From an uncultured bacterium (GTDB lineage: Bacteria; Gemmatimonadota; Gemmatimonadetes; Gemmatimonadales; Gemmatimonadaceae): a stretch of 64,000 nt of DNA. The DNA lies in contig CAXBQP010000004.1 of the NCBI GenBank assembly GCA_963978095.1, forward strand, positions 1 through 64,000, read 5' to 3'. The position numbers and the translations under genes were made by a program. Shown here piece by piece: positions 1 to 64,000 of this stretch; the first letter of the stretch is position 1, and each line of letters begins with the position of its first letter. Under the pieces are notes generated by a model that saw only the letters and a list, made by a program, of their open reading frames with translations, was not told the origin of the DNA and did not search any database.

Positions 1-327
1 GGGAGCAGCTTCAGTCGCAACAGGGGCCGGCGCCGCAGCGGGAGCGGCCGCGACAGCGGCAGGGGAAGTGGCCTCCGCCGGTGTGCCGGCACCTGCCTCG
101 TCGATTTCCCCCAGCGTATCATTCACCGCCACGACGTCGCCCTCGCCTTTGGCGCACGAGGCCAATCGGCCGGCTTTGAGCGCGGGCACTTCGACGGTAA
201 TCTTATCCGTCTCCAACTCCACCAACGTTTCGCCGGCGGCGATCGCGTCGCCCTCCTTCTTGAGCCACCGCGATACGGTAGCTTCGGTGATGGACTCTCC
301 GAGGGGCGGCACCTTGATGGCAATCAT
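1..327 (-). CDS. sucB: 2-oxoglutarate dehydrogenase E2 (dihydrolipoamide succinyltransferase), N-terminal lipoyl domain and linker; runs off the window start
   Basis: Absent from the ORF track (no stop in window). Manual translation from ATG 327: MIAIKVPPLGESITEATVSRWLKKEGD...VELETDKITVEVPA, with the lipoyl-lysine ETDK motif and an Ala/Pro linker. GESITEATV is typical of SucB. Confidence 0.85.
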   Translation of the reverse strand, partial: MIAIKVPPLGESITEATVSRWLKKEGDAIAAGETLVELETDKITVEVPALKAGRLASCAKGEGDVVAVNDTLGEIDEAGAGTPAEATSPAAVAAAPAAAPAPVATEAAP

Positions 328-462
328 TGCTGAGCGGACCGAAGTCGAGGGACGGGCGGGAAATGGCGAATCGGTGATGCGCCGCGTAACCCCGAAATAT
401 AACCTGCGCCGCTCCGGCCACTGCAGATTCTGCGCGGCGTTTCTCACGACCCACTTCAGAAC

Positions 463-1500
463 ATGCGTGCCCTGACGCTCACTGCCCACGGTGGACTGGA
501 CCAGATCACCGTCCGGTCCGATCTTCCCGACCCGGAGCTCGCTGGGCCGCGCGATGTGCGCGTGCGCCTCACGGCTGCCGCCCTCAACCGGCTCGATCTC
601 TTCGTGGTGGGCGGACTTCCGGGGCACGCGAACGCACCAGGCTGGGTCCTGGGCGCCGACGGAACGGGGCGGATCGATCGGTGCGGCGCCGAGGTCACGG
701 ACGTGAGCGTCGGTGACCGGGTGGTCATCAATCCGGGCGTCTCGTGCGGCAGCTGCGGCTACTGCCTGGCCGATCAGCAGCCCCTCTGTCTCAAGTTCGG
801 GGTGCTGGGTGAGCACCGCCCAGGGACATTCGCGGAATACGTCACGGTCCCGGCGACCAACGTGCAGCGGATCCCCGACTCCATTGACGATGCAACGGCG
901 GCCGCCTTCACGCTCGCGACGCTGACGGCGTGGCGCATGGTGCACACCCGGGCCCACGTGCAGGCCGGCGACACGGTGCTGGTCCAGGGGATCGGGGGCG
1001 GTGTGGCGATCGCCGCGCTGCAGATCTGCAAGCGGATCGGCGCTCGCGTGATCGTCACCTCAGGGTCCGACCACAAGCTGGCCCGCGCCATCGCGCTGGG
1101 TGCTGACGACACCATCAACTACCGGACCAGTGACGTGGCCCGCGAGGTGCGCGCCCGTACTGGCAAGCGTGGTGCCGACGTCGTCATCGACAGCGGCGGA
1201 ACCGACAGCTGGGCCGCCTCGCTCGGGAGTCTCGGACGCATGGGGCGCCTGGTCACCTGCGGCGGCAGCACCGGTCCGATGCTCCACACCGACGTGCGCA
1301 AGCTGTTCTGGAACCAGTGGTCGATCCTGGGCTCGACCATGGGCAGCCTCCCGGAGTTCGCGACGATCGTCGCCGAGTTGCGCGCCGGGCAGTTGCATCC
1401 GCCGGTGGATCGCGTCTTCGACCTGGCGGACGGTCGCGCCGCGTTCGAACACCTCGCCAGCGGTGCGCAGTTCGGCAAAGTCGTGTTGCGGATCGCGTGA
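463..1500 (+). CDS. Zinc-binding (MDR family) alcohol dehydrogenase / quinone oxidoreductase
   Basis: GroES-like N-terminus, structural Zn motif CGSCGYC...C, Rossmann GIGGGV, C-terminal QFGKVV. Confidence 0.9.
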   Translation: MRALTLTAHGGLDQITVRSDLPDPELAGPRDVRVRLTAAALNRLDLFVVGGLPGHANAPGWVLGADGTGRIDRCGAEVTDVSVGDRVVINPGVSCGSCGYCLADQQPLCLKFGVLGEHRPGTFAEYVTVPATNVQRIPDSIDDATAAAFTLATLTAWRMVHTRAHVQAGDTVLVQGIGGGVAIAALQICKRIGARVIVTSGSDHKLARAIALGADDTINYRTSDVAREVRARTGKRGADVVIDSGGTDSWAASLGSLGRMGRLVTCGGSTGPMLHTDVRKLFWNQWSILGSTMGSLPEFATIVAELRAGQLHPPVDRVFDLADGRAAFEHLASGAQFGKVVLRIA

Positions 1501-1721
1501 CCGACGCGGCTCAGTACACCCGGGAGGAACAGGCCGCCGTTCGCGCCACGGTCGCGGCGGGCGGCACGCCGGCGTGTCCCCGCTGTACCGTCGCCATGAC
1601 CGTTCGGCAGATCGGTGGCGGAAGCTTCGGGCTCGGCTATGCCCGACAGCGCGAGTGGCTGATCTGTCCCGCGTGTCACCGTAGCGCGCTGTTCGACGTG
1701 AAGCGCGGGACACGGAACTAG
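1497..1721 (+). CDS. Small 74-aa zinc-ribbon protein (CPRC...CPAC)
   Basis: GTG at 1497 overlaps the upstream TGA (GTGA). Protein MTDAAQYTREEQ...CPRC...WLICPACHRS has two CxxC pairs. Confidence 0.7.
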   Translation: MTDAAQYTREEQAAVRATVAAGGTPACPRCTVAMTVRQIGGGSFGLGYARQREWLICPACHRSALFDVKRGTRN

Positions 1722-1799
1722 CCCGTCAGACACGGCGGCCCCACCGTCGCGTTGGAACCTCACGGCCCCTTGAATCGTCTTCTGGGGTAGCATCTGGTC

Positions 1800-2972
1800 A
1801 TGCCTTCACTCCGCCCTTCGATCTTTCATATGACAGTATCCATCGGTCGCGCCTTCCGGCGGCAATCCCGTGCCGCGTGGGCCATCGTGACCGCGGCGGC
1901 GATGTTCGGCGCGCCCCTCATGGCCCAGCAGCCGGTTGCATCGCCTGCCGTCCCTGCCCCGGTCGTGACGGCCCCGACCGCCGAGCTCAACCGCGCCTTC
2001 GTGCGCGATCAGACCTGGCTCGGGGCGCTCGTGTACGGCCCGTCGTTCGCCACGACCGTCACCTCGGATCCCCTCGGGTGGACCGCCGGATATCTCGTGA
2101 TGACCGGCGGGTCCTTCTTCGCGGCGGCGGAGCTCTCGCGTGACATGACCATCACCGAACCGATGCGGCGGTTGGCGAATGGCGCCGCGCTCCACGGGGC
2201 GGTGGGAGCACTGCTGGTCGGCGGCATCTCGAACGCGGGGGCCAAGACGACTGCCGGGGCGATGTTCCTCGGCTCGATGGGTGGTACGGCGCTCGCGCTC
2301 TCGGCGGGCAAAGGCGTGACGGACGACGAGGTCGCGGGGGCGCTCTTCGGCGCCGATGCCGGTGCATTGGCCGGACTCGGTGCCTCGCGGGCGATGGGCA
2401 CTGCCTCGACCCGTGGCGATCCCGACCGCGGGGCCGCGATCGCTGCCCTGGCCGGGATGCTGGTCGGCGCCCCGTTGGGCGGCGCCTACGTGGCGAGCGT
2501 GCCGTATCGCGTGACGGCCGGTGACGTGGGCACGATGTGGTCGAGCGCCGCGATCGGGGCCACCGCGGCCTACGCTGCCGTGGCGAACTCGCAGCCGACG
2601 CAGGCGACGCAATCCGGCGTCCTTCTCGCCGGCGGCGCGCTGGGGTTGCTCGCGGGTGATCGCTGGATGGTACGGCGCTACGATCACACCCGTGCCGACG
2701 CCCAGATGGTCTCGCTCGGCGCAGCGGCGGGCGGGCTCATGGGGGCGGGCGTGAGTGTGCTGACCGGGGCCTCAAAAGAGCGGTTCAGCGCGGCCACGGC
2801 CGCGCTCACGGCCGCGGGCGCCCTCGGCGGAGTCGTGATGGCGGAGCGGTTCGTCACCCCCTTGGCGGATGCCGGGCGGAAGATTGGTCGGCTCGAGGTG
2901 CATCCCGAGGGCGTACTCGCCACCGCCATGCGGACGCCGGGCGCCCATACGCTTCTGCAGTGGACCTTCTAG
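1800..2972 (+). CDS. Hypothetical Gly/Ala-rich membrane protein with signal peptide
   Basis: Signal-like N-terminus (LMA-QQ), many GxxxG hydrophobic helices, C-terminus LLQWTF. TAGCAT lies 6 nt before the ATG. Confidence 0.7.
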   Translation: MPSLRPSIFHMTVSIGRAFRRQSRAAWAIVTAAAMFGAPLMAQQPVASPAVPAPVVTAPTAELNRAFVRDQTWLGALVYGPSFATTVTSDPLGWTAGYLVMTGGSFFAAAELSRDMTITEPMRRLANGAALHGAVGALLVGGISNAGAKTTAGAMFLGSMGGTALALSAGKGVTDDEVAGALFGADAGALAGLGASRAMGTASTRGDPDRGAAIAALAGMLVGAPLGGAYVASVPYRVTAGDVGTMWSSAAIGATAAYAAVANSQPTQATQSGVLLAGGALGLLAGDRWMVRRYDHTRADAQMVSLGAAAGGLMGAGVSVLTGASKERFSAATAALTAAGALGGVVMAERFVTPLADAGRKIGRLEVHPEGVLATAMRTPGAHTLLQWTF

Positions 2973-2983
2973 ATTTCCCTATC

Positions 2984-3751
2984 GTGAATACCACTGAAAC
3001 GTTCGCCCAGCGGCTCCAGCAGAGCCTCGCCCAGTTGTGGGAGTTCATTCCTGCGTTGCTCGGCGCGGCCGCGGTGCTCGTCCTGGGATACCTGTTGGCC
3101 AAGCTCGTGCAAAAGGGCGCCACACGGTTGCTTCGCCGCACGAAACTCAATGATGTGCTCCGTCGCGGCGGCGTGATGCAGGCGCTGGACCGCTCCGGGA
3201 CGCACTTCAATCCCGCGCGCGTGATCGCGAATCTGCTGTTCTGGTTCGTGATGTTCACGGTCGTGCTCGTCGCGGCCAACGCGCTGGGTCTCGACTCCCT
3301 TGGGCAGGTGCTCAGCGAGCTCGTGAGCTACATCCCGAGTGTGATCGCCGCGATCGTCATCGTGATCCTCGGCATCGTGCTCGGCGATTTCGTCGCGGGA
3401 CTGATCCTGGCGAGCACCGGCACGTTGCATGGCGGTCCGACGCTGGCCCGCGCGGGCAAGGGCGGGGTGATCTTGCTGGCCGTGTTCATGTCGCTTCAGG
3501 AACTCGGGGTCGCCACCGACATCGTGACGACCGCCTTCGCGATCATCTTCGGGGCCATCGCATTGGCGCTGTCACTGTCCTTCGGGCTCGGCAATCGCGA
3601 ACTCGCGGGTGAGGTGACACGCGCGTGGTATGAGCGCTACAAGGCCGAGCGCGATGCCATTGAAGCCGGGTCCAAGAGCGAGGACGTCGCGGACGGCCTC
3701 GAAGATTCGGCGCCCGCCTCCGACGTCGCCCCGACGCGACCGACGGTGTAG
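2984..3751 (+). CDS. CmpX/MscS-associated TM-helix repeat membrane protein
   Basis: Two repeats of the FIPALLGA/YIPSVIAA helix motif and C-terminal LSFGLGNRELAG. Probable GTG start at 2984. Confidence 0.8.
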   Translation: MNTTETFAQRLQQSLAQLWEFIPALLGAAAVLVLGYLLAKLVQKGATRLLRRTKLNDVLRRGGVMQALDRSGTHFNPARVIANLLFWFVMFTVVLVAANALGLDSLGQVLSELVSYIPSVIAAIVIVILGIVLGDFVAGLILASTGTLHGGPTLARAGKGGVILLAVFMSLQELGVATDIVTTAFAIIFGAIALALSLSFGLGNRELAGEVTRAWYERYKAERDAIEAGSKSEDVADGLEDSAPASDVAPTRPTV

Positions 3752-3779
3752 GCGAGCCGCGGGATGTGCTGGTCGCCGC

Positions 3780-3815
3780 CGCGCCGCCGGGTTCCCCGGC
3801 GGCGCGCTGTTTTTT
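3780..3815 (+). terminator. Rho-independent terminator
   Basis: CGCGCCGCCGGG-TTC-CCCGGCGGCGCG 12-bp stem followed by CTGTTTTTT. Confidence 0.85.
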
Positions 3816-3942
3816 GGGTCCCGCAAGGGCTTGCACAGCAACGCTTTAGCGGCTGGAAAAACGGTTGTGTTCTTGGCTCCCCGGCGAGTAGATTTCTGGG
3901 TTGGCTGCACAGGTCGAAGAACCCCCATTTTCGCCCCGATCA

Positions 3943-6465
<2,523 letters not shown>

Positions 6466-6491
6466 CCGAACGCCGAACCAGGACCACGGAC

Positions 6492-7862
6492 ATGACGACG
6501 ATCGCCTCGAGTACCAGCGCACTGACCGCGCTTCTCCACGCCCCGCTCGAGGCGCCGCCGGCGCTCGACTCGCTGTGGATGCCCTTCACGAACAATCGGG
6601 CGTTCAAGCAGGCGCCGAGGATCCTCGTCTCGGCCAAGGACATGCACTACACCGACGCCGATGGCCGCCAAGTGCTCGATGGCGTCGCCGGGCTCTGGTG
6701 CGTGAATGCCGGCCACTGCCGCGCGCCGATCGCCGAGGCGATCGCGACGGCCGCGCGCACGCTGGACTATGCACCCCCGTTCCAGATGGGACATTCGCTC
6801 GCGTTCGCGCTGGCGGAACGGGTGGCCGAGATGCTCCCAGGTGATCTCGATCACGTCTTCTTCACGAATTCGGGGAGCGAGGCGGTCGACACCGCGCTCA
6901 AGATCGCGCTGGCGTACCATCAGGCGCGCGGCGATGCCAAGCGCGTGCGCTTCGTCGGGCGGCAGCGCGGCTACCATGGCGTCGGCTTCGGCGGGATCTC
7001 CGTCGGTGGCATCCCGACCAACGCCAAGCAGTTCGCCGCGCAGTTGCTGCCGTCGGTGGATCACCTGGTGCATACGCATGATCTGGCGCGGAACGCCTTC
7101 AGCAAGGGACAGCCGCAGCACGGCGCCGAGTTGGCGGACGATCTCGAGCGCGTGATCGCGGAGCGCGGGGGCGACACGATTGCCGCGGTGATCGTGGAAC
7201 CGGTGGCCGGTTCCACCGGCGTGCTGATTCCGCCCGTGGGCTACCTCGACCGTCTGCGCGCGATCTGCGACGCGCACGGCATCCTGTTGATCTTCGACGA
7301 GGTCATCACCGGATTCGGTCGGACCGGCTCGGCGTTCGGTGCCACGCGGTTCAACGTGTTGCCAGACCTCATCTGCGCGGCCAAGGGGATCACCAACGGG
7401 AGCGTGCCGATGGGTGCGGTCTTCGCCCGCCACATGATCTATGACACGGTGGTCCACGGTGCGCCGGCGGGAATCGAACTCTTCCATGGCTACACCTATT
7501 CGGGGCATCCGCTCGCGGCAGCCGCGGGGCTGGCGACGCTCGATCTGTACGAGGAGGAGGGACTCTTCCAGCGCGCGGCTGATCTCGCGCCGCAATGGGA
7601 ACGTGCCGTGCATTCGCTGCGTGGACGCCAGCACGTCATCGACGTCCGCAACATCGGACTCGTGGGCGCGGTGGAGCTCGAACCGCGTGACGGCAAACCC
7701 GGGACACGTGCCTTCGACGTCTTCACCGACTGCTTCAAGCGTGGTGTCCTCGTGCGGCAGACGGGCGACATCATCGCCCTCTCGCCGCCGCTCATCATCG
7801 AGCCGGCGCAGATGCAGGAGATCGTGGGGGTGCTGGGAGAGGCGATCGACGCGGTGGCCTGA
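6492..7862 (+). CDS. Class III aminotransferase (omega-amino acid/beta-alanine:pyruvate type)
   Basis: LWMPFT, GLWCVNAGH, NSGSEA, FDEVITGFGR, AKGITNG (PLP lysine), FHGYTYSGHP. Confidence 0.9.
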   Translation: MTTIASSTSALTALLHAPLEAPPALDSLWMPFTNNRAFKQAPRILVSAKDMHYTDADGRQVLDGVAGLWCVNAGHCRAPIAEAIATAARTLDYAPPFQMGHSLAFALAERVAEMLPGDLDHVFFTNSGSEAVDTALKIALAYHQARGDAKRVRFVGRQRGYHGVGFGGISVGGIPTNAKQFAAQLLPSVDHLVHTHDLARNAFSKGQPQHGAELADDLERVIAERGGDTIAAVIVEPVAGSTGVLIPPVGYLDRLRAICDAHGILLIFDEVITGFGRTGSAFGATRFNVLPDLICAAKGITNGSVPMGAVFARHMIYDTVVHGAPAGIELFHGYTYSGHPLAAAAGLATLDLYEEEGLFQRAADLAPQWERAVHSLRGRQHVIDVRNIGLVGAVELEPRDGKPGTRAFDVFTDCFKRGVLVRQTGDIIALSPPLIIEPAQMQEIVGVLGEAIDAVA

Positions 7863-7883
7863 CGCCGCGCGTACGAGAACATC

Positions 7884-8870
7884 ATGACCACCACCTTGAC
7901 CCCTGCACTCGTTTCGCTCGACGATATCCGTCGCGCCGCTGTGGCCCTCCAAGGGGTCGCGGTGCGGACGCCGCTCCTGCGTTCCGATGCGCTCGAGGCG
8001 CATGCCGGCGTCCCCGTCTATCTCAAGCCGGAGATGCTGCAGCGCGGCGGCGCGTTCAAGTTCCGCGGCGCCTACTGGTTCGTCTCCCAGCTGTCCGCCG
8101 AGGAGCGGGCGCGCGGCTTGGTGGCCCCATCCTCCGGCAATCATGGTCAGGCCGTCGCATTCGCGGCGCGCCTCTTCGGTACCACGGCGACGATCGTCAT
8201 GCCCACCACGGCCACGCGTGCCAAGCGTGACGGGGCGGAACGGCTGGGTGCCGCGGTCGAACTCGCGGGCACGACGAGCGCGGAACGCATGGCGCGCGCC
8301 ATCGAGATCTGCGCCGCGACTGGTGCCACGATGGTGCCGCCCTACGATCATCCGTGGATCATCGAGGGCCAAGGGACACTCGGTCTCGAGATCGGCGAGG
8401 ATCTGCCGGAGGTCGGCACCGTGATCGTGCAGGTCGGCGGTGGCGGCCTCTCGTCCGGCGTTGCCGCAGCCATCAAGGGACTCGCGCCCCAGGCCCGCGT
8501 GATCGGCGTCGAACCCGAAGGCTCGCCGAAATTGAGCAAGGCGCGCGCTGCGGGTGAGCCGGTGAATATCCCGCCGAATCCCACCGGACTCGCCGACGGA
8601 CTCCTCGCGGTCCGCATCGGCGCGCTCCCGTTCGCGCATCATCAGCGGTACATGGACGAAGTCGTGACGGTGCCCGACGCGGCACTCCTCACCGCGATGC
8701 GATTCCTCTTGGATCGCCAGAAACTGGTGGCAGAGCCCAGCGGCGCGATCGCCGTGGCGGCACTCCTCGAGGGCTTGGTGAAACCCGAGGGGCCGACGGT
8801 GTGTGTGTTGTCGGGCGGGAACATCGAGTGGGATGGCCTGCAGGAGCTCCTTGGAGGGCGGCACGCGTGA
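7884..8870 (+). CDS. PLP-dependent threonine/serine dehydratase (serine racemase-like)
   Basis: KPEMLQRGGAFKFRGA, SSGNHGQ, VGGGGL, AEPSGA, LSGGN; no ACT domain. Confidence 0.9.
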   Translation: MTTTLTPALVSLDDIRRAAVALQGVAVRTPLLRSDALEAHAGVPVYLKPEMLQRGGAFKFRGAYWFVSQLSAEERARGLVAPSSGNHGQAVAFAARLFGTTATIVMPTTATRAKRDGAERLGAAVELAGTTSAERMARAIEICAATGATMVPPYDHPWIIEGQGTLGLEIGEDLPEVGTVIVQVGGGGLSSGVAAAIKGLAPQARVIGVEPEGSPKLSKARAAGEPVNIPPNPTGLADGLLAVRIGALPFAHHQRYMDEVVTVPDAALLTAMRFLLDRQKLVAEPSGAIAVAALLEGLVKPEGPTVCVLSGGNIEWDGLQELLGGRHA

Positions 8871-9949
8871 AACTCCGCTGCCCGACGTGCGGTACGCTGT
8901 ACGAAGGGGACGCGAAGTTCTGCGCCAAGGATGGCGGGCGCCTCTTGCCGGTCGGTGGGGCCCCTGTGGCGCCGGCGGCCGGGCCGGGAGCAACCGCGCC
9001 GCGAGCGGCCGCTGAGGGGGCGCCGAAGAAGGAGCTCCGGCACTCGAGCATGGCGGGGCAGGTGCTCGACGGCCGGTATCAGATCGTCAAGAAGGTGGGC
9101 GAAGGGGGAATGTCGTTCGTGTATCTCGCGCACGACATCTCCACCAACGAACGCTACGCCATCAAGATTCTGTCGCCAGGGCTCGCCGAGGACACCAACG
9201 CCATGGCGCGGCTCCGCCGCGAAGCGTCGCTCGGCATTCGTCTCGAGCATCCCAATGTCTGTCACATCGTGCGCATGGGCGAGACCGAGGATGGGCTGGT
9301 GTACGTGGTCATGCCCTTCGTCGAGGGCGAGGTGCTCAGCGATCGCAACAATCGCCTTGGCGTCATTCCGCTGGCCCAGGTGGTGGTCTGGGTCAACGAA
9401 ATCGGGGCGGGTTTGCAGGTAGCGCATGATCTCAAGATCATTCATCGTGATCTCAAGCCCGAGAACATCATGATCTGCGCGCGCGCCGACGGGACCGAAT
9501 CCGCGGTCGTGATGGACTTCGGTCTTGCCAAGGAGCGCCGCTCCGGCGCCGAGCTCGAGAAGCTGACCGCCACCGGGATCATCCTCGGCACTCCGGAGTT
9601 CATGAGTCCCGAGCAGCTGCGCGGCAAGACGCTCGATGCGCGCACCGACGTGTATTCGCTGGCGCTCATGACCTACGAGATGCTCACCGGGAAGCTGCCG
9701 TTCGACGGGCGCAATCAGCAGGAACTGATGATCGCGCGGTTGCGTGCCGAGCCCATTCCGTTGCGGGAACGTCGCCCCGAGTTGGACTTGCCGGAGGCGG
9801 TCGAGCAGGTGCTGCTGCGGGCGATGGCACGTGATCCCGATGCCCGGCCCGCGTCGACGGTGGAGTTCGCCCGGGAGTTCGCGGCGGCCGCGCACCCGCG
9901 CACATCACCATCGGCGGGCGGCCTGCTGGGCAAATTGTTCAGACGCTGA
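8867..9949 (+). CDS. Hanks-type Ser/Thr protein kinase with N-terminal zinc ribbon, cytoplasmic
   Basis: GTGA overlap with the dehydratase. CPTC...FCAKDG, GEGGMSFVY, HRDLKPEN, DFG, GTPEFMSPE; no TM segment. Confidence 0.92.
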   Translation: MKLRCPTCGTLYEGDAKFCAKDGGRLLPVGGAPVAPAAGPGATAPRAAAEGAPKKELRHSSMAGQVLDGRYQIVKKVGEGGMSFVYLAHDISTNERYAIKILSPGLAEDTNAMARLRREASLGIRLEHPNVCHIVRMGETEDGLVYVVMPFVEGEVLSDRNNRLGVIPLAQVVVWVNEIGAGLQVAHDLKIIHRDLKPENIMICARADGTESAVVMDFGLAKERRSGAELEKLTATGIILGTPEFMSPEQLRGKTLDARTDVYSLALMTYEMLTGKLPFDGRNQQELMIARLRAEPIPLRERRPELDLPEAVEQVLLRAMARDPDARPASTVEFAREFAAAAHPRTSPSAGGLLGKLFRR

Positions 9950-9967
9950 AGCGAGGACTCGACGTCG

Positions 9968-11611
9968 ATGATGCGCCATCTGATCGGAGCCATGATGCTC
10001 GCCAACGCGGCCTGGGCGCAGGGCGGCCCGCCGAGCATGGGGACACCGATCCGTCCGTTCCACGTGGCGAACTACGATCTGGCTGTCGATCTTCCGGAGA
10101 CCGGCAAGACCATCGCCGGGAATGCGGTGCTGAGTGTCGAGCGCCTCGGGCCCGGGGACACCCTGCGACTCGATCTGCTGGATCTCACCGTGACCAGTGT
10201 CACGCTCGACGGGCGAACGGTCGGTTTCGTGCACGACGCCGGCCAGCTGCGCATCCCGGTGGCCGCGACGGCCGCCCGGTTCACAGTGGCGGTGCGCTAC
10301 GGCGGCGCCGTGACCGATGGACTGATCATCGGCACCGACAGTGCCGGGCGATGGATGGCCTTCGGCGACAACTGGCCGAATCGCGCCCGTCGTTGGATTC
10401 CGTCCATCGATCATCCCTCGGACAAAGCCACGGTCTCGTGGACGGTCAAGGCACCGAGCGATCGCCGGGTGATCGCGAACGGATCCCTTCTGGAAGAGAC
10501 GCCGCTCCCGACGCCGCGCGACCCTGACGGATCGGCCGGGCGCCCCGTGAGTTGGACGATCACCCGCTGGCGGGAGTCGCGACCGATCCCCGCCTATTTG
10601 ATGGTGATCGCGGCGGCCCCGCTGGTACGATACGAACTGGGGACCACCGCATGCGGCGTCGCCGAGTTTCCCGGCTGCGTCCCGCAGCAGCTGTACGTGG
10701 CGCCGGAGCAACGGCACATGGCGCCCGGCGAGTTCGCGCGCGCCGGCGACATCGTCGGGTTCTTCGGGCGTCTCGTGGGTCCGTTTCCGTACGAGAAGCT
10801 GTCGCATCTGCAGAGCACCACGCGCTTCGGCGGCATGGAGAACGCGAGTGCGATTTTCTACGATGACAAGATATTCCGCCGCAAAGGGGCGGATGCCGGC
10901 TTGATCGCCCATGAGACCGCGCATCAATGGTTCGGCGATGCCGTGACGGAGCGTGAATGGGGACACCTGTGGTTGTCCGAGGGGTTCGCCACCTATTTCT
11001 CGGCGCTCTACCTCGGACACGCATTCGGTGACACGGCGCTCGTGGGGCATCTGCGGCGCGACCGCGACGGGCTCGTGAAAAGCGCCAACGTCGCCACGCG
11101 GCCGGTCATCGACAGCACCCAGACGAACTTGATGGCCTTGCTGAATGACAACAGTTACCAGAAGGGCGGTTGGGTCCTCCACATGCTGCGGCAGGAAGTC
11201 GGTGACAGCGCGTTCTTTGGTGGCATCCGAGACTACTGGGCCGCGCACAAGCACGCCACCGCGGTGAGCGATGACCTGCGCGCGGCAGTGGAGAAGCGCG
11301 CGGGGCGGGATCTGCGATGGTTCTTCGATCAGTGGCTGCGACGCCCCGGTGTCGCCGACGTGACCACGTCCTGGCGCTACGACGCCGCCAAGCACGAACT
11401 GCACGTGGTGGTGGAGCAGGGCAGTCGAGTCGCGCCCTATCGACTGAAGCTTCCGGTGCAAGTGACCGATGCGGCCGGGGCGACGCGGACGCAGGTCCTC
11501 GAGATCGGGGCGCAGGTGCGCTCCGAGCGCGTGATCCCTCTGGCGACCGCACCGAGCGCCGTGGTGGTGGACCCCGGTGTGACGGTGCTCGGAGCGTTCT
11601 CCGCGAAGTAG
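9968..11611 (+). CDS. Secreted M1 family aminopeptidase
   Basis: Signal peptide, GGMEN, HETAHQWFG...WLSEGFA, YQKG. Confidence 0.93.
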   Translation: MMRHLIGAMMLANAAWAQGGPPSMGTPIRPFHVANYDLAVDLPETGKTIAGNAVLSVERLGPGDTLRLDLLDLTVTSVTLDGRTVGFVHDAGQLRIPVAATAARFTVAVRYGGAVTDGLIIGTDSAGRWMAFGDNWPNRARRWIPSIDHPSDKATVSWTVKAPSDRRVIANGSLLEETPLPTPRDPDGSAGRPVSWTITRWRESRPIPAYLMVIAAAPLVRYELGTTACGVAEFPGCVPQQLYVAPEQRHMAPGEFARAGDIVGFFGRLVGPFPYEKLSHLQSTTRFGGMENASAIFYDDKIFRRKGADAGLIAHETAHQWFGDAVTEREWGHLWLSEGFATYFSALYLGHAFGDTALVGHLRRDRDGLVKSANVATRPVIDSTQTNLMALLNDNSYQKGGWVLHMLRQEVGDSAFFGGIRDYWAAHKHATAVSDDLRAAVEKRAGRDLRWFFDQWLRRPGVADVTTSWRYDAAKHELHVVVEQGSRVAPYRLKLPVQVTDAAGATRTQVLEIGAQVRSERVIPLATAPSAVVVDPGVTVLGAFSAK

Positions 11612-11642
11612 CCGGTCACCGTCATCGTATCATGATGACCGG

Positions 11643-12089
11643 TTACCATCCCCATTGCCGCAGCTCGACCTGCAGACAGCGGTCCTGGACGACCCGGATA
11701 CCCGACTGAGCCAGTTGCCGGGCTGCCGCATCATGGCGGATCCCGAGCTGGAACCAGACGGCATGCGGACGCGCGGCGATGATGTCATCGAGGTGCGCGG
11801 GGATATCCGTGGGGCGACGAAACACCGTCACCAGATCGACGCGGTCCGGGATCTCCCGGAGGGAGCGGTACACCGGTGCCCCGAGGAGATGCGTGACCTC
11901 GGGGTAGTAGATCGGGACCGGGATGATCGTGAATCCCTGCGACTGCGCGTAGGCGGGCACATAGTTCGCCGGCACGTCGGGATCGGTTCCGTCCTTGATC
12001 CCCAGCACCGCGATGGACCGCACGCGGTTGAGCAGCTCGCCGATGCCATCCTCGTGCTCGATCAAACGATGCGCCCAGGGTTCGGTCAT
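11643..12089 (-). CDS. CoA-binding protein (YccU-like)
   Basis: IAVLG, VDLVTVFRR, AVWFQLGI, VVQDRC. Confidence 0.9.
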   Translation of the reverse strand: MTEPWAHRLIEHEDGIGELLNRVRSIAVLGIKDGTDPDVPANYVPAYAQSQGFTIIPVPIYYPEVTHLLGAPVYRSLREIPDRVDLVTVFRRPTDIPAHLDDIIAARPHAVWFQLGIRHDAAARQLAQSGIRVVQDRCLQVELRQWGW

Positions 12090-12173
12090 GTGCTAACCTT
12101 AGCGGCGCGAACCGGCTAAATTGCAGGGGCAGACTGCAACTTCTCGACGGACCACCTCACGGACGGATTCCTC

Positions 12174-13328
12174 ATGAGAATGCTTGTGCTCGGCGCCGGG
12201 CTTCAAGGGTCCGCATGCGCGTTCGACCTCCTGCAACAACCCGCGGTGTCCGAAGTGCGCCTTGCGGATCGCGACTTCCGTGCTCTCCCGGCCTTCCTGA
12301 CACCGTATCGCACGGATCCGCGTCTGGTGTTGGTCCCTCTCGACGCCCAAGACTCGGCCGCGGCCCGGCAGGCGATGCAAGGCGTCACGTCGGTCATGTG
12401 TGCCCTGCCGTACTACTTCAATCTCGAGATGACGCGTGCCGCCGTCGCGTGCGGCGTTCATTATTGCGATCTTGGCGGCAACACCGGGATCGTGAATGAG
12501 CAGAAGGCGCTCGATGCCGACGCCAAGGCCACGGGGGTCACGGTCATCCCCGATTGCGGGCTCGCGCCGGGAATGGTGAACATCCTCGCCCAACTGGGCA
12601 TCTCGCGCTGCGAGAGGACAGAGAGTGTGCGGATTTTCGTGGGCGGGCTCCCACAGGCGCCCGACGGCCCGCTCAAGTACCAGATCGTGTATTCGCTCGA
12701 AGGGGTGCTCGACTACTACACGACGCTCAGCTGGATCGTGCGCGATGGCACGCGGATGGAAGTACCGGCGCTCAGCGAAGTCGAGCCCGTGCACTTCGAA
12801 GCGCCCGTGGGAGAACTCGAAGCCTTCCACACGGCCGGTGGATTGAGCACGATGGCGCAGCGCTACGAGGGGAAGATCCCCTCCATGGAGTACAAGACGC
12901 TGCGGTATCCCGGCCACGCACACATCATGGCGGCAATCCGGGAGCTGGGGCTGCTCGATCTCACGCCGGTCGATGTGAAGGGGCAACAGGTCGTCCCACG
13001 AGATCTGGCAGTCGCGGTGATGGGGCCCAAGCTCCGCAAGCGAAACGGACGTGATCTCGTCGCGCTTCGGGTGGTGGTGCGTGGTATGCGGCACGGTGTG
13101 CCGATCACCCATTCGTGGGAGCTCGTCGACCGGTACGATGAAGTCCGCGGGATCACGGCCATGGAACGAACCACGGGCTATTCACTGGCCATCACCGGGC
13201 TGTTGCAAGCGAGCGGCGTGGTCGCCCCGGCTGGCGTGCGCACACCGGATGAGGCCATCCCCGGTGATCGGTACATTGCGGAACTCGCCACGCGGGGTAT
13301 CATCATCCGAGAGTCGGTCACCAGCTGA
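12174..13328 (+). CDS. Saccharopine dehydrogenase family protein (lysine 6-dehydrogenase-like)
   Basis: LGAG, YCDLGG, CGLAPG, LEAFHTAGG, YKTLRYPGH, AMERTTG. Confidence 0.9.
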   Translation: MRMLVLGAGLQGSACAFDLLQQPAVSEVRLADRDFRALPAFLTPYRTDPRLVLVPLDAQDSAAARQAMQGVTSVMCALPYYFNLEMTRAAVACGVHYCDLGGNTGIVNEQKALDADAKATGVTVIPDCGLAPGMVNILAQLGISRCERTESVRIFVGGLPQAPDGPLKYQIVYSLEGVLDYYTTLSWIVRDGTRMEVPALSEVEPVHFEAPVGELEAFHTAGGLSTMAQRYEGKIPSMEYKTLRYPGHAHIMAAIRELGLLDLTPVDVKGQQVVPRDLAVAVMGPKLRKRNGRDLVALRVVVRGMRHGVPITHSWELVDRYDEVRGITAMERTTGYSLAITGLLQASGVVAPAGVRTPDEAIPGDRYIAELATRGIIIRESVTS

Positions 13329-13388
13329 CGCGTGACCCTCGTGCCGGCGCGACGGCCGGAATCACCAGTGGTCCATCGGAGGCGATGC

Positions 13389-14318
13389 ATGCAGGGAGGC
13401 GAGGGGGAGACGAAGCGGGTCGTAGGTGCCGTGACCGTGCTGGCCGCGCTGACGCTCGTGGTATCCGCCGCCGCCGCGCAGAGCGCTCCGGTCAAGCACA
13501 CCGTGCTGTCCGATGGACATCCCATGGCGCTGTGGGAGAAGCGGGCGGCCAAACCGAGGCGCGCGATCGTCCTGCTTCACGGGCGGACGTGGAGCGCGCT
13601 CCCCGATTTCGACCTGCAGGTTCCTGGTGAGCATCGATCCCTCATGGACGCGCTGGTGGCCAAGGGGTATGCCGTGTATGCCCTCGATCTGCGCGGCTAC
13701 GGCGGCACGCCACGCGATGCGTCGGGGTGGGTGAATCCGAATCGCGCCGCGGCCGATCTTGCGGCAGCCGTGGACTGGGTGGCGACGCAGAGCGGCGTTC
13801 CCGGAAAGCCGACGCTCTTCGGCTGGTCCAATGGATCGACCGTGGCGCACCTGATGGCGCAACAACATCCCGAGCTGATTTCGTCGCTGGTACTCTTCGG
13901 CTACTGGAAGGATCCCGACTCGCTGAGTGTCAGCGGGCCTGATACGCTGGTGCCCAAGCGTGCCGCGACGACCGCGAAAGCGGCGGCCTCGGATTTCATC
14001 ACGCCGACCATCAGTGCCCGCGCGATCGACGTCTACGTGAAGGCCGCGCTCGCTGCGGATCCGGTCCGTACCGACTGGCGACGGATGGAAGAGTACAACG
14101 CGCTCTCGCCCGCCAAACTCACGGTCCCCACGTTGCTGATCACCGGCGAGCATGACCCGCTGGCTCCCGAGGCATCGCAGCGCAAGTTCTTCGATCGTCT
14201 CACCGTGAAGGACAAAGCGTGGGTGACGATTCCGAAGGGCGATCATGCCGCCCTGATCGAGGACATGCAGCCGGAGTTCGTGCGGGTGATGACCGCGTTC
14301 ATCGAGCGGAAGCGCTAG
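13389..14318 (+). CDS. Secreted alpha/beta fold hydrolase
   Basis: GGAGG before ATG 13389, signal peptide, LLHG, DLRGYG, nucleophile elbow GWSNG, GEHD, GDH. Confidence 0.85.
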   Translation: MQGGEGETKRVVGAVTVLAALTLVVSAAAAQSAPVKHTVLSDGHPMALWEKRAAKPRRAIVLLHGRTWSALPDFDLQVPGEHRSLMDALVAKGYAVYALDLRGYGGTPRDASGWVNPNRAAADLAAAVDWVATQSGVPGKPTLFGWSNGSTVAHLMAQQHPELISSLVLFGYWKDPDSLSVSGPDTLVPKRAATTAKAAASDFITPTISARAIDVYVKAALAADPVRTDWRRMEEYNALSPAKLTVPTLLITGEHDPLAPEASQRKFFDRLTVKDKAWVTIPKGDHAALIEDMQPEFVRVMTAFIERKR

Positions 14319-14345
14319 ACACAGCCCCCTCCTGGAGACCACGCC

Positions 14346-15158
14346 ATGTTTCGCATTGCCGCCGGTGTCCTGGCGATCAGCGTGCTCGCGGCATCGCACG
14401 AGGTGCGTGCACAGGGACGGACCCTGCGCGTCGTGTCGACACAGGGGACGCCCATCCCGTTCGCCACGGCGTGGATCGAGGGCGGCACCGCGCGCATCGC
14501 CGACTCGACCGGCACCATCGCCATCGGGAATGTGGTGCCTGGCCCCCTGAAACTGGAGGCGCGGCGGTTGGGATTCCTGCCGTTCACCGGGACGTTCGTG
14601 GTCGCTGACACCACGCGGGTGCTCACGGTGACGCTCGAGGCTGCGGTGAACCGCTTGGCGCAGGTGGAGATCATCGAAAAGAAGATGCTGCCGCTGGGGA
14701 TCCAGGGCTTCTATCGGCGAGCGCTGGAGCGGCAGAAGGGCGCCGGGAGCGGCTGGTTCCTCGGCCCGGAGGATATCCAGCGGCGCAATCCGAATCTTGC
14801 GACGGACGTGCTGCGCGAGTTTCCCGGGCTTCAGTTCAGGCGCGACCCGGCGACCGGGACCGTGGCCGCGGTGGACATGATGGGCTGTGAAGTGACCGTG
14901 GTGATTGACGGGGCGGTCATCAACCCGCAGCCCGGCAAGAAGTCACAGAGCATCAGCGCGGGTTCGATGGCACGTGCGGGGGGACGATTCGAGGCGGCGA
15001 CGGCCAAGAACACCGTGAGCGTCGATTCGTATCTGAGTCCGGAAGCGCTGGTCGCCGCCGAGTTCTACCGGCGCGGCGCGAATGTCCCGATGGAGTTGCA
15101 AGGCAACGACATGTCCTGCGGCCTGCTCGTGCTCTGGACAGGTGGGCGGAAGCCCTGA
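14346..15158 (+). CDS. Secreted carboxypeptidase-regulatory-like domain plus TonB plug-like domain protein, no beta-barrel
   Basis: Signal peptide, GTPIPFA...ARRLGF beta-sandwich, then DVLREFPGL...VIDG...EFY...CGLLVLWT plug-like region ending at the stop. Confidence 0.7.
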   Translation: MFRIAAGVLAISVLAASHEVRAQGRTLRVVSTQGTPIPFATAWIEGGTARIADSTGTIAIGNVVPGPLKLEARRLGFLPFTGTFVVADTTRVLTVTLEAAVNRLAQVEIIEKKMLPLGIQGFYRRALERQKGAGSGWFLGPEDIQRRNPNLATDVLREFPGLQFRRDPATGTVAAVDMMGCEVTVVIDGAVINPQPGKKSQSISAGSMARAGGRFEAATAKNTVSVDSYLSPEALVAAEFYRRGANVPMELQGNDMSCGLLVLWTGGRKP

Positions 15159-15160
15159 GG

Positions 15161-16756
15161 TTACCGGCTGAAGCTCGCCAGTGCCACACCCATCTGATCC
15201 ATCGAGTCCTTGGCGCGCCAGCGGTCGCGGCCGTTGTAGATGAACGAGAAGGCCAGCAGCTCGCCGGTCTTGCTCGTCACGTATCCGCCGAGCGAGGCCA
15301 CGTCGTTGGTGGTTCCGGTCTTGGCGTGGAGATTCCCCATCGCGGAAGTCCACTTCATCCGCTTGCGCAGCGTCTCGGTGCGGCCCGCCACGGGGAGCGA
15401 CGCCTCGAACACCGGCCCCCAGGCCGTCTTCTTGGCGTAACTGAGGAGCTGTACCATGGCGCGCGGGGTCACACGGTCGAGCGTCGACAGTCCGCTGCCG
15501 TCGGCGGCAAAGACCGCCTGCGGCGCGGTTCGCACTTTGTCGGTGAGGAAACGGCTCAGCAACGCATTGGCGTTCTCGGCGGTCCCTGCATTCCCGGCAC
15601 CGTGGGCGACATCGCGAAAGAGCAACTCGGCGAAATGATTGTTGCTCTCGCCGTTCATTTGCGTCACGATCTTCTCCAGCGACGGCGAGGCCACGCTCGT
15701 GACGCGGGGCGCGTCGAGCGCGGCGCGTCCGGCCCGGACCGTCGCGCCGTCGACGTTCACGCCCCGGGCGACGAGTGCCGCGCGCAAGGCACCCGCCGCG
15801 AAGAGCTCCGGTCGCTCCACCACAAAGTACAGATCGCGTGGTGAAGCCAGGCTGCCCATGGTTCCACGGACGATCATCGTGCCCGTGGAGTCCTGCTTGA
15901 AGCTGATGCGTGACCCGCGCCCCCCCTTCTCGATCTTCACCTCGTTGCTGATCGGCAGTCCGCTCACGGCCGGATGGAACGACACCGACGCGTGATCGCC
16001 CTCGGGGCGCACGATCATGGTGATCTTGTTCTCGTTGAAGCTCAGCGCCGAGACGCGCGCGGCGTAGCCGGCGTGCAGGTAGTTCTTCTTCCAGCCGTCG
16101 GGAATTCGGCGTTCTTCGAACGCGGAGGCGTCGGCAATCACGGTGCCGGTGACCCGGCGGATCCCCGCATCCGCGATCCGGCGTGCCAGCGCCTCCATCG
16201 GAGGCTCGCCGGCCTCATCGGTGGCTTTGCCGGCGAGCATCGGGTCGCCCGCGCCGCGCAGAATCAGGTCGCCGCGCAGAATGCCGTCGGTGCCGATCGC
16301 GCCGGCGCGCAAGACTTCGGTATCGAAGTGTCCCGCCGCGCCGAACCGGTCGAGCGCCATCGCCGACGTGAACAGCTTCATGGTCGATGCCGGCAGGAGC
16401 TGGTCGTCGCCATGGTGGGTGAACAGGGTGTCGCCGCTCGACAGGGAGACGACGATCACTCCCCACTTGCCGCTGTTGCCGGAGCGGGTCAGGACGGAGC
16501 GAAACTGCGCATCGAGCGCATCGGTCCCTACCGGGCCCACCGCGCGAACCGACGTCTTGCCGGGCGTGGGGGTGGCGGATTTCGGCGCGGCCTTGCTGCT
16601 CTTCTTTGCTTTCTTCTTGACCTCCGCGGGCTTGGCGGCTCGCGCACCATCAGCGGCCATCGTCGCTCGCGACGAGGCATACTGGACCGGGGGCATGGCC
16701 CCGAGATGGATCGGGAGGGCCAGCGCCAGCAGGGAAGAAAAGATCACGCGGATCAC
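15161..16756 (-). CDS. dacB: D-alanyl-D-alanine carboxypeptidase/endopeptidase (PBP4, peptidase S13)
   Basis: PASTMK (SxxK), SNN, DGSGLS, KTGT. GTG 16756 overlaps the upstream TGA; the 802-aa ORF is over-extended. Confidence 0.92.
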   Translation of the reverse strand: MIRVIFSSLLALALPIHLGAMPPVQYASSRATMAADGARAAKPAEVKKKAKKSSKAAPKSATPTPGKTSVRAVGPVGTDALDAQFRSVLTRSGNSGKWGVIVVSLSSGDTLFTHHGDDQLLPASTMKLFTSAMALDRFGAAGHFDTEVLRAGAIGTDGILRGDLILRGAGDPMLAGKATDEAGEPPMEALARRIADAGIRRVTGTVIADASAFEERRIPDGWKKNYLHAGYAARVSALSFNENKITMIVRPEGDHASVSFHPAVSGLPISNEVKIEKGGRGSRISFKQDSTGTMIVRGTMGSLASPRDLYFVVERPELFAAGALRAALVARGVNVDGATVRAGRAALDAPRVTSVASPSLEKIVTQMNGESNNHFAELLFRDVAHGAGNAGTAENANALLSRFLTDKVRTAPQAVFAADGSGLSTLDRVTPRAMVQLLSYAKKTAWGPVFEASLPVAGRTETLRKRMKWTSAMGNLHAKTGTTNDVASLGGYVTSKTGELLAFSFIYNGRDRWRAKDSMDQMGVALASFSR

Positions 16757-17910
16757 ACCTTGAATATGATGTTCTTGCGCCAAAGCGCCCAGAGGATACC
16801 GTACCACAACAGCACGAAGCAGAGCGCGAAGGCCAGCGAGGCCACCCGGGGTTCGAACCACGGGCGGAACACGGTCTGGTATACCACGGCCTGGACAGCG
16901 GTCTGTTTGCCGTGGAAGTCGACCTTCCACAGGGTATAAATCAGGCGCGCCATCATCCCTGAACCCACGAAGGCGATGATGGGATTCACTCCATAGATGA
17001 CGAGCGGAGGGGTCCACCACGTAACGCGCTGGACGTCGATGATCCATGAAATCGTGGCCAGGATCACGCAGGCCATGCCGGCGGTGAAGATGACGTAGGA
17101 GCTGGTCCAGAGCGATTTGTTGATCGGGAACGACCAGTGCCACATCAGTCCCACCATCATCCCGAGCGCGCCGACGGCGAACAACCCGTTCAGTCGCTCC
17201 TCGAGCGGGCGCTGCTGGGCGAGCCACCGCCCGGTGAAGACCCCCAGCATGGCGGTGCCGATGGCGGGGATGGTGGACAACGGACCTTCCGGATCCCAGG
17301 TCTTGGAGCTCACCCATAGATGACCGTCGAGGAGCAGCCGATCCGTCCAGGCCGCCAACGTGCGGGGGGCCGCGTCCAACAGGTTCGCCCCGATGCCACC
17401 GTCGGCCCCGGGAACCGGAATCAGCGTCATGGCGAACCAGTAGCCGTAGAGCAGGGCGACCAGCACCATCACCTGCTGTTTGAGGGTGCCGCGCATGGTG
17501 ATGAGCGCCGAGAGGGTGTAGGCCACGCCGATGCGCTGGAGCACCCCCGGGATACGGACATGCTCCCACCGTGCCATGTCATAGAACGGAAAGACCGCGA
17601 CCATCAAGCCGAATCCGACGATCATGACCCCGCGTCGGATGATCTGGCGCTGGATGTCCGCGTCGCTGGCCCCGCGCGCGCGCCGGGCGGAGAGCGAGAG
17701 GTGGGTGGTGATCCCCGCGATGAAGAGGAAGAACGGGAAGATCAGGTCGGTCGGCGTCCATCCGTTCCACGCGGCGTGTTCCAGCGGGGGAAAGATCGCG
17801 CCCCACGTGCCCGGATTGTTGACGAGCAACATGCTGGCGACGGTGGCGCCGCGAAACACATCGAGCGCGAGCAGACGTTCGCGAGAGGCTTCAGCGTTGG
17901 CTGTGGTCAT
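16753..17910 (-). CDS. HGSNAT/NagX-like membrane acyltransferase (DUF5009 type)
   Basis: RLLALDVFRG, LVNNPG, HAAWNGWTPTDLIFPFFLF, GVLQRI, DPEG, INKSLWTSSY. Confidence 0.9.
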   Translation of the reverse strand: MTTANAEASRERLLALDVFRGATVASMLLVNNPGTWGAIFPPLEHAAWNGWTPTDLIFPFFLFIAGITTHLSLSARRARGASDADIQRQIIRRGVMIVGFGLMVAVFPFYDMARWEHVRIPGVLQRIGVAYTLSALITMRGTLKQQVMVLVALLYGYWFAMTLIPVPGADGGIGANLLDAAPRTLAAWTDRLLLDGHLWVSSKTWDPEGPLSTIPAIGTAMLGVFTGRWLAQQRPLEERLNGLFAVGALGMMVGLMWHWSFPINKSLWTSSYVIFTAGMACVILATISWIIDVQRVTWWTPPLVIYGVNPIIAFVGSGMMARLIYTLWKVDFHGKQTAVQAVVYQTVFRPWFEPRVASLAFALCFVLLWYGILWALWRKNIIFKV

Positions 17911-18021
17911 GGCGCGTACAAGTATGTCGACGGCATGGAGGAAACGCGAGCCGAGGCAATGCCCTTCGGGCGCGGGGGGCTCGGCGGCCCGGCTGCGCCG
18001 TTCGGTGCTCCCCGAACGCCG

Positions 18022-18057
18022 ACGAGCCGACCACACCCGAAGGTGCGATCGACTCGT
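18022..18057 (-). terminator. Long UUCG-capped hairpin after ctaF (terminator or 3' stabilising stem)
   Basis: Minus-strand ACGAGUCGAUCGCACC-UUCG-GGUGUGGUCGGCUCGU, 16 bp with three G-U pairs; no U-tract. Confidence 0.55.
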
Positions 18058-18082
18058 GCATAAGCTCTAAGGTGCTGCGAAG

Positions 18083-18397
18083 TCAGAGCTTATGAAACAG
18101 CAGCAGGAGTGCGGTGATCGTGAACATCGCAATCAGGAGCGGTCCAACGAAGAGGGCGACGAAGAGGCGATTGTCGTACTTGAGGTGCATGTAGTAGGCG
18201 ACGACGATCGCGAACTTCACGGCCGACATCACCAGCAGGGCCGGAACGAAGGCGCTGGAGGCGACGAAGGCCGGAATGTAATAGGCCCAGACTTCGATGA
18301 TCGTGATGGCGAAGAGGACGAGGGCCACCCACTTGTACTGCTTCCAATCCGGGTGCTCGTGGGCGTCGTGCGTCGAATGCGAGGCGTGATCGCTCAT
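18083..18397 (-). CDS. ctaF: Cytochrome c oxidase subunit IV
   Basis: Three TM helices, KFAIVVAYYMHLKYD, last gene of the cta operon. Start at MSDHASH. Confidence 0.88.
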   Translation of the reverse strand: MSDHASHSTHDAHEHPDWKQYKWVALVLFAITIIEVWAYYIPAFVASSAFVPALLVMSAVKFAIVVAYYMHLKYDNRLFVALFVGPLLIAMFTITALLLLFHKL

Positions 18398-18407
18398 GGT
18401 CGTCGGC

Positions 18408-19073
18408 CTACTGGATGAGGTAGATGAGCGTGAAGATGGCGATCCACACCACGTCCACGAAGTGCCAGTACAGCGCGCAGATATCGACCACGAGGGCATC
18501 CTTCGGGGTCAGCCCGCGCTTCATGTCGATGGCGAGGAGCGTCAGCAGCCAGAGCACGCCGACGGTCACGTGCGCGCCGTGGAAGCCGGTCAGGGTGAAG
18601 AACGACGACCCGAACAGATTGGTCGTGATCTTGAGCCCTTCGTGCACGAACGAGGTGAACTCGAAGGCCTGGAAGCCGAGGAAGACGGTGCCGGCCAGCG
18701 CGGTGGTGAAGAGCCAGAACTTGGAGTTCCCCTTGAGCCCGTCGTAGCCCGGCTTGCCGCGATTCTCGACGGCGGCCAGCGCGAGCACCATGAACAGCGA
18801 CGACATCAGCAGGACGAACGTCGAGGCCGAGGTGACGGGGATGTTGAGGATCGGCTTGAACACTTCGCCGGACGGCGACGTCCAGGCCTCGTGCGGGAAG
18901 GGGCCGACGCGTGAGCGGCCCTTGTAGATCAGATACGTCGAGATGAGCGATGCGAAGAGCATGCACTCCGACCCGATGAACGCCCAGACGGCGATCTTCC
19001 GGTTGTCGAGTCCGGTGGTCGTGTAGTGCACGTGTTCGTGATCGTCGTGCATGGCAGCAGTGGCAGTGGACAT
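18408..19073 (-). CDS. ctaE: Cytochrome c oxidase subunit III
   Basis: WAFIGSECMLF, TGFHGAHV, LYWHFVDVVW. Confidence 0.95.
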   Translation of the reverse strand: MSTATAAMHDDHEHVHYTTTGLDNRKIAVWAFIGSECMLFASLISTYLIYKGRSRVGPFPHEAWTSPSGEVFKPILNIPVTSASTFVLLMSSLFMVLALAAVENRGKPGYDGLKGNSKFWLFTTALAGTVFLGFQAFEFTSFVHEGLKITTNLFGSSFFTLTGFHGAHVTVGVLWLLTLLAIDMKRGLTPKDALVVDICALYWHFVDVVWIAIFTLIYLIQ

Positions 19074-19089
19074 GGGTTCGGTCTCCGGG

Positions 19090-20982
19090 TTACTCGAGCG
19101 GGCTGAACAGCCACGCGTACAGCGAGCCGATCAGGAGGGCCGCGCCGCTCAACGAGACCGCCATCGCGAGCGCGAAGTGGTCGAGGTGGATGAACATCAG
19201 GCCACTGAACATGACGACGATGCCGACCGCGGTCAGGAGGGGCTTGACCGTGTTGAGCGGCATCGGGATGCCGAGTTCGGCCGCGGTGTGGCGTTCGGTC
19301 TCTTCGCGCAGCGGCACGGCGTCGGCACTCGCGATCTGTGCCTTATCCGCATCGGCATGGGCGGCGCCGGAGCTCATCTCGGGGTGCTTGAGATCCCACA
19401 GCGGCGAGCGCGAGGTCACGACCGGGATGCGCGCGAAGTTGTACTCGGGCGGGGGCGAGGGGATGCTCCACTCGAGCGTCGCCGCTCCCCACGCGTCCTG
19501 CGGGGCGGGGAGTCCGCCCTTCCGGCTCTTGAGGAAGTTGATGACGAAGACCGCCGTGGCGATGATCAGCAACAAGGTGCCCAGCGACGAGGCGAGGTTG
19601 AACTTCTCCCATCCCTGGCCGGCGTCGTAGGTGTAGATGCGGCGCGGCATGCCGAGCAGCCCGCTGAAGTGCATCGGGAAGAACGTCAGGTTCATCGCGA
19701 TGAACGTCAGCCAGAAGTGCCAGGTGCCGAGCGCTTCGTCCATGTAGCGGCCGAACATCTTCGGGAAGTAGAAGTAGATGCCGGCGAAGATGCCCATCAT
19801 GGAGCCGCCGAACAGCACGTAGTGGAAGTGCGCCACGACGAAGTACGTGTCGGTCTGCTGCAGGTCGGCCGGGGGCGAGGAGTGCATGACGCCCGAGATG
19901 CCGCCGATCGTGAAGAGCCCGATCAGGCCGATGGCGAACTTCATGGCGGCGACGAAGCGGATCTGCCCGCCCCAGAGCGTCGCAATCCAGTTGAAGATCT
20001 TCACGCCGGTCGGGATGGCGATCAGCATCGTCGCCATCGAGAAGAGCGTATCGGCGACGGCGCCCATGCCCACCGCGAACATGTGGTGGGCCCACACGCC
20101 GAAGCCGAGGAAGCCGATCATGATGCCCGAGTAGACCATCACGTTGTAGCCGAACAGCGGCTTCTTCGAGAAGGTCGGGAGGATCTCCGACACGAGTCCG
20201 AAGGCCGGGAGGATCAGGATGTACACCTCGGGATGGCCGAACACCCAGAACAAGTGCTGCCAGAGCAGCGGGTCGGCGCCCTTGGCGATGTCGTAGAAGG
20301 AGGTGCCGAAGAACCGATCGAACAGCAGGAAGACGAGCGCGATCGTGATGGCCGGGAAGGCGAGGATCAGGAGGAACTGCACCACGAACGACATCCAGGT
20401 GAACATCGGCATGCGCATCAGGGTCATCCCCGGGGCGCGCATGTTGATGATCGTCGTGATGAAGTTGAAGGCGGCGGCCAGCGAGCTGATGCCCAGGATC
20501 TGCAGGCCCATCACCCAGAAGTCGATGTTCGCGCCGGGGGAGAACTGGTTCGTCGTCAGCGGGGCGTAGCCGAACCAGCCGCCGTTCGGCGCGACATGGA
20601 AGAAGATCGGGAAGGTGATGAACACCGCACCGAGCACGTACACCCAGTAGCTGAAGGCGTTGAGGCGCGGGAAGGCCACGTCCCGCGCGCCGATCTGCAG
20701 CGGGATCAGGTAGTTGAAGAACGCGGCCGAGAGCGGCATGATGGCGAGGAACACCATCGTGGTGCCGTGCATCGTGAACAGCTGGTTGTACATCTCGGCG
20801 CTGACGATCGCCTGGTTCGGCTGGGCGAGCTGCCAACGGATGAGCCCCGCTTCGAGTCCGCCGAAGAGGAAGAAGAAGAGGGCGGTGAAGAGATACATCG
20901 AGCCGATCCGCTTGTGATCGACGGTGGTGATCCAGCTCCAGATGCCAGTCTGCTCGGGAGCGGAGGAGGCGTAGGTGGCCAT
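19090..20982 (-). CDS. ctaD: Cytochrome c oxidase subunit I (type A1)
   Basis: DHKRIG, TMHGT, WVFGHPEVY, WAHHMF, HFHYV, GMPRR; two extra C-terminal helices. Confidence 0.97.
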   Translation of the reverse strand: MATYASSAPEQTGIWSWITTVDHKRIGSMYLFTALFFFLFGGLEAGLIRWQLAQPNQAIVSAEMYNQLFTMHGTTMVFLAIMPLSAAFFNYLIPLQIGARDVAFPRLNAFSYWVYVLGAVFITFPIFFHVAPNGGWFGYAPLTTNQFSPGANIDFWVMGLQILGISSLAAAFNFITTIINMRAPGMTLMRMPMFTWMSFVVQFLLILAFPAITIALVFLLFDRFFGTSFYDIAKGADPLLWQHLFWVFGHPEVYILILPAFGLVSEILPTFSKKPLFGYNVMVYSGIMIGFLGFGVWAHHMFAVGMGAVADTLFSMATMLIAIPTGVKIFNWIATLWGGQIRFVAAMKFAIGLIGLFTIGGISGVMHSSPPADLQQTDTYFVVAHFHYVLFGGSMMGIFAGIYFYFPKMFGRYMDEALGTWHFWLTFIAMNLTFFPMHFSGLLGMPRRIYTYDAGQGWEKFNLASSLGTLLLIIATAVFVINFLKSRKGGLPAPQDAWGAATLEWSIPSPPPEYNFARIPVVTSRSPLWDLKHPEMSSGAAHADADKAQIASADAVPLREETERHTAAELGIPMPLNTVKPLLTAVGIVVMFSGLMFIHLDHFALAMAVSLSGAALLIGSLYAWLFSPLE

Positions 20983-21001
20983 GTGAGTTCTGTCCTCGCG
21001 C

Positions 21002-22252
21002 TTACTTGAGCGCCATCAGATAGGCGACGATGTCGGCGATCTGCCGGTCGTCGAGGCCCGCGGCGAGCTTCTTGCCCGTCTGGGGGTCGAGCTCCCCCGT
21101 GCCGAGTGTCGGCATGATGGAGCCGGGCTTCATCATGCGGGCGTTCTTGAGCCAGCGGGCGAGCGTCTTGGCGTCGGCGGTGTAGATGCCACCGGCGATC
21201 GTGTGGCGCGTGCCGAAATGGGTCAGGTTCGGGCCCGAGGCCGCGTCATCCGTCAGCCCCATGGCCGTCATCTCACCCTTCACGATGTGGCAGGTCAGGC
21301 AGGGCGCCTTGCCCATGTTGGCCATGTTCGTGATCAGTTCACGACCGGCGGCCACATTCCCCTGCGGCAAGAGCGTGTCGTCGAACTTGACTTCGCGATC
21401 GCCCGTGGGGAGCGGCGTGCTGGGGATGGCGTGCGTCGGGATCCGGCCGACCGGGAAGGCGTAGCCGCTGTCGGTCGCCGCGGCGACGGCGGGAGCGGCC
21501 GCAGTCGCGGTCGCGGAGCCGAGCCCCGGCGTCTTCTGATGCTCGACCCACTTGCCGAAATCCGCGTCCGACACGGTGTAGACGTGGAAGCGCATGTTGG
21601 CATGCGACGAACCACAGTACTCGGTGCAGAAGCCATTGAACACCTGATCGGCGAGATCGGCGTTCGGCGTGTACCAGAGATAGTTGGTCTTGTTCGAGAT
21701 CAGGTCGCGCTTGCCGCCGAGATTCGGCGTCCAGAAGGAGTGGAGCACGTCCTTGGTCCGGAGCGCGAAGTTCACCGTGCGGCCCGCCGGAATGTAGAGC
21801 TCGTTCGCCGTGGTGACGCCCAGTTCCGGGTACCGGAACTCCCACCACCACTGGTGACCGATGACCTCCACCTGCAGCGACCCCGTGGACGCCTTGGCCT
21901 GCGTCTTGAAGATCGTCTGAACCGTCGGAATCGCGATCATCACGAGAATGAGCGCCGGGATCGCGGTCCAGGTGATCTCCAGTACCGCGTTGCCGTGCAC
22001 CTGCTTCGGCGCAGGGCTGTCCGGGCGCTTCCGGAACTTGAAGATCGTGACGAGGAGGAGCACCTCGACGAAAACGAACACGATGGTCCCGAACAGGAGC
22101 AGTCGGTTCCAGAGCGCGTCGGTCGCGGTGTTCAGATCGGTGAGATGCGTGAACGTGGAGTTGGGGTACTGATCTCCACACGCCGCCAGCGCCAGCGCAG
22201 CCACCGCAACGACCAGGGCGGTGGGGAGCCGGCGCGAATGCTTACCGGGCAT
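21002..22252 (-). CDS. ctaC: Cytochrome c oxidase subunit II with fused cytochrome c (caa3 type)
   Basis: Lipobox LAAC, GHQWWW, CuA ligands HSFW and CTEYCGSSHANM, heme motif CLTCH with PGSIMP. Confidence 0.95.
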   Translation of the reverse strand: MPGKHSRRLPTALVVAVAALALAACGDQYPNSTFTHLTDLNTATDALWNRLLLFGTIVFVFVEVLLLVTIFKFRKRPDSPAPKQVHGNAVLEITWTAIPALILVMIAIPTVQTIFKTQAKASTGSLQVEVIGHQWWWEFRYPELGVTTANELYIPAGRTVNFALRTKDVLHSFWTPNLGGKRDLISNKTNYLWYTPNADLADQVFNGFCTEYCGSSHANMRFHVYTVSDADFGKWVEHQKTPGLGSATATAAAPAVAAATDSGYAFPVGRIPTHAIPSTPLPTGDREVKFDDTLLPQGNVAAGRELITNMANMGKAPCLTCHIVKGEMTAMGLTDDAASGPNLTHFGTRHTIAGGIYTADAKTLARWLKNARMMKPGSIMPTLGTGELDPQTGKKLAAGLDDRQIADIVAYLMALK

Positions 22253-22613
22253 TACACAGAGTCCTTTCTGATGATGTGAGTCGGGCATGAAGTTCGGGCG
22301 ATGCCCCCGACCGACTTAACAGTATTCGGCGACGTTTGACAGAGCAACCCGAAAGGATGGGTAGGGATGCTATCCTTTCGGGTAGGTCTCGGACCGATGG
22401 CTTTCAGTAAGTGTAAGCCCCTCAACAGGTTAGCGTCATGAAATTGACGGGCGAACGGGGACGCCGGCGTGCATGATACGACCGCCGGTACCGATGTTGG
22501 GGGCCCCAACCGCGGAGCGATCGCTGAAACCACCGTGCAGGGATCGGCTTGTGCCGCGTCCGGCCCGCGGTGACGACCCGCTCCGCACGGCGGCTCGCGG
22601 ACATCCGGTCCCG

Positions 22614-23147
22614 CTAGTCGAGCAACCAGGCGGAGAGCTGGTCGGCGAGACGCCGCCGCTGTTCGGGGCTCAGGTGTCGCGCGCCACGCACGGTCCCCAC
22701 GCATCGCGTACTGCCGCAGTGGCACGCGAAGGGCTCCGCCATGTCGTGTTCCGTGGTGTTGTAGTCGAACGTGATGGCCTCTCCCACGTGTATGTCGCGG
22801 CAGGCATGTACGCTCCGATCACGGATGCGGACCGTCGGTTCGCAATGGTGGTTCATGTAGCGCCAGAAGTAGCGCTGCACGACCTCTTCCTCACTGCGTG
22901 CGCAGTCCTGATCCAGGTGCAGCGTGGCGCCCACCTGAAGCGAGTATCGGGTTGGGCTCGGCGTTTCACGTCCCGAGAGGTGGAAGAGCACGGTGCCTGC
23001 TGCGATCGGCGCCGTGGCGATCAGTCGTCGGTCGTCCGCGGTCACGAGCACGCCGACGATCGAGGAATCGCATGGCAAGAGCGTCCCCGGGGGCGTCCCC
23101 GGGGATGCGGCTGCACTCGGGTGCTGCTCAGCGTCGGTGATGTCCAC
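22614..23147 (-). CDS. SET domain protein with post-SET zinc motif (putative lysine methyltransferase)
   Basis: RYMNHHCEP, EAITFDY, CHCGSTRC. Confidence 0.85.
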   Translation of the reverse strand: MDITDAEQHPSAAASPGTPPGTLLPCDSSIVGVLVTADDRRLIATAPIAAGTVLFHLSGRETPSPTRYSLQVGATLHLDQDCARSEEEVVQRYFWRYMNHHCEPTVRIRDRSVHACRDIHVGEAITFDYNTTEHDMAEPFACHCGSTRCVGTVRGARHLSPEQRRRLADQLSAWLLD

Positions 23148-23165
23148 GCGCGGTGTGCGCCGACG

Positions 23166-25271
23166 TCAGGCGCCGCAACCGCCGGCGCGGCCGCCACCGC
23201 GACCACCAGCGGCAGGCATGGTCGTCGGCGCCGCGATCGACGCGGGGTCCCCCTTGGGCCAGACGTTGTCGGAGGGATCGTGGTCGGGGAACCGGCAATA
23301 GGGATCGAAGACGACCTTCTCGACCCTGCGCCCGCCGAAGTTGAGCGCTGCGGTGAAGGTCCGGCTCCCCGCGAACCAGACATCCACGGGGTACGTGACG
23401 AGCGCCGTGACGCTGTCGAGCATCCTGGCGTTTCGCATCGGCGTGATCGGCCCTCCCTTCGCCGCGAGGACGACCTTGAGGACAACTGGCGAAGGCATCT
23501 GCCCATCTTGACGCACCACGACGTTGGTCGTGGCGCCCTTCGTCGTCACGCTCGCGATCGAGCCGTCCACGCTCTCGGTGGTGAAGAGCCAATAGTACCA
23601 GAACCAGCTCAGGTCCTGCTTGAGCGCGCGGTTCATGAAGAACATGTAGTCCCACGGCGAGGGATGCTTGAACATCCAGGTCTTGCCCCACTCGCTCTGC
23701 GCCTTCCACACGGCGGAATCGCCGACGATCCCGCCCAGCATCGAGAGCATGAGCGGGGTCTTGGAGTAGGTGGTGAAGCTGTAGAACTGCGGGCCGGCGT
23801 AGTTCGCGTTCCACATCATCGGCGGCTCGGCTTCGTTGCCGCTGGTGCGCCCGTACGATTGACCGGCGCCGTCGAGGTTCGGCGCGGTTTTGCGGCTGTC
23901 GGCGGCGGAGAGGATGTTCATGTACTGATTGAAGCCCTCGTCCATCCAGCCGTACCAGGTCTCGTTGTTGGAGACGGTCATGGGCCACCACTGGTGCCCC
24001 GTCTCGTGATCGGCGGCGCCCTGGTTGGAGTTGATGACCATGGGGTACTCCATGCCGGCGCTGGGGCCGTCCTGGAGCGTCATTTGCGGAAACTGGTACG
24101 GGAACCAGATGCCTGAGTAAAACTCGAGCGCGTGGCGCGTGATGGGGCCCGCGTTGGCAAAGAGGCCCGCATCACCGGGCAGGAAGTACATGTTGACCGG
24201 GATCGCGCGCTTGCCCGGGATCGTGGCGCGGGTGGCAGACCAGTTGAACTTCTTGGCGGTGGCCCAGGCGAAGTCGTTCACCGTGTCGGCGACGAAGTGC
24301 CAGGTCAGGCGATCGCCGGCGGCGGTCGCCTTCCCGGGACCTGCTTCATCGGTCCCCACGATCGTCAGGACCTCGTCGCTCTCGAGCACGTGGGAGAGGC
24401 GCTCGCGCGCGGTGGCGGTGAGGACCTGTTCCGGGTTCTGCAGCACGCCCGTTCCGCTCACGATCCAACCGGCGGGGACGCTGATGCGCACGTCGAACCT
24501 GCCGAAATTATTGTAGAACTCCGAGGGGCCGAGGTAGAGCTCCGGGTCCCAGCCGCGGAGGTCGTCATAGACGGCGACACGCGGATACCATTGCGTGGGC
24601 TGGTACAGCGTGTCTGCCCAGCGCTGGATCATGCGGTGGTTGGCCCCCGGACCGCCGGGGATCTTGTGGCTCCACTCGACCTCGAGCGTCGCGCGTCCCT
24701 TGGCGGGGATCGGATTCACGAGCGCGATGGTCGCACGGCTCGTGTTCATGCCACTCGCGCGATTCTCGGTCGGGGCACCACCGGTGCCACCGCCACGTCC
24801 GCCGCGGCCGCCGGCCACGGGCGCGAGATTCACCGGCTGGCCGTTCACGGTGATCTTGGTGATGACGAAGCCATCGGTGTTCTCGCTCGGGATCCAGGGG
24901 GCGAGGTGCGGGCTCTGGAAGAGGAAGAGGTTCTGGTCGAGCCGCATCACGATGCTCGCGAGCGAGTCGGCGGTGTTGTTGCTGATGACGATCGACTCAC
25001 GCCCGGTGATCCGCGAGGTTGACGGATCGAGCGTGGCGTTGATCGTGTAGTCGGTGCGCAACTGCGCGTAGTTCTTGCCCGGTCGGCCCGTGGAGTCGCG
25101 CGTGCCGGCGGCGAAGGCCTTCCGGATGATGTTCGTGAGCGGGATGTCGCGGCGCACGGCGCGCTCAGGGAGCGTAGCTCCGGTCTGGGCACGGAGCGGG
25201 ATGGCGATCGTGCTGTCGGCGAGCGCGCTACCGGCGAGGAGCGCCAGCAGGAGTCGTGAGCGGAGTGTCAT
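23166..25271 (-). CDS. Secreted M1 family metallopeptidase
   Basis: Signal peptide, QWYPR, AGMEYP, HETGHQWW...WMDEGFN, YSK. Confidence 0.9.
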   Translation of the reverse strand: MTLRSRLLLALLAGSALADSTIAIPLRAQTGATLPERAVRRDIPLTNIIRKAFAAGTRDSTGRPGKNYAQLRTDYTINATLDPSTSRITGRESIVISNNTADSLASIVMRLDQNLFLFQSPHLAPWIPSENTDGFVITKITVNGQPVNLAPVAGGRGGRGGGTGGAPTENRASGMNTSRATIALVNPIPAKGRATLEVEWSHKIPGGPGANHRMIQRWADTLYQPTQWYPRVAVYDDLRGWDPELYLGPSEFYNNFGRFDVRISVPAGWIVSGTGVLQNPEQVLTATARERLSHVLESDEVLTIVGTDEAGPGKATAAGDRLTWHFVADTVNDFAWATAKKFNWSATRATIPGKRAIPVNMYFLPGDAGLFANAGPITRHALEFYSGIWFPYQFPQMTLQDGPSAGMEYPMVINSNQGAADHETGHQWWPMTVSNNETWYGWMDEGFNQYMNILSAADSRKTAPNLDGAGQSYGRTSGNEAEPPMMWNANYAGPQFYSFTTYSKTPLMLSMLGGIVGDSAVWKAQSEWGKTWMFKHPSPWDYMFFMNRALKQDLSWFWYYWLFTTESVDGSIASVTTKGATTNVVVRQDGQMPSPVVLKVVLAAKGGPITPMRNARMLDSVTALVTYPVDVWFAGSRTFTAALNFGGRRVEKVVFDPYCRFPDHDPSDNVWPKGDPASIAAPTTMPAAGGRGGGRAGGCGA

Positions 25272-25338
25272 GGATGGCCTCGGGGTGAAGCAGAGAAGCT
25301 ACTTCACCCCGAGGCGATTGGCGACGTCTCACCCACGG

Positions 25339-25544
25339 TCATCCTCGAAACGCCGCCTTGGCGTCGGCGATGCCGCCGCCGTCGATCACATGGCGGTATC
25401 CGAGCGCCCCGAGTTCGCGGGCGGTCATCGCGGAGCGTACGCCGCTGGCGCAGTACACGAGGATCCGGCTGTCCCGGGTGATCTCCGGGCGCTCGGCGAG
25501 CGCCGGGCCCATGCGTCCGACCGGTCGAGGTCGGCATTGATGCG
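25339..25544 (-). pseudogene. Truncated rhodanese-like domain (C-terminal half only)
   Basis: ILVYCASGVRSAMTARELGALGYRHVIDGGG is a rhodanese active-site loop. Only about 65 codons fit before the S9 stop, and the N-terminal IDVR/GHIPGA motifs are missing. Confidence 0.6.
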
Positions 25545-28500
25545 CTACTTGTTCGCGTCCAGCAACTTCTTCCGCTCCTGCCAACTCTGTCCATCGGTGA
25601 TCCACTTCGCCGCGGGCTCCCCCTTGAGGTAGTGCGCGAACCACTGGAGGATCCGCCGCTCGTAGTCGACGGCGTTCTCCTTCTTCCCGAGTCCATGCCC
25701 CTCGCCGGGGTACAACAGCATCACGACCTCCTTCCCGGCACGGCGGGCGTAGTTGTAGAACTCCACGCCCTGCCGCATGTCCACGGTCGGGTCGTCGCCG
25801 CCGATCTCCAGCAGCAGCGACTTGGCGGGCATCACCGCCACTTTGTCGAGCGGGGAGTTCTTCACCATCGCCTCCGTGTCCTCCCACGGGGCGACCTCCA
25901 TGCGGAACTGCCCCGTCTCCCAGTGATCGAACTCAGGGACGGAGCTCCAGTGCATCTGTCCCGCGAAGCTGATCATGTCACTGATCCCCGCCCCCGCCAC
26001 CGCGGTCGCGAACAGGGTGCTGTGCGTGGCGAGGAAATACGCCTCGTATCCCCCCTGGGAATGTCCGGTGTGCCCGATCCGCGCCGGATCCACGAGCCCG
26101 CGTGCGATCACCGCCTTCACCGCCGCTTCCACCGAGTACAGCACCGACAGCCCGGGCTCGCGCGGCCGGAAGACGATATCCGGCATGAGCACGAAGTAGC
26201 CGTTCTGCGTGAACACGTTCGCGTTGTAGTAATCGTTCTCGCGCGGCGTGATGTACCGATGGATCCCCTGCGTCAGCAACTCGTAGGTGTAGACGATCAT
26301 CGGGTACTTCTTCTTCGCGTCGTAGTTGGCCGGGTAGTAGAGGATCGCCTGCAGGGGCTTCCCGATGGTGCTCGTGAAGTCCATCAGCTCCGTCTTCCCC
26401 CACGCGTATTCGCGCTGGAACGCGTTCGTCGTCGCGATGGTCACGCCGTTCGCGAGCTCAGGGCCCGACGCGTACAGCGTCGGCGACTCCGCAAAACTCT
26501 GTCGCGTCAAGAGGAACCGCTCCGCGCTGTCAGCCTTCGCGAGTCCACCGATCGACTGATCGGCGAGCAGCAACCGCTGCACCTCACCAGAGGGCATGAG
26601 CCGCGCATAACCGCTCTTCTTGCTGCGCGAGCCGTACAAGGCGAGATACACGGGCTTCGCCAGATCGACGCCCCGCTCCCCGTTCGACGCCGCGAATCCT
26701 CCGCCGCCGAATCCGGCACCGCCGAAGGTCACCACTCGATGCTGCAGCTTCTCCGCCGCCCCGTTCGTGAGCCGCGCCCCGCCAGAGCCATCGAGTGCGA
26801 GCGACCAGAGGTCGTACGCACTGTTCACCAACATGCGCGAGCCATCCTTGGACCAGGTCGGTTGGCCGATCCCCGGGAGCACGTCGGTCGGATGGTCGTC
26901 CTCGCGGTCGACGAAGTCGATCTTCTGCCCGCCGGTGAGCGTCGCGGTGAGATTCGTCCGGGTGCCGGTGGCGAGCTCGAGCGCCCAGTAGTCGCGGCCG
27001 TCGAACCAGGCGACGCGCTTGCCCGTGGGATCGGCGCCGAAGTAGTGGCGCACCTTCTCCAGCACCCGCGCGCGCGCGCCGCTCGCAATGTCGATCGTCC
27101 AGACATCCTGGTCGCGACGCCCGAACTTCTGACCGAACGGATACGGTTTGCGGTCGATCTCGGTCGCGACGCGGTCGCCCTCGAGCACGGTCGCCGTTTC
27201 AGCCGGATCGCTCCCGATCCGTACCACCGCGTTGCCGGCGAGGTGCCAGGCGGCGAGCGACGTGGCGCGCAGATCGCGCTGCTCCGACGCGCGCTGCTCG
27301 GGGATCACATGCACGTCCTTGGTGTGCCAGATCTCGACGTCGGAGATCTTCTCCTCGCTCTTCTTGGGGGCGTCGGCGACTGCCTCGCGTGTGCGGAGAC
27401 CCAGGTACAGCGTGCGGCCATCCTTGCTCCAGCGCGGCAGGCGATACTCCGCCACCCGCTGTCCGGCCGGAATCGCCGCCGCGCCGGCTTCCAGCGTACG
27501 CGCCGTGCTCGCGGGCGAGGTCACGCCGCTCCAAGCGAGCACCGTATGCGCGGTGTCGCTGTAGGCGCGGTCCACGGCGGTTCGGAGCACCGCGAGATCC
27601 TCCGACTTGGCACGCCACGCGAGCCCACGGTAGATCGACGACGAGGACTCGAGCACCCGCACCGTGCTGTTGCTCCCGTCGAACAGCTGGACGCTGTTCC
27701 CGGTCGCGCCATCGACCGTCATGGTGAAGGCGAGCAACGCCTTCGAATCCGCCCACGCCTGTTCGGCGACACTCGGGAAGACGAGCCGTGTCCCGGTGGC
27801 GAGCTCCTGCACGATCACATCCTGCACCCGCTTTCCTTCGGCGGCGTACCGCGTCATGGCGATGAAGTGGCCATCGCCGCTCAGGGAGAAGCTCGCGACA
27901 TCGCGGAGCGAGCTGGTCGCGCCGCTCGTGAGATCGCGCACGATGATCCCCGTGTGCACCGGCTTCTTGTCCTTGGTGAGCTGCTCACGCTCCTTGGGTG
28001 AGACACCCACCAAGTAGGCCACCCAGCGCGAGTCCGGCGTGAAGCTGGGGTTCGTGGCATACGGGATCACGATCGTGGTGTCGCGCGCGCCACCGCGCAG
28101 GCGGAGTTCGTTCTCCTCATTGCCGCGCGAGATGTTCACCGCGATCCACCGGCCGTTCGGTGCGAAACGCGCGGCTCCGAGCGACTCCCACTTGCCGAAG
28201 TCCTTCGGCGTGAGCGCGGGCTTCTCGCCGGGCTTGAGCGGCGTCCCCGCCATGCGCCGCAGCTCGATCTCCGACACGATGAACCCGAACCCCGCCCACC
28301 CGCCACTGGCCACGGACCGCTCGAAATACCGACGGGCGCGCGCACTGTCCCCTTTCGCGAGATACCAGTTCCCGATCCCGAAGGCGAGCGTCGCGACCTG
28401 CACGTCAGCGGTATCGGCCGCGGTGAAGACCTGCTCCGGGTCGGTGAGTCCGCGGTACATGCGCAGTCGGGCGGCGTACGCGTTGTCCACCGGCAGCGAG

Positions 28501-29087
28501 TCCGGATGCCGATCGAGCATCGCCTTGGCCGCGGCATGCTTGCCCGCGCGCGAGAGCGACATCCACAGCCAGTCGGTGGAACCTGCGAGCTCCCCAGCGT
28601 CCGGGGCCTTCGGGAGCGCATGCGTGAACGCCTCGGCCGCACCGTTGAAATCCCCCTCGGCGAATCGGATCACGCCGAGGTGGTACCAGAGCCCGTAGAT
28701 CGCACTGTCACGCGCGATGCCGCGGGTGAGGTCGGCTTTCCCCTTGTCGAGCTCGCGGATCGAGAGGTACCGATGGCCGCGCCAGCGCAGCAGCAGCGCG
28801 TCGTCGGGGTGTGCAGCGAGTCCCCTGCTGAACGTCTCCACCGCCTCCCGCATCTGGCGCGCGCCGGCCTGCGCGGTGCCGAGCGCGACGATCTTGTCGA
28901 TGTTCGTGGGGTCGGCGGCCAGCGCCTTGGCCGCCTGCGCCACCTTACCGTCGGCATCAGGGAACGAGCGGTACTCGACGCCCGCGGGCGAGCGGTACTG
29001 CAGTGTGGTCTGCGCCGAGGCCTGGGCCATCAGGGGCGCGACGTGAACGAGCGCGGCGATCAGCGCCGCAGAGCGGAGTCGGAACAT
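25545..29087 (-). CDS. Secreted S9 prolyl oligopeptidase family peptidase with N-terminal TPR domain
   Basis: Signal peptide, about 270 aa of TPR-like helices, beta-propeller, GHSQGG, D (GGDDPTV), H (GEGHG). Confidence 0.9.
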   Translation of the reverse strand: MFRLRSAALIAALVHVAPLMAQASAQTTLQYRSPAGVEYRSFPDADGKVAQAAKALAADPTNIDKIVALGTAQAGARQMREAVETFSRGLAAHPDDALLLRWRGHRYLSIRELDKGKADLTRGIARDSAIYGLWYHLGVIRFAEGDFNGAAEAFTHALPKAPDAGELAGSTDWLWMSLSRAGKHAAAKAMLDRHPDSLPVDNAYAARLRMYRGLTDPEQVFTAADTADVQVATLAFGIGNWYLAKGDSARARRYFERSVASGGWAGFGFIVSEIELRRMAGTPLKPGEKPALTPKDFGKWESLGAARFAPNGRWIAVNISRGNEENELRLRGGARDTTIVIPYATNPSFTPDSRWVAYLVGVSPKEREQLTKDKKPVHTGIIVRDLTSGATSSLRDVASFSLSGDGHFIAMTRYAAEGKRVQDVIVQELATGTRLVFPSVAEQAWADSKALLAFTMTVDGATGNSVQLFDGSNSTVRVLESSSSIYRGLAWRAKSEDLAVLRTAVDRAYSDTAHTVLAWSGVTSPASTARTLEAGAAAIPAGQRVAEYRLPRWSKDGRTLYLGLRTREAVADAPKKSEEKISDVEIWHTKDVHVIPEQRASEQRDLRATSLAAWHLAGNAVVRIGSDPAETATVLEGDRVATEIDRKPYPFGQKFGRRDQDVWTIDIASGARARVLEKVRHYFGADPTGKRVAWFDGRDYWALELATGTRTNLTATLTGGQKIDFVDREDDHPTDVLPGIGQPTWSKDGSRMLVNSAYDLWSLALDGSGGARLTNGAAEKLQHRVVTFGGAGFGGGGFAASNGERGVDLAKPVYLALYGSRSKKSGYARLMPSGEVQRLLLADQSIGGLAKADSAERFLLTRQSFAESPTLYASGPELANGVTIATTNAFQREYAWGKTELMDFTSTIGKPLQAILYYPANYDAKKKYPMIVYTYELLTQGIHRYITPRENDYYNANVFTQNGYFVLMPDIVFRPREPGLSVLYSVEAAVKAVIARGLVDPARIGHTGHSQGGYEAYFLATHSTLFATAVAGAGISDMISFAGQMHWSSVPEFDHWETGQFRMEVAPWEDTEAMVKNSPLDKVAVMPAKSLLLEIGGDDPTVDMRQGVEFYNYARRAGKEVVMLLYPGEGHGLGKKENAVDYERRILQWFAHYLKGEPAAKWITDGQSWQERKKLLDANK

Positions 29088-29126
29088 GCGCGGGAGCCCG
29101 AAGGAGGAGAGAGAACCGGTCAAAAG

Positions 29127-29555
29127 CTACCGCGTCTCGTGCGAATCCGCCTCCGGTGCAGTGTCCCCGCCGTCCGCTGTGGACGCCTCGAGCGCCTCGT
29201 CGGGGACGGCGTGCTTCTCCTTCACCCGGCGCTGTGCGAGCTCCATTGCGGTGCGCAGTTGCGCGACGTGTTCACGGAGGGCGCGGACCTTGGTCGCGTC
29301 GCTTCCGCCGCGACCAACGACCAGCAGCATGGAGGAGACGAGATCGGCGATCATGCCGAACTGCCCCTTGAGCTGTCCTTGGAGTGGCACCGCCAGGCGT
29401 TTCACCTGCTGCGGCGCCATGCCGATCGCGCGCTGATTCTTCACATCGTTCGCCATCCGCTCGACCACCGCATGGATGCCGGACAGCGCCATCAGGCCGT
29501 CCTCGAGGGTCTTGAGCTTCAGGGTGCCGGCCCCGTCGAGTTTCACCGGGGGCAT
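29127..29555 (-). CDS. Hypothetical all-helical cytoplasmic protein
   Basis: ATG 2 nt after the aspA stop; amphipathic helices and an acidic tail. Confidence 0.75.
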   Translation of the reverse strand: MPPVKLDGAGTLKLKTLEDGLMALSGIHAVVERMANDVKNQRAIGMAPQQVKRLAVPLQGQLKGQFGMIADLVSSMLLVVGRGGSDATKVRALREHVAQLRTAMELAQRRVKEKHAVPDEALEASTADGGDTAPEADSHETR

Positions 29556-29557
29556 GG

Positions 29558-31414
29558 CTATTGCCCTCCGACCATGCTCGCCGGGTTCAACGCGCGGTCG
29601 AGTGCCTCGCGCGTCACCCACTGCTTCTCCAGCACGAGTTCATACACCCCGCGTCCGCTCGCCAAGGCCTCCTTGGCAATCTCCGTGCACCGCTCGTATC
29701 CGATCACCGGCACGAGCGCGGTGACGATGCCGATGCTCTGCTCGACGAAGTGCCGCATCCGGTCCGGATTCGCGGTGATCCCCTCGACGCACTTCTCGCG
29801 CAGTACGATGCAGGCGTTACGCATGGTCTTGATGCTGCTGAGCAAGCGATAGGCGATCACAGGCTCGAACACGTTCAGTTGCAACTGCCCGGCCTCGGCC
29901 GCCATGGTCACGGTCATGTCGCCGCCGATCACATCGAAGCACACCTGGTTCACCACTTCCGGAATCACGGGGTTCACCTTCCCCGGCATGATGCTGGAGC
30001 CCGGCTGCATCGGCGGGAGATTGATCTCCCCCAATCCCGTGCGCGGGCCGCTCGAGAGCAGGCGCAGGTCGTTGCAGATCTTGCTCAACTTCACGGCGCA
30101 GCGCTTCAACACGCCGGAGAGTTGCACGAACGCCCCCGTGTCGGATGTCGCCTCCACCAGGTCGGGAGCGGTGATCATGGTCAGCCCGGTGACTTCCGAG
30201 AGTCGCTGGCAGACCAAGGCGGCGTAGCCGCTCGGCGCGGTGATCCCGGTGCCAATGGCGGTCGCCCCCATGTTCATCTCCCGGATCAGCGCTTGCGCCT
30301 CCGAGAGCCGATCGATGTCTTCCTGCATGGTGTGCGCGAAGGCGGCGAACTCCTGACCCAGCGTCATGGGGACCGCATCCTGCAGCTGCGTCCGGCCCAT
30401 CTTGAGATACGGCGCGAACTCCTCGCCCTTGGCGAGGAAGGCGCCGACGAGCCCCGCCATCGCGTCCTTCAGCCCGACAATCGCGTGGTGCATCGCCAGC
30501 TTGACCGATGTCGGGTAGACATCGTTCGTGCTCTGCGAGTGATTCACGTGGTTGTTGGGATGCACGGTCGCGTAGGAGCCGCGCGGCAAGCCGAGCAACT
30601 CGAGGGCGCGGTTCGCGATGACCTCGTTGGCGTTCATGTTGGTGCTCGTGCCGGCACCGCCCTGGATCATGTCCACCAGAAAATGTTCGTGATGGCGCCC
30701 GTCGGCGATCTCGTGACACGCCCGAACGATCGCGTCGCAGACCTCGGGGCTGATCAACCCCAGTTCCGCATTGGCCTTGGCGGCGGCCTCCTTCACCTGC
30801 GCCAGCGCGACGATCAACTCGGGGAACTCCCGGAGCGGCACGCCGGTGATCGGGAAGTTCTCCAGCGCGCGGAGGGTCTGCACGCCGTACAGCGCGGCGT
30901 CGGGGATCTCCCGTTCGCCGAGCAGGTCGTGTTCGAGACGACGCGCACCGCCGCGGAAGCTCATGCCGCGGCCACGGCCGGTCAGCGTCGCATCGGCACT
31001 CTTGAGGCGCTCGGCGATCGCCTGCGCGGCTTTCGTGACGAGCGCCGCGTGCAGGCTGGGTTGCTCGCGGAGCAGCGGCGCGAGACTGGATTTGGGGAAG
31101 AGGAGCATCGTCGTCGCTGTGAGGGCGCGCGCGGACGTGCCGTGCGTGACGTCGTCCAGGAGCACCCCTTCGCCGATGACCTCGCCCGCGCCGAGGGCCG
31201 CCAGTCGCTCGTGGCCCACCCCGTGTTCGATCGCCAGCGTTCCCGTGAGGACCACACCGAAGAACTGTCGTGCCTCCCCTTCCCGGAACAGGAGTTCATC
31301 GGCGGAAAGGGTACGCGCTTCGGCGATCCTGCCGAGATTCCAGAGGAGCGTTTCGGGAAGACCGTGGAAGAAGGCCACGTGCTTGAGCAGGTCTCGATTT
31401 GGCGCGCTGGTCAT
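29558..31414 (-). CDS. aspA: Aspartate ammonia-lyase with N-terminal cyclic nucleotide-binding domain
   Basis: N-terminal 150 aa LFREGE...VVLTG...LGAGEVIGE (CAP/cNMP fold), then EHDLLG, YGVQTLRA, QGGAGTS, KMGRTQLQDA, GSSIMPGKVN. Real start at 31414. Confidence 0.93.
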   Translation of the reverse strand: MTSAPNRDLLKHVAFFHGLPETLLWNLGRIAEARTLSADELLFREGEARQFFGVVLTGTLAIEHGVGHERLAALGAGEVIGEGVLLDDVTHGTSARALTATTMLLFPKSSLAPLLREQPSLHAALVTKAAQAIAERLKSADATLTGRGRGMSFRGGARRLEHDLLGEREIPDAALYGVQTLRALENFPITGVPLREFPELIVALAQVKEAAAKANAELGLISPEVCDAIVRACHEIADGRHHEHFLVDMIQGGAGTSTNMNANEVIANRALELLGLPRGSYATVHPNNHVNHSQSTNDVYPTSVKLAMHHAIVGLKDAMAGLVGAFLAKGEEFAPYLKMGRTQLQDAVPMTLGQEFAAFAHTMQEDIDRLSEAQALIREMNMGATAIGTGITAPSGYAALVCQRLSEVTGLTMITAPDLVEATSDTGAFVQLSGVLKRCAVKLSKICNDLRLLSSGPRTGLGEINLPPMQPGSSIMPGKVNPVIPEVVNQVCFDVIGGDMTVTMAAEAGQLQLNVFEPVIAYRLLSSIKTMRNACIVLREKCVEGITANPDRMRHFVEQSIGIVTALVPVIGYERCTEIAKEALASGRGVYELVLEKQWVTREALDRALNPASMVGGQ

Positions 31415-31501
31415 AGGGGAAAAAGCTACCCGGTGTGCGGCGGCGCGGGTAGCGAAGGGAACCCCGGAGCGAGTAGCCTTCAACATGACGCCACATGAGC
31501 C

Positions 31502-32785
31502 ATGCCGGTGACGGCAGCATCGGGATCCGTCGTCGAGCGCGTCTATCTCTCCGACGCGGCGCTCCGGGAGTCCACGATCGATGTGTCGCGGATGGCATTG
31601 CCCCCGGTCCTGCGGCCGGCCGCGCGCCTGTCGGTGTTGGACATCACCGAATTCTACGGTGACACCACGGGCGGGATCCGCACCTATCTGCGCCAGAAAT
31701 CGGCGTACGTCGAGGCGCGGCCGGAGTTTCGGCAGGTGCTGGTGCTTCCCTCGCCACGCGACCATGTCGCCCAGAGCGACGGGGTCCGCAGCTACCGCTT
31801 GCAGGGGCCGAAGGTCCCCAAGCAGGCGCCCTACCGGTTCATGCTGGCCACATCCAGCAATCGTCGCATCATGCGCCATGAACGTCCCGACGTCGTCGAG
31901 ATCGGGAGCCCCGGCTTCGTCCCGTGGATCGCCAAGCTGGCCACGCGCGGGCTCGATATCCCGCTCGTGGCCTTCTGGCACAGCAACTTCCCGCGGGTCC
32001 TGGCGCCATTTCCGGAGTCCGCGGATGCCTTTCGCCGGGCGCTCTGGGAATTGGGGTGGCGGTACGCCCGACAGATCGACAAGCAGGTGGCGATGTCGAT
32101 CGTCTGCTCGCGGTTCGTGGCGGACGATCTCCGGGCCGCGGGGATCGATCGCGTGGCCCACATCCCGCTCGGCGTCGACCTGGATCAGTATCACCCCGGG
32201 CGTCGCGCCCATCGCGACGCGGTGCGGGCGCGGCTCGGGCTGCCCGACGGTCTCGTGGCAGGCTTCGTCGGCCGCTTCGCCCGGGAGAAGGAACTCGAGC
32301 TTGCCTTGCGCGCGTGGCCGGAGGTGTATCGTCGCACCGGTGCCATCCTGGCCCTGATCGGGGCGGGTCCGATCCAAGCGCAGCTCGAAGCCCTCGCTGA
32401 TGGCGCCGACTGGGTCCGGTTCCTGCCGTATCAGGGCAACCGGGATGCGCTCGCGGATCTGTTGGCCGCGCTCGATCTCTTCGTGGCGCCGAGCTCGAAT
32501 GAAACGTTCGGACTGGCTCCTCTCGAAGCGCAGGCGTCGGGGACGCCGGTGATCGCGGCGAACCGGGGCGGGATCGGTGAGCAGGTCGAGGCCGGCGGTG
32601 CGGGGGCGATCTTCGACGCGGGAAGTGCTGGCTCGTTCCGGGAGGTGGCCATACGCCTGTTGACGTCCGACCTCGCGGCGCTGGGCGCCAAGGGGCGGGC
32701 ATACGCCGAGACCGACCATTCGTGGGATACCGTGTTCGACCGCATCTTCGCCGTGTACGCGCAGGTGGTGCGCGACCATGGGTAA
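31502..32785 (+). CDS. GT4 family glycosyltransferase
   Basis: GGIRTY, FVGRFAREK, NETFGLAPLEAQASGTPV. Start uncertain. Confidence 0.9.
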   Translation: MPVTAASGSVVERVYLSDAALRESTIDVSRMALPPVLRPAARLSVLDITEFYGDTTGGIRTYLRQKSAYVEARPEFRQVLVLPSPRDHVAQSDGVRSYRLQGPKVPKQAPYRFMLATSSNRRIMRHERPDVVEIGSPGFVPWIAKLATRGLDIPLVAFWHSNFPRVLAPFPESADAFRRALWELGWRYARQIDKQVAMSIVCSRFVADDLRAAGIDRVAHIPLGVDLDQYHPGRRAHRDAVRARLGLPDGLVAGFVGRFAREKELELALRAWPEVYRRTGAILALIGAGPIQAQLEALADGADWVRFLPYQGNRDALADLLAALDLFVAPSSNETFGLAPLEAQASGTPVIAANRGGIGEQVEAGGAGAIFDAGSAGSFREVAIRLLTSDLAALGAKGRAYAETDHSWDTVFDRIFAVYAQVVRDHG

Positions 32786-32801
32786 GCGCGGAGGGGTGCC
32801 G

Positions 32802-33530
32802 ATGTCCGACGACACGAGACACTTGCTGATCACGATCCATGACGTCACGCCCGCGCTGCAGGATCGGGTCGAAATCCTCTGGCGCCTCTGCCGTGCGCAC
32901 GGGGTGGTGCCGGGGTTGCTCGTCGTTCCCGATTGGCATGGAGGGTCCCCGATCGAAGGGGAGCCCCTGTTCGGGGAGTGGGTCCGTGCGCGCGCGGCGG
33001 AAGGAGCGGAGATCTTTCTGCACGGCGAGCGGCACGACGAAATCGGCGCGCCCCGAAGCTGGCGTGACGAACTGCGTGCGCTCGGACGTACCAATCGGGA
33101 AGGGGAGTTCCTCACGCTCGGCCTGGACGCCGCCTCCGCGAAGATCGCGCGCGGGCTCGCGCGACTCCGCGCCTTGGGGTTGGCCCCGATCGGGTTCGTG
33201 CCGCCGGCGTGGCTCGCGAAGCCGGACACGCACGTGGCCTGTCGGAAGGCCGGGCTCGCCGTGAGCGAGGACGACAGCACGGTGTTCGTGCACACGACCA
33301 ACACCGCACTCGCCTCACCCGTCGTGCGCTGGAGTGCGCGCGGGGCCTGCCGCTCGTATGGGTCGGTGGTGCAGGAACGGTTGCGGTGGACGCTGCAGCG
33401 AGAGGCGCCCGTCGTGCGCATCGCGCTCCATCCGGCAGATCTCGATCATCCCGCGGTGGAGCGCAGCCTCGACCGCGCCCTCGGCGACTGGCTTCGCGTG
33501 CGAAGGCAGACGTCGTACGCCGAGCTGTAG
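32802..33530 (+). CDS. DUF2334 / polysaccharide deacetylase family protein
   Basis: TIHDV, LHGERH, EGEF, GFVPPAW, RIALHPAD. GGAGG before ATG 32802. Confidence 0.85.
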   Translation: MSDDTRHLLITIHDVTPALQDRVEILWRLCRAHGVVPGLLVVPDWHGGSPIEGEPLFGEWVRARAAEGAEIFLHGERHDEIGAPRSWRDELRALGRTNREGEFLTLGLDAASAKIARGLARLRALGLAPIGFVPPAWLAKPDTHVACRKAGLAVSEDDSTVFVHTTNTALASPVVRWSARGACRSYGSVVQERLRWTLQREAPVVRIALHPADLDHPAVERSLDRALGDWLRVRRQTSYAEL

Positions 33531-33614
33531 CCCCGGTCGAGGGGTCTCACCTGTTCGTGTCGCGGACCGCTCGCTACAATAGCGCTATACCCACACCAGC
33601 TTCGGAGCCCAGTC

Positions 33615-34784
33615 GTGTCCAACTCCCGCCGCGAATTTCTCGAAAAATCGGCCACTCTGGCCGCCCTCGGTTTTCTTCCTCGTGAGATCAGTGCATCGGA
33701 GTGGCTCGACGAGCGTGCGCGGGCACGACGCGCCGTCCCGACCGCCAACTTCCGGGCCCGCCCCGTGATCGTCGGATCCGCCAACGGGTTCCATACGGAT
33801 CGTCCCGCCGGCGTGAAGATCGCGTACGACAAACTGGTCGCCGGTGGTGATCCGCTGGATGCGGTGATTGCCGGTGTGAACACGCAGGAGCTCGATCCAA
33901 CGGATCAGTCGGTCGGTCTCGGCGGACTCCCCAACGAGGAAGGGGTCGTGCAACTCGACGCGAGTTGCATGCACGGCCCGACCAAGCGCGCCGGCTCGGT
34001 GGCGGGACTCGAGGGGATCGCGACGCCCAGTCTCGTGGCCAAGGCCGTGATGGACTACACCGATCATCTCATGCTCGTCGGCGCCGATGCCAAGCGCTTC
34101 GCGCTGGCGATGGGGTTCAAGGAGCAGGACTTGCTGACCGAGAAGTCCAAGCAGGACTGGCTGCGCTGGAAGGCGAGCAAGCCGACCGGCGGCTGGACCA
34201 GTGCCGAGAAGCGTGCAGCCTGGCTCAAGTGGAACGCGGATCGCGGCAACCTGAAGAGCCAGCCCGAACAGGGCGGATTCGACGCGAACGCCGAGGTCAA
34301 CTGGACGCACGGGACGATCAACATGGATGCGGTGACGGCGAGCGGTGACATCGCGAGCGTCACCACGACCAGCGGGATGGCGTGGAAGATCCCGGGACGG
34401 ATCGGCGATTCCCCGATCATCGGCGCGGGACAGTATTGCGACAACACCGTTGGCGCGGCGGGAAGCACCGGTCGCGGCGAGAGCAACATCATGGTCTGCG
34501 GCGCGTTCCTCGCGGTCGAGTTCATGCGGCAGGGCAAGACACCGGAAGAAGCGCTGATGTTGGTGATGAAGCGCGTGATCGCGATGAGCGAGAAGCGGCT
34601 GTTGGACGACAAGGGACGTCCGTACTTCGATCTCGACTTCTATGCCGTGACCAAGGATGGTCGCGTGGCGGGCGCGTGTGCCTACGAGGGGAGTTCGTTC
34701 GCGACGTGCGACGAGAAGGGCCCGCGCCTGATCAAGTCGGCCTATCTGTTCAAGGCGTCGGAACGACCGAAGCCGCGGAGCTGA
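33615..34784 (+). CDS. Tat-exported Ntn-hydrolase of the type 2 asparaginase / glycosylasparaginase family
   Basis: SRREFL twin-arginine signal, SVGLGGLP, LDAS, HGT autocleavage site, GRIGDSPIIGAG, TGRGE. Confidence 0.9.
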   Translation: MSNSRREFLEKSATLAALGFLPREISASEWLDERARARRAVPTANFRARPVIVGSANGFHTDRPAGVKIAYDKLVAGGDPLDAVIAGVNTQELDPTDQSVGLGGLPNEEGVVQLDASCMHGPTKRAGSVAGLEGIATPSLVAKAVMDYTDHLMLVGADAKRFALAMGFKEQDLLTEKSKQDWLRWKASKPTGGWTSAEKRAAWLKWNADRGNLKSQPEQGGFDANAEVNWTHGTINMDAVTASGDIASVTTTSGMAWKIPGRIGDSPIIGAGQYCDNTVGAAGSTGRGESNIMVCGAFLAVEFMRQGKTPEEALMLVMKRVIAMSEKRLLDDKGRPYFDLDFYAVTKDGRVAGACAYEGSSFATCDEKGPRLIKSAYLFKASERPKPRS

Positions 34785-34785
34785 T

Positions 34786-35832
34786 GTGAACGCGAACGAC
34801 CACGAACTCGCCGGCCTGCAGCGTCGGGTCGGTACGGCGGCGCTGGCGCTCGTCGCGGTGTTCGTGGTGGCGGTCGTGGGCTATCGCATCATCGGAGGCG
34901 CCGCGCACGGCTGGCTCGACGCGACGTACATGTCCGTCATCATGCTCACGACCACCGGCTTGAAGGAGGTCGTACCCACGGATTCGGTCGGTGCGCAGAT
35001 CTTCACCATGGCGATCCTGCTCTTCGGAGCGACCGCCGCGGTCTACACGCTGTCGATGATCACCGCCTTCATCGTCGAAGGCGACCTGACGCAGGGATTC
35101 CGGAGACGCCGTATGCAGAAGCGGATCGACGCGATGACGGGGCACTTCATTGTGTGCGGGGCGGGACAAACCGGCTCCACCGTGCTCCGCGAACTCGTGC
35201 GCACGCAGCGACCGTGCGTCACGATCGAGCAGAATCATGCACATCTTGCATCGCTGGAAGCGGAGTTGCCTGGAGTGCCGGCGTTGCACGGGGACTGCTC
35301 CGACGACGAGACCTTGCTGCGCGCGGGTGTGCAACGTGCGGCGGGGCTGGTGGTCTGCACCGATGATGACAAGAATGCATTGGTCACGACCGTCCTCGCG
35401 CGGCAGCTGAATCCTGACATCCGCGTGATTGCCCGTGCCTCCACCGACAAGGCGGCGTCCCGACTGCGACAGGCCGGGGCCGATGGTGTGGTCTCACCCG
35501 CGCAGATCGGCGGCATGCGACTCGTGAGTGAGTTGGTGCGTCCCACCGTGGTGACCTTCCTCGATACCATGCTGCGCGACACCAACCGGAACTTGCGGAT
35601 CGAGGAGGTGCCCGTGAGTGCCGGGAGTCCCTTTGCCGAGCAGCCGGTCGCCACGCTGCGACACCACAAGGCCGGGCATGGCATGCTCCTGCTGGCGATG
35701 CGCGCACCCTCGGGTGAGTATCTGTTCAACCCGCCGGACGACACCATCGTCCAAGTGGGCGGTCACCTCATCATGATGGGGGATCCGAGCGGCGTGGCCA
35801 CTCTCCGATCAACGGCTACTTCGGGTTCGTGA
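34786..35832 (+). CDS. 2-TM potassium channel family protein with RCK (TrkA-N/TrkA-C) domains
   Basis: TM-pore-TM, filter region TTTGLKE, CGAGQTG Rossmann, AGADGVVSP, C-terminal TrkA-C domain. Confidence 0.88.
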   Translation: MNANDHELAGLQRRVGTAALALVAVFVVAVVGYRIIGGAAHGWLDATYMSVIMLTTTGLKEVVPTDSVGAQIFTMAILLFGATAAVYTLSMITAFIVEGDLTQGFRRRRMQKRIDAMTGHFIVCGAGQTGSTVLRELVRTQRPCVTIEQNHAHLASLEAELPGVPALHGDCSDDETLLRAGVQRAAGLVVCTDDDKNALVTTVLARQLNPDIRVIARASTDKAASRLRQAGADGVVSPAQIGGMRLVSELVRPTVVTFLDTMLRDTNRNLRIEEVPVSAGSPFAEQPVATLRHHKAGHGMLLLAMRAPSGEYLFNPPDDTIVQVGGHLIMMGDPSGVATLRSTATSGS

Positions 35833-37561
35833 CGTCCGTGCGTCGCGGCGAACGATCCATCTGATCGAGCCAGCGCATCGACACGCGAATCAACGAATCG
35901 AGGCGAACGCCCGTGGTGGTCATCGGCAGCGTCATCGTCGTGGTCCGCTCCGCAAACCCGCTGGTCGCCGTCAGGTCGCGGAGCGTCATCGTCCACAGCA
36001 GGCTGTCACCCGACATCACTTTGGGTCGTACCGAGACGATCATGTCGGCATGCAGCGCCTCGGCGACGGTCCGCGGATTGCGGGTGCCAGCCAGCACCGC
36101 GCGTGTCGAGTCGGCGGGAACCACCGCGAATCGGCCCCGCGCCCTCGAGAGCGCGCGTCGCATGCGGCTCATGATCACGGCGCCGGAATCCGCGAGCGCG
36201 GGGTTCCGCGGATCGGGCGCCGGGTCGGCGACCACGACCCGACGGGCAGGGCCGAGCGCGGCGGCCCGAGCCTCCCAGTGCGCGGGGGTGAGCTGCTGCA
36301 TGCTGCGCACCGATCGGTCGGTGAAGGCGGTGGCCACGGCGGCCCGCGAGGTTCCCCGCAAGGAATCCAGCACGGCCTTTTGAATCTCGGCGCGTAGCGA
36401 ATCCGCGAGCGCGGCCATCACCGCCGCGTCCGGAATCGTGCGCGGTTTCGGGGTCATCATCGCCGACGCCCGCTCGGAGAACTTGGCCTCGATGGCTGCG
36501 GTGATCGCCAACGAATCCGCACGCGTAAGCGCGGTCACCGCCGCACTCTCGGCGATGGTCCGCGCACTGTCGGGCGCGGCCGTGATCGCGGCGCGGTTGC
36601 GTCCACGCTGGACGACCAACAGCGTCATCACCACGGCGACCACGGTCGTCAACGCGATGACCGTCCGACGCGTCGGCGCGACGGCCGACGCACCGGCCCC
36701 GGCAGGAACCGCGATGTCAGCGAGTTGGTCGAGGAGCTCGGTGGCGTGCCGGGGGCGCTCGCCCGGGTCCTTCGCCAGGCACCGCATGATCAGCGCCCGC
36801 AATCTGGGCGGGACATCGGCCCGCACCAGTTCGATCGGCGGCGGTGCCTGAGTCAGTTGCGCGGCCATCGTCTCGGCCGGTGATGCGCGCTCGAAGGGCG
36901 CCGTGCCCGTGAGCAGTTCATAGGCGAGCAGACCCACCGCATAAATGTCCACGCGCTGGTCTGCCGCGGGATCGCCGGCGAGCTGCTCCGGTGCCATGTA
37001 GGCCGGAGTGCCGATCACCATCCCGCTCGCGGTCATCCCCACCGCCGGCATCGCTGCGGAGATGGCTTTTGCCACGCCGAAGTCGGTGACGACCGCGTGC
37101 GTACCGCTTCGCAGCACATTGCCGGGCTTGATGTCCCGGTGGATCACGCCGCGCCCGTGCGCGTACGCGAGCGCATCGACGACATCCTGCAGGATCCGCA
37201 TCACGTCACGCGGCGTGAAGCGCTGGGGGCGCTCCCCATGCAACGCATGTTTGAGCGACTCCCCCTCGATGAATGGCATGGTGTAATACAGCAGATCGCC
37301 GTGCGCACCGGCCGCATACAACGGGACGATGTGGGGATGCTGCAGCTGCGCCGCGAGCTGGATCTCGCGACGGAATCGTTCGCGATTCACCCCCGCCGCG
37401 AGCTCCGGCGGCAGGACCTTGATGACGACCTTCCGGTTCAGCGCCCGCTCGGTCGCCAGGTAGACGCGGCTCATGCCGCCACCCGGCAACTCACGCTCCA
37501 GCGCGAACTGGGTGCCGAATGCTTCTCGAATCTGCTGGTCGAACTCGTGGGCTTCGGCCAT
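35816..37561 (-). CDS. Membrane-anchored Ser/Thr protein kinase with extracytoplasmic domain
   Basis: GGGMSRVY, HRDIKPGN, DFG, GTPAYMAPE, one TM helix and a C-terminal domain. Confidence 0.92.
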   Translation of the reverse strand: MAEAHEFDQQIREAFGTQFALERELPGGGMSRVYLATERALNRKVVIKVLPPELAAGVNRERFRREIQLAAQLQHPHIVPLYAAGAHGDLLYYTMPFIEGESLKHALHGERPQRFTPRDVMRILQDVVDALAYAHGRGVIHRDIKPGNVLRSGTHAVVTDFGVAKAISAAMPAVGMTASGMVIGTPAYMAPEQLAGDPAADQRVDIYAVGLLAYELLTGTAPFERASPAETMAAQLTQAPPPIELVRADVPPRLRALIMRCLAKDPGERPRHATELLDQLADIAVPAGAGASAVAPTRRTVIALTTVVAVVMTLLVVQRGRNRAAITAAPDSARTIAESAAVTALTRADSLAITAAIEAKFSERASAMMTPKPRTIPDAAVMAALADSLRAEIQKAVLDSLRGTSRAAVATAFTDRSVRSMQQLTPAHWEARAAALGPARRVVVADPAPDPRNPALADSGAVIMSRMRRALSRARGRFAVVPADSTRAVLAGTRNPRTVAEALHADMIVSVRPKVMSGDSLLWTMTLRDLTATSGFAERTTTMTLPMTTTGVRLDSLIRVSMRWLDQMDRSPRRTDVTNPK

Positions 37562-37756
37562 CGGGGTGTCGAGAGGGGAGACGGAAAGCTAGCCCGCGTC
37601 CGGAGGGACGGACAGCGGCGACCACGACGTGGCACTGTCTTCAAGACGGTCAGCGTCCATGCGACGTTCCTGTCGTGACAGGTCGACCGGTACAGAGGAG
37701 CACCCCGACGGGCTAGATTTCACGGGACGACATTCCGCCGCCCACTCCCTACGACC

Positions 37757-40261
37757 ATGACCGACCACCCCGCGACCCCGGACGTCGCCAACGACGAACC
37801 GGCCGGCTACGACCCCGCCGTCGTCGAACGCACGTGGCGTGACCGCTGGCAACAGCGCGGCACCAACCGGGCGAAGGTCGCCGACGCGACGAAGCCCTTC
37901 TATGCGTTGCTGATGTTCCCGTATCCGTCCGCGGAGGGTCTCCATGTCGGGAACCTGTTCGCGTTCACGGGCAACGACATCTACGCGCGCTTCCAGCGGC
38001 TGCAGGGATTCGACGTCTTCGAGCCGTTCGGCTTCGACGCCTTCGGCATTCACTCGGAGAACTATGCGTTGAAGGTCGGGGTGCATCCGACCGAGATGAT
38101 CCCGCGCAACGTCGCGAACTTCACGCGTCAGGTGCAGCGGGCGGGGATCATGGTGGACTGGGACCGGACGGTCGACACGACGGATCCGTCATACTACAAG
38201 TGGACCCAGTGGGTCTTCCTCCAGCTGTACAAACAGGGACTCGCGTTCAAGAAGAAGGCCGCGGTCAACTGGTGCCCGACCGACAAGACGGTGCTCGCCA
38301 ACGAGCAGGTCGAAGGGGGCAAGTGCGAACGCTGCGGCGCCGAGGTGGAACAGCGGTTCCTCGCACAGTGGTTCTTCCGCATCACCGACTACGCCGAGCG
38401 CCTGCTCCATAATATCGACGGGCTCGACTGGTCGAACACGACCCGCACGGCGCAGCGTACCTGGATCGGGAAATCCGAGGGGGCGGAGCTCACGTTCCGC
38501 GTCGTGAATCCCCTCGAAGGAGCGGGAAGTGCCGCCGTGCACGAGACGTCCGAGACGATGGCGTCGCACGGGATCACGGTCTTCACGACCCGCCCCGACA
38601 CCATTTTCGGGGCCACCTATCTGGTGCTCTCGCCGGAGCATCCGCTGCTCGACGTCATCACGAGCGAGGGACAGCGCGACGCCGTCGCGGCGTATCGGCT
38701 TCAGGCGTCCAAGCAGGATCTGATCACGCGCAAGACGACCAAGACCAAGACGGGGGTCTTCACCGGTGCGTATGCCGCCAACCCGGCCACGGGCGCACTG
38801 ATCCCGGTCTGGACCGCCGACTACGTCCTGATGGAGTACGGCACGGGGGCCATTATGGCGGTCCCGGGGCACGACGAACGGGATTTCGAGTTCGCGCGGG
38901 TGTTCGATCTGCCGATCGTGCGTGTGGTGGCCGGCAAGGGCCAGGACGGGCACACGCCGCTGGTCGAGGCGTACACCGATGACGCCGACGCACGCCTCGT
39001 GAACAGTCAGCAGTTCAACGACTGCCCCGTGGATGAGGCGAAACGCGAAGTGACCGCGTGGCTCGAAGCGAAATCGGCGGGCAAGGCGGTCGTCAACTAT
39101 CGTCTGCACGATTGGTGCATCTCGCGGCAGCGCTATTGGGGACCGCCGATCCCGATCATCTACTGCGACAGCTGCGGGACCGTTCCCGTGCCGGAGTCCC
39201 AGTTGCCGGTGTTGCTCCCCAACATCCCCGACTTCAAGCCGGATGACTCGGGGATCTCGCCGCTCGCACGCCACGCCGAGTGGTTCCATGTGCCGTGTCC
39301 GACGTGCGGCAAGCAGGCGCGGCGTGAGACCGACGTCTCCGACACCTTCCTCGACAGCGGCTGGTACTTCCTGCGCTATCCCAGCGTCGGTCGTGATGAT
39401 GTACCGTTCGATCGGGCGACCACCCGGAAGTGGCTCCCGGTCAACTCGTACATCGGCGGCAACGAGCACGCGGTGCTGCACCTGCTGTACTCGCGCTTCC
39501 TGACGATGGTGATGAAGGACGCCGGGCACCTGGACTTCGAGGAACCCTTCACGAAGTTCCGCGCCCACGGCATGATCATCCGCGATGGCGCCAAGATGTC
39601 GAAATCGAAGGGGAATATCGTCAACCCCGACGAGTACATCGACGCCTGGGGTGCGGACACGTTCCGCACCTACCTGATGTTCCTCGGACCGTTCGAGGAG
39701 GGGGGCGATTTCCGTGATGCCGGGATCAGCGGGGTGAAGCGGTTCCTCGACCGCCTCTGGAAGTCGGTGCACGCTGCCGCCACCGAGGGGACAGCCGACG
39801 TCGAGGTGATGCGCGCGCTCCATGCCACGATCAAGAAGGTCGGCGAGGATGTCCCGAAGCTCTCCTACAACACCGCCATCGCGGCGATGATGGAGTACAT
39901 GAACGTGCTGCGTCGTGGTGAGCGCCGCCCGCATCGCGACGAAGTGTTGCCGGTGGTGCAGCTCGTTGCCCCGTTCGCGCCGCATATCGCCGAGGAACTC
40001 TGGTCGGTCCTGGGACACGCGCAGAGCGTCTTCGATTCGGGATGGCCGAGCTTCGACCCGGCGATGATCGGCGGCGAGACCGTCACGGTCGCCGTACAGA
40101 TCGGCGGCAAGACGCGCGGCACCGTGCTGGTGGCCAAGACCGCCACGCAGGACGACGTCCACCGTGCAGCGATGGCGGATCCCGCGATCGCCAAGTTCGT
40201 GACCGGAACGCCGCGGAAGATCGTGTTCGTGCCGGGCCGTCTGCTGAGCATCGTACTCTGA
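37757..40261 (+). CDS. leuS: Leucine--tRNA ligase
   Basis: MFPYPS, HIGH-variant LHVGN, TTRPDT and GTGAIMAVPGHD editing domain, WCISRQRYWG, KMSKS. Confidence 0.97.
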   Translation: MTDHPATPDVANDEPAGYDPAVVERTWRDRWQQRGTNRAKVADATKPFYALLMFPYPSAEGLHVGNLFAFTGNDIYARFQRLQGFDVFEPFGFDAFGIHSENYALKVGVHPTEMIPRNVANFTRQVQRAGIMVDWDRTVDTTDPSYYKWTQWVFLQLYKQGLAFKKKAAVNWCPTDKTVLANEQVEGGKCERCGAEVEQRFLAQWFFRITDYAERLLHNIDGLDWSNTTRTAQRTWIGKSEGAELTFRVVNPLEGAGSAAVHETSETMASHGITVFTTRPDTIFGATYLVLSPEHPLLDVITSEGQRDAVAAYRLQASKQDLITRKTTKTKTGVFTGAYAANPATGALIPVWTADYVLMEYGTGAIMAVPGHDERDFEFARVFDLPIVRVVAGKGQDGHTPLVEAYTDDADARLVNSQQFNDCPVDEAKREVTAWLEAKSAGKAVVNYRLHDWCISRQRYWGPPIPIIYCDSCGTVPVPESQLPVLLPNIPDFKPDDSGISPLARHAEWFHVPCPTCGKQARRETDVSDTFLDSGWYFLRYPSVGRDDVPFDRATTRKWLPVNSYIGGNEHAVLHLLYSRFLTMVMKDAGHLDFEEPFTKFRAHGMIIRDGAKMSKSKGNIVNPDEYIDAWGADTFRTYLMFLGPFEEGGDFRDAGISGVKRFLDRLWKSVHAAATEGTADVEVMRALHATIKKVGEDVPKLSYNTAIAAMMEYMNVLRRGERRPHRDEVLPVVQLVAPFAPHIAEELWSVLGHAQSVFDSGWPSFDPAMIGGETVTVAVQIGGKTRGTVLVAKTATQDDVHRAAMADPAIAKFVTGTPRKIVFVPGRLLSIVL

Positions 40262-41046
40262 TGCGCCGGCCCACTGGTGCTGCCCGGCTGGCGGCCGTCC
40301 TGCTCGCGCTCGTGCCGGCAGCGCTTGCGGCCCAGGCCAATCCACTCGGCGACTGGCCGCAGCACTCCAAGGCGCGCCCGCGTCCCCCTGTCGTCGCCCC
40401 CGGCACGGGCGCACTGCCGGTGCCGCCGCCGGCCGACGCGATCGTGCTCTTTGACGGCAAGAACCTCGACGAGTGGCAGAAGGGCGACAGTACGCCGGCG
40501 CAGTGGCGTCTCGTGGAGGGTCAGGCGATGCAGGTCACCGCAGGGAAGGGAGGAATCGAAACGAAACGACGCTTCGGCGATGCGCAGCTGCATATCGAAT
40601 GGGCCTCACCGAAGCCGGCGAAGGGCACCGATCAGGACCGAGGCAACAGCGGGGTGTTCTTCCAAGGCCGATACGAGGTGCAAGTGCTCGACTCGTACGG
40701 CAACGACACCTACCCCGATGGACAGGCCGCCGCGATCTACGGGCAATATCCGCCGCTCGTCAATGCGAGCCGCGCCCCGGGCGAGTGGCAGAGCTACGAC
40801 ATCATCTTCCGCCGGCCGCGCTTCGACGCCTCAGGAGCACTCCTGGCCCCCGCGCGTTTCACGGTGTTCCACAACGGGGTGCTGGTGCAGGATCACGTCG
40901 CCCCCGTGGGGCCGACGGCACACACGACGCGTCCGCCGTACGAAGCACATGCCGACCGGCTTCCGATCGGTTTGCAGGACCACGGACATCCCGTGCGCTT
41001 CCGGAACATCTGGATCCGCGATCTCGAGCCGTCCCGCAATCCTTAA
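40261..41046 (+). CDS. Secreted DUF1080 (3-keto-disaccharide hydrolase family) protein
   Basis: TGATG overlap with leuS, signal peptide, LFDGKNL, GNSGV, YEVQVLD, LQDHG, FRNIWIR. Confidence 0.9.
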   Translation: MRRPTGAARLAAVLLALVPAALAAQANPLGDWPQHSKARPRPPVVAPGTGALPVPPPADAIVLFDGKNLDEWQKGDSTPAQWRLVEGQAMQVTAGKGGIETKRRFGDAQLHIEWASPKPAKGTDQDRGNSGVFFQGRYEVQVLDSYGNDTYPDGQAAAIYGQYPPLVNASRAPGEWQSYDIIFRRPRFDASGALLAPARFTVFHNGVLVQDHVAPVGPTAHTTRPPYEAHADRLPIGLQDHGHPVRFRNIWIRDLEPSRNP

Positions 41047-41054
41047 CGCGCTGC

Positions 41055-42182
41055 CTAGAGCGCTTTCGCGATCCACTCGCCGACGTAGTACCCCACCGCC
41101 GCGACGCCCAGCCCGACCACGAACATGTCCATGCCGGAGCGGATCACCCCGCGTCCGGTGAAGACGCTGCGCATGGCGCCGACGAGGAAGTGACTTCCCA
41201 TCGCGAGCGCGAAGCTCACCCAGATCGCGGACGCCCCACTCAGGAGGATGAACGGCGCGACCGGGATGAAGGAGCCGATCGCCGTGGCCACCCCCGTGAT
41301 CCACGCCTCGCGCATCGGGGAGCCCGGGTCGCCGCTGATCTTCAACTCCTCCTGGACCTGCTCCGCGAGCATCCGCTCCGGATCGGCCATCACCTCCGTC
41401 GCGAGCGCATGCGCCTGATCCTTGTGCATGCCCTTCATCTCGTAGATCAGCGCCAGCTCATCACGCTCCACCTCGGGCATCAGCGCGATCTCGTCCTTCT
41501 CCATCGCGATCTCGTTGAGATACACCTCGTGCTGGCTCTTGGCGGCCAAATAGCCGCTCGAGCCCATGGACAACGAGTTCGCAACGATCCCGGCGACGCC
41601 GGCCACGATCACCGCGTGGTGCTGCTCCGCAATGGTCGCACCGATCACCCCGGCCGCGAGGCCGAAGTTCGCCGTGAGGCCGTCGTTGAACCCGTACACA
41701 ATGTTGCGTAGCAATCCCCCCGATTCCGTCTTGTGCCACGGCTCGGCGTGCTTCCCCGCAAGGTGCGCGATCTCGGCGGCGTGCGCCTTGGACTCGCGGG
41801 CGAGCAACAAGGCTTCGTTGCCGCCGGCCGCTCCTTTGGGCGTCGCGCGATGCATGTCGAGATACGCCTTCACTTCGCGCCCTTCCTCGCTCAGCAACAT
41901 CGGCAGGAGGAAGCTTGGGCCGAATCGGCGCCCAAGGAATGCGAGAAGCCGCGCGCGGCCGGTGGGGCGGAATGTGCGCACGGCGCCGCCGTTCTGACGG
42001 ATCAGATCCGCCCAGATCGTGACGTGGCGGTCCTCGACGTCGGCGAGGCGACGGAACACATCAGCCTTCGCCGCGTCGGGCTCCAAGGTGGCGAGCAACC
42101 GGTACAGGTAGGCGGCATCCGCCTCATCCTGCCAGTGATGCTCGAACGCGTGCAAGTCGACGGGGTGCTGAAGAGCGTTCAT
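41055..42182 (-). CDS. VIT1/CCC1 iron transporter with N-terminal rubrerythrin/ferritin-like domain
   Basis: N-terminal QDE...EDRH...EE...ESKAH carboxylate pattern; VYGFNDGL, SMGSSGYLA (VIT1). Confidence 0.88.
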   Translation of the reverse strand: MNALQHPVDLHAFEHHWQDEADAAYLYRLLATLEPDAAKADVFRRLADVEDRHVTIWADLIRQNGGAVRTFRPTGRARLLAFLGRRFGPSFLLPMLLSEEGREVKAYLDMHRATPKGAAGGNEALLLARESKAHAAEIAHLAGKHAEPWHKTESGGLLRNIVYGFNDGLTANFGLAAGVIGATIAEQHHAVIVAGVAGIVANSLSMGSSGYLAAKSQHEVYLNEIAMEKDEIALMPEVERDELALIYEMKGMHKDQAHALATEVMADPERMLAEQVQEELKISGDPGSPMREAWITGVATAIGSFIPVAPFILLSGASAIWVSFALAMGSHFLVGAMRSVFTGRGVIRSGMDMFVVGLGVAAVGYYVGEWIAKAL

Positions 42183-42230
42183 GCGTGGAATATGGAGGCT
42201 GGTTGCCCCGCGTGGCGACAGTAGGGTTCG

Positions 42231-44225
42231 CTAGAAATCGATCTGCGTTCCGAGCTCGACGACGCGGTTCGCCGGCAACTTGAAGAACTCGGAGGCGCTG
42301 CGCGCATTCTTGGACATCAGGACAAAAAGTCGCTTGCGCCAGATATTCATGGTCAGACCGCCTTCCCGCCACGGCATGACGTCGGGGAGCAGCAGCTCGC
42401 GGCCGAGATAGAAGCTCGTCGCGAGGGGACGCGTCTTGATCCCCTGCCGCCGCATCAGTTCGAGCACCTCGTTCACATCCGGCAACTCCATGAATCCGTA
42501 GCGCGCGACCGCACGGACGAAGCCGGCATCCAGCACCTCGATCGTCACGCGCTCGTCGTTCGCAACCTCGGGGACCTCCTCCGTGATGATGGAGAGGAGG
42601 ATCACCTGCTTGTGCAGGACCTGATTGTGCTTGAGGTGATGCAGGAGTACGACCGGGGCGCCGGCGGACACCGACGTCATGAAGACCGCCGTTCCCGGCA
42701 CGCGCGGGATGCTGGGCGTGACCGACGACTTGAGGAAATCCTCCAGCGGCATCGTGATCGACTGCAACCGCTCACGCAGGATCGCCCGTCCCCGTTTCCA
42801 GGTGGTCATCAGGGCGAACAGCGCGATCGCAATCACGAGCGGCACCCATCCGCCATGTCCGATCTTCAGCGCGTTGGCGCCCAGGAAGGCGAGATCCATG
42901 GCCAGGAACGCCACTGCGAGCGACATGGCCTGCCACAGGGGCCAGTTCCAGCGCGCGGCCGCGACCACCAGGAAGAGCAAGGTGGTGATCGCCATCGTAC
43001 CGGTCACCGCGATCCCATACGCCGCGCCCAGCGCGCTCGACGTCTTGAAGCCGAGCACCACCGCCACGCAGCTGACCATCAGCGCGTAGTTGATGTCGGG
43101 AATGAAGATCTGTCCGGCTTCCTGTTTGGACGTATGCGTGATCTTCATGCGGGGGCTGTAGCCAAGCTGGATGCACTGCTGCGTCAACGAAAACGCCCCG
43201 GAGATCAATGCCTGGCTCGCGATGATCGCGGCAGCCGTGGCGATCGCGATCAACGGATACAACATGGCGCGCGGCGCCAGCAGATAGAACGGATTTTCGA
43301 CGGCCGACGGCACGCGCAACACGAGCGCCCCCTGCCCGAAATAGTTCAGCAACAGACAGGGGAAGACGAACCAGAACCACGCCAAACGAATCGGCTTCTT
43401 CCCGAAGTGCCCCATGTCGGCGTACAGCGCCTCGGCGCCGGTCACTGCCAGCACCACGGCGCCGAGCAACACGAACGCCGCCCACCCCTTGTGCATCACG
43501 AACGTGATGGCGTACATCGGGTTCACCGCCGCAAGAATCGCCGGCGACGCCATGATCTCGTGCAATCCGGTCGCCGCGATCACCGAGAACCAGATCAACA
43601 TCAATGGGCCGAAGAACGCCCCCACCCGGGCCGTCCCGAACTTCTGCATGAAGAACAGCCCGAAGAGCACGACGATCGTGACCGGGATGATGACGCTTTC
43701 GAAGTTCGGCGAGACGATCTCCAGTCCTTCCATGGCGCCCAGCACGGAGATCGCCGGCGTGATGACGCCGTCGCCGTACAGCAGCGCGGCTCCGAACAAG
43801 CCGAGCACGATGAGCAGGAACCGTCGCTGCTTGCGCGCCGTGTCCTTGCCGATGATCAACGCCAGCATGGCGAGGATCCCGCCCTCGCCGCGATTGTCGG
43901 CGCGCATCACGAAGACGATGTACTTGAGGCTCACGACCAAGGTCAACGCCCAGACGATCAGCGAGAGCACGCCGTAGACGTTCTCGGCAGACGGCGTCAG
44001 CCCGTACTCGGGCTTGAAGCACTCACGAAAGGCGTAGAGCGGGCTGGTGCCGATGTCGCCGTAGACGACGCCGAGCGCCGTCAGCGTGAGGATCGCGAGC
44101 CGCCGGCCTGTCGGATTGGACTCGACATGCTCGCGCTGGTGCGGGATGGGGCGCATCGCCGTCACGCCGGTCGATGGCGTGGGGTGCGGCGCGGTATCGT
44201 GTGCTGATGGAGGTTCGGACGACAT
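42231..44225 (-). CDS. kup: KUP/HAK/KT potassium transporter
   Basis: GVVYGDIGTSPLY, DNRGEGG, TPAISVL, EALYADMGHF, VELG. Confidence 0.96.
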   Translation of the reverse strand: MSSEPPSAHDTAPHPTPSTGVTAMRPIPHQREHVESNPTGRRLAILTLTALGVVYGDIGTSPLYAFRECFKPEYGLTPSAENVYGVLSLIVWALTLVVSLKYIVFVMRADNRGEGGILAMLALIIGKDTARKQRRFLLIVLGLFGAALLYGDGVITPAISVLGAMEGLEIVSPNFESVIIPVTIVVLFGLFFMQKFGTARVGAFFGPLMLIWFSVIAATGLHEIMASPAILAAVNPMYAITFVMHKGWAAFVLLGAVVLAVTGAEALYADMGHFGKKPIRLAWFWFVFPCLLLNYFGQGALVLRVPSAVENPFYLLAPRAMLYPLIAIATAAAIIASQALISGAFSLTQQCIQLGYSPRMKITHTSKQEAGQIFIPDINYALMVSCVAVVLGFKTSSALGAAYGIAVTGTMAITTLLFLVVAAARWNWPLWQAMSLAVAFLAMDLAFLGANALKIGHGGWVPLVIAIALFALMTTWKRGRAILRERLQSITMPLEDFLKSSVTPSIPRVPGTAVFMTSVSAGAPVVLLHHLKHNQVLHKQVILLSIITEEVPEVANDERVTIEVLDAGFVRAVARYGFMELPDVNEVLELMRRQGIKTRPLATSFYLGRELLLPDVMPWREGGLTMNIWRKRLFVLMSKNARSASEFFKLPANRVVELGTQIDF

Positions 44226-44334
44226 GGGGTGCGAAAACGGGTCGCGGACAATCCGCGACCCGTCTGGGAAATGTAGTGCCGGCCCCCGCAGAGTCCACCG
44301 GCAAGCGGCGCGCGGTACCTACGGGCGGGCGGTG

Positions 44335-44931
44335 CTACTGGCGCGCCACCAACGCATCGAGGTCGCTCGCCGCCCGCCGGAGGATGGCAACGGCCGCATC
44401 AACCAGCGTCGCGTTGGCATTTCGGTGCATCGTCATCTGGACGTAACTCCGGCCGAGCGCGGCCATGGCGTCGTGCGCCGGACGCATCTGCTCCCCGAAA
44501 ATCGACGCGCCAAGCTGCCCGAGACGCTCCAGGACATCATCGACGGTGCTCCGGTTGTCGGCGAGGTACGCGCGCCCCGCGTCGGTGATCGCATACACCT
44601 TCTTGCCGCCATCCACGGGCGTGACGGAAGCGTAGCCCATGTCCTCGAGCAGTGTGAGCGTCGGATAGACGGTCCCGGGGCTCGGGGAGTAGCGACCGCC
44701 GGAGCGCTCCTCGAGATCCTTGATGATCTCGTACCCGTGACGCGGCTTGTCGGCCAGCAACTGCAGAATGACGAACTTGAGGTCCCCCTGCTCGAACATC
44801 CGCCCACCGCGCGGACCTCCGCGTCGCGGGCCGAATCCGAACCAGAACGGGCCGGTGCCGAGATCCCCCTTCCAATCCCAGCCCCGTCCCGCCCCTTGGC
44901 ACTGCCGGGGCCCGCACGATCGTTTCCACAT
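44335..44931 (-). CDS. PadR family transcriptional regulator (YqjI-like)
   Basis: GDLKFVILQLL, PRHGYEII, PSPGTVYPTL, KKVYAIT. Confidence 0.92.
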   Translation of the reverse strand: MWKRSCGPRQCQGAGRGWDWKGDLGTGPFWFGFGPRRGGPRGGRMFEQGDLKFVILQLLADKPRHGYEIIKDLEERSGGRYSPSPGTVYPTLTLLEDMGYASVTPVDGGKKVYAITDAGRAYLADNRSTVDDVLERLGQLGASIFGEQMRPAHDAMAALGRSYVQMTMHRNANATLVDAAVAILRRAASDLDALVARQ

Positions 44932-44950
44932 GACTATTTTCTCCGAAAAG

Positions 44951-44980
44951 ACATATCGTAAGTTATATCGCGATATATCG
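44951..44980. promoter_or_regulatory. AT-rich palindromic operator upstream of padR
   Basis: Palindrome TATATCGCGATATA (44964-44977) overlapping CGATATATCG (44971-44980), plus an extra ATATCG half-site. Confidence 0.6.
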
Positions 44981-45095
44981 TTGCGCAAGGCTGGTCTGGC
45001 CTCCAGTGGCGACCATTCGGCGGTCACGGGATATTGAAGAGCACCCCCTCGCGACGACGCGCGCACGCGCGCCGTCTCATGTCACTCGTGGTCGA

Positions 45096-45851
45096 ATGTT
45101 CGACGTCCTGATCGAATCACGCGGCCTCCGTGGGCCGCGACCTCTGATCTCCTCGGCCCTGAGCCTCGCAGCGCACGCGCTGTTGCTCCTGGGCTCGGCC
45201 TCGGGCGCGCACTTCCTGTTCGACCGCGGGGACGCCCCGCGCGACCGCGAGGTGCTGACCGAGTTGGTGCGATACCTCGCTCCACCAGACCGTCATGCCG
45301 CGCCGTACTCCGATCGACTCCGTTTCGCGACCGCGGCCGGAGGCTCGACGGCGGCCGGCATTCTCGAGGGGCACACGCGAACCATCGCCGACAACGGGTT
45401 GGTCGGCACTGGGGCTCCGGGACGCAACACCGCGAGCGAGACGAGCGAAGCCCCGTTGGCAACGCCCGAGCGGTCCACGGAGGCCTTCACTGTCGTGGAG
45501 GTCGACAGCGCGGCCGTCCGCGATCCGGAATCGGCGTCACCGGAATATCCCAAATCGCTCATCGAAAAAGGGATCGAAGGCTACGCGGCGGTACGGTTCG
45601 TGGTGGACTCGACCGGCCGGGTCGAGATGAACACGGTGCAGGTGATCGATGCGACGCACAACGATTTCGCCACCGCGGTGAAGGATGCCATGCCGCGGAT
45701 GCGTTTCCGTCCGGCCCGCATCGGAACGACCGCGGTCCGCCAGCTCTCGGAGCAGCTCTTCAAGTTCGAGATCAAGGTCGTTGCGGGTGGCGCGGCGCTC
45801 CCACCCAAGAAGCCGGCGGCTCCGCCACCGCTTCTCCGTTCCCCGTCGTAA
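45096..45851 (+). CDS. Energy transducer TonB family protein
   Basis: N-terminal SxxxH TM anchor (SLAAH); C-terminal PEYP...GIEG...FVVDSTG...FRPA. Confidence 0.85.
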   Translation: MFDVLIESRGLRGPRPLISSALSLAAHALLLLGSASGAHFLFDRGDAPRDREVLTELVRYLAPPDRHAAPYSDRLRFATAAGGSTAAGILEGHTRTIADNGLVGTGAPGRNTASETSEAPLATPERSTEAFTVVEVDSAAVRDPESASPEYPKSLIEKGIEGYAAVRFVVDSTGRVEMNTVQVIDATHNDFATAVKDAMPRMRFRPARIGTTAVRQLSEQLFKFEIKVVAGGAALPPKKPAAPPPLLRSPS

Positions 45852-45855
45852 TGCA

Positions 45856-45892
45856 CGAGCGGCGCGGGAGCATCAATCTCCCGCGCCGCTCG
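45856..45892. terminator. Perfect 15-bp hairpin between convergent tonB and permease genes
   Basis: CGAGCGGCGCGGGAG-catcaat-CTCCCGCGCCGCTCG. Confidence 0.7.
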
Positions 45893-45915
45893 GAATCTTG
45901 CCGTCGCCCCGCGAG

Positions 45916-47136
45916 TTATTCGTAGCGCAGCGCCACGATCGGATCGAGTCCGGCGGCCCGACGCGCGGGGTACACCCCGAACACGACGCCGACGAACGCC
46001 GAGAACCCGAAGGCCACAATCACGCTCGAGAGCCCGACCTCGGTGTTCCAGCCGAAGAACTTGCTGAACGCCATCGCACCACCGGCTCCGACGAGGATGC
46101 CGAGCATGCCGCCAAGCAGGCAGAGCACGACCGCCTCGATCAGGAACTGGAAGAGGATGTTCATCTTGGTCGCGCCGAGCGCCTTGCGGACGCCAATCTC
46201 GCGCGTGCGCTCCGTGACCGACACCAGCATGATGTTCATGATGCCGATGCCGCCGACGACCAGCGACACCGCCGCGATGCCCGCGAGCAGGAGGCTGAAC
46301 ACGGCGGTGGTCTCGCCGAGCGTGTTCAGGAAGTCCGACTGGTTGCGAATCTGGAAGTCGTCATCCTTGCCGGCGCGCAGCTTGTGCTCGCGGCGCAGGA
46401 TCTTCTGGATGTCGCCCATGGTCTCGGGAATCTCTTCCTCTGACGGCGCGAGCACGCTGATCGAACGCACGCGATTGGTTCCCAGGACCCGGAACCGTGC
46501 CGTCTGCACAGGGAGCAGGATCTGGTCGTCGGGATTCGAGAACGCGCTTGCCTGTCCCTTGGACTTGAAGACGCCGACGACGGTGAATTGGATGCCGCGG
46601 ATGCGGATCTGCTCACCGACGATCGCTTCATTGCTCTGCAGGCCGAGATTCTGCACCACGGTCGGGCCCAGGACCGCCACGCGCTGGCGCGTCTGATCCT
46701 CGGTGTTGGTGAAGAAGCGACCGGTTTCGATCTCGTACTTGCGCACCTGCGGATAGTTGGACGTCGTGCCGACGATCGAGGTGCTGGTGTTCTTGTTGAG
46801 GAACTGGACCTGCAGGTTCCCGTTGATCTCGGGCTGGACGGCGGCGATCTTCTCGCCGCGATCCACGAGCGCCTTGGCATCGTCCAGCGTCAGCTTGGCG
46901 CCGCCACCGCCCGTGCGCACACCGCCCGTCATCGCCTGACCGGGGTTCACGGTCAGCAACGTCGTCCCGAGCGCCGCAATGCGGTCGTTCACCTGCTTTT
47001 GGGCGCCGCGGCCGAGCGCTACGACCGCGATCACCGCCGACACGCCGATCACGATGCCGAGCATCGTGAGGAGCGAGCGGAGCTTGTTCGCGCGGAGTGC
47101 GCCCAGGGCAACGCGGATGGTTTCGCCGATGAGCAT
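45916..47136 (-). CDS. MacB/FtsX-type ABC transporter permease (no NBD)
   Basis: RSLLTMLGIVIG, VGGIGIMNIMLVSVTERTREIG, DPIVALRYE. Confidence 0.95.
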   Translation of the reverse strand: MLIGETIRVALGALRANKLRSLLTMLGIVIGVSAVIAVVALGRGAQKQVNDRIAALGTTLLTVNPGQAMTGGVRTGGGGAKLTLDDAKALVDRGEKIAAVQPEINGNLQVQFLNKNTSTSIVGTTSNYPQVRKYEIETGRFFTNTEDQTRQRVAVLGPTVVQNLGLQSNEAIVGEQIRIRGIQFTVVGVFKSKGQASAFSNPDDQILLPVQTARFRVLGTNRVRSISVLAPSEEEIPETMGDIQKILRREHKLRAGKDDDFQIRNQSDFLNTLGETTAVFSLLLAGIAAVSLVVGGIGIMNIMLVSVTERTREIGVRKALGATKMNILFQFLIEAVVLCLLGGMLGILVGAGGAMAFSKFFGWNTEVGLSSVIVAFGFSAFVGVVFGVYPARRAAGLDPIVALRYE

Positions 47137-47138
47137 GA

Positions 47139-48899
47139 CTAGTTGCCTCGGCCGCCACCACCCGGACCACCGCGACCACCACCCGCAGGCGCTCCACCAC
47201 CCAACGGACTACCACTCATGGACTTCATGCGGTCGTTCTGCTCCTGACGCTTCGCCTGCAGCGCCGCGACACTGAGCATGGCGACCTTGTCCCCTTCCGC
47301 GAGGCCATCGATGACTTCCGTGTAGTCGTAGTTCGCCACGCCCAGACGTACCGACTTCGGCTCCCACGTGGTGCCCTTCTGGAGGAAGACGAGTCCCGTG
47401 CGCTGACGCTGACGGCCACTGGCCATCGCGCCGGCTCCCGGCACGGCACCGGTGGCACCGCCGCGCCCCCCACGTCCACCCATGCCACCACCCATCCCAC
47501 CGCCACCGTTGCCGCCCGCCTTCCGACGGCAGGCACCACTCTTCATCATGTCGACGCCGAGCTCCTTGTAGATCCCGGTCATCTGATCACGCAGGGCGGC
47601 GCGGTCCGCACTCGGGTCACTCATCTTGCCGCGGAGGTCATCCAGCTTCTTGGCGACCGCCGGCTTCTTCTTCATCGCAGCGTCAATCGCCTTGCACTCG
47701 GCGTCGGTGACCTCGATCTGGCTACGCCCGCCGAAGCCCCCTTGACGATCCTGCCCGCCGCCTTGGATCGCCACGAGGTCGAGTTCGCCGCGGCTGACCT
47801 GGGCACCACCGCGCGAGCCACCACCCATGCCACCACCCATGCCACCACCGCCGTTCCCGCCACGGCCGCCACCGTTGCCGCCGCCCGGGCCGCGCAGCTT
47901 CGCGCGCACGGAGTCGGGGTTCAGCCCGAGCAGGCCGGCCGCGACGGCCGCTTCGCGCGGCGAGCGGATGGCATCGTTCGGGACTGCGATCACACCCAAG
48001 CGCTCATCGGTGAGGACGGCGACTTCGCCGTTCATGCCGGGGCGCAGCAAGCCGTCGCTGTTGTCGAGAGAGATCAGCACCGGGAACATCGTCACGTTCT
48101 GCTGTACCGTTGCCGAAGGTTCGATCTTCTCCACGATGCCGCGGAAGACACGGTCCGGAAAGGCATCGACCGTCACCGTGGCCGGCTGGCCAGCGGCCAC
48201 CGCGCCGATGTCCGTTTCGTTCACGAGCGCGCGCGCACGCACCTTGGTGAGGTCGGCCATCGTCGCGATCACGGAACCGCCGCTCACCGATCCCCCGCCG
48301 GCCTGAATGACCTGGCCGAGCGAGACGGGCTTGGTGATGATTGTTCCCGTGACCGACGCGCGGACGGTCGCGTCGGTGAGGCGCTGCGCGTTGAGGTCAC
48401 GCGTCCCCTGATTGCGGAGCAGGGTGGCCTGGGCATTGGCATACGCCGTCTGCGCGGTCTCGAGCTCCGACTGCGTGATGATGCGTTCCTTGAAGAGCTG
48501 CTGCTGACGTGCGAGCTGCGCCTTGGCCACTTCGAAGTTCGAGGTGGCGGCGGCGAGATCCGCCTTGGACTGTTCGAACTGGGTGTGCAGGTCCGTGGTG
48601 TCGATCTGCACGATCAGATCGCCGGGCTTGACGAAGGTCCCGATCTCGATCGACATCTTGGTGACCTGTCCCGATGCGGTCTTGGACTTGACCTCGATCA
48701 CGTTGATCGGCTCGATGATGCCGGTCGCCTCGGCATTGACCACGATGTCGCGGCGCTGGATGGTCGCCGTGGGGATCGTCGCGACCTTGGTCTCGGACTT
48801 GGCACAGGCCCCGAGGGCAACGACGGTGAGCATGAGGAACGTGCGGTTCACGGCGGACTCCGGCTTTGAAAGGAACGTCGGGATGAGTGTCATGGTCAT
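47139..48899 (-). CDS. Efflux periplasmic adaptor (MacA-like MFP) with Gly-rich insert
   Basis: Lipobox LGAC (the start may be GTG 48851), lipoyl/hairpin domains, LRPGMNG, EVIDGLAEGD. Confidence 0.9.
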   Translation of the reverse strand: MTMTLIPTFLSKPESAVNRTFLMLTVVALGACAKSETKVATIPTATIQRRDIVVNAEATGIIEPINVIEVKSKTASGQVTKMSIEIGTFVKPGDLIVQIDTTDLHTQFEQSKADLAAATSNFEVAKAQLARQQQLFKERIITQSELETAQTAYANAQATLLRNQGTRDLNAQRLTDATVRASVTGTIITKPVSLGQVIQAGGGSVSGGSVIATMADLTKVRARALVNETDIGAVAAGQPATVTVDAFPDRVFRGIVEKIEPSATVQQNVTMFPVLISLDNSDGLLRPGMNGEVAVLTDERLGVIAVPNDAIRSPREAAVAAGLLGLNPDSVRAKLRGPGGGNGGGRGGNGGGGMGGGMGGGSRGGAQVSRGELDLVAIQGGGQDRQGGFGGRSQIEVTDAECKAIDAAMKKKPAVAKKLDDLRGKMSDPSADRAALRDQMTGIYKELGVDMMKSGACRRKAGGNGGGGMGGGMGGRGGRGGATGAVPGAGAMASGRQRQRTGLVFLQKGTTWEPKSVRLGVANYDYTEVIDGLAEGDKVAMLSVAALQAKRQEQNDRMKSMSGSPLGGGAPAGGGRGGPGGGGRGN

Positions 48900-50245
48900 T
48901 ACTTCAGGTCGCGCCCGATCAGCGCTTCGATGTTGGCCTTCGCGATGCGCGCGTTGACGCGAGCGGTGATGAGCTGCGCCCGGGCGTTGTCAAGCGTCGT
49001 CTCCGCCTGCAGCACCTCGAGCAGGCTTGACGTGCCGAGGTTGTAGCGCTGCTGCACCACGCGCAGGGCTTCCTGGGCCGACTGGATCGTGAGGAGCTGC
49101 AGGTCGATCGTCGACTGGGCCGTGCGGTAGTTGCTGAGGAACGTGGTGAGATTCTGCACCACCAGCGCTCTGGCGTCGCGGAGATTCGCCTCGGCGTTCT
49201 CGGCGTTCACGCGCGCCACCATCAGTGCTTGCTCACGGGTGTAATTGTTGAAGATCGTGTAACTCACCGACAGCCCGAAGCGGGTGGAGGTGGCCGTGGG
49301 GCCGCCACCGAAGTTGAAGTTCTGCGACTGCTTGGGGTTCTGGCCGTAGGACGCGTTCAGACTGAGCGTCGGCATGTACGGCGTGGTAGCCGCCCTGTGC
49401 TGCGCGCGTGCCGCCTCGAGCGCCTGCGTCGACTGGCGTACCGACGGGCCGTCGGCGACCATGGCCAACAACTGCGCCTCGTCCAGCTCGACCTTGCCGG
49501 TGTCCATGGTGTCGGCCAGGGTGGCCGTGACCATCACCGGCGAGGCCACCAAGCGCGTGAGCGCGGCGTTGGCATTGCGCAGGGAGTTCTCGGCGGTGAG
49601 GATCGACAACTTCGCGTTCCCCACGGCGATCGCGGAGGTGAGGGAGTCGGCGCGCGTCGCGACGCCGGCCTTCATCTTGGCCGAGGCGACGGTCAGCTGC
49701 TGCTGTGCCTGTTCCAGCAACTGCTTGGCGGCGGCCAGCTGCTCGTTGGCGGCCAGCACGTTGAAGTACTGCGTCTTCACCGTGAGGGCGACGCTGTAGC
49801 GCTGCGCTACTTCATTGGCGCTGGCGCTCTCAAGATTGGCTTGGGCCGCGCGCAGGTTGAAGTTCCGCTGACCGCCATCGTACACAGTCAGGTTCGAGGA
49901 GACCGAACGACTGTAGCTCCACGGAAGCCCCGTCGTCGGGACCGGCGTCCCCTGGACGAACTGCGTGCCGCCGGCCTGGTTTCCCGTGTAGGAGAACGAC
50001 GCCGTCGGCAGGAACTGGGCGAGCGAGGCGCGCACGGCCGATTCGCTGGTGCGATTCGCGTTGCGGGCTTGGACGGTCAGCGGCGAGTTCTGCTGCGCCA
50101 GGCGGACAGCTTCCTCGAGCGAGATCGGGCGTGCGCCGGCGCTGCCCTGGGCAGGGGCAACTGACGGAACGAGGGCCACGACGCCGAGGGCGAAGGCACC
50201 CGTGGCGAGTGTTCCCATGGCTTGGCGGATGGTGCCGAACGTCAT
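48899..50245 (-). CDS. TolC family outer membrane efflux protein
   Basis: Signal peptide, SLEEAVRLA, two OEP repeats, RYNLG. Confidence 0.9.
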   Translation of the reverse strand: MTFGTIRQAMGTLATGAFALGVVALVPSVAPAQGSAGARPISLEEAVRLAQQNSPLTVQARNANRTSESAVRASLAQFLPTASFSYTGNQAGGTQFVQGTPVPTTGLPWSYSRSVSSNLTVYDGGQRNFNLRAAQANLESASANEVAQRYSVALTVKTQYFNVLAANEQLAAAKQLLEQAQQQLTVASAKMKAGVATRADSLTSAIAVGNAKLSILTAENSLRNANAALTRLVASPVMVTATLADTMDTGKVELDEAQLLAMVADGPSVRQSTQALEAARAQHRAATTPYMPTLSLNASYGQNPKQSQNFNFGGGPTATSTRFGLSVSYTIFNNYTREQALMVARVNAENAEANLRDARALVVQNLTTFLSNYRTAQSTIDLQLLTIQSAQEALRVVQQRYNLGTSSLLEVLQAETTLDNARAQLITARVNARIAKANIEALIGRDLK

Positions 50246-50616
50246 TTCTTCTCCGTGCGCTGCGCATCACGCTGCTGGCGATTGCGCTGCATCTGGTCGT
50301 AAATCGCCTTCTGCTCGGGAGTGAGCAGTTGGGTGAGTCGCGCGCGGGCGGTCATGCTGGCCGAGTCGAGGAGCGGTCGCACCGGCGCGAGGATCGAATC
50401 CTGCGCGTGGTTGCGGTCGTCGAAGATCCGGTTGGCCGAGTCCCGTTGCGCGGGGGTGAGGTGCAACTGGTCGAACGTACGCTGCCGCATGGCCTTTTGG
50501 TCGAACCAGCGGGAGTTCTCGCGGAACACGATACGGTCCGCCGCCACGCCGACCGCGGCGCCCGCCAGGGCGGCACCGAGATACATCGCAAGGGCCATGC
50601 TCTTGGACCGGGTCAT
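50242..50616 (-). CDS. Periplasmic Spy/CpxP-like (LTxxQ) protein
   Basis: TM/signal segment, then LHLTPAQ and LLTPEQ motifs. Confidence 0.7.
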   Translation of the reverse strand: MTRSKSMALAMYLGAALAGAAVGVAADRIVFRENSRWFDQKAMRQRTFDQLHLTPAQRDSANRIFDDRNHAQDSILAPVRPLLDSASMTARARLTQLLTPEQKAIYDQMQRNRQQRDAQRTEKK

Positions 50617-50626
50617 GGCACCCCTC

Positions 50627-50998
50627 CTAGCGTCCCGTCAACGCGCGAATGGTGGCCTGTTCGGCCATCCGTTCGCGAGCAGCGAGGGTGGGCGCGTCGA
50701 TCGTCGAAGGATCGATGATCGTCTGGTACTCGGCGCGTGCGTACTGGTTCTGATTCCGCATCAGCAGGCTGCCCGCGACCAGCACGGCGAAGCCGGCGGC
50801 CACGAGACCGATGCGCAACCACTTCTCCGGGACGATGTACCACGCGTCCCCGAGGTCAGCCGCCGAGAGGCGCGACAGGATGCGCGCTTCCAAACCGCTC
50901 CAATACGCGGAGTCCGACGGCGCGGCGTACAACGCGCGCAGTGCCGTAGTCACCTCGTCATCTCGTACGAGCGATGGTCCGCGATAGTCCTCGATCAT
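50627..50998 (-). CDS. Putative single-pass anti-sigma factor
   Basis: 4-nt overlap with the sigma gene; short cytoplasmic N-terminus and one TM helix. Confidence 0.6.
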   Translation of the reverse strand: MIEDYRGPSLVRDDEVTTALRALYAAPSDSAYWSGLEARILSRLSAADLGDAWYIVPEKWLRIGLVAAGFAVLVAGSLLMRNQNQYARAEYQTIIDPSTIDAPTLAARERMAEQATIRALTGR

Positions 50999-51540
50999 AA
51001 CTCCCTCCGTACAGGTCCCAGGATGCCACGCAACTGTGACCGCGCGTAATGCAAATCCGATCTTGCCGTTCCCTCGGGGATCCCGAGCAACTCACCGATC
51101 TCGGAGTGCTTGAAACCCTCCACATCATGCAACACGATCACCGACCGCTGCCGCTCGGGCAGCGCCGCCAGTGCCACCTGCAGGCGCTGACGCAGTTCAT
51201 CCCCTTCCGCCGGGTCCCGGAATGGCGACGCCACCGTCTCCGGCAACTCGTCGGCGTCCCGTACCTTCCGTCTCCGCGTGATGTCCAGCGCGGCGTTGGC
51301 CACGATCCGGTGCAGCCATGCCCCGAATGCCTGGTCCGGCAGGAATCTGTCGAGCGCCTTGTACGCGTGCAGAAAGGCCTCCTGCACGGCATCCTCGGCG
51401 TCCTCATGGTTGACCACGATCGCTCGCGCAACTGCGTAGGCGCGCCGTTGGTGCGTCCGAACGAGCTGCGAAAACGCCTCCCGCTCGCCCCGCTGTGCCG
51501 CAAGCACAAGCGCCCGCTCGTCCGATGGACGGTCCGTCAC
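50995..51540 (-). CDS. ECF RNA polymerase sigma factor
   Basis: AEDAVQEAF, FGAWLHRIVAN, LPERQR, EIGELLGIPEGTARSDLHYAR. Start uncertain (51540 to 51627). Confidence 0.92.
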   Translation of the reverse strand: MTDRPSDERALVLAAQRGEREAFSQLVRTHQRRAYAVARAIVVNHEDAEDAVQEAFLHAYKALDRFLPDQAFGAWLHRIVANAALDITRRRKVRDADELPETVASPFRDPAEGDELRQRLQVALAALPERQRSVIVLHDVEGFKHSEIGELLGIPEGTARSDLHYARSQLRGILGPVRREL

Positions 51541-51681
51541 GGACCAGCTGCCGGTCGAGTCTGAACGCGTGCCCCCGGTCGAAACGATCGGGCGGGACGC
51601 GACGGTCGCGAGTGCCTCAACTCTCACGCTCCAGATACGCGAGCGCGAGGCTGACCGTTGGCGCGCGCGGTGGGGGAGTGC

Positions 51682-52284
51682 TCACGCGGCGGACGCCCCG
51701 GACAGCCCGAGCAGCGCTGCCCGTTCCCGCATGGCGGCGATCACGAACGCGATGTGCGCATCGAGCTCGACGCCGAGCTCCGACGCCCCTTGGGTGACAT
51801 CCTCGCGGTTCACGCCGCGCGCGAAAGCCTTGTCCTTCATCTTCTTCTTGACACTCGAGACCTCGAGGTCGTTCACGCTCCGGCTGGGCCGGACGAGCGC
51901 GCACGCGGTGATCATCCCGCACAGCTCGTCCACGGCGAAGAGCGCCTTGGCCATGCGCGTCTGCCGCGCCACCCCGGTGTAATGCGCGTGCCCGAGGATC
52001 GCCTCCAGCACGTCTTCCGGGTAGCCGAGCCCCCGCAGTACCCGAACACCCTCCGAAGGATGTTCGGCATCCGCCGCATGGGCATCGTTCGGGTACCGCT
52101 CGTAGTCGAAGTCGTGCATCAGACCGGCGAGTCCCCACCGCTCGACGTCCTCGCCGAAGTGGGCGGCGTACGACCGCATGGCACCCTCCACCGAGAGCAT
52201 GTGCTTCCGGAGCGAGTCACTTGGCGTCCAGGACTCCATCAGCGCGAGCGCGTCGGATCGGGTGGGCAACGAGGAGTCGGGCAT
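51682..52284 (-). CDS. HD/HDIG domain metal-dependent phosphohydrolase
   Basis: LRKH, LMHDFDYE, HP, ILGHA, AVDELCG. Confidence 0.88.
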   Translation of the reverse strand: MPDSSLPTRSDALALMESWTPSDSLRKHMLSVEGAMRSYAAHFGEDVERWGLAGLMHDFDYERYPNDAHAADAEHPSEGVRVLRGLGYPEDVLEAILGHAHYTGVARQTRMAKALFAVDELCGMITACALVRPSRSVNDLEVSSVKKKMKDKAFARGVNREDVTQGASELGVELDAHIAFVIAAMRERAALLGLSGASAA

Positions 52285-52422
52285 GACGGAAGGGGGTGAT
52301 GCCGGGGGTGAAGGTCCGAACGCACGGCGCGCCCAGCCGGCTCGGCTGGGCGCGCCACCTACTGAATCTAAGCAAGAACAGGGGGGCGGGGTTCCCGGTG
52401 GCACTGCCCCGGGAGGCGGCGA

Positions 52423-53013
52423 TTACCGATCCCGGTCGCCGCCGGGCATCATGCGCATGAAGTCCTCCTCCTGATCCTTGATCAAGGCCACCGCCTTGGC
52501 TTTGACCGCGGGGTCGGTCAGGACGGCGAGTGTCGCGTCGATGTCGGCGGTCCGCTGGTTCCGGATCCCCATGAGCGCCTGCTGCAGGCCGCGCATGGCT
52601 TGCTGCATGGACGCCTGTTCCGCGGGGGACGGCGCATCGGTGGCGAACTTCTGCTTGGAGCGCGAGCCGCCGACTTCGGCGCTCACCGACCGCGACGCCC
52701 GACGCAGCGAGTCATAGCTGGCGAGGCTCACCTTGTAACGTTCCTTGATCTGCCCCTCGACCGCCTTCAGCGCCGTCACCTGCTCGTCGGTGAGCTGCAG
52801 CTTCTTCTTCTTGTCGATCAGGAACGATGCCGGGTTCATGTCCTCGAGATCGCCGCGGGTCGGCGACTTGAAGGCCGCACCGCCACGTGGCGCGCCGCCA
52901 CTGCTGCCGCCGCCATCGTCGCCGCCGCTGCTGCGTGATCCCGTGCGCTGCGCCGTTGCCAACGTCGGGATGAGGGCCATCATGGCCAGAGCCACGTACA
53001 GGTTGCGCTTCAT
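52423..53013 (-). CDS. Hypothetical secreted helical protein (Spy/LTxxQ-like)
   Basis: Signal peptide MKRNLYV...ATA-Q, Gly-rich linker, LQLTDEQ and VLTD motifs. Confidence 0.7.
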   Translation of the reverse strand: MKRNLYVALAMMALIPTLATAQRTGSRSSGGDDGGGSSGGAPRGGAAFKSPTRGDLEDMNPASFLIDKKKKLQLTDEQVTALKAVEGQIKERYKVSLASYDSLRRASRSVSAEVGGSRSKQKFATDAPSPAEQASMQQAMRGLQQALMGIRNQRTADIDATLAVLTDPAVKAKAVALIKDQEEDFMRMMPGGDRDR

Positions 53014-53094
53014 GGGTCGAATCCTCCGGTGGGGTCGTCGTGCCGGGCGGAACCGTGTCACGTCCGCCGCCACAGTAGTCTACGCAATCCCCGG

Positions 53095-54690
53095 CTAATG
53101 CGCTTGCACCGCCGCGCGCCCCTTGCCGTGCTTCCAGAACAGCATGAGCGGAATGGCGCAGCAGAGCATGATGCCGCTGAGCAGATAGATCTTGGAGAAC
53201 GCCAAGACACTGGCCTGGGCGCTCACCGATCGGTCGATCATCCGCAGCGCCATGGCGTGCGCGCTGGCCGGATTCATCCCGCGGGCGACCATCGCCCGGG
53301 TGATCCCGTCCACCCGCGCGAGCACTTCGGGGTCGATCATCCCGACGTGCTCCGTGAGCACGGACTTGGACTGGGCCGTGAATCGCGACAGGAGCGTCGC
53401 GACGATCGCGATCCCCATCGAGCCGCCGAGCTGGCGCATGAGATTGAACATGCCGGTCCCCTGCGGGATCTCCCACGGCTTCAACTCCGCCATCGAGGCA
53501 CCGGTGAGCGGGATGAAGATCAACCCGAGCGAGACGCCGCGGGCCACCAACGGCCAGAACAGGTCGTCGGCGCCACTGTCGTAGGAGAGCAGCGACAGGC
53601 GCCACATGCACCAGAGAAAGCCCAGGACGCCGATCACGATCAACGGGCGCGCGTCGAACTTGCTCGCGAACCGTCCGAGCACGGCCATCGTGATCGCCGA
53701 CGAGATCGCCCCGGGGAGAATCACCAATCCGGTTTGATTCGCCGTGAAGCCGTGCAGCCCCTGCAGGAACACCGGAAGGACGAAGACCGACCCGAACAGC
53801 GCGAACCCGAGCAGCGACGCCATGGCGACGCCGGTGGCGAGCTGCCGACTATGCAGCACGCGGAAGTTGATCACCGGTTCCTCGGTCGTGAGCTCGTGGT
53901 AGACGAGCCAGGCGAAGGACACGAACGCCGTGACCCCCAGGGCGGTGACGAATCGCGATTCGAACCAGTCGTAGCGCTCGCCGCGCTCGAGCATCCACTG
54001 CAGCGCCCCGACACCGGTCGTGAGCAAGCCGATGCCGAGCCAGTCCACGGAGGTGGCCTTCTGGTGCAACTCGGAGTTGCGGACGTAGCTCCACACCATC
54101 AGGCCGGCGATCATCCCGAGCGGCAGATTGATGTAGAAGATCCAGGGCCAATCGAAGTTGTCGACGATGTAACCGCCGAGGGTCGGGCCGAGCGTGGGGC
54201 CGACCATGACGCCCACGCCGAACATGGCTTGTCCGATGCCGACTTCCTTGGGCGGGAATGCCTCCCAGAGCGTGGATTGTGCCGTGGAGAGCAGCGCGCC
54301 GCCCCCCAGTCCCTGCACGACGCGCCAGAACACCAGTCCGGCCAGGGTGTGTGCGGCCCCGCAGAAGAACGACGATGCGACGAAGATCATGATCGACCCG
54401 GTCAGGTAGCGCCGCCGGCCGAAATAGGCCGCGAGCCATCCCGACATGGGGATGATGATCACGTTCGCGATGATGTAGCCCGTCGAGACCCACGAGATCT
54501 CGTCGAGGGTCGCGCCCAGATTGCCCATCATGTGCGGGATGGCGACGTTGACGATGCTCGTGTCGATCAACTCGAGCATCGCGGCCATCGTCACCGCGAT
54601 CGCGATGAGATACTTGTGTTTGTACTTGTCCTCGACGACGTCCGCGGTGGAAGCGGACGCGCCAACGGCGGGATGGACGGCGGCGGCCAC
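53095..54690 (-). CDS. DHA2 family MFS efflux permease (EmrB/QacA)
   Basis: DTSIVNVA, WVSTGY, RVVQGLGGG, GPTLGG, WIFYINLP; 14-TM pattern. Confidence 0.95.
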   Translation of the reverse strand: MAAAVHPAVGASASTADVVEDKYKHKYLIAIAVTMAAMLELIDTSIVNVAIPHMMGNLGATLDEISWVSTGYIIANVIIIPMSGWLAAYFGRRRYLTGSIMIFVASSFFCGAAHTLAGLVFWRVVQGLGGGALLSTAQSTLWEAFPPKEVGIGQAMFGVGVMVGPTLGPTLGGYIVDNFDWPWIFYINLPLGMIAGLMVWSYVRNSELHQKATSVDWLGIGLLTTGVGALQWMLERGERYDWFESRFVTALGVTAFVSFAWLVYHELTTEEPVINFRVLHSRQLATGVAMASLLGFALFGSVFVLPVFLQGLHGFTANQTGLVILPGAISSAITMAVLGRFASKFDARPLIVIGVLGFLWCMWRLSLLSYDSGADDLFWPLVARGVSLGLIFIPLTGASMAELKPWEIPQGTGMFNLMRQLGGSMGIAIVATLLSRFTAQSKSVLTEHVGMIDPEVLARVDGITRAMVARGMNPASAHAMALRMIDRSVSAQASVLAFSKIYLLSGIMLCCAIPLMLFWKHGKGRAAVQAH

Positions 54691-54694
54691 GAGG

Positions 54695-55777
54695 CTACCT
54701 GGTCGCGACCGAGGCGGTGACGCTCATCCCGGGACGCAAGGGACGCTCCGCGCCGCATCCCTTGGTGATGGCGATGCGCACGGGCACGCGCTGCACGACC
54801 TTCGTGAAGTTGCCGGTCGAGTTGTCCGGTGGGAGCAAAGCGAACTTCGCACCGGTCGCCGCGCTCAGGCTTTCGATCTTCCCCTCGGCGGTGCACCCGG
54901 GATACGAGTCCACTTCCACCTCCACGACCTGTCCGACCTTGAGCGCGGCGAGCTGCGTCTCCTTGAAATTCGCGGTGATCCAGACCGCGCTGTCGGAGAC
55001 GAGCGTGAGCAACGGTTGTCCGGCCTGCACGAGCTGGCCGATCTCCACCTGCTTGCGGCTCACGGTGCCGCTGACGGGCGCCTCGACCTTGGTGTACGAC
55101 AGTTGCAGGCGTGCGTTGTTCAGCGTGGCCTGTGCGCTGTTGTAGCGGGCGAGGGCGAACTTGGAGCCGATCTCGGCGTTGGACAGCTGGGCGGCCGCGG
55201 AGGTGGCCTGACGCTCGGTGGCGGTCAGCTGCGCACTGGCCTGATCGTAGGCGGCCTGCGCGGCGTCGAGCTGCTGCCGCGAGACGATCTGCTTGCCCAC
55301 CAGTTCCTTCATGCGGGCGAGATCCGCCGCCGCCTTCGCCTGCGCGGCCCGGGCGGCCAGGATCTGCGCCTGCACCACCTGGCCCTGGCTGGCGGCGCCG
55401 CGGATCTGCGCGTCGGCCTGTCCCGCGACACCACCCGCACCGGCGACATACGCCGCCGCGCTGAGCTCGGCCTCCGCCTGCTGCACCCGCACGGCGTACT
55501 CGGCATCGTCAATCTGGATCAGCGACTGGCCCACCTTCACCGGCTGGTTCTCGGCGATGCGGACGGTCTTCACGTAGCCGCCGACCTTGGCGAGCACGGG
55601 GACGATTGATCCATCCACCTGCGCATTGTCGGTGGTCTGGTGCGACTGATTGTACCACCACGTCTTCCCCGCCCAAAGGCAGCCGAGCAGGGTGAGCGTT
55701 CCGAGGATGGGAAGCATCTTGCCCCGCTTCTGCGGCGCGGCGGTGGCGGAGTTGTCGGGAGTCACGGTCGAAGCCAT
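54695..55777 (-). CDS. EmrA/HlyD family membrane fusion protein
   Basis: TDNAQV, ANFKETQL, LLPPDNSTGNFTKVVQRVPVRI, LRPGMSV. Start at MASTVTP. Confidence 0.95.
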   Translation of the reverse strand: MASTVTPDNSATAAPQKRGKMLPILGTLTLLGCLWAGKTWWYNQSHQTTDNAQVDGSIVPVLAKVGGYVKTVRIAENQPVKVGQSLIQIDDAEYAVRVQQAEAELSAAAYVAGAGGVAGQADAQIRGAASQGQVVQAQILAARAAQAKAAADLARMKELVGKQIVSRQQLDAAQAAYDQASAQLTATERQATSAAAQLSNAEIGSKFALARYNSAQATLNNARLQLSYTKVEAPVSGTVSRKQVEIGQLVQAGQPLLTLVSDSAVWITANFKETQLAALKVGQVVEVEVDSYPGCTAEGKIESLSAATGAKFALLPPDNSTGNFTKVVQRVPVRIAITKGCGAERPLRPGMSVTASVATR

Positions 55778-55803
55778 CGGTCTCGTCTCAGGAAGGAAGT
55801 CGT

Positions 55804-57168
55804 TTACGGAAGGTCGGTCACGGTGCCCTGCGCTCGGGCGAGCGCGAGGCGCGCGCCCAGATAGGCGGCGCGGGCATCCACGAGTTGCGTGCGGGCGGCA
55901 TTCAAGGTCAGCGATGCGGAGATCACATCGGCGTTCCCGGACACACCGGCGGTGAAGCGGTCGCGCGCCTGCGCGAGTTCCTGATTGGCCAGTGCGAGCC
56001 GTTCTTCCTGCGCGGCCAGCTGTTCGCGCGCCGAGGCGAGGTCGAGCAGCGCGCCGCGCACATCGGTGGCGGCTTGTTCGGCGATATCGCGTCGCCGCAC
56101 GCCGAGTTCGCGGAGGACCGCCCCCTGCTCGTCGATGCGGCCATCGCGGCGGAAGCCGTCGAAGACCGGCACGGAGAGTGAGATCCCCCAGGTGTAGGTG
56201 GGGATCAGATGCTCGAGTCCTTTGCCGTTGGAGCCCTGGTCGGCGAAGAGTCCGAGCGAGGGGAGGCGCTCGGCGCGGAGTGCCTCGATCTGCCGTTCGG
56301 CGGCGCGGGTCGCATCGTCGGCGGCGCGCAGTTCCGCGCGGCCGCGCAGCGCCTGGTCGATCGCGCTTTGCTCGGAGGGGAGCGGGGCGCTGGTGGTCAG
56401 GGTGGCGAGCGAGTCGGAGAGAAGGACGGACTGCGCGGCCGGGATGCCCAGGGCGCGATTCAGCTCGAGCCGGGCCCGGTTCCGTTCGTTGCGGGCGGCG
56501 ATCAGTTGCGCGCGTGCGGTGGCCAGCTGCGCCTGCGCGCGGGTGACGTCCAGCGCGATGCCGACACCGGCGGTGAGTTGGTCGCGGGCGATGCCCAGCA
56601 GCTCGGTGGCGAGCGTCGAGTCGGCGATGCGCGCACCCAGCTGCGCGTCGGCGCGCGACGCCCGCACGTAGGCCGCGGCCGCGGTGGCGGCCGCTTGTTG
56701 CGCGGCGACACTGACATCCGCGGTCGCCGCCGTCACGGAGGCGCGAGCGGCGCGGAGTCGGGCGAAGGATCCGAAGTCGTAGATCTTTTGGTTCAGCGTG
56801 CCGCGCAGGTCCCACGCGCGCACGGGGCCCAGGACCTGGCCGTTCGGGTCGAACAGGAACTTGCCCGAGGTGGCGTCGCGGAAGCTGATCCCCATGCTGG
56901 CGGAGTTGAAGGTGCGCTCCACATCGCTGACGCCGACCGAAAAGTTGGGCAGGAAATCGGCGAGCCGTTGCCGGACGCGGGCGTCCGCCTGGGAGACGCG
57001 CTCCTTGGCCGCGATCGGCGCGGCGTTGCCCTGTGCCGCCATGCGGGCGGCACCACCCAAGCTGAGGGTGAGCGGTGCTTGGGCGGAGAGTGAGGCCGCG
57101 GGGAGGGCCAGGCGCGCGAGGAGCCCGAGGGCGACGAGCCGGCGAGGGATCGAGAGAATCGTGGTCAT
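55804..57168 (-). CDS. TolC family outer membrane efflux protein
   Basis: Signal peptide, two OEP repeats, PVFDG, RFTAG; ATGA overlap with tetR. Confidence 0.9.
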   Translation of the reverse strand: MTTILSIPRRLVALGLLARLALPAASLSAQAPLTLSLGGAARMAAQGNAAPIAAKERVSQADARVRQRLADFLPNFSVGVSDVERTFNSASMGISFRDATSGKFLFDPNGQVLGPVRAWDLRGTLNQKIYDFGSFARLRAARASVTAATADVSVAAQQAAATAAAAYVRASRADAQLGARIADSTLATELLGIARDQLTAGVGIALDVTRAQAQLATARAQLIAARNERNRARLELNRALGIPAAQSVLLSDSLATLTTSAPLPSEQSAIDQALRGRAELRAADDATRAAERQIEALRAERLPSLGLFADQGSNGKGLEHLIPTYTWGISLSVPVFDGFRRDGRIDEQGAVLRELGVRRRDIAEQAATDVRGALLDLASAREQLAAQEERLALANQELAQARDRFTAGVSGNADVISASLTLNAARTQLVDARAAYLGARLALARAQGTVTDLP

Positions 57169-57830
57169 GCGGGGATGGTGCCGGCGGCCGGTGACACCGG
57201 GCGCAGGGCGTGGAGGACGAAATCCATGATGTCGTGCAGGATCTGCTCGCGCGGTTTGGCGCGCATGGCGGGACTGTGCGAGTGCGCGCCGCACCAGATG
57301 ACGTGGGTGATGAGGATGCCTTTGATCATCATCACCGCGGCATCGGCGTCCGTGGGGCGGAACTCGCCCGCAGCGATTCCCCGCTCGATGATGCCGATCA
57401 GGGCCGCGTTGGATTGATTGATGACTTCGTCGCGGTAGAACTGCGCGAGGTCCGGGAACTTGTGGAGCTCCAGGAGTGCGAGCCGGACCCATCCTTCGGC
57501 GTCATCGCGGTCCATGTAGCGCCAGTAGTGCGCGAGGTACCCCTGGAGGGCGACCGTCGCCGACTCGGCGGTGACGCCTTCGTCGGCATGGGCGAGCAAG
57601 GGGACCACCTTTTGCCGGACGACTTCGCGGAAGAGTTCTTCCTTGCTCGGGAAATAGAGGTAGATGGTGCCTTTGCTGACGCCGGCGAGGGAGGCGATTT
57701 CCTCGAGCTTTGCGGCGGCGATACCGCGGTCGGTGAACACGGTGACGGCCGCGTCGAGGATTTGTCCGGGACGTTCCTCAGGAATTCGCCGGAACTTTGT
57801 GGGTTCGAGGGTACCAGCGTCGTCGGTCAT
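57165..57830 (-). CDS. TetR/AcrR family transcriptional regulator
   Basis: IASLAGVSKGTIYLYFPSKEELF helix-turn-helix. Confidence 0.95.
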   Translation of the reverse strand: MTDDAGTLEPTKFRRIPEERPGQILDAAVTVFTDRGIAAAKLEEIASLAGVSKGTIYLYFPSKEELFREVVRQKVVPLLAHADEGVTAESATVALQGYLAHYWRYMDRDDAEGWVRLALLELHKFPDLAQFYRDEVINQSNAALIGIIERGIAAGEFRPTDADAAVMMIKGILITHVIWCGAHSHSPAMRAKPREQILHDIMDFVLHALRPVSPAAGTIPA

Positions 57831-57833
57831 AGA

Positions 57834-57909
57834 TAACTGAACGGTCAGTCAGGTATTGGCGAAAGAAAGGGCGGCCGAGGCCGCCTTCTAATAACTAACC
57901 AGATAGTCA
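57834..57909. promoter_or_regulatory. Two related 18-bp imperfect palindromes, putative TetR operators
   Basis: TAACTGAACGGTCAGTCA (57834-57851) and TAACTAACCAGATAGTCA (57892-57909); minus-strand TTGACT at 57919-57914. Confidence 0.65.
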
Positions 57910-57936
57910 GTAAAGTCAACCGGCTCGGGCGCTTCG

Positions 57937-58152
57937 TCAGCCGCCAGCGCCCGGCGTGCAGGAGCCGCCCCGGTCCGGCGCGTGGGATGCGGCGCCGACC
58001 ACCGGTCGGATGGGCGCTTCATCCAGCATCGCGCGCAGGGCAGGGGTCGTGAGGTCGTCGAACTGGCCGTTCCGCGACGACCAGGTGTAGGCCCCAACCG
58101 CGCCCGCGGCAAGTGCGAGGGCGACGGGGACCAGTACGTAGAGGACGCTCAT
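57937..58152 (-). CDS. ccoS: cbb3-type oxidase maturation protein
   Basis: MSVLYVLVPVAL...WSSRNGQFDDL. Confidence 0.9.
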   Translation of the reverse strand: MSVLYVLVPVALALAAGAVGAYTWSSRNGQFDDLTTPALRAMLDEAPIRPVVGAASHAPDRGGSCTPGAGG

Positions 58153-60578
58153 GCGAAGGACTCCGGAAAGGTGCGGCCGCGCCAGGCCGCGATCACAACA
58201 CTGAGCGAGCTGGCCGGCATGACGATCGCCGCGATGAGCGGATCCATCGTCCCGGTGAAGGCGAGTGCCGCGCCCGCCACATTGTAGACCAATGAGAAGC
58301 CGATGGCGAGGCGAATCAGCGCGACCGTCCGGCGTGCTCCCGTCTCGAGCTCCACCAAGGTGCCAATCCCCCCGCGCGCGAGAAACACGTCCGAGGCGGC
58401 GAGGCAGGCCTCCGCGCCGCCGCGCACCCCGATGCCGACCGTCGCCGACGCGATCGCGGCCGCATCGTTGACGCCGTCACCGACCATCACCACCGGGCCT
58501 TCCAGCAGGGCGTGGACGACCGTCGCGCGTTTGGCCTCCGGGGAAGCGCCTCCGCGACAGTCGTGCGCGGCGATTCCCAGCGTGCGTCCCACGGCCGCCA
58601 CGACGCGGGGGTCGTCGCCGGAGAGAATGCCAAGGCGCCAGCCGCGGGCACGGAGGGCCCGCACGGCCGCGCCAGCTTCGGGGCGGATGGGATCGCCGAA
58701 GCCCATGCGCGCGACGACGATACCATCCACGGCCACGAGCACCGGCGTGAGCGCCTCGTCGAGCGGCGCGAAGGTCTCGCGCACGCCGGTCGTCTGATCG
58801 AGCACCCACGCCGGTTTCCCGACGTGGACGTCGTGTCCCCCTACGCGACCGCGGATTCCCCCCCCGATGTACTCGTGGACCTGTTCGGCGTCGGCACGCT
58901 CGCCCGGCATGGCGCGGAGCACGGCCGCGGCCACGGGATGTCGCGAATGTTGCTCGAGTGCGGCGACCAGCGGGCGCACCGACGCTTCGCCGTCCCACTG
59001 CTCGAGTTCGAGCCGGCCGGTGGTGAGGGTGCCGGTCTTGTCGAGCAGCAGCAGGCCGGGCGTGGCGAGGCGTTCCAGGGCATCGCCGCCCTTGATCAGG
59101 ATGCCGCGCCGCGCGGCGCGCCCGATGGCGACGGTGATGGCCATCGGGGTCGCGAGCGCCAGCGCACAGGGGCAGGTGACGACGAGCATGGCGATCGCAT
59201 TGTCGAGCGCGCGCGAGGGGTCGCGCCCCATCCACGTCCAGTACGTGGCGACCGCGGCCACGAGCACGGCGGCGATGAACCCGCCGGCCATCCGGTCCGC
59301 CATCCTCACAACAGGGGCGCGTCGGCGCGCGCTCTCCTCGACGTCCTTGAGCAACTGCCCGATCCGGCTCGATTCACCGGACCGCGTCACCGTGACACGC
59401 AGTGGAGCGCTGACATTCACCGTGCCCCCGAACACCGGTGTCCCCTCGGCGACGCTCACGGGACGCGACTCGCCGGTGAGGAGCGACAGGTCGATCGCGG
59501 AACGGCCGCGGGTGATGATGCCGTCGGCGGCAAAGGTGTCGCCGGCGCGCACCTCGAGCAGCGCACCGGGGAGCACGGCTTCCGTCGGGACCTCGCGCAC
59601 GGTGCCGTCGTCGTGCACCACCCGCGCGGTGTTCGGCGCGAGCGAGAACAGCAGTTCGGCCGAGTCGGCGGCGGCACGTTGCGCCCGCTGCTGGAGGAAG
59701 CGCCCGACGAGCAGCAGGAAGATCAGCGTCGCGACGCCGTCGAAATAGACCGGGCCGGTGTCCGTGAAGGTGTTGACGGCGCCGCGCAGATATCCGGCCG
59801 CGATCGCGACGGCGATCGGCACGTCCATGTGCAGCGCGCGATGCCGCAGCGCCCCCCACGCACTCTTGAAGAAGACGCGCCCGGGCCAGAGCATGGCGGG
59901 TGTGGTGAGCAGGAAGCTCCACCAGCGGAAATAGCGCTCAAACTCGGGGTCGATGCCGCCGAACCAGCCGGCATAGATCGCGAGCGCGATCATCATGACG
60001 TTGCCGGCGATGGCCCCGGCGATGCCGATGTTCACCAGCGATGCACGGTCCTCGCGCCGCCGCCGCTCATCGGCGCGTGCGCCTCGGAACGGATGCGCGA
60101 CGTAGCCCAGCGTATCGAGGAACCGTGCGATGGCCGACAACGGCGTGCGGCCGCGATCCCAGCGCACGCGGCATCGCGAGCGTCCGATGTCGAGTTCGGC
60201 CGACACGACGCCCGGGATGGCGAGCGGGACTTTCTCCACGAGCCAGACGCAGGAGGCGCAGTGGACGCCGTCCACATAGAGGTCGCACTCCGACAGACCG
60301 TCGTCTCCCTCCTGGACGTAGATCGCGCGGAACGCGTCGTGATCGAATTCCTCGTAGCCGCGTCCACTCGCGGTGACGGGGCGATCACGACGTTCCGCGA
60401 AGGCGTAGTAGTCGTCGAGTCCGTGTTCGTTGATGATCGCGTAGGCGGTGCGGCATGCGGAGCAGCAGAACTGCCGGTCGGCGCCCGCGGCGATCAGGCC
60501 GGCGGGAACCGGGAGCGTGCAGTGGGTGCAGCGCATCCCCTGCGCGGTGCCCACGACCTCGGGCTTAGTGGCCGTCAT
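58149..60578 (-). CDS. ccoI: Copper-translocating P1B ATPase (CcoI/FixI)
   Basis: CTHC...CCSAC, HMA CASC, TGES, CPC, DKTGT, GDGVND, YN, MxxSS. Confidence 0.93.
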   Translation of the reverse strand: MTATKPEVVGTAQGMRCTHCTLPVPAGLIAAGADRQFCCSACRTAYAIINEHGLDDYYAFAERRDRPVTASGRGYEEFDHDAFRAIYVQEGDDGLSECDLYVDGVHCASCVWLVEKVPLAIPGVVSAELDIGRSRCRVRWDRGRTPLSAIARFLDTLGYVAHPFRGARADERRRREDRASLVNIGIAGAIAGNVMMIALAIYAGWFGGIDPEFERYFRWWSFLLTTPAMLWPGRVFFKSAWGALRHRALHMDVPIAVAIAAGYLRGAVNTFTDTGPVYFDGVATLIFLLLVGRFLQQRAQRAAADSAELLFSLAPNTARVVHDDGTVREVPTEAVLPGALLEVRAGDTFAADGIITRGRSAIDLSLLTGESRPVSVAEGTPVFGGTVNVSAPLRVTVTRSGESSRIGQLLKDVEESARRRAPVVRMADRMAGGFIAAVLVAAVATYWTWMGRDPSRALDNAIAMLVVTCPCALALATPMAITVAIGRAARRGILIKGGDALERLATPGLLLLDKTGTLTTGRLELEQWDGEASVRPLVAALEQHSRHPVAAAVLRAMPGERADAEQVHEYIGGGIRGRVGGHDVHVGKPAWVLDQTTGVRETFAPLDEALTPVLVAVDGIVVARMGFGDPIRPEAGAAVRALRARGWRLGILSGDDPRVVAAVGRTLGIAAHDCRGGASPEAKRATVVHALLEGPVVMVGDGVNDAAAIASATVGIGVRGGAEACLAASDVFLARGGIGTLVELETGARRTVALIRLAIGFSLVYNVAGAALAFTGTMDPLIAAIVMPASSLSVVIAAWRGRTFPESFA

Positions 60579-61257
60579 GGTGCATCGCGGCGATGGGATG
60601 TGCGGTGCTCTGGAATTTTCCGGAGATCGTCAGCACGCCGATGAGGACCAGTGCGGTCGCCGTGATCGCCGGGAGGCGCCGTGCCACGGGGCCGAGTGCG
60701 CGTTGTACACCGGCACCCAAGGCGGCCATGGCGGGAAGGGTGCCGGTCCAGAACGCGGCCATCACGAGCATCCCGGCAGTCGGGGCACCCGTGGCAGCGG
60801 CGGTGGCGACGAAGGCATACAGCCAGCCGCACGGCAGCAGTGGCGTGAGCGCGCCGAGTGTGGCGGCACGGACGACGGGTGGGCGCTCGCGGAGCGCGCG
60901 GGTCACGCGCGTGAGCAGCCGCGTCGCAGCGGAAGGCATCGTGAGCGCCGGGACGCGGATGCCCATGGCCGCGCCCGCGGTCGCCGAGCCCCAGAGGACC
61001 ATGAGCGAGCCCGCGACGATCGCCGCGGGCCGTTGGAGTCCGACGAGCGTTCCCGCGGCATCGAACCCCGCACCGGCTGCCCCGGCGAGCGCGCCGAGCA
61101 GGAGGTACACGAGTCCGCGCGCGCCGTTGTAGGTGAGCAGGGGGCGTACGCCGCCACGGCTGCCCGCCGCGAACCCCGCGATGCCGCCGCACATGGCGGC
61201 ACAGTGCGCACTCCCGAGGAACGCCGCGGCGAAGACCGAACCAACGAGTCCGATCAC
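60565..61257 (-). CDS. DsbD_2 / TauE-SafE-like membrane protein of the cbb3 assembly cluster
   Basis: GSAHCAAMCGG, YNGAR, LLPCGWLY, FWTGTLP. Confidence 0.88.
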   Translation of the reverse strand: MIGLVGSVFAAAFLGSAHCAAMCGGIAGFAAGSRGGVRPLLTYNGARGLVYLLLGALAGAAGAGFDAAGTLVGLQRPAAIVAGSLMVLWGSATAGAAMGIRVPALTMPSAATRLLTRVTRALRERPPVVRAATLGALTPLLPCGWLYAFVATAAATGAPTAGMLVMAAFWTGTLPAMAALGAGVQRALGPVARRLPAITATALVLIGVLTISGKFQSTAHPIAAMHHDGH

Positions 61258-61751
61258 TTCGTGCTGATGCCGGTTGCCGTGGCGGCCGCGTCGACGCGCA
61301 GCGACGGCGTGAACCGCTCACGGCCTCGCAGGGCCTCGACCCGGAGTTCCCACAGCCCGGCGCGCATCAGGGGCATCGACGCCACGAAACGGCCATCCGT
61401 GCCTGCGCGAAGCGACTGCGAGACCTGATGGTCGCCCTCGAGATTATGAATCGCGGTCACGCGCACGCGGGCATCGGTGATGGGGTGCGCGTTGCCGTCC
61501 GTCAGCGTGAGGGCGACTTCACGCGTGCCATCCACGAGTGGGCCCACGGAGGCGTGCGCGGTCCACCCCAGCGCGAGGTTCGCGCGTTGCTGCTGGATCA
61601 CCGTATCGAACGCGACGGCTCGTTTGTAGTAATCCGGTTCGAGCGCGAAGGTGCTGTCGTGCGTCGCGGCGTACAGCATGACGCCCTGTCCGCCGGCTGT
61701 GGCGACCAGGAGGACGCCGATGAACCACGGCCAATACCATCCTTTCTTCAT
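61254..61751 (-). CDS. ccoH: FixH/CcoH family protein
   Basis: N-terminal TM (WYWP), DYYKR, GLWELRV; position in the cco cluster. Confidence 0.8.
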   Translation of the reverse strand: MKKGWYWPWFIGVLLVATAGGQGVMLYAATHDSTFALEPDYYKRAVAFDTVIQQQRANLALGWTAHASVGPLVDGTREVALTLTDGNAHPITDARVRVTAIHNLEGDHQVSQSLRAGTDGRFVASMPLMRAGLWELRVEALRGRERFTPSLRVDAAATATGISTK

Positions 61752-63169
61752 GGCTTTTCCTCCTCGTGTTTCGGGGCGCCGCGCTCGGACGGGCCGAGCA
61801 AGCGCCACGGGCGCTCGAAGGCGAGTCGCCGGCCGTCGGTGACGCTGACGGTGATGCGCCGTTCCCCACGCGTGAAGACGGAAGCCGGCGAGATGATGAA
61901 GAGACTCGTGGTGGCGTTCTGACCCTCGGCGACCGTGAGCGGAAGCTCCGGCGCGATGATTGTCGCGCCCGGATCATCGGCGATCGAGACCCGGTAGGTC
62001 TGGGGCGCGCTCGTCCGGTTCGCGATCTTCACCCGGAGCTGGTTCGTGACGGTGCCGTCCGCGTTCGCCGTGAAGGGAGTGCCTCCCACTTCACCCAGCA
62101 GCGTGACGTCGGCCGTCGGTCGGTGCGTGAGCGTGTACAGGAAGCCGCCGAAGAAGAGCAGGAAGGCGGCCGGATAGATGATGGTGCGAGGCCGCACGAT
62201 GTGTCGTGCCCGGCCGGACAGGATCTCGCGCGAGGTGTAGCGGATCAGCCCCGTCGGTCGCTCGAGCCGCGTCATCACCGTGTCGCAGGCGTCGGCGCAT
62301 TGGGTGCAGTGGATGCACTCCATCTGCAGGCCATCCCGGATGTCGATCCCGGTGGGGCAGGTGAGCACGCAGGCGTTGCAGTCGACGCAGTCGCCACCAC
62401 GCGCTACGGCGGCATTGTCCTTCGGTTTTCCCCGCGGCTCGCCGCGGTTCACATCGTAGGCGACGATGAGCGACGATTGGTCGAGCAGCACCGACTGCCA
62501 GCGTCCATAGGGGCAGGCGACCAGGCAGGTCTGTTCGCGGAACCAGGTGAAGTCGAGGAAGACGAGCAAGGTCGTCACCGCCATCACCACGAACGGCGTC
62601 GGGTGATCGTACGGCGACTGTCGCATCCACCCGGCGAGCGTGGCGGTGCCGACGAAGTAGGCGAGGAACGTGTTGGCCAGCAGCGCGGCGAGGACGGCGT
62701 AGAGCGCGTACTTGACGATGCGCCCGGTGTGGAAATGCCGGTGGTGCGTGTCGAGCTGCCGGGATCCGGCCCATCCACCTTCGAGCACGCGCTCGAGCGG
62801 TCGGAAGACGAACTCCATCCAGATGGTCTGCGGGCATCCCCAGCCGCACCAGACGCGGCCGAAGAGCGCGGTGAGCAGGAAGATGAAGAGCAGGATGCTG
62901 ACGCCCAGGAGCATCAGCAACAGCGTGTCGGTGGGGAGGAACGTCGTGCCGAAGAGGGTGAACTCGCGCCGTGGCAGGTCAAGCAACATCAGCGGCTTCC
63001 CGTGGAACCGGAGATGCGGGATGCCGAGATACAGCGCGATCAGGGCATAGGCGACCGCCCGGCGCTGCCTCCAATGCGCACCGTGCGACGGCTTCGGACG
63101 GATCCACCGGCGGGATCCGTCCGCGTTCAGCGTCGCAAGGACGCGCCCCGAGGCAACAGGCGCGGTCAC
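61748..63169 (-). CDS. ccoG: Cytochrome c oxidase accessory protein CcoG/FixG
   Basis: GRVWCGWGCPQT, REQTCLVACPYGR, CVDCNACVLTCP, CIHCTQCADAC. Confidence 0.95.
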   Translation of the reverse strand: MTAPVASGRVLATLNADGSRRWIRPKPSHGAHWRQRRAVAYALIALYLGIPHLRFHGKPLMLLDLPRREFTLFGTTFLPTDTLLLMLLGVSILLFIFLLTALFGRVWCGWGCPQTIWMEFVFRPLERVLEGGWAGSRQLDTHHRHFHTGRIVKYALYAVLAALLANTFLAYFVGTATLAGWMRQSPYDHPTPFVVMAVTTLLVFLDFTWFREQTCLVACPYGRWQSVLLDQSSLIVAYDVNRGEPRGKPKDNAAVARGGDCVDCNACVLTCPTGIDIRDGLQMECIHCTQCADACDTVMTRLERPTGLIRYTSREILSGRARHIVRPRTIIYPAAFLLFFGGFLYTLTHRPTADVTLLGEVGGTPFTANADGTVTNQLRVKIANRTSAPQTYRVSIADDPGATIIAPELPLTVAEGQNATTSLFIISPASVFTRGERRITVSVTDGRRLAFERPWRLLGPSERGAPKHEEEKP

Positions 63170-63738
63170 TTCTTGGCGACGTCCACTGTCACGAGGACAC
63201 CGTCGGGTGCCTTCGGGTTGGCGGGGTTGGAGCCGCGCAGCGAGATCACGTACGCCATGACGTCATTGATCTGCTCGGGCTTGAGCATCTTGCCCCAGGG
63301 GGGCATCCCCTTGGCGAGGACGCCTTCCGTGATGGTGGTATGGATCTCGAGCGGTGTGCCGCCGTGGATCCAATAGTCGTCGGTGAGGTTCGGGCCGATC
63401 TGTCCGCCGCCATCGGCGCGATGGCAGGCGACGCAGTTGGCCATGAACACCACTTTCCCCGCCGCGACAGCGTCCGGCTTGCCGACGAACACGGCCAGCT
63501 GCTCGGTGGTCATCTTCGGCGCGTCCGGGTGTGCCGCCTTGTAGGCGGCGATCTCCGAGTCGTACATCTCGGCCTTCGTGACGTTGCCCATGTCGTTCGG
63601 CAACAGGTAGTACACCGGCACGAAGATGATCGTGAGCGCGAAGAGCAGGAGCCACCAGCGCGGCATCGGATTGTCGAACTCCTGGATGCCGTCATACTCG
63701 TGGTCCATCAGTGGGCGATCGTCGCCAGCTCTGGTCAT
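63166..63738 (-). CDS. ccoP: cbb3-type oxidase subunit III (mono-heme CcoP)
   Basis: HEYDGIQEFDNPMPRWW, a single CVACH, GPNLTD, GMPPW. Confidence 0.92.
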   Translation of the reverse strand: MTRAGDDRPLMDHEYDGIQEFDNPMPRWWLLLFALTIIFVPVYYLLPNDMGNVTKAEMYDSEIAAYKAAHPDAPKMTTEQLAVFVGKPDAVAAGKVVFMANCVACHRADGGGQIGPNLTDDYWIHGGTPLEIHTTITEGVLAKGMPPWGKMLKPEQINDVMAYVISLRGSNPANPKAPDGVLVTVDVAKK

Positions 63739-63748
63739 GTGACGGGCC

Positions 63749-63973
63749 TCAGGCGTGCTGTGGCGGGCGCGCCGCCGGCGAGGCGGGCGAGCGTCCGGCA
63801 ATGGGCGTGAGATCGTCGAGTGGCATCCGTCCGTCCGCTTCGTACTCGGCGTCTCGTGACGGAGCCATCAACGGGATGAGGATCAGCAGGAAGGCGAAGA
63901 CGAAGAGCACGAGGGCAACGATCGCGTAACCGGAGAGCCCCGAGGCGCCCACGACATCGGCGAGGGATTTCAT
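63749..63973 (-). CDS. ccoQ: cbb3-type oxidase small subunit CcoQ
   Basis: One TM helix followed by MPLDD; directly upstream of ccoP. Confidence 0.75.
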   Translation of the reverse strand: MKSLADVVGASGLSGYAIVALVLFVFAFLLILIPLMAPSRDAEYEADGRMPLDDLTPIAGRSPASPAARPPQHA

Positions 63974-63974
63974 G

Positions 63975-64000
63975 CTAGTTCCCCCCGCGCGGCGCGCCGA
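63975..64000 (-). CDS. Probable 3' end of ccoO or fused ccoNO (truncated by the window)
   Basis: TAG 1 nt before the ccoQ ATG; identity inferred from operon order only. Confidence 0.35.

Follow-up and report, generated by a model that had tools for sequence, protein, structure and literature searches.

A CNB-type sensor domain with a rewired pocket fused to an intact aspartate ammonia-lyase: a candidate ligand-gated enzyme in Gemmatimonadota and other phyla

Does an aspartate ammonia-lyase (aspartase) carry its own ligand sensor, and if so, what would that sensor bind? The question is raised by one open frame in a 64,000-nucleotide stretch of Gemmatimonadaceae DNA (the window), which a preliminary description made from the sequence had read as a cyclic-nucleotide-binding (CNB) domain joined to an aspartase, and as a candidate second-messenger-gated switch. 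The gene and its parts are as follows.

29558..31414, minus strand: whole gene, CNB-aspartase fusion, 618 aa plus stop (open frame, translation, three Pfam domains in one chain)
30971..31414, minus strand: N-terminal CNB sensor of the CAP-effector type, residues 1-148, a beta-roll followed by a long alpha-C helix (119-148) (Pfam, AF2, Foldseek)
30944..31000, minus strand: linker, residues 139-157; G146, F153 (replaced by Tyr outside the phylum) and G155-G156 are conserved, M151 is not (conservation table)
29561..30943, minus strand: complete aspartate ammonia-lyase module, residues 158-618 (Pfam, NCBIfam, PDB relatives)
29924-30919, minus strand: Lyase_1, residues 166-497 (Pfam PF00206, 311.7 bits)
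29969-30001, minus strand: SS loop GSSIMPGKVNP, residues 472-482 (translation)
29570-29728, minus strand: FumaraseC_C, residues 563-615 (Pfam PF10415, 78 bits)

The CNB-aspartase gene is real and both of its halves are intact. Translation from the ATG at 31414 gives 618 residues and ends at the stop codon at 29558-29560, and the sensor and the enzyme are joined in that single frame as proposed, with Pfam cNMP_binding and Lyase_1 in one chain. Chance does not explain the fusion: of the 120 best database relatives, 119 share its three-domain architecture. An internal start at MSFRGG had been considered as the alternative; the methionine in question, M151, lies at 30964-30962 (30965 in the preliminary description), and we reject it as a general start because it is not conserved (Leu in 58% of 133 relatives, a gap in 74/74 cross-phylum relatives) and the N-domain is conserved in frame in hundreds of relatives; predicted N-termini of relatives line up at M1. 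The linker that contains it is kept in length and motif among the relatives. A single 172-nt contig from one metatranscriptome run (30280-30451) is uninformative on the start or extent of the transcript, and no promoter, terminator or Rfam match was seen when 28900-31800 was scanned. The one PADLOC match to the fusion, 19.9 bits between its CNB part and a model labelled PycC, is too weak for use. The fusion is already annotated in databases by its enzyme half alone, as "aspartate ammonia-lyase", with the sensor half unnamed. A full-text literature search returned no description of a CNB-aspartase fusion, in agreement with the earlier statement that no biochemical account of it was known.

The description of the enzyme half as a complete aspartase with an intact GSSIMPGKVN loop is likewise upheld. 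Lyase_1, FumaraseC_C and the GSSxMPxKxN superfamily signature are all present, and the catalytic-loop residues, including GSSIMPGKVNP, are invariant in 50/50 relatives. The NCBIfam aspartate ammonia-lyase model NF008909 scores 735.9 bits (cut-off 510), and the fumC_II model stays under its cut-off (464.5 bits, 664.75). The strict equivalog TIGR00839 (aspA) falls 4.7 bits short (676.5 against 681.2), so the substrate assignment rests on the subfamily model and on the solved relatives of residues 151-618, among which aspartases match best (6wng 558 bits, 1jsw 513, 1j3u 497) and fumarases reach at most 382. The predicted activity is conversion of L-aspartate to fumarate and NH4+. The enzyme's role is catabolic; it is the sole aspartase of a host genome that encodes a separate class I fumarase, aspA is set among peptidase genes, and an asparaginase gene lies nearby.

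At the N-terminus, Pfam cNMP_binding (PF00027) matches residues 34-117 with 47.2 bits (cut-off 27.5, E 2e-12). The AlphaFold (AF2) model of residues 1-150 (pLDDT 90.7) shows the strands and helices of a CNB domain, and the top Foldseek matches of this model are CNB domains throughout (TM 0.65-0.82), which disposes of the earlier reservation that the domain might lack the cNMP fold. No helix-turn-helix follows the C-helix; past residue 117, Pfam finds the lyase domains alone. FtrB and other regulator models cover residues 7-140 only and score far under their cut-offs. In the full-length monomer model (pTM 0.68, linker pLDDT 37), the position of the sensor relative to the enzyme is not predicted with confidence.

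What distinguishes this sensor is its pocket, for which three features are needed.

31124..31174, minus strand: phosphate-binding-cassette equivalent GEGVLLDDVTHGTSARA, residues 81-97 (alignment to 4ev0, 2pqq, 5d1i)
31142-31144, minus strand: His91, codon CAC, opposite the cassette Arg in HMMER alignments
31268..31270, minus strand: Arg49, codon CGA, in the beta2-beta3 loop at the canonical Gly position (alignment to 4ev0, 2pqq)

The canonical cassette Arg (PKA Arg209, CAP Arg82) is absent and His91 stands in its place, as had been read from the sequence: in HMMER alignments it pairs with the cassette Arg of Thermus CAP (4ev0), of 2pqq and of 5d1i. Arg49 in turn pairs with the Gly of 'DLGQ' in 4ev0 and of 'DPGD' in 2pqq. 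The phosphate clamp is thus rewired from the canonical Arg/Gly pair to His91 plus Arg49. His91 is retained in 206/207 fused sequences (132/133 Gemmatimonadota-centred relatives and 74/74 cross-phylum ones) and Arg49 in 50/50, 13/14 and, across phyla, 72/74 members of three relative sets. Two further pocket residues are kept less evenly outside Gemmatimonadota: Glu82, the Glu of the ribose 2'-OH contact, is present in the window gene, in 131/133 Gemmatimonadota-centred relatives and in 55/74 cross-phylum relatives, the remaining 19/74 having Val or Ile, and Arg136 is kept in 99% of Gemmatimonadota sequences and in 58/74 across phyla. Hence the pocket may bind different ligands in different lineages. 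Nowhere else in the N-domain is conservation as strong as in this pocket. Among 14 N-domains of 25-53% identity, the columns that are invariant or at least 90% conserved are M1, L10, F43, R49, G58, G77, E82, H91 and R136. The Arg/Gly to His/Arg swap is specific to the fused protein, as the canonical Gly and Arg are intact in two further CNB proteins that this genome encodes. According to Kannan et al. 2007 (PMC2246266), Arg209 co-evolves with the beta2-beta3 Gly169 in CNB domains, and cassette changes accompany new ligands. With Arg changed to His, the coupled Gly changed to Arg and the ribose Glu lost in part of the cross-phylum set, a classical cyclic nucleotide appears less likely than the preliminary description implied; the alternative that it named, 2-oxoglutarate or some other ligand, may apply instead.

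The CNB-aspartase fusion is common in several phyla, far more so than could be known from the window. It is the usual aspartase of Gemmatimonadaceae and occurs also in Acidobacteriota (cultured carriers there include Geothrix terrae SG184, G. paludis SG195 and G. alkalitolerans SG263), Myxococcota, Planctomycetota, Bacteroidota and Ignavibacteria. The two halves are separable in nature, which fits an accessory regulatory domain and not a part of the catalytic machine. In 11 Gemmatimonadaceae genomes an unfused orthologue, 72-76% identical, begins right at R-x-EHDLLGER. The five that were sampled nest among fused forms in both trees, which means that the domain was lost and not simply never gained, and that the enzyme works without it. 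The 2-3 kb upstream of five unfused orthologues contain no CNB coding sequence, ruling out a split gene at those loci. One Gemmatimonadota lineage, newly seen here, has therefore lost the sensor and kept the enzyme; the regulation is dispensable to the extent that the sensor was lost in these 11 genomes with no visible replacement. The reverse case, also newly seen here, is a genome (G308) in which the enzyme was lost and the sensor remains. Sensors without an enzyme, either stand-alone or in internally deleted forms, are found at the G308 locus and as P0136 and P0139, and the sensor may thus serve a job unrelated to aspartase. In Oceanospirillaceae relatives, the sensor's place is taken by 116-141 additional N-terminal residues that match no Pfam family.

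The surroundings of the gene in the window include the following.

29127..29555, minus strand: small conserved ORF encoding 142 aa, against about 124 aa in relatives, of no known family, possible operon partner (conservation, synteny)
31502-32785: GT4 gene
32778-33530: DUF2334 gene
33615..34784, plus strand: Asparaginase_2 gene (Pfam)

In the relatives' loci the Asparaginase_2 gene is divergent and directly upstream of aspA; here the GT4 and DUF2334 genes lie between the two. On the other side, the ATG of the small ORF is 2 nt past the aspA stop. The small ORF sits just downstream of aspA at 12 of the 13 fused Gemmatimonadaceae loci examined, and the gene order in the family is aspA, small ORF, COX2 (cytochrome oxidase). 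This small, conserved gene, whose product carries His residues and which separates aspA from the cytochrome oxidase genes, is newly seen here. Its 1020 relatives are each called 'hypothetical' and carry no Pfam domain, and searches of the ORF against Pfam, NCBIfam and PADLOC gave no match; the invariant positions of the protein are H28, E32, R53, LK.QF, R91, R94-E95 and H115. Atlas offers a weak Hpt lead (0.88). Kinship with TALE repeats was set aside as a repeat artefact, the PDB profile matches being sums of sub-threshold hits with no significant single stretch. The gene is missing beside the fused genes of other phyla and from at least seven fused Gemmatimonadaceae genomes, and it is present in three genomes without the fused gene. 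In the unfused lineage, sensor and small gene were both lost though they had flanked the retained enzyme, and in G308 both were kept and the enzyme lost. When the flanking ORFs at 76 loci from Acidobacteriota and other phyla were clustered, no neighbour was common to more than 17 of the loci.

Comparison with characterized proteins shows which elements of the fusion are familiar. Residues 158-618 align end to end with the stand-alone aspartases (E. coli AspA, 1jsw; Bacillus sp. YM55-1 AspB, 1j3u/3r6q; 6wng). None of these solved enzymes has an N-terminal domain: they align to the fusion from residue 155 on only, starting at residue 5-9 of the 151-618 piece, and the earlier remark that characterized aspartases lack a sensor is therefore correct. 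E. coli AspA reportedly interacts with the PII protein GlnB (Schubert et al. 2021, as listed in the references of PMC10634366). In E. coli, CRP and FNR activate the transcription of aspA, as stated in PMC1905917. Both are precedents for aspartase as a node under regulation. Control in E. coli is thus exerted through transcription and a separate PII protein, whereas the sensor here is built in.

Known systems close to the N-domain include the CRP/CAP effector domains (4ev0; M. tuberculosis CRP, 3d0s/3h3u; GlxR, 4byy), which share the fold and the long C-helix (TM 0.71-0.75), match in sequence with E values from 7e-6 to 2e-3, and in Thermus CAP 4ev0 place the Arg of 'ARRLREAD' against Arg136. 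CRP/CAP proteins continue into a helix-turn-helix, in contrast to the fusion, which has an enzyme instead, in addition to His for the cassette Arg and Arg for the Gly. An N-terminal CNB domain ahead of a catalytic domain is likewise found in the mycobacterial acetyltransferase Pat (4ava) and the Bdellovibrio EAL enzyme Bd1971 (6hq2-6hq7), both of which are among the sequence neighbours of the N-domain; the Pat model NF058543 is also matched. We take Pat and Bd1971 to be cAMP-switched enzymes. Unlike them, the present protein has as partner a tetrameric lyase of central carbon and nitrogen metabolism, and its pocket is without the canonical Arg. The account of 30 CNB families in Kannan et al. 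(PMC2246266) names no lyase fusion among them. Two other systems bear on the pocket. In the trypanosomatid PKA regulatory subunit, as described in PMC10959531, the phosphate-clamping Arg is replaced and a ligand that is not a cyclic nucleotide is taken; there a Glu in the Arg space repels phosphate, whereas the fusion has His and a nearby new Arg and its pocket is still basic, and kinship between the two is limited to the fold. In CooA, a CO-sensing member of the CRP family, a His occupies the position analogous to PKA Arg209, as His91 does by alignment, but the CooA/FixK cassette has diverged overall, while that of the fusion is canonical apart from the His (as tabulated in PMC2246266).

We consider the chances about even that the aspartase is gated by a ligand, and probably by one other than cAMP or cGMP in the classical binding mode, a reading that draws on architecture and conservation. 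A small, probably anionic ligand would occupy the Arg49/His91 pocket; the change that it induces would travel along the alpha-C helix and on through a short linker of conserved length (G146, F/Y153, GG), reaching the aspartase tetramer at its N-terminal domain, and aspartate deamination would be switched post-translationally. That the ligand is after all a classical second messenger seems unlikely. Such a scheme would have cAMP or cGMP supplied by a class III nucleotide cyclase, one of which is encoded in the same genome, with Arg49 taking on the phosphate contact of the absent cassette Arg and His91 adding a pH-dependent one. It gains from a cassette that, apart from Arg to His, is near the bacterial consensus GEMALLDGEPRSATVVA (Table 1 of PMC2246266), from the near-complete retention of Glu82 and Arg136 within Gemmatimonadota, and from the control of E. 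coli aspA transcription by cAMP-CRP (as given in PMC1905917). It has to contend, however, with the loss of the cassette Arg in all but one of the fused sequences while the other CNB proteins of the genome keep it, and with the Val or Ile that replaces the ribose 2'-OH Glu in the cross-phylum members noted above. Moreover, PKA Arg209 to Lys alone cuts cAMP affinity about ten-fold (reported in PMC2246266), and loss of the Arg in trypanosome PKA accompanies a switch to nucleosides (reported in PMC10959531).

A protein with no ligand at all, in which the domain is a structural add-on (oligomerization, stability, localization) or docks a protein partner at the former pocket, comparable to the intrinsic ligand of the CNB-homology domains of KCNH channels, is quite improbable. 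Nucleotide-free CNB-homology domains do occur among the Foldseek neighbours (4f8a mouse EAG1, 3ukn zELK), the domain is dispensable in one lineage, and the Oceanospirillaceae extension stands where the sensor would; yet conservation peaks at R49 and H91 of the pocket and not at surface or helix positions, and a structural role leaves a charged Arg/His pair across at least five phyla unexplained. A haem or metal sensor, with His91 as axial ligand as in CooA, Arg49 holding a propionate, and a response to O2, CO, NO or redox state in which the small His-bearing protein could join in Gemmatimonadaceae, is very unlikely. Its attractions are the structural analogy of the haem-ligating CooA His to Arg209 drawn by Kannan et al. 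(PMC2246266), the aspA, small ORF, COX2 synteny, the two invariant His of the small protein, the joint loss and joint retention of sensor and small gene, and the activation of E. coli aspA by FNR (PMC1905917). Against these stand a cassette that is otherwise polar and canonical (DD, TS), as opposed to the diverged hydrophobic one of CooA/FixK (Table 1 of PMC2246266), the failure to find a second conserved axial ligand in the 14 aligned N-domains, and the uneven occurrence of the small gene, both beside fused genes and apart from them. It is a rather remote prospect that Arg49/His91 marks a new CNB ligand class other than cAMP and cGMP, for which a haem centre, a metal centre or a metabolite that is phosphorylated or carboxylated would be candidates, with the sensor paired to the small two-His protein in Gemmatimonadaceae. 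The reciprocal losses in the unfused lineage and in G308 fit such a sensor/small-protein module acting with or without the enzyme. If true, aspartate deamination, and with it the supply of fumarate and ammonia, would be coupled directly to respiratory-chain status.

With its joint Arg-to-His and Gly-to-Arg replacements, the rewired pocket offers a natural experiment in ligand change within the CNB fold, and the presence of the fused protein in cultured Geothrix strains makes it testable at the bench now. Its carriers belong to abundant soil and sediment phyla, Gemmatimonadota, Acidobacteriota and Myxococcota among others. Aspartase stands at the step that feeds amino-acid carbon into the TCA cycle as fumarate and frees amino nitrogen as ammonia, and a CRP-type sensor inside the enzyme would mean direct post-translational control of this carbon/nitrogen branch point.

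The minus-strand frame ending at position 29558 remains open for a long way upstream, a consequence of a G+C content of about 67%. Its ATG at 31414 gives a CNB-aspartase of 618 residues, and this start is common to the predicted N-termini of 13 relatives, Met1 being an invariant column of the alignment. Starting instead at the in-frame ATG at 31485 would lengthen the protein by 24 residues absent from the relatives, and an 87-nt intergenic gap lies between aspA and the divergent glycosyltransferase gene starting at 31502. The Pfam domains of the chain are as follows:

Residues 34-117, cNMP_binding
Residues 166-497, Lyase_1
Residues 563-615, FumaraseC_C

The enzyme half passed the NCBIfam aspartase subfamily model NF008909 (735.9 bits, cut-off 510) and fell 4.7 bits short of the strict aspA equivalog (676.5 vs 681.2 bits). 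The closest solved matches to residues 151-618 are aspartases (6wng, 558 bits; 1jsw, 513; 1j3u, 497), with solved fumarases at 382 bits or less. The protein has the catalytic SS loop (GSSIMPGKVNP) as well as the remaining motifs of the superfamily, all of them invariant in 50 of 50 relatives.

The N-terminal domain is a real CNB fold. Sequence search matched it to solved CNB domains (5d1i, E = 1e-6; Thermus CAP 4ev0, 7e-6), and the AlphaFold model for residues 1-150, made from a 14-sequence alignment (mean pLDDT 90.7, pTM 0.82), displays the usual eight-strand roll with a short helix at the cassette and a long C-helix (residues 119-148). The top Foldseek matches of this model in the PDB are all CNB domains (TM 0.65-0.82), among them CNG channels, PKG, MloK1, CAP/CRP proteins, 3gyd and 3mdp. 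In the full-length model (pLDDT 79.8, pTM 0.68) both halves are folded; residues 139-151 have a pLDDT of 37, so the relative placement of the halves is not given by it. The preliminary description had proposed a CNB-fold domain joined in a single frame to a complete aspartase with an intact loop, and each part of that proposal holds, all three domains also being found in 119 of the 120 best database relatives. Those of the 120 that are named are called only "aspartate ammonia-lyase" and come from Gemmatimonadaceae or Gemmatimonadota MAGs.

The CNB-aspartase is a real, intact and widely conserved sensor-enzyme fusion. In a sample of 400 other Gemmatimonadota genomes, 93 of the window's family being scored, 60 have a match that begins no later than residue 13 and ends no earlier than residue 610, with 65-73% identity; all are in that family, the unpublished genome G157 among them. 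Three further genomes have cut or frame-disturbed copies (G349, at a contig end; G251; G088), six genomes that belong to two further families within the same class carry the fusion with more diverged N-termini, and the unpublished G057, G182 and G097 gave weaker matches only. The gene is patchy even among close kin, since G349 alone of the seven other scored genomes of the genus has it. Distant fused forms, with source names Thermoanaerobaculia, Tenuifilum and Pirellulales, have N-domains 25-30% identical to the one in the window. With the Thermoanaerobaculia protein P0276 as query, a cross-phylum scan of species-representative genomes returned 79 loci, 74 of them fused, under the titles Holophagales, Thermoanaerobaculia, Terriglobia, Holophagaceae, Holophaga, Myxococcota, Planctomycetota and Ignavibacteria MAGs; three carriers are cultured (Geothrix terrae SG184, G. 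alkalitolerans SG263 and G. paludis SG195). Full-text searching of the literature outside subscription journals found no paper on this fusion.

Genes near aspA encode S9 and M1 peptidases, a K+ channel, a Ser/Thr kinase and an Asparaginase_2. The immediate neighbours are:

29127-29555, minus strand, small ORF of 142 aa, its ATG at 29555, 2 nt past the aspA stop
31502-32785, GT4 glycosyltransferase, between aspA and Asparaginase_2
32778-33530, DUF2334 gene, between aspA and Asparaginase_2
33615-34784, plus strand, Asparaginase_2, in the window's family (loci L011-L033) conserved as the divergent gene next to the aspartase

The order in relatives is Asparaginase_2 (divergent), CNB-aspartase, small ORF and cytochrome oxidase subunit II, the small ORF directly abutting COX2. 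Such an order fits catabolism from Asn through Asp to fumarate and ammonia. In the window, a 1192-aa TPR, beta-propeller and S9 peptidase protein and an M1-family peptidase (23166-29123, minus strand) separate the small ORF from the cytochrome oxidase genes (COX2, 21002-22288). Three Lyase_1 genes, the CNB-aspartase among them, occur in the genome as a whole (3.0 Mb, 91% complete); the second reads like an argininosuccinate lyase, and the third we tentatively take to be an adenylosuccinate lyase. No class II fumarase was found in this 91% complete genome, and a class I fumarase is present.

Sensor and enzyme are separable modules. Eleven genomes of the window's family, from three genera, have an unfused orthologue, 72-76% identical, that begins at query residues 151-159. 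In the five of these that were fetched, the open frame begins 12-53 codons ahead of R-x-EHDLLGER and no CNB sequence was found within 2-3 kb upstream. A tree of the enzyme part with 27 rows places the five in one group (support 82/52) within a fully supported fused clade, outside which lie the fused proteins of other families, and a nested position beside a fused sister (95) was also obtained in a quick tree of 33 rows. As the unfused group is nested among fused proteins, the sensor was lost and the enzyme kept in that lineage; the unfused aspartase is a natural truncation. In genome G308 (locus L033, 3373-3912, plus strand) a stand-alone CNB gene of 154-179 aa without the lyase part lies between Asparaginase_2 and the small ORF and COX2, the same position as the fused gene, and keeps the pocket Arg, Glu and His (PF00027, 49.7 bits). 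Protein P0136 (210 aa) is an internal-deletion form, its sensor joined directly to the last ~45 enzyme residues. G055, a genome of the window's genus, lacks the entire gene between GT4 and the small ORF (locus L032: K+ channel, Asparaginase_2, DUF2334, GT4, small ORF, COX2). The Acidobacteria locus L084 is unfused, and in three Oceanospirillaceae loci (L111-L113; Aliamphritea spongicola and Marinobacterium spp.) the aspartases, which nest among fused forms in the tree, are extended in frame at the N-terminus by 116-141 aa that match no Pfam family and may be a decayed sensor domain. We also noticed that the sensor part of L028 (G088) and L029 (G251) does not share a frame with the aspartase part or is partly replaced in the stretch upstream of it, which may reflect frameshifts, sequencing errors or early decay. 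Protein P0198 (422 aa) joins the sensor and the first ~80 residues of Lyase_1 to a histidine-kinase ATPase domain and could be chimeric or an artefact of assembly.

Pfam domains are absent from all 1020 relatives of the small ORF, and those that are named are all "hypothetical" proteins of Gemmatimonadota. Invariant residues are H28, E32, R53, L62, K63, Q65, F66, R91, R94, E95 and H115, two of them His. The gene lies 3' of aspA in 12 of the 13 fused loci examined in the window's family; in 20 other genomes with both genes, the two are at most 250 nt apart in 13, 1.1-1.3 kb in three, 2-6 kb in three and on different contigs in one. Of 101 genomes of the family, 63 have a match to a small-gene model, the unpublished G418 among them; the gene was found in none of the 11 unfused genomes (93-99% complete). 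Joint absence of sensor part and small gene needs two deletions, because both flank the retained enzyme part; G308 is the reverse case, with sensor and small gene kept and the enzyme lost. Several points weigh against a strict link between the two: at least seven fused genomes are without the small gene (G173, G157, G244, G098, G283, G067 and G341), three have it without the fused gene (G055, G308 and G084), the unfused genomes may be a single lineage, and no such neighbour was found beside the fused genes of other phyla.

Conservation within the sensor is highest at the pocket, which differs systematically from the clamp of cyclic-nucleotide binders. HMMER alignments set His91 opposite the cassette Arg of 4ev0, 2pqq and 5d1i, confirming the substitution named in the preliminary description, and Arg49 opposite the beta2-beta3 Gly of 4ev0 and 2pqq.

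Pocket features of the CNB-aspartase and their conservation in Gemmatimonadota-centred sets and in the fused loci of other phyla
Residues 81-97, cassette GEGVLLDDVTHGTSARA
His91: 132 of 133; other phyla, 74 of 74
Arg49: 50 of 50 and 13 of 14; other phyla, 72 of 74
Glu82, ribose-contacting: 131 of 133; other phyla, 55 of 74 (Val 16, Ile 3)
Arg136, C-helix: 99%; other phyla, 58 of 74 (His 16)

The Arg49/His91 rewiring is a hallmark of the fused family. Contigs C8, C19, C20, C23 and C29 of the same genome hold one class III nucleotide cyclase, the class I fumarase and three further CNB-domain proteins, and both of the two checked among these three retain the canonical Gly and Arg.

According to Kannan et al. 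2007 (PMC2246266), Arg209 co-evolves with beta2-beta3 Gly169, cassette changes accompany new ligands, and none of the 30 CNB families in that study has a lyase partner. Trypanosome PKA, which is without the cassette Arg, binds nucleosides instead of cAMP (Bachmaier et al. 2024, PMC10959531). We give roughly even chances to gating by a ligand other than classically bound cAMP or cGMP. Binding of cAMP or cGMP with a relocated Arg is unlikely. Kannan et al. also place the His that ligates haem in CooA at the position equivalent to Arg209; haem or metal in the pocket is the least probable alternative, and that the domain binds no ligand at all is a slim prospect too. Under gating by another ligand, a small molecule, probably anionic because of the Arg/His pair, would bind the sensor pocket, and the C-helix and conserved linker (G146, F/Y153, G155-156) would pass the switch on from the bound sensor to the aspartase. 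CNB-switched enzymes are a known kind; the aspartase partner and the rewired pocket are new.
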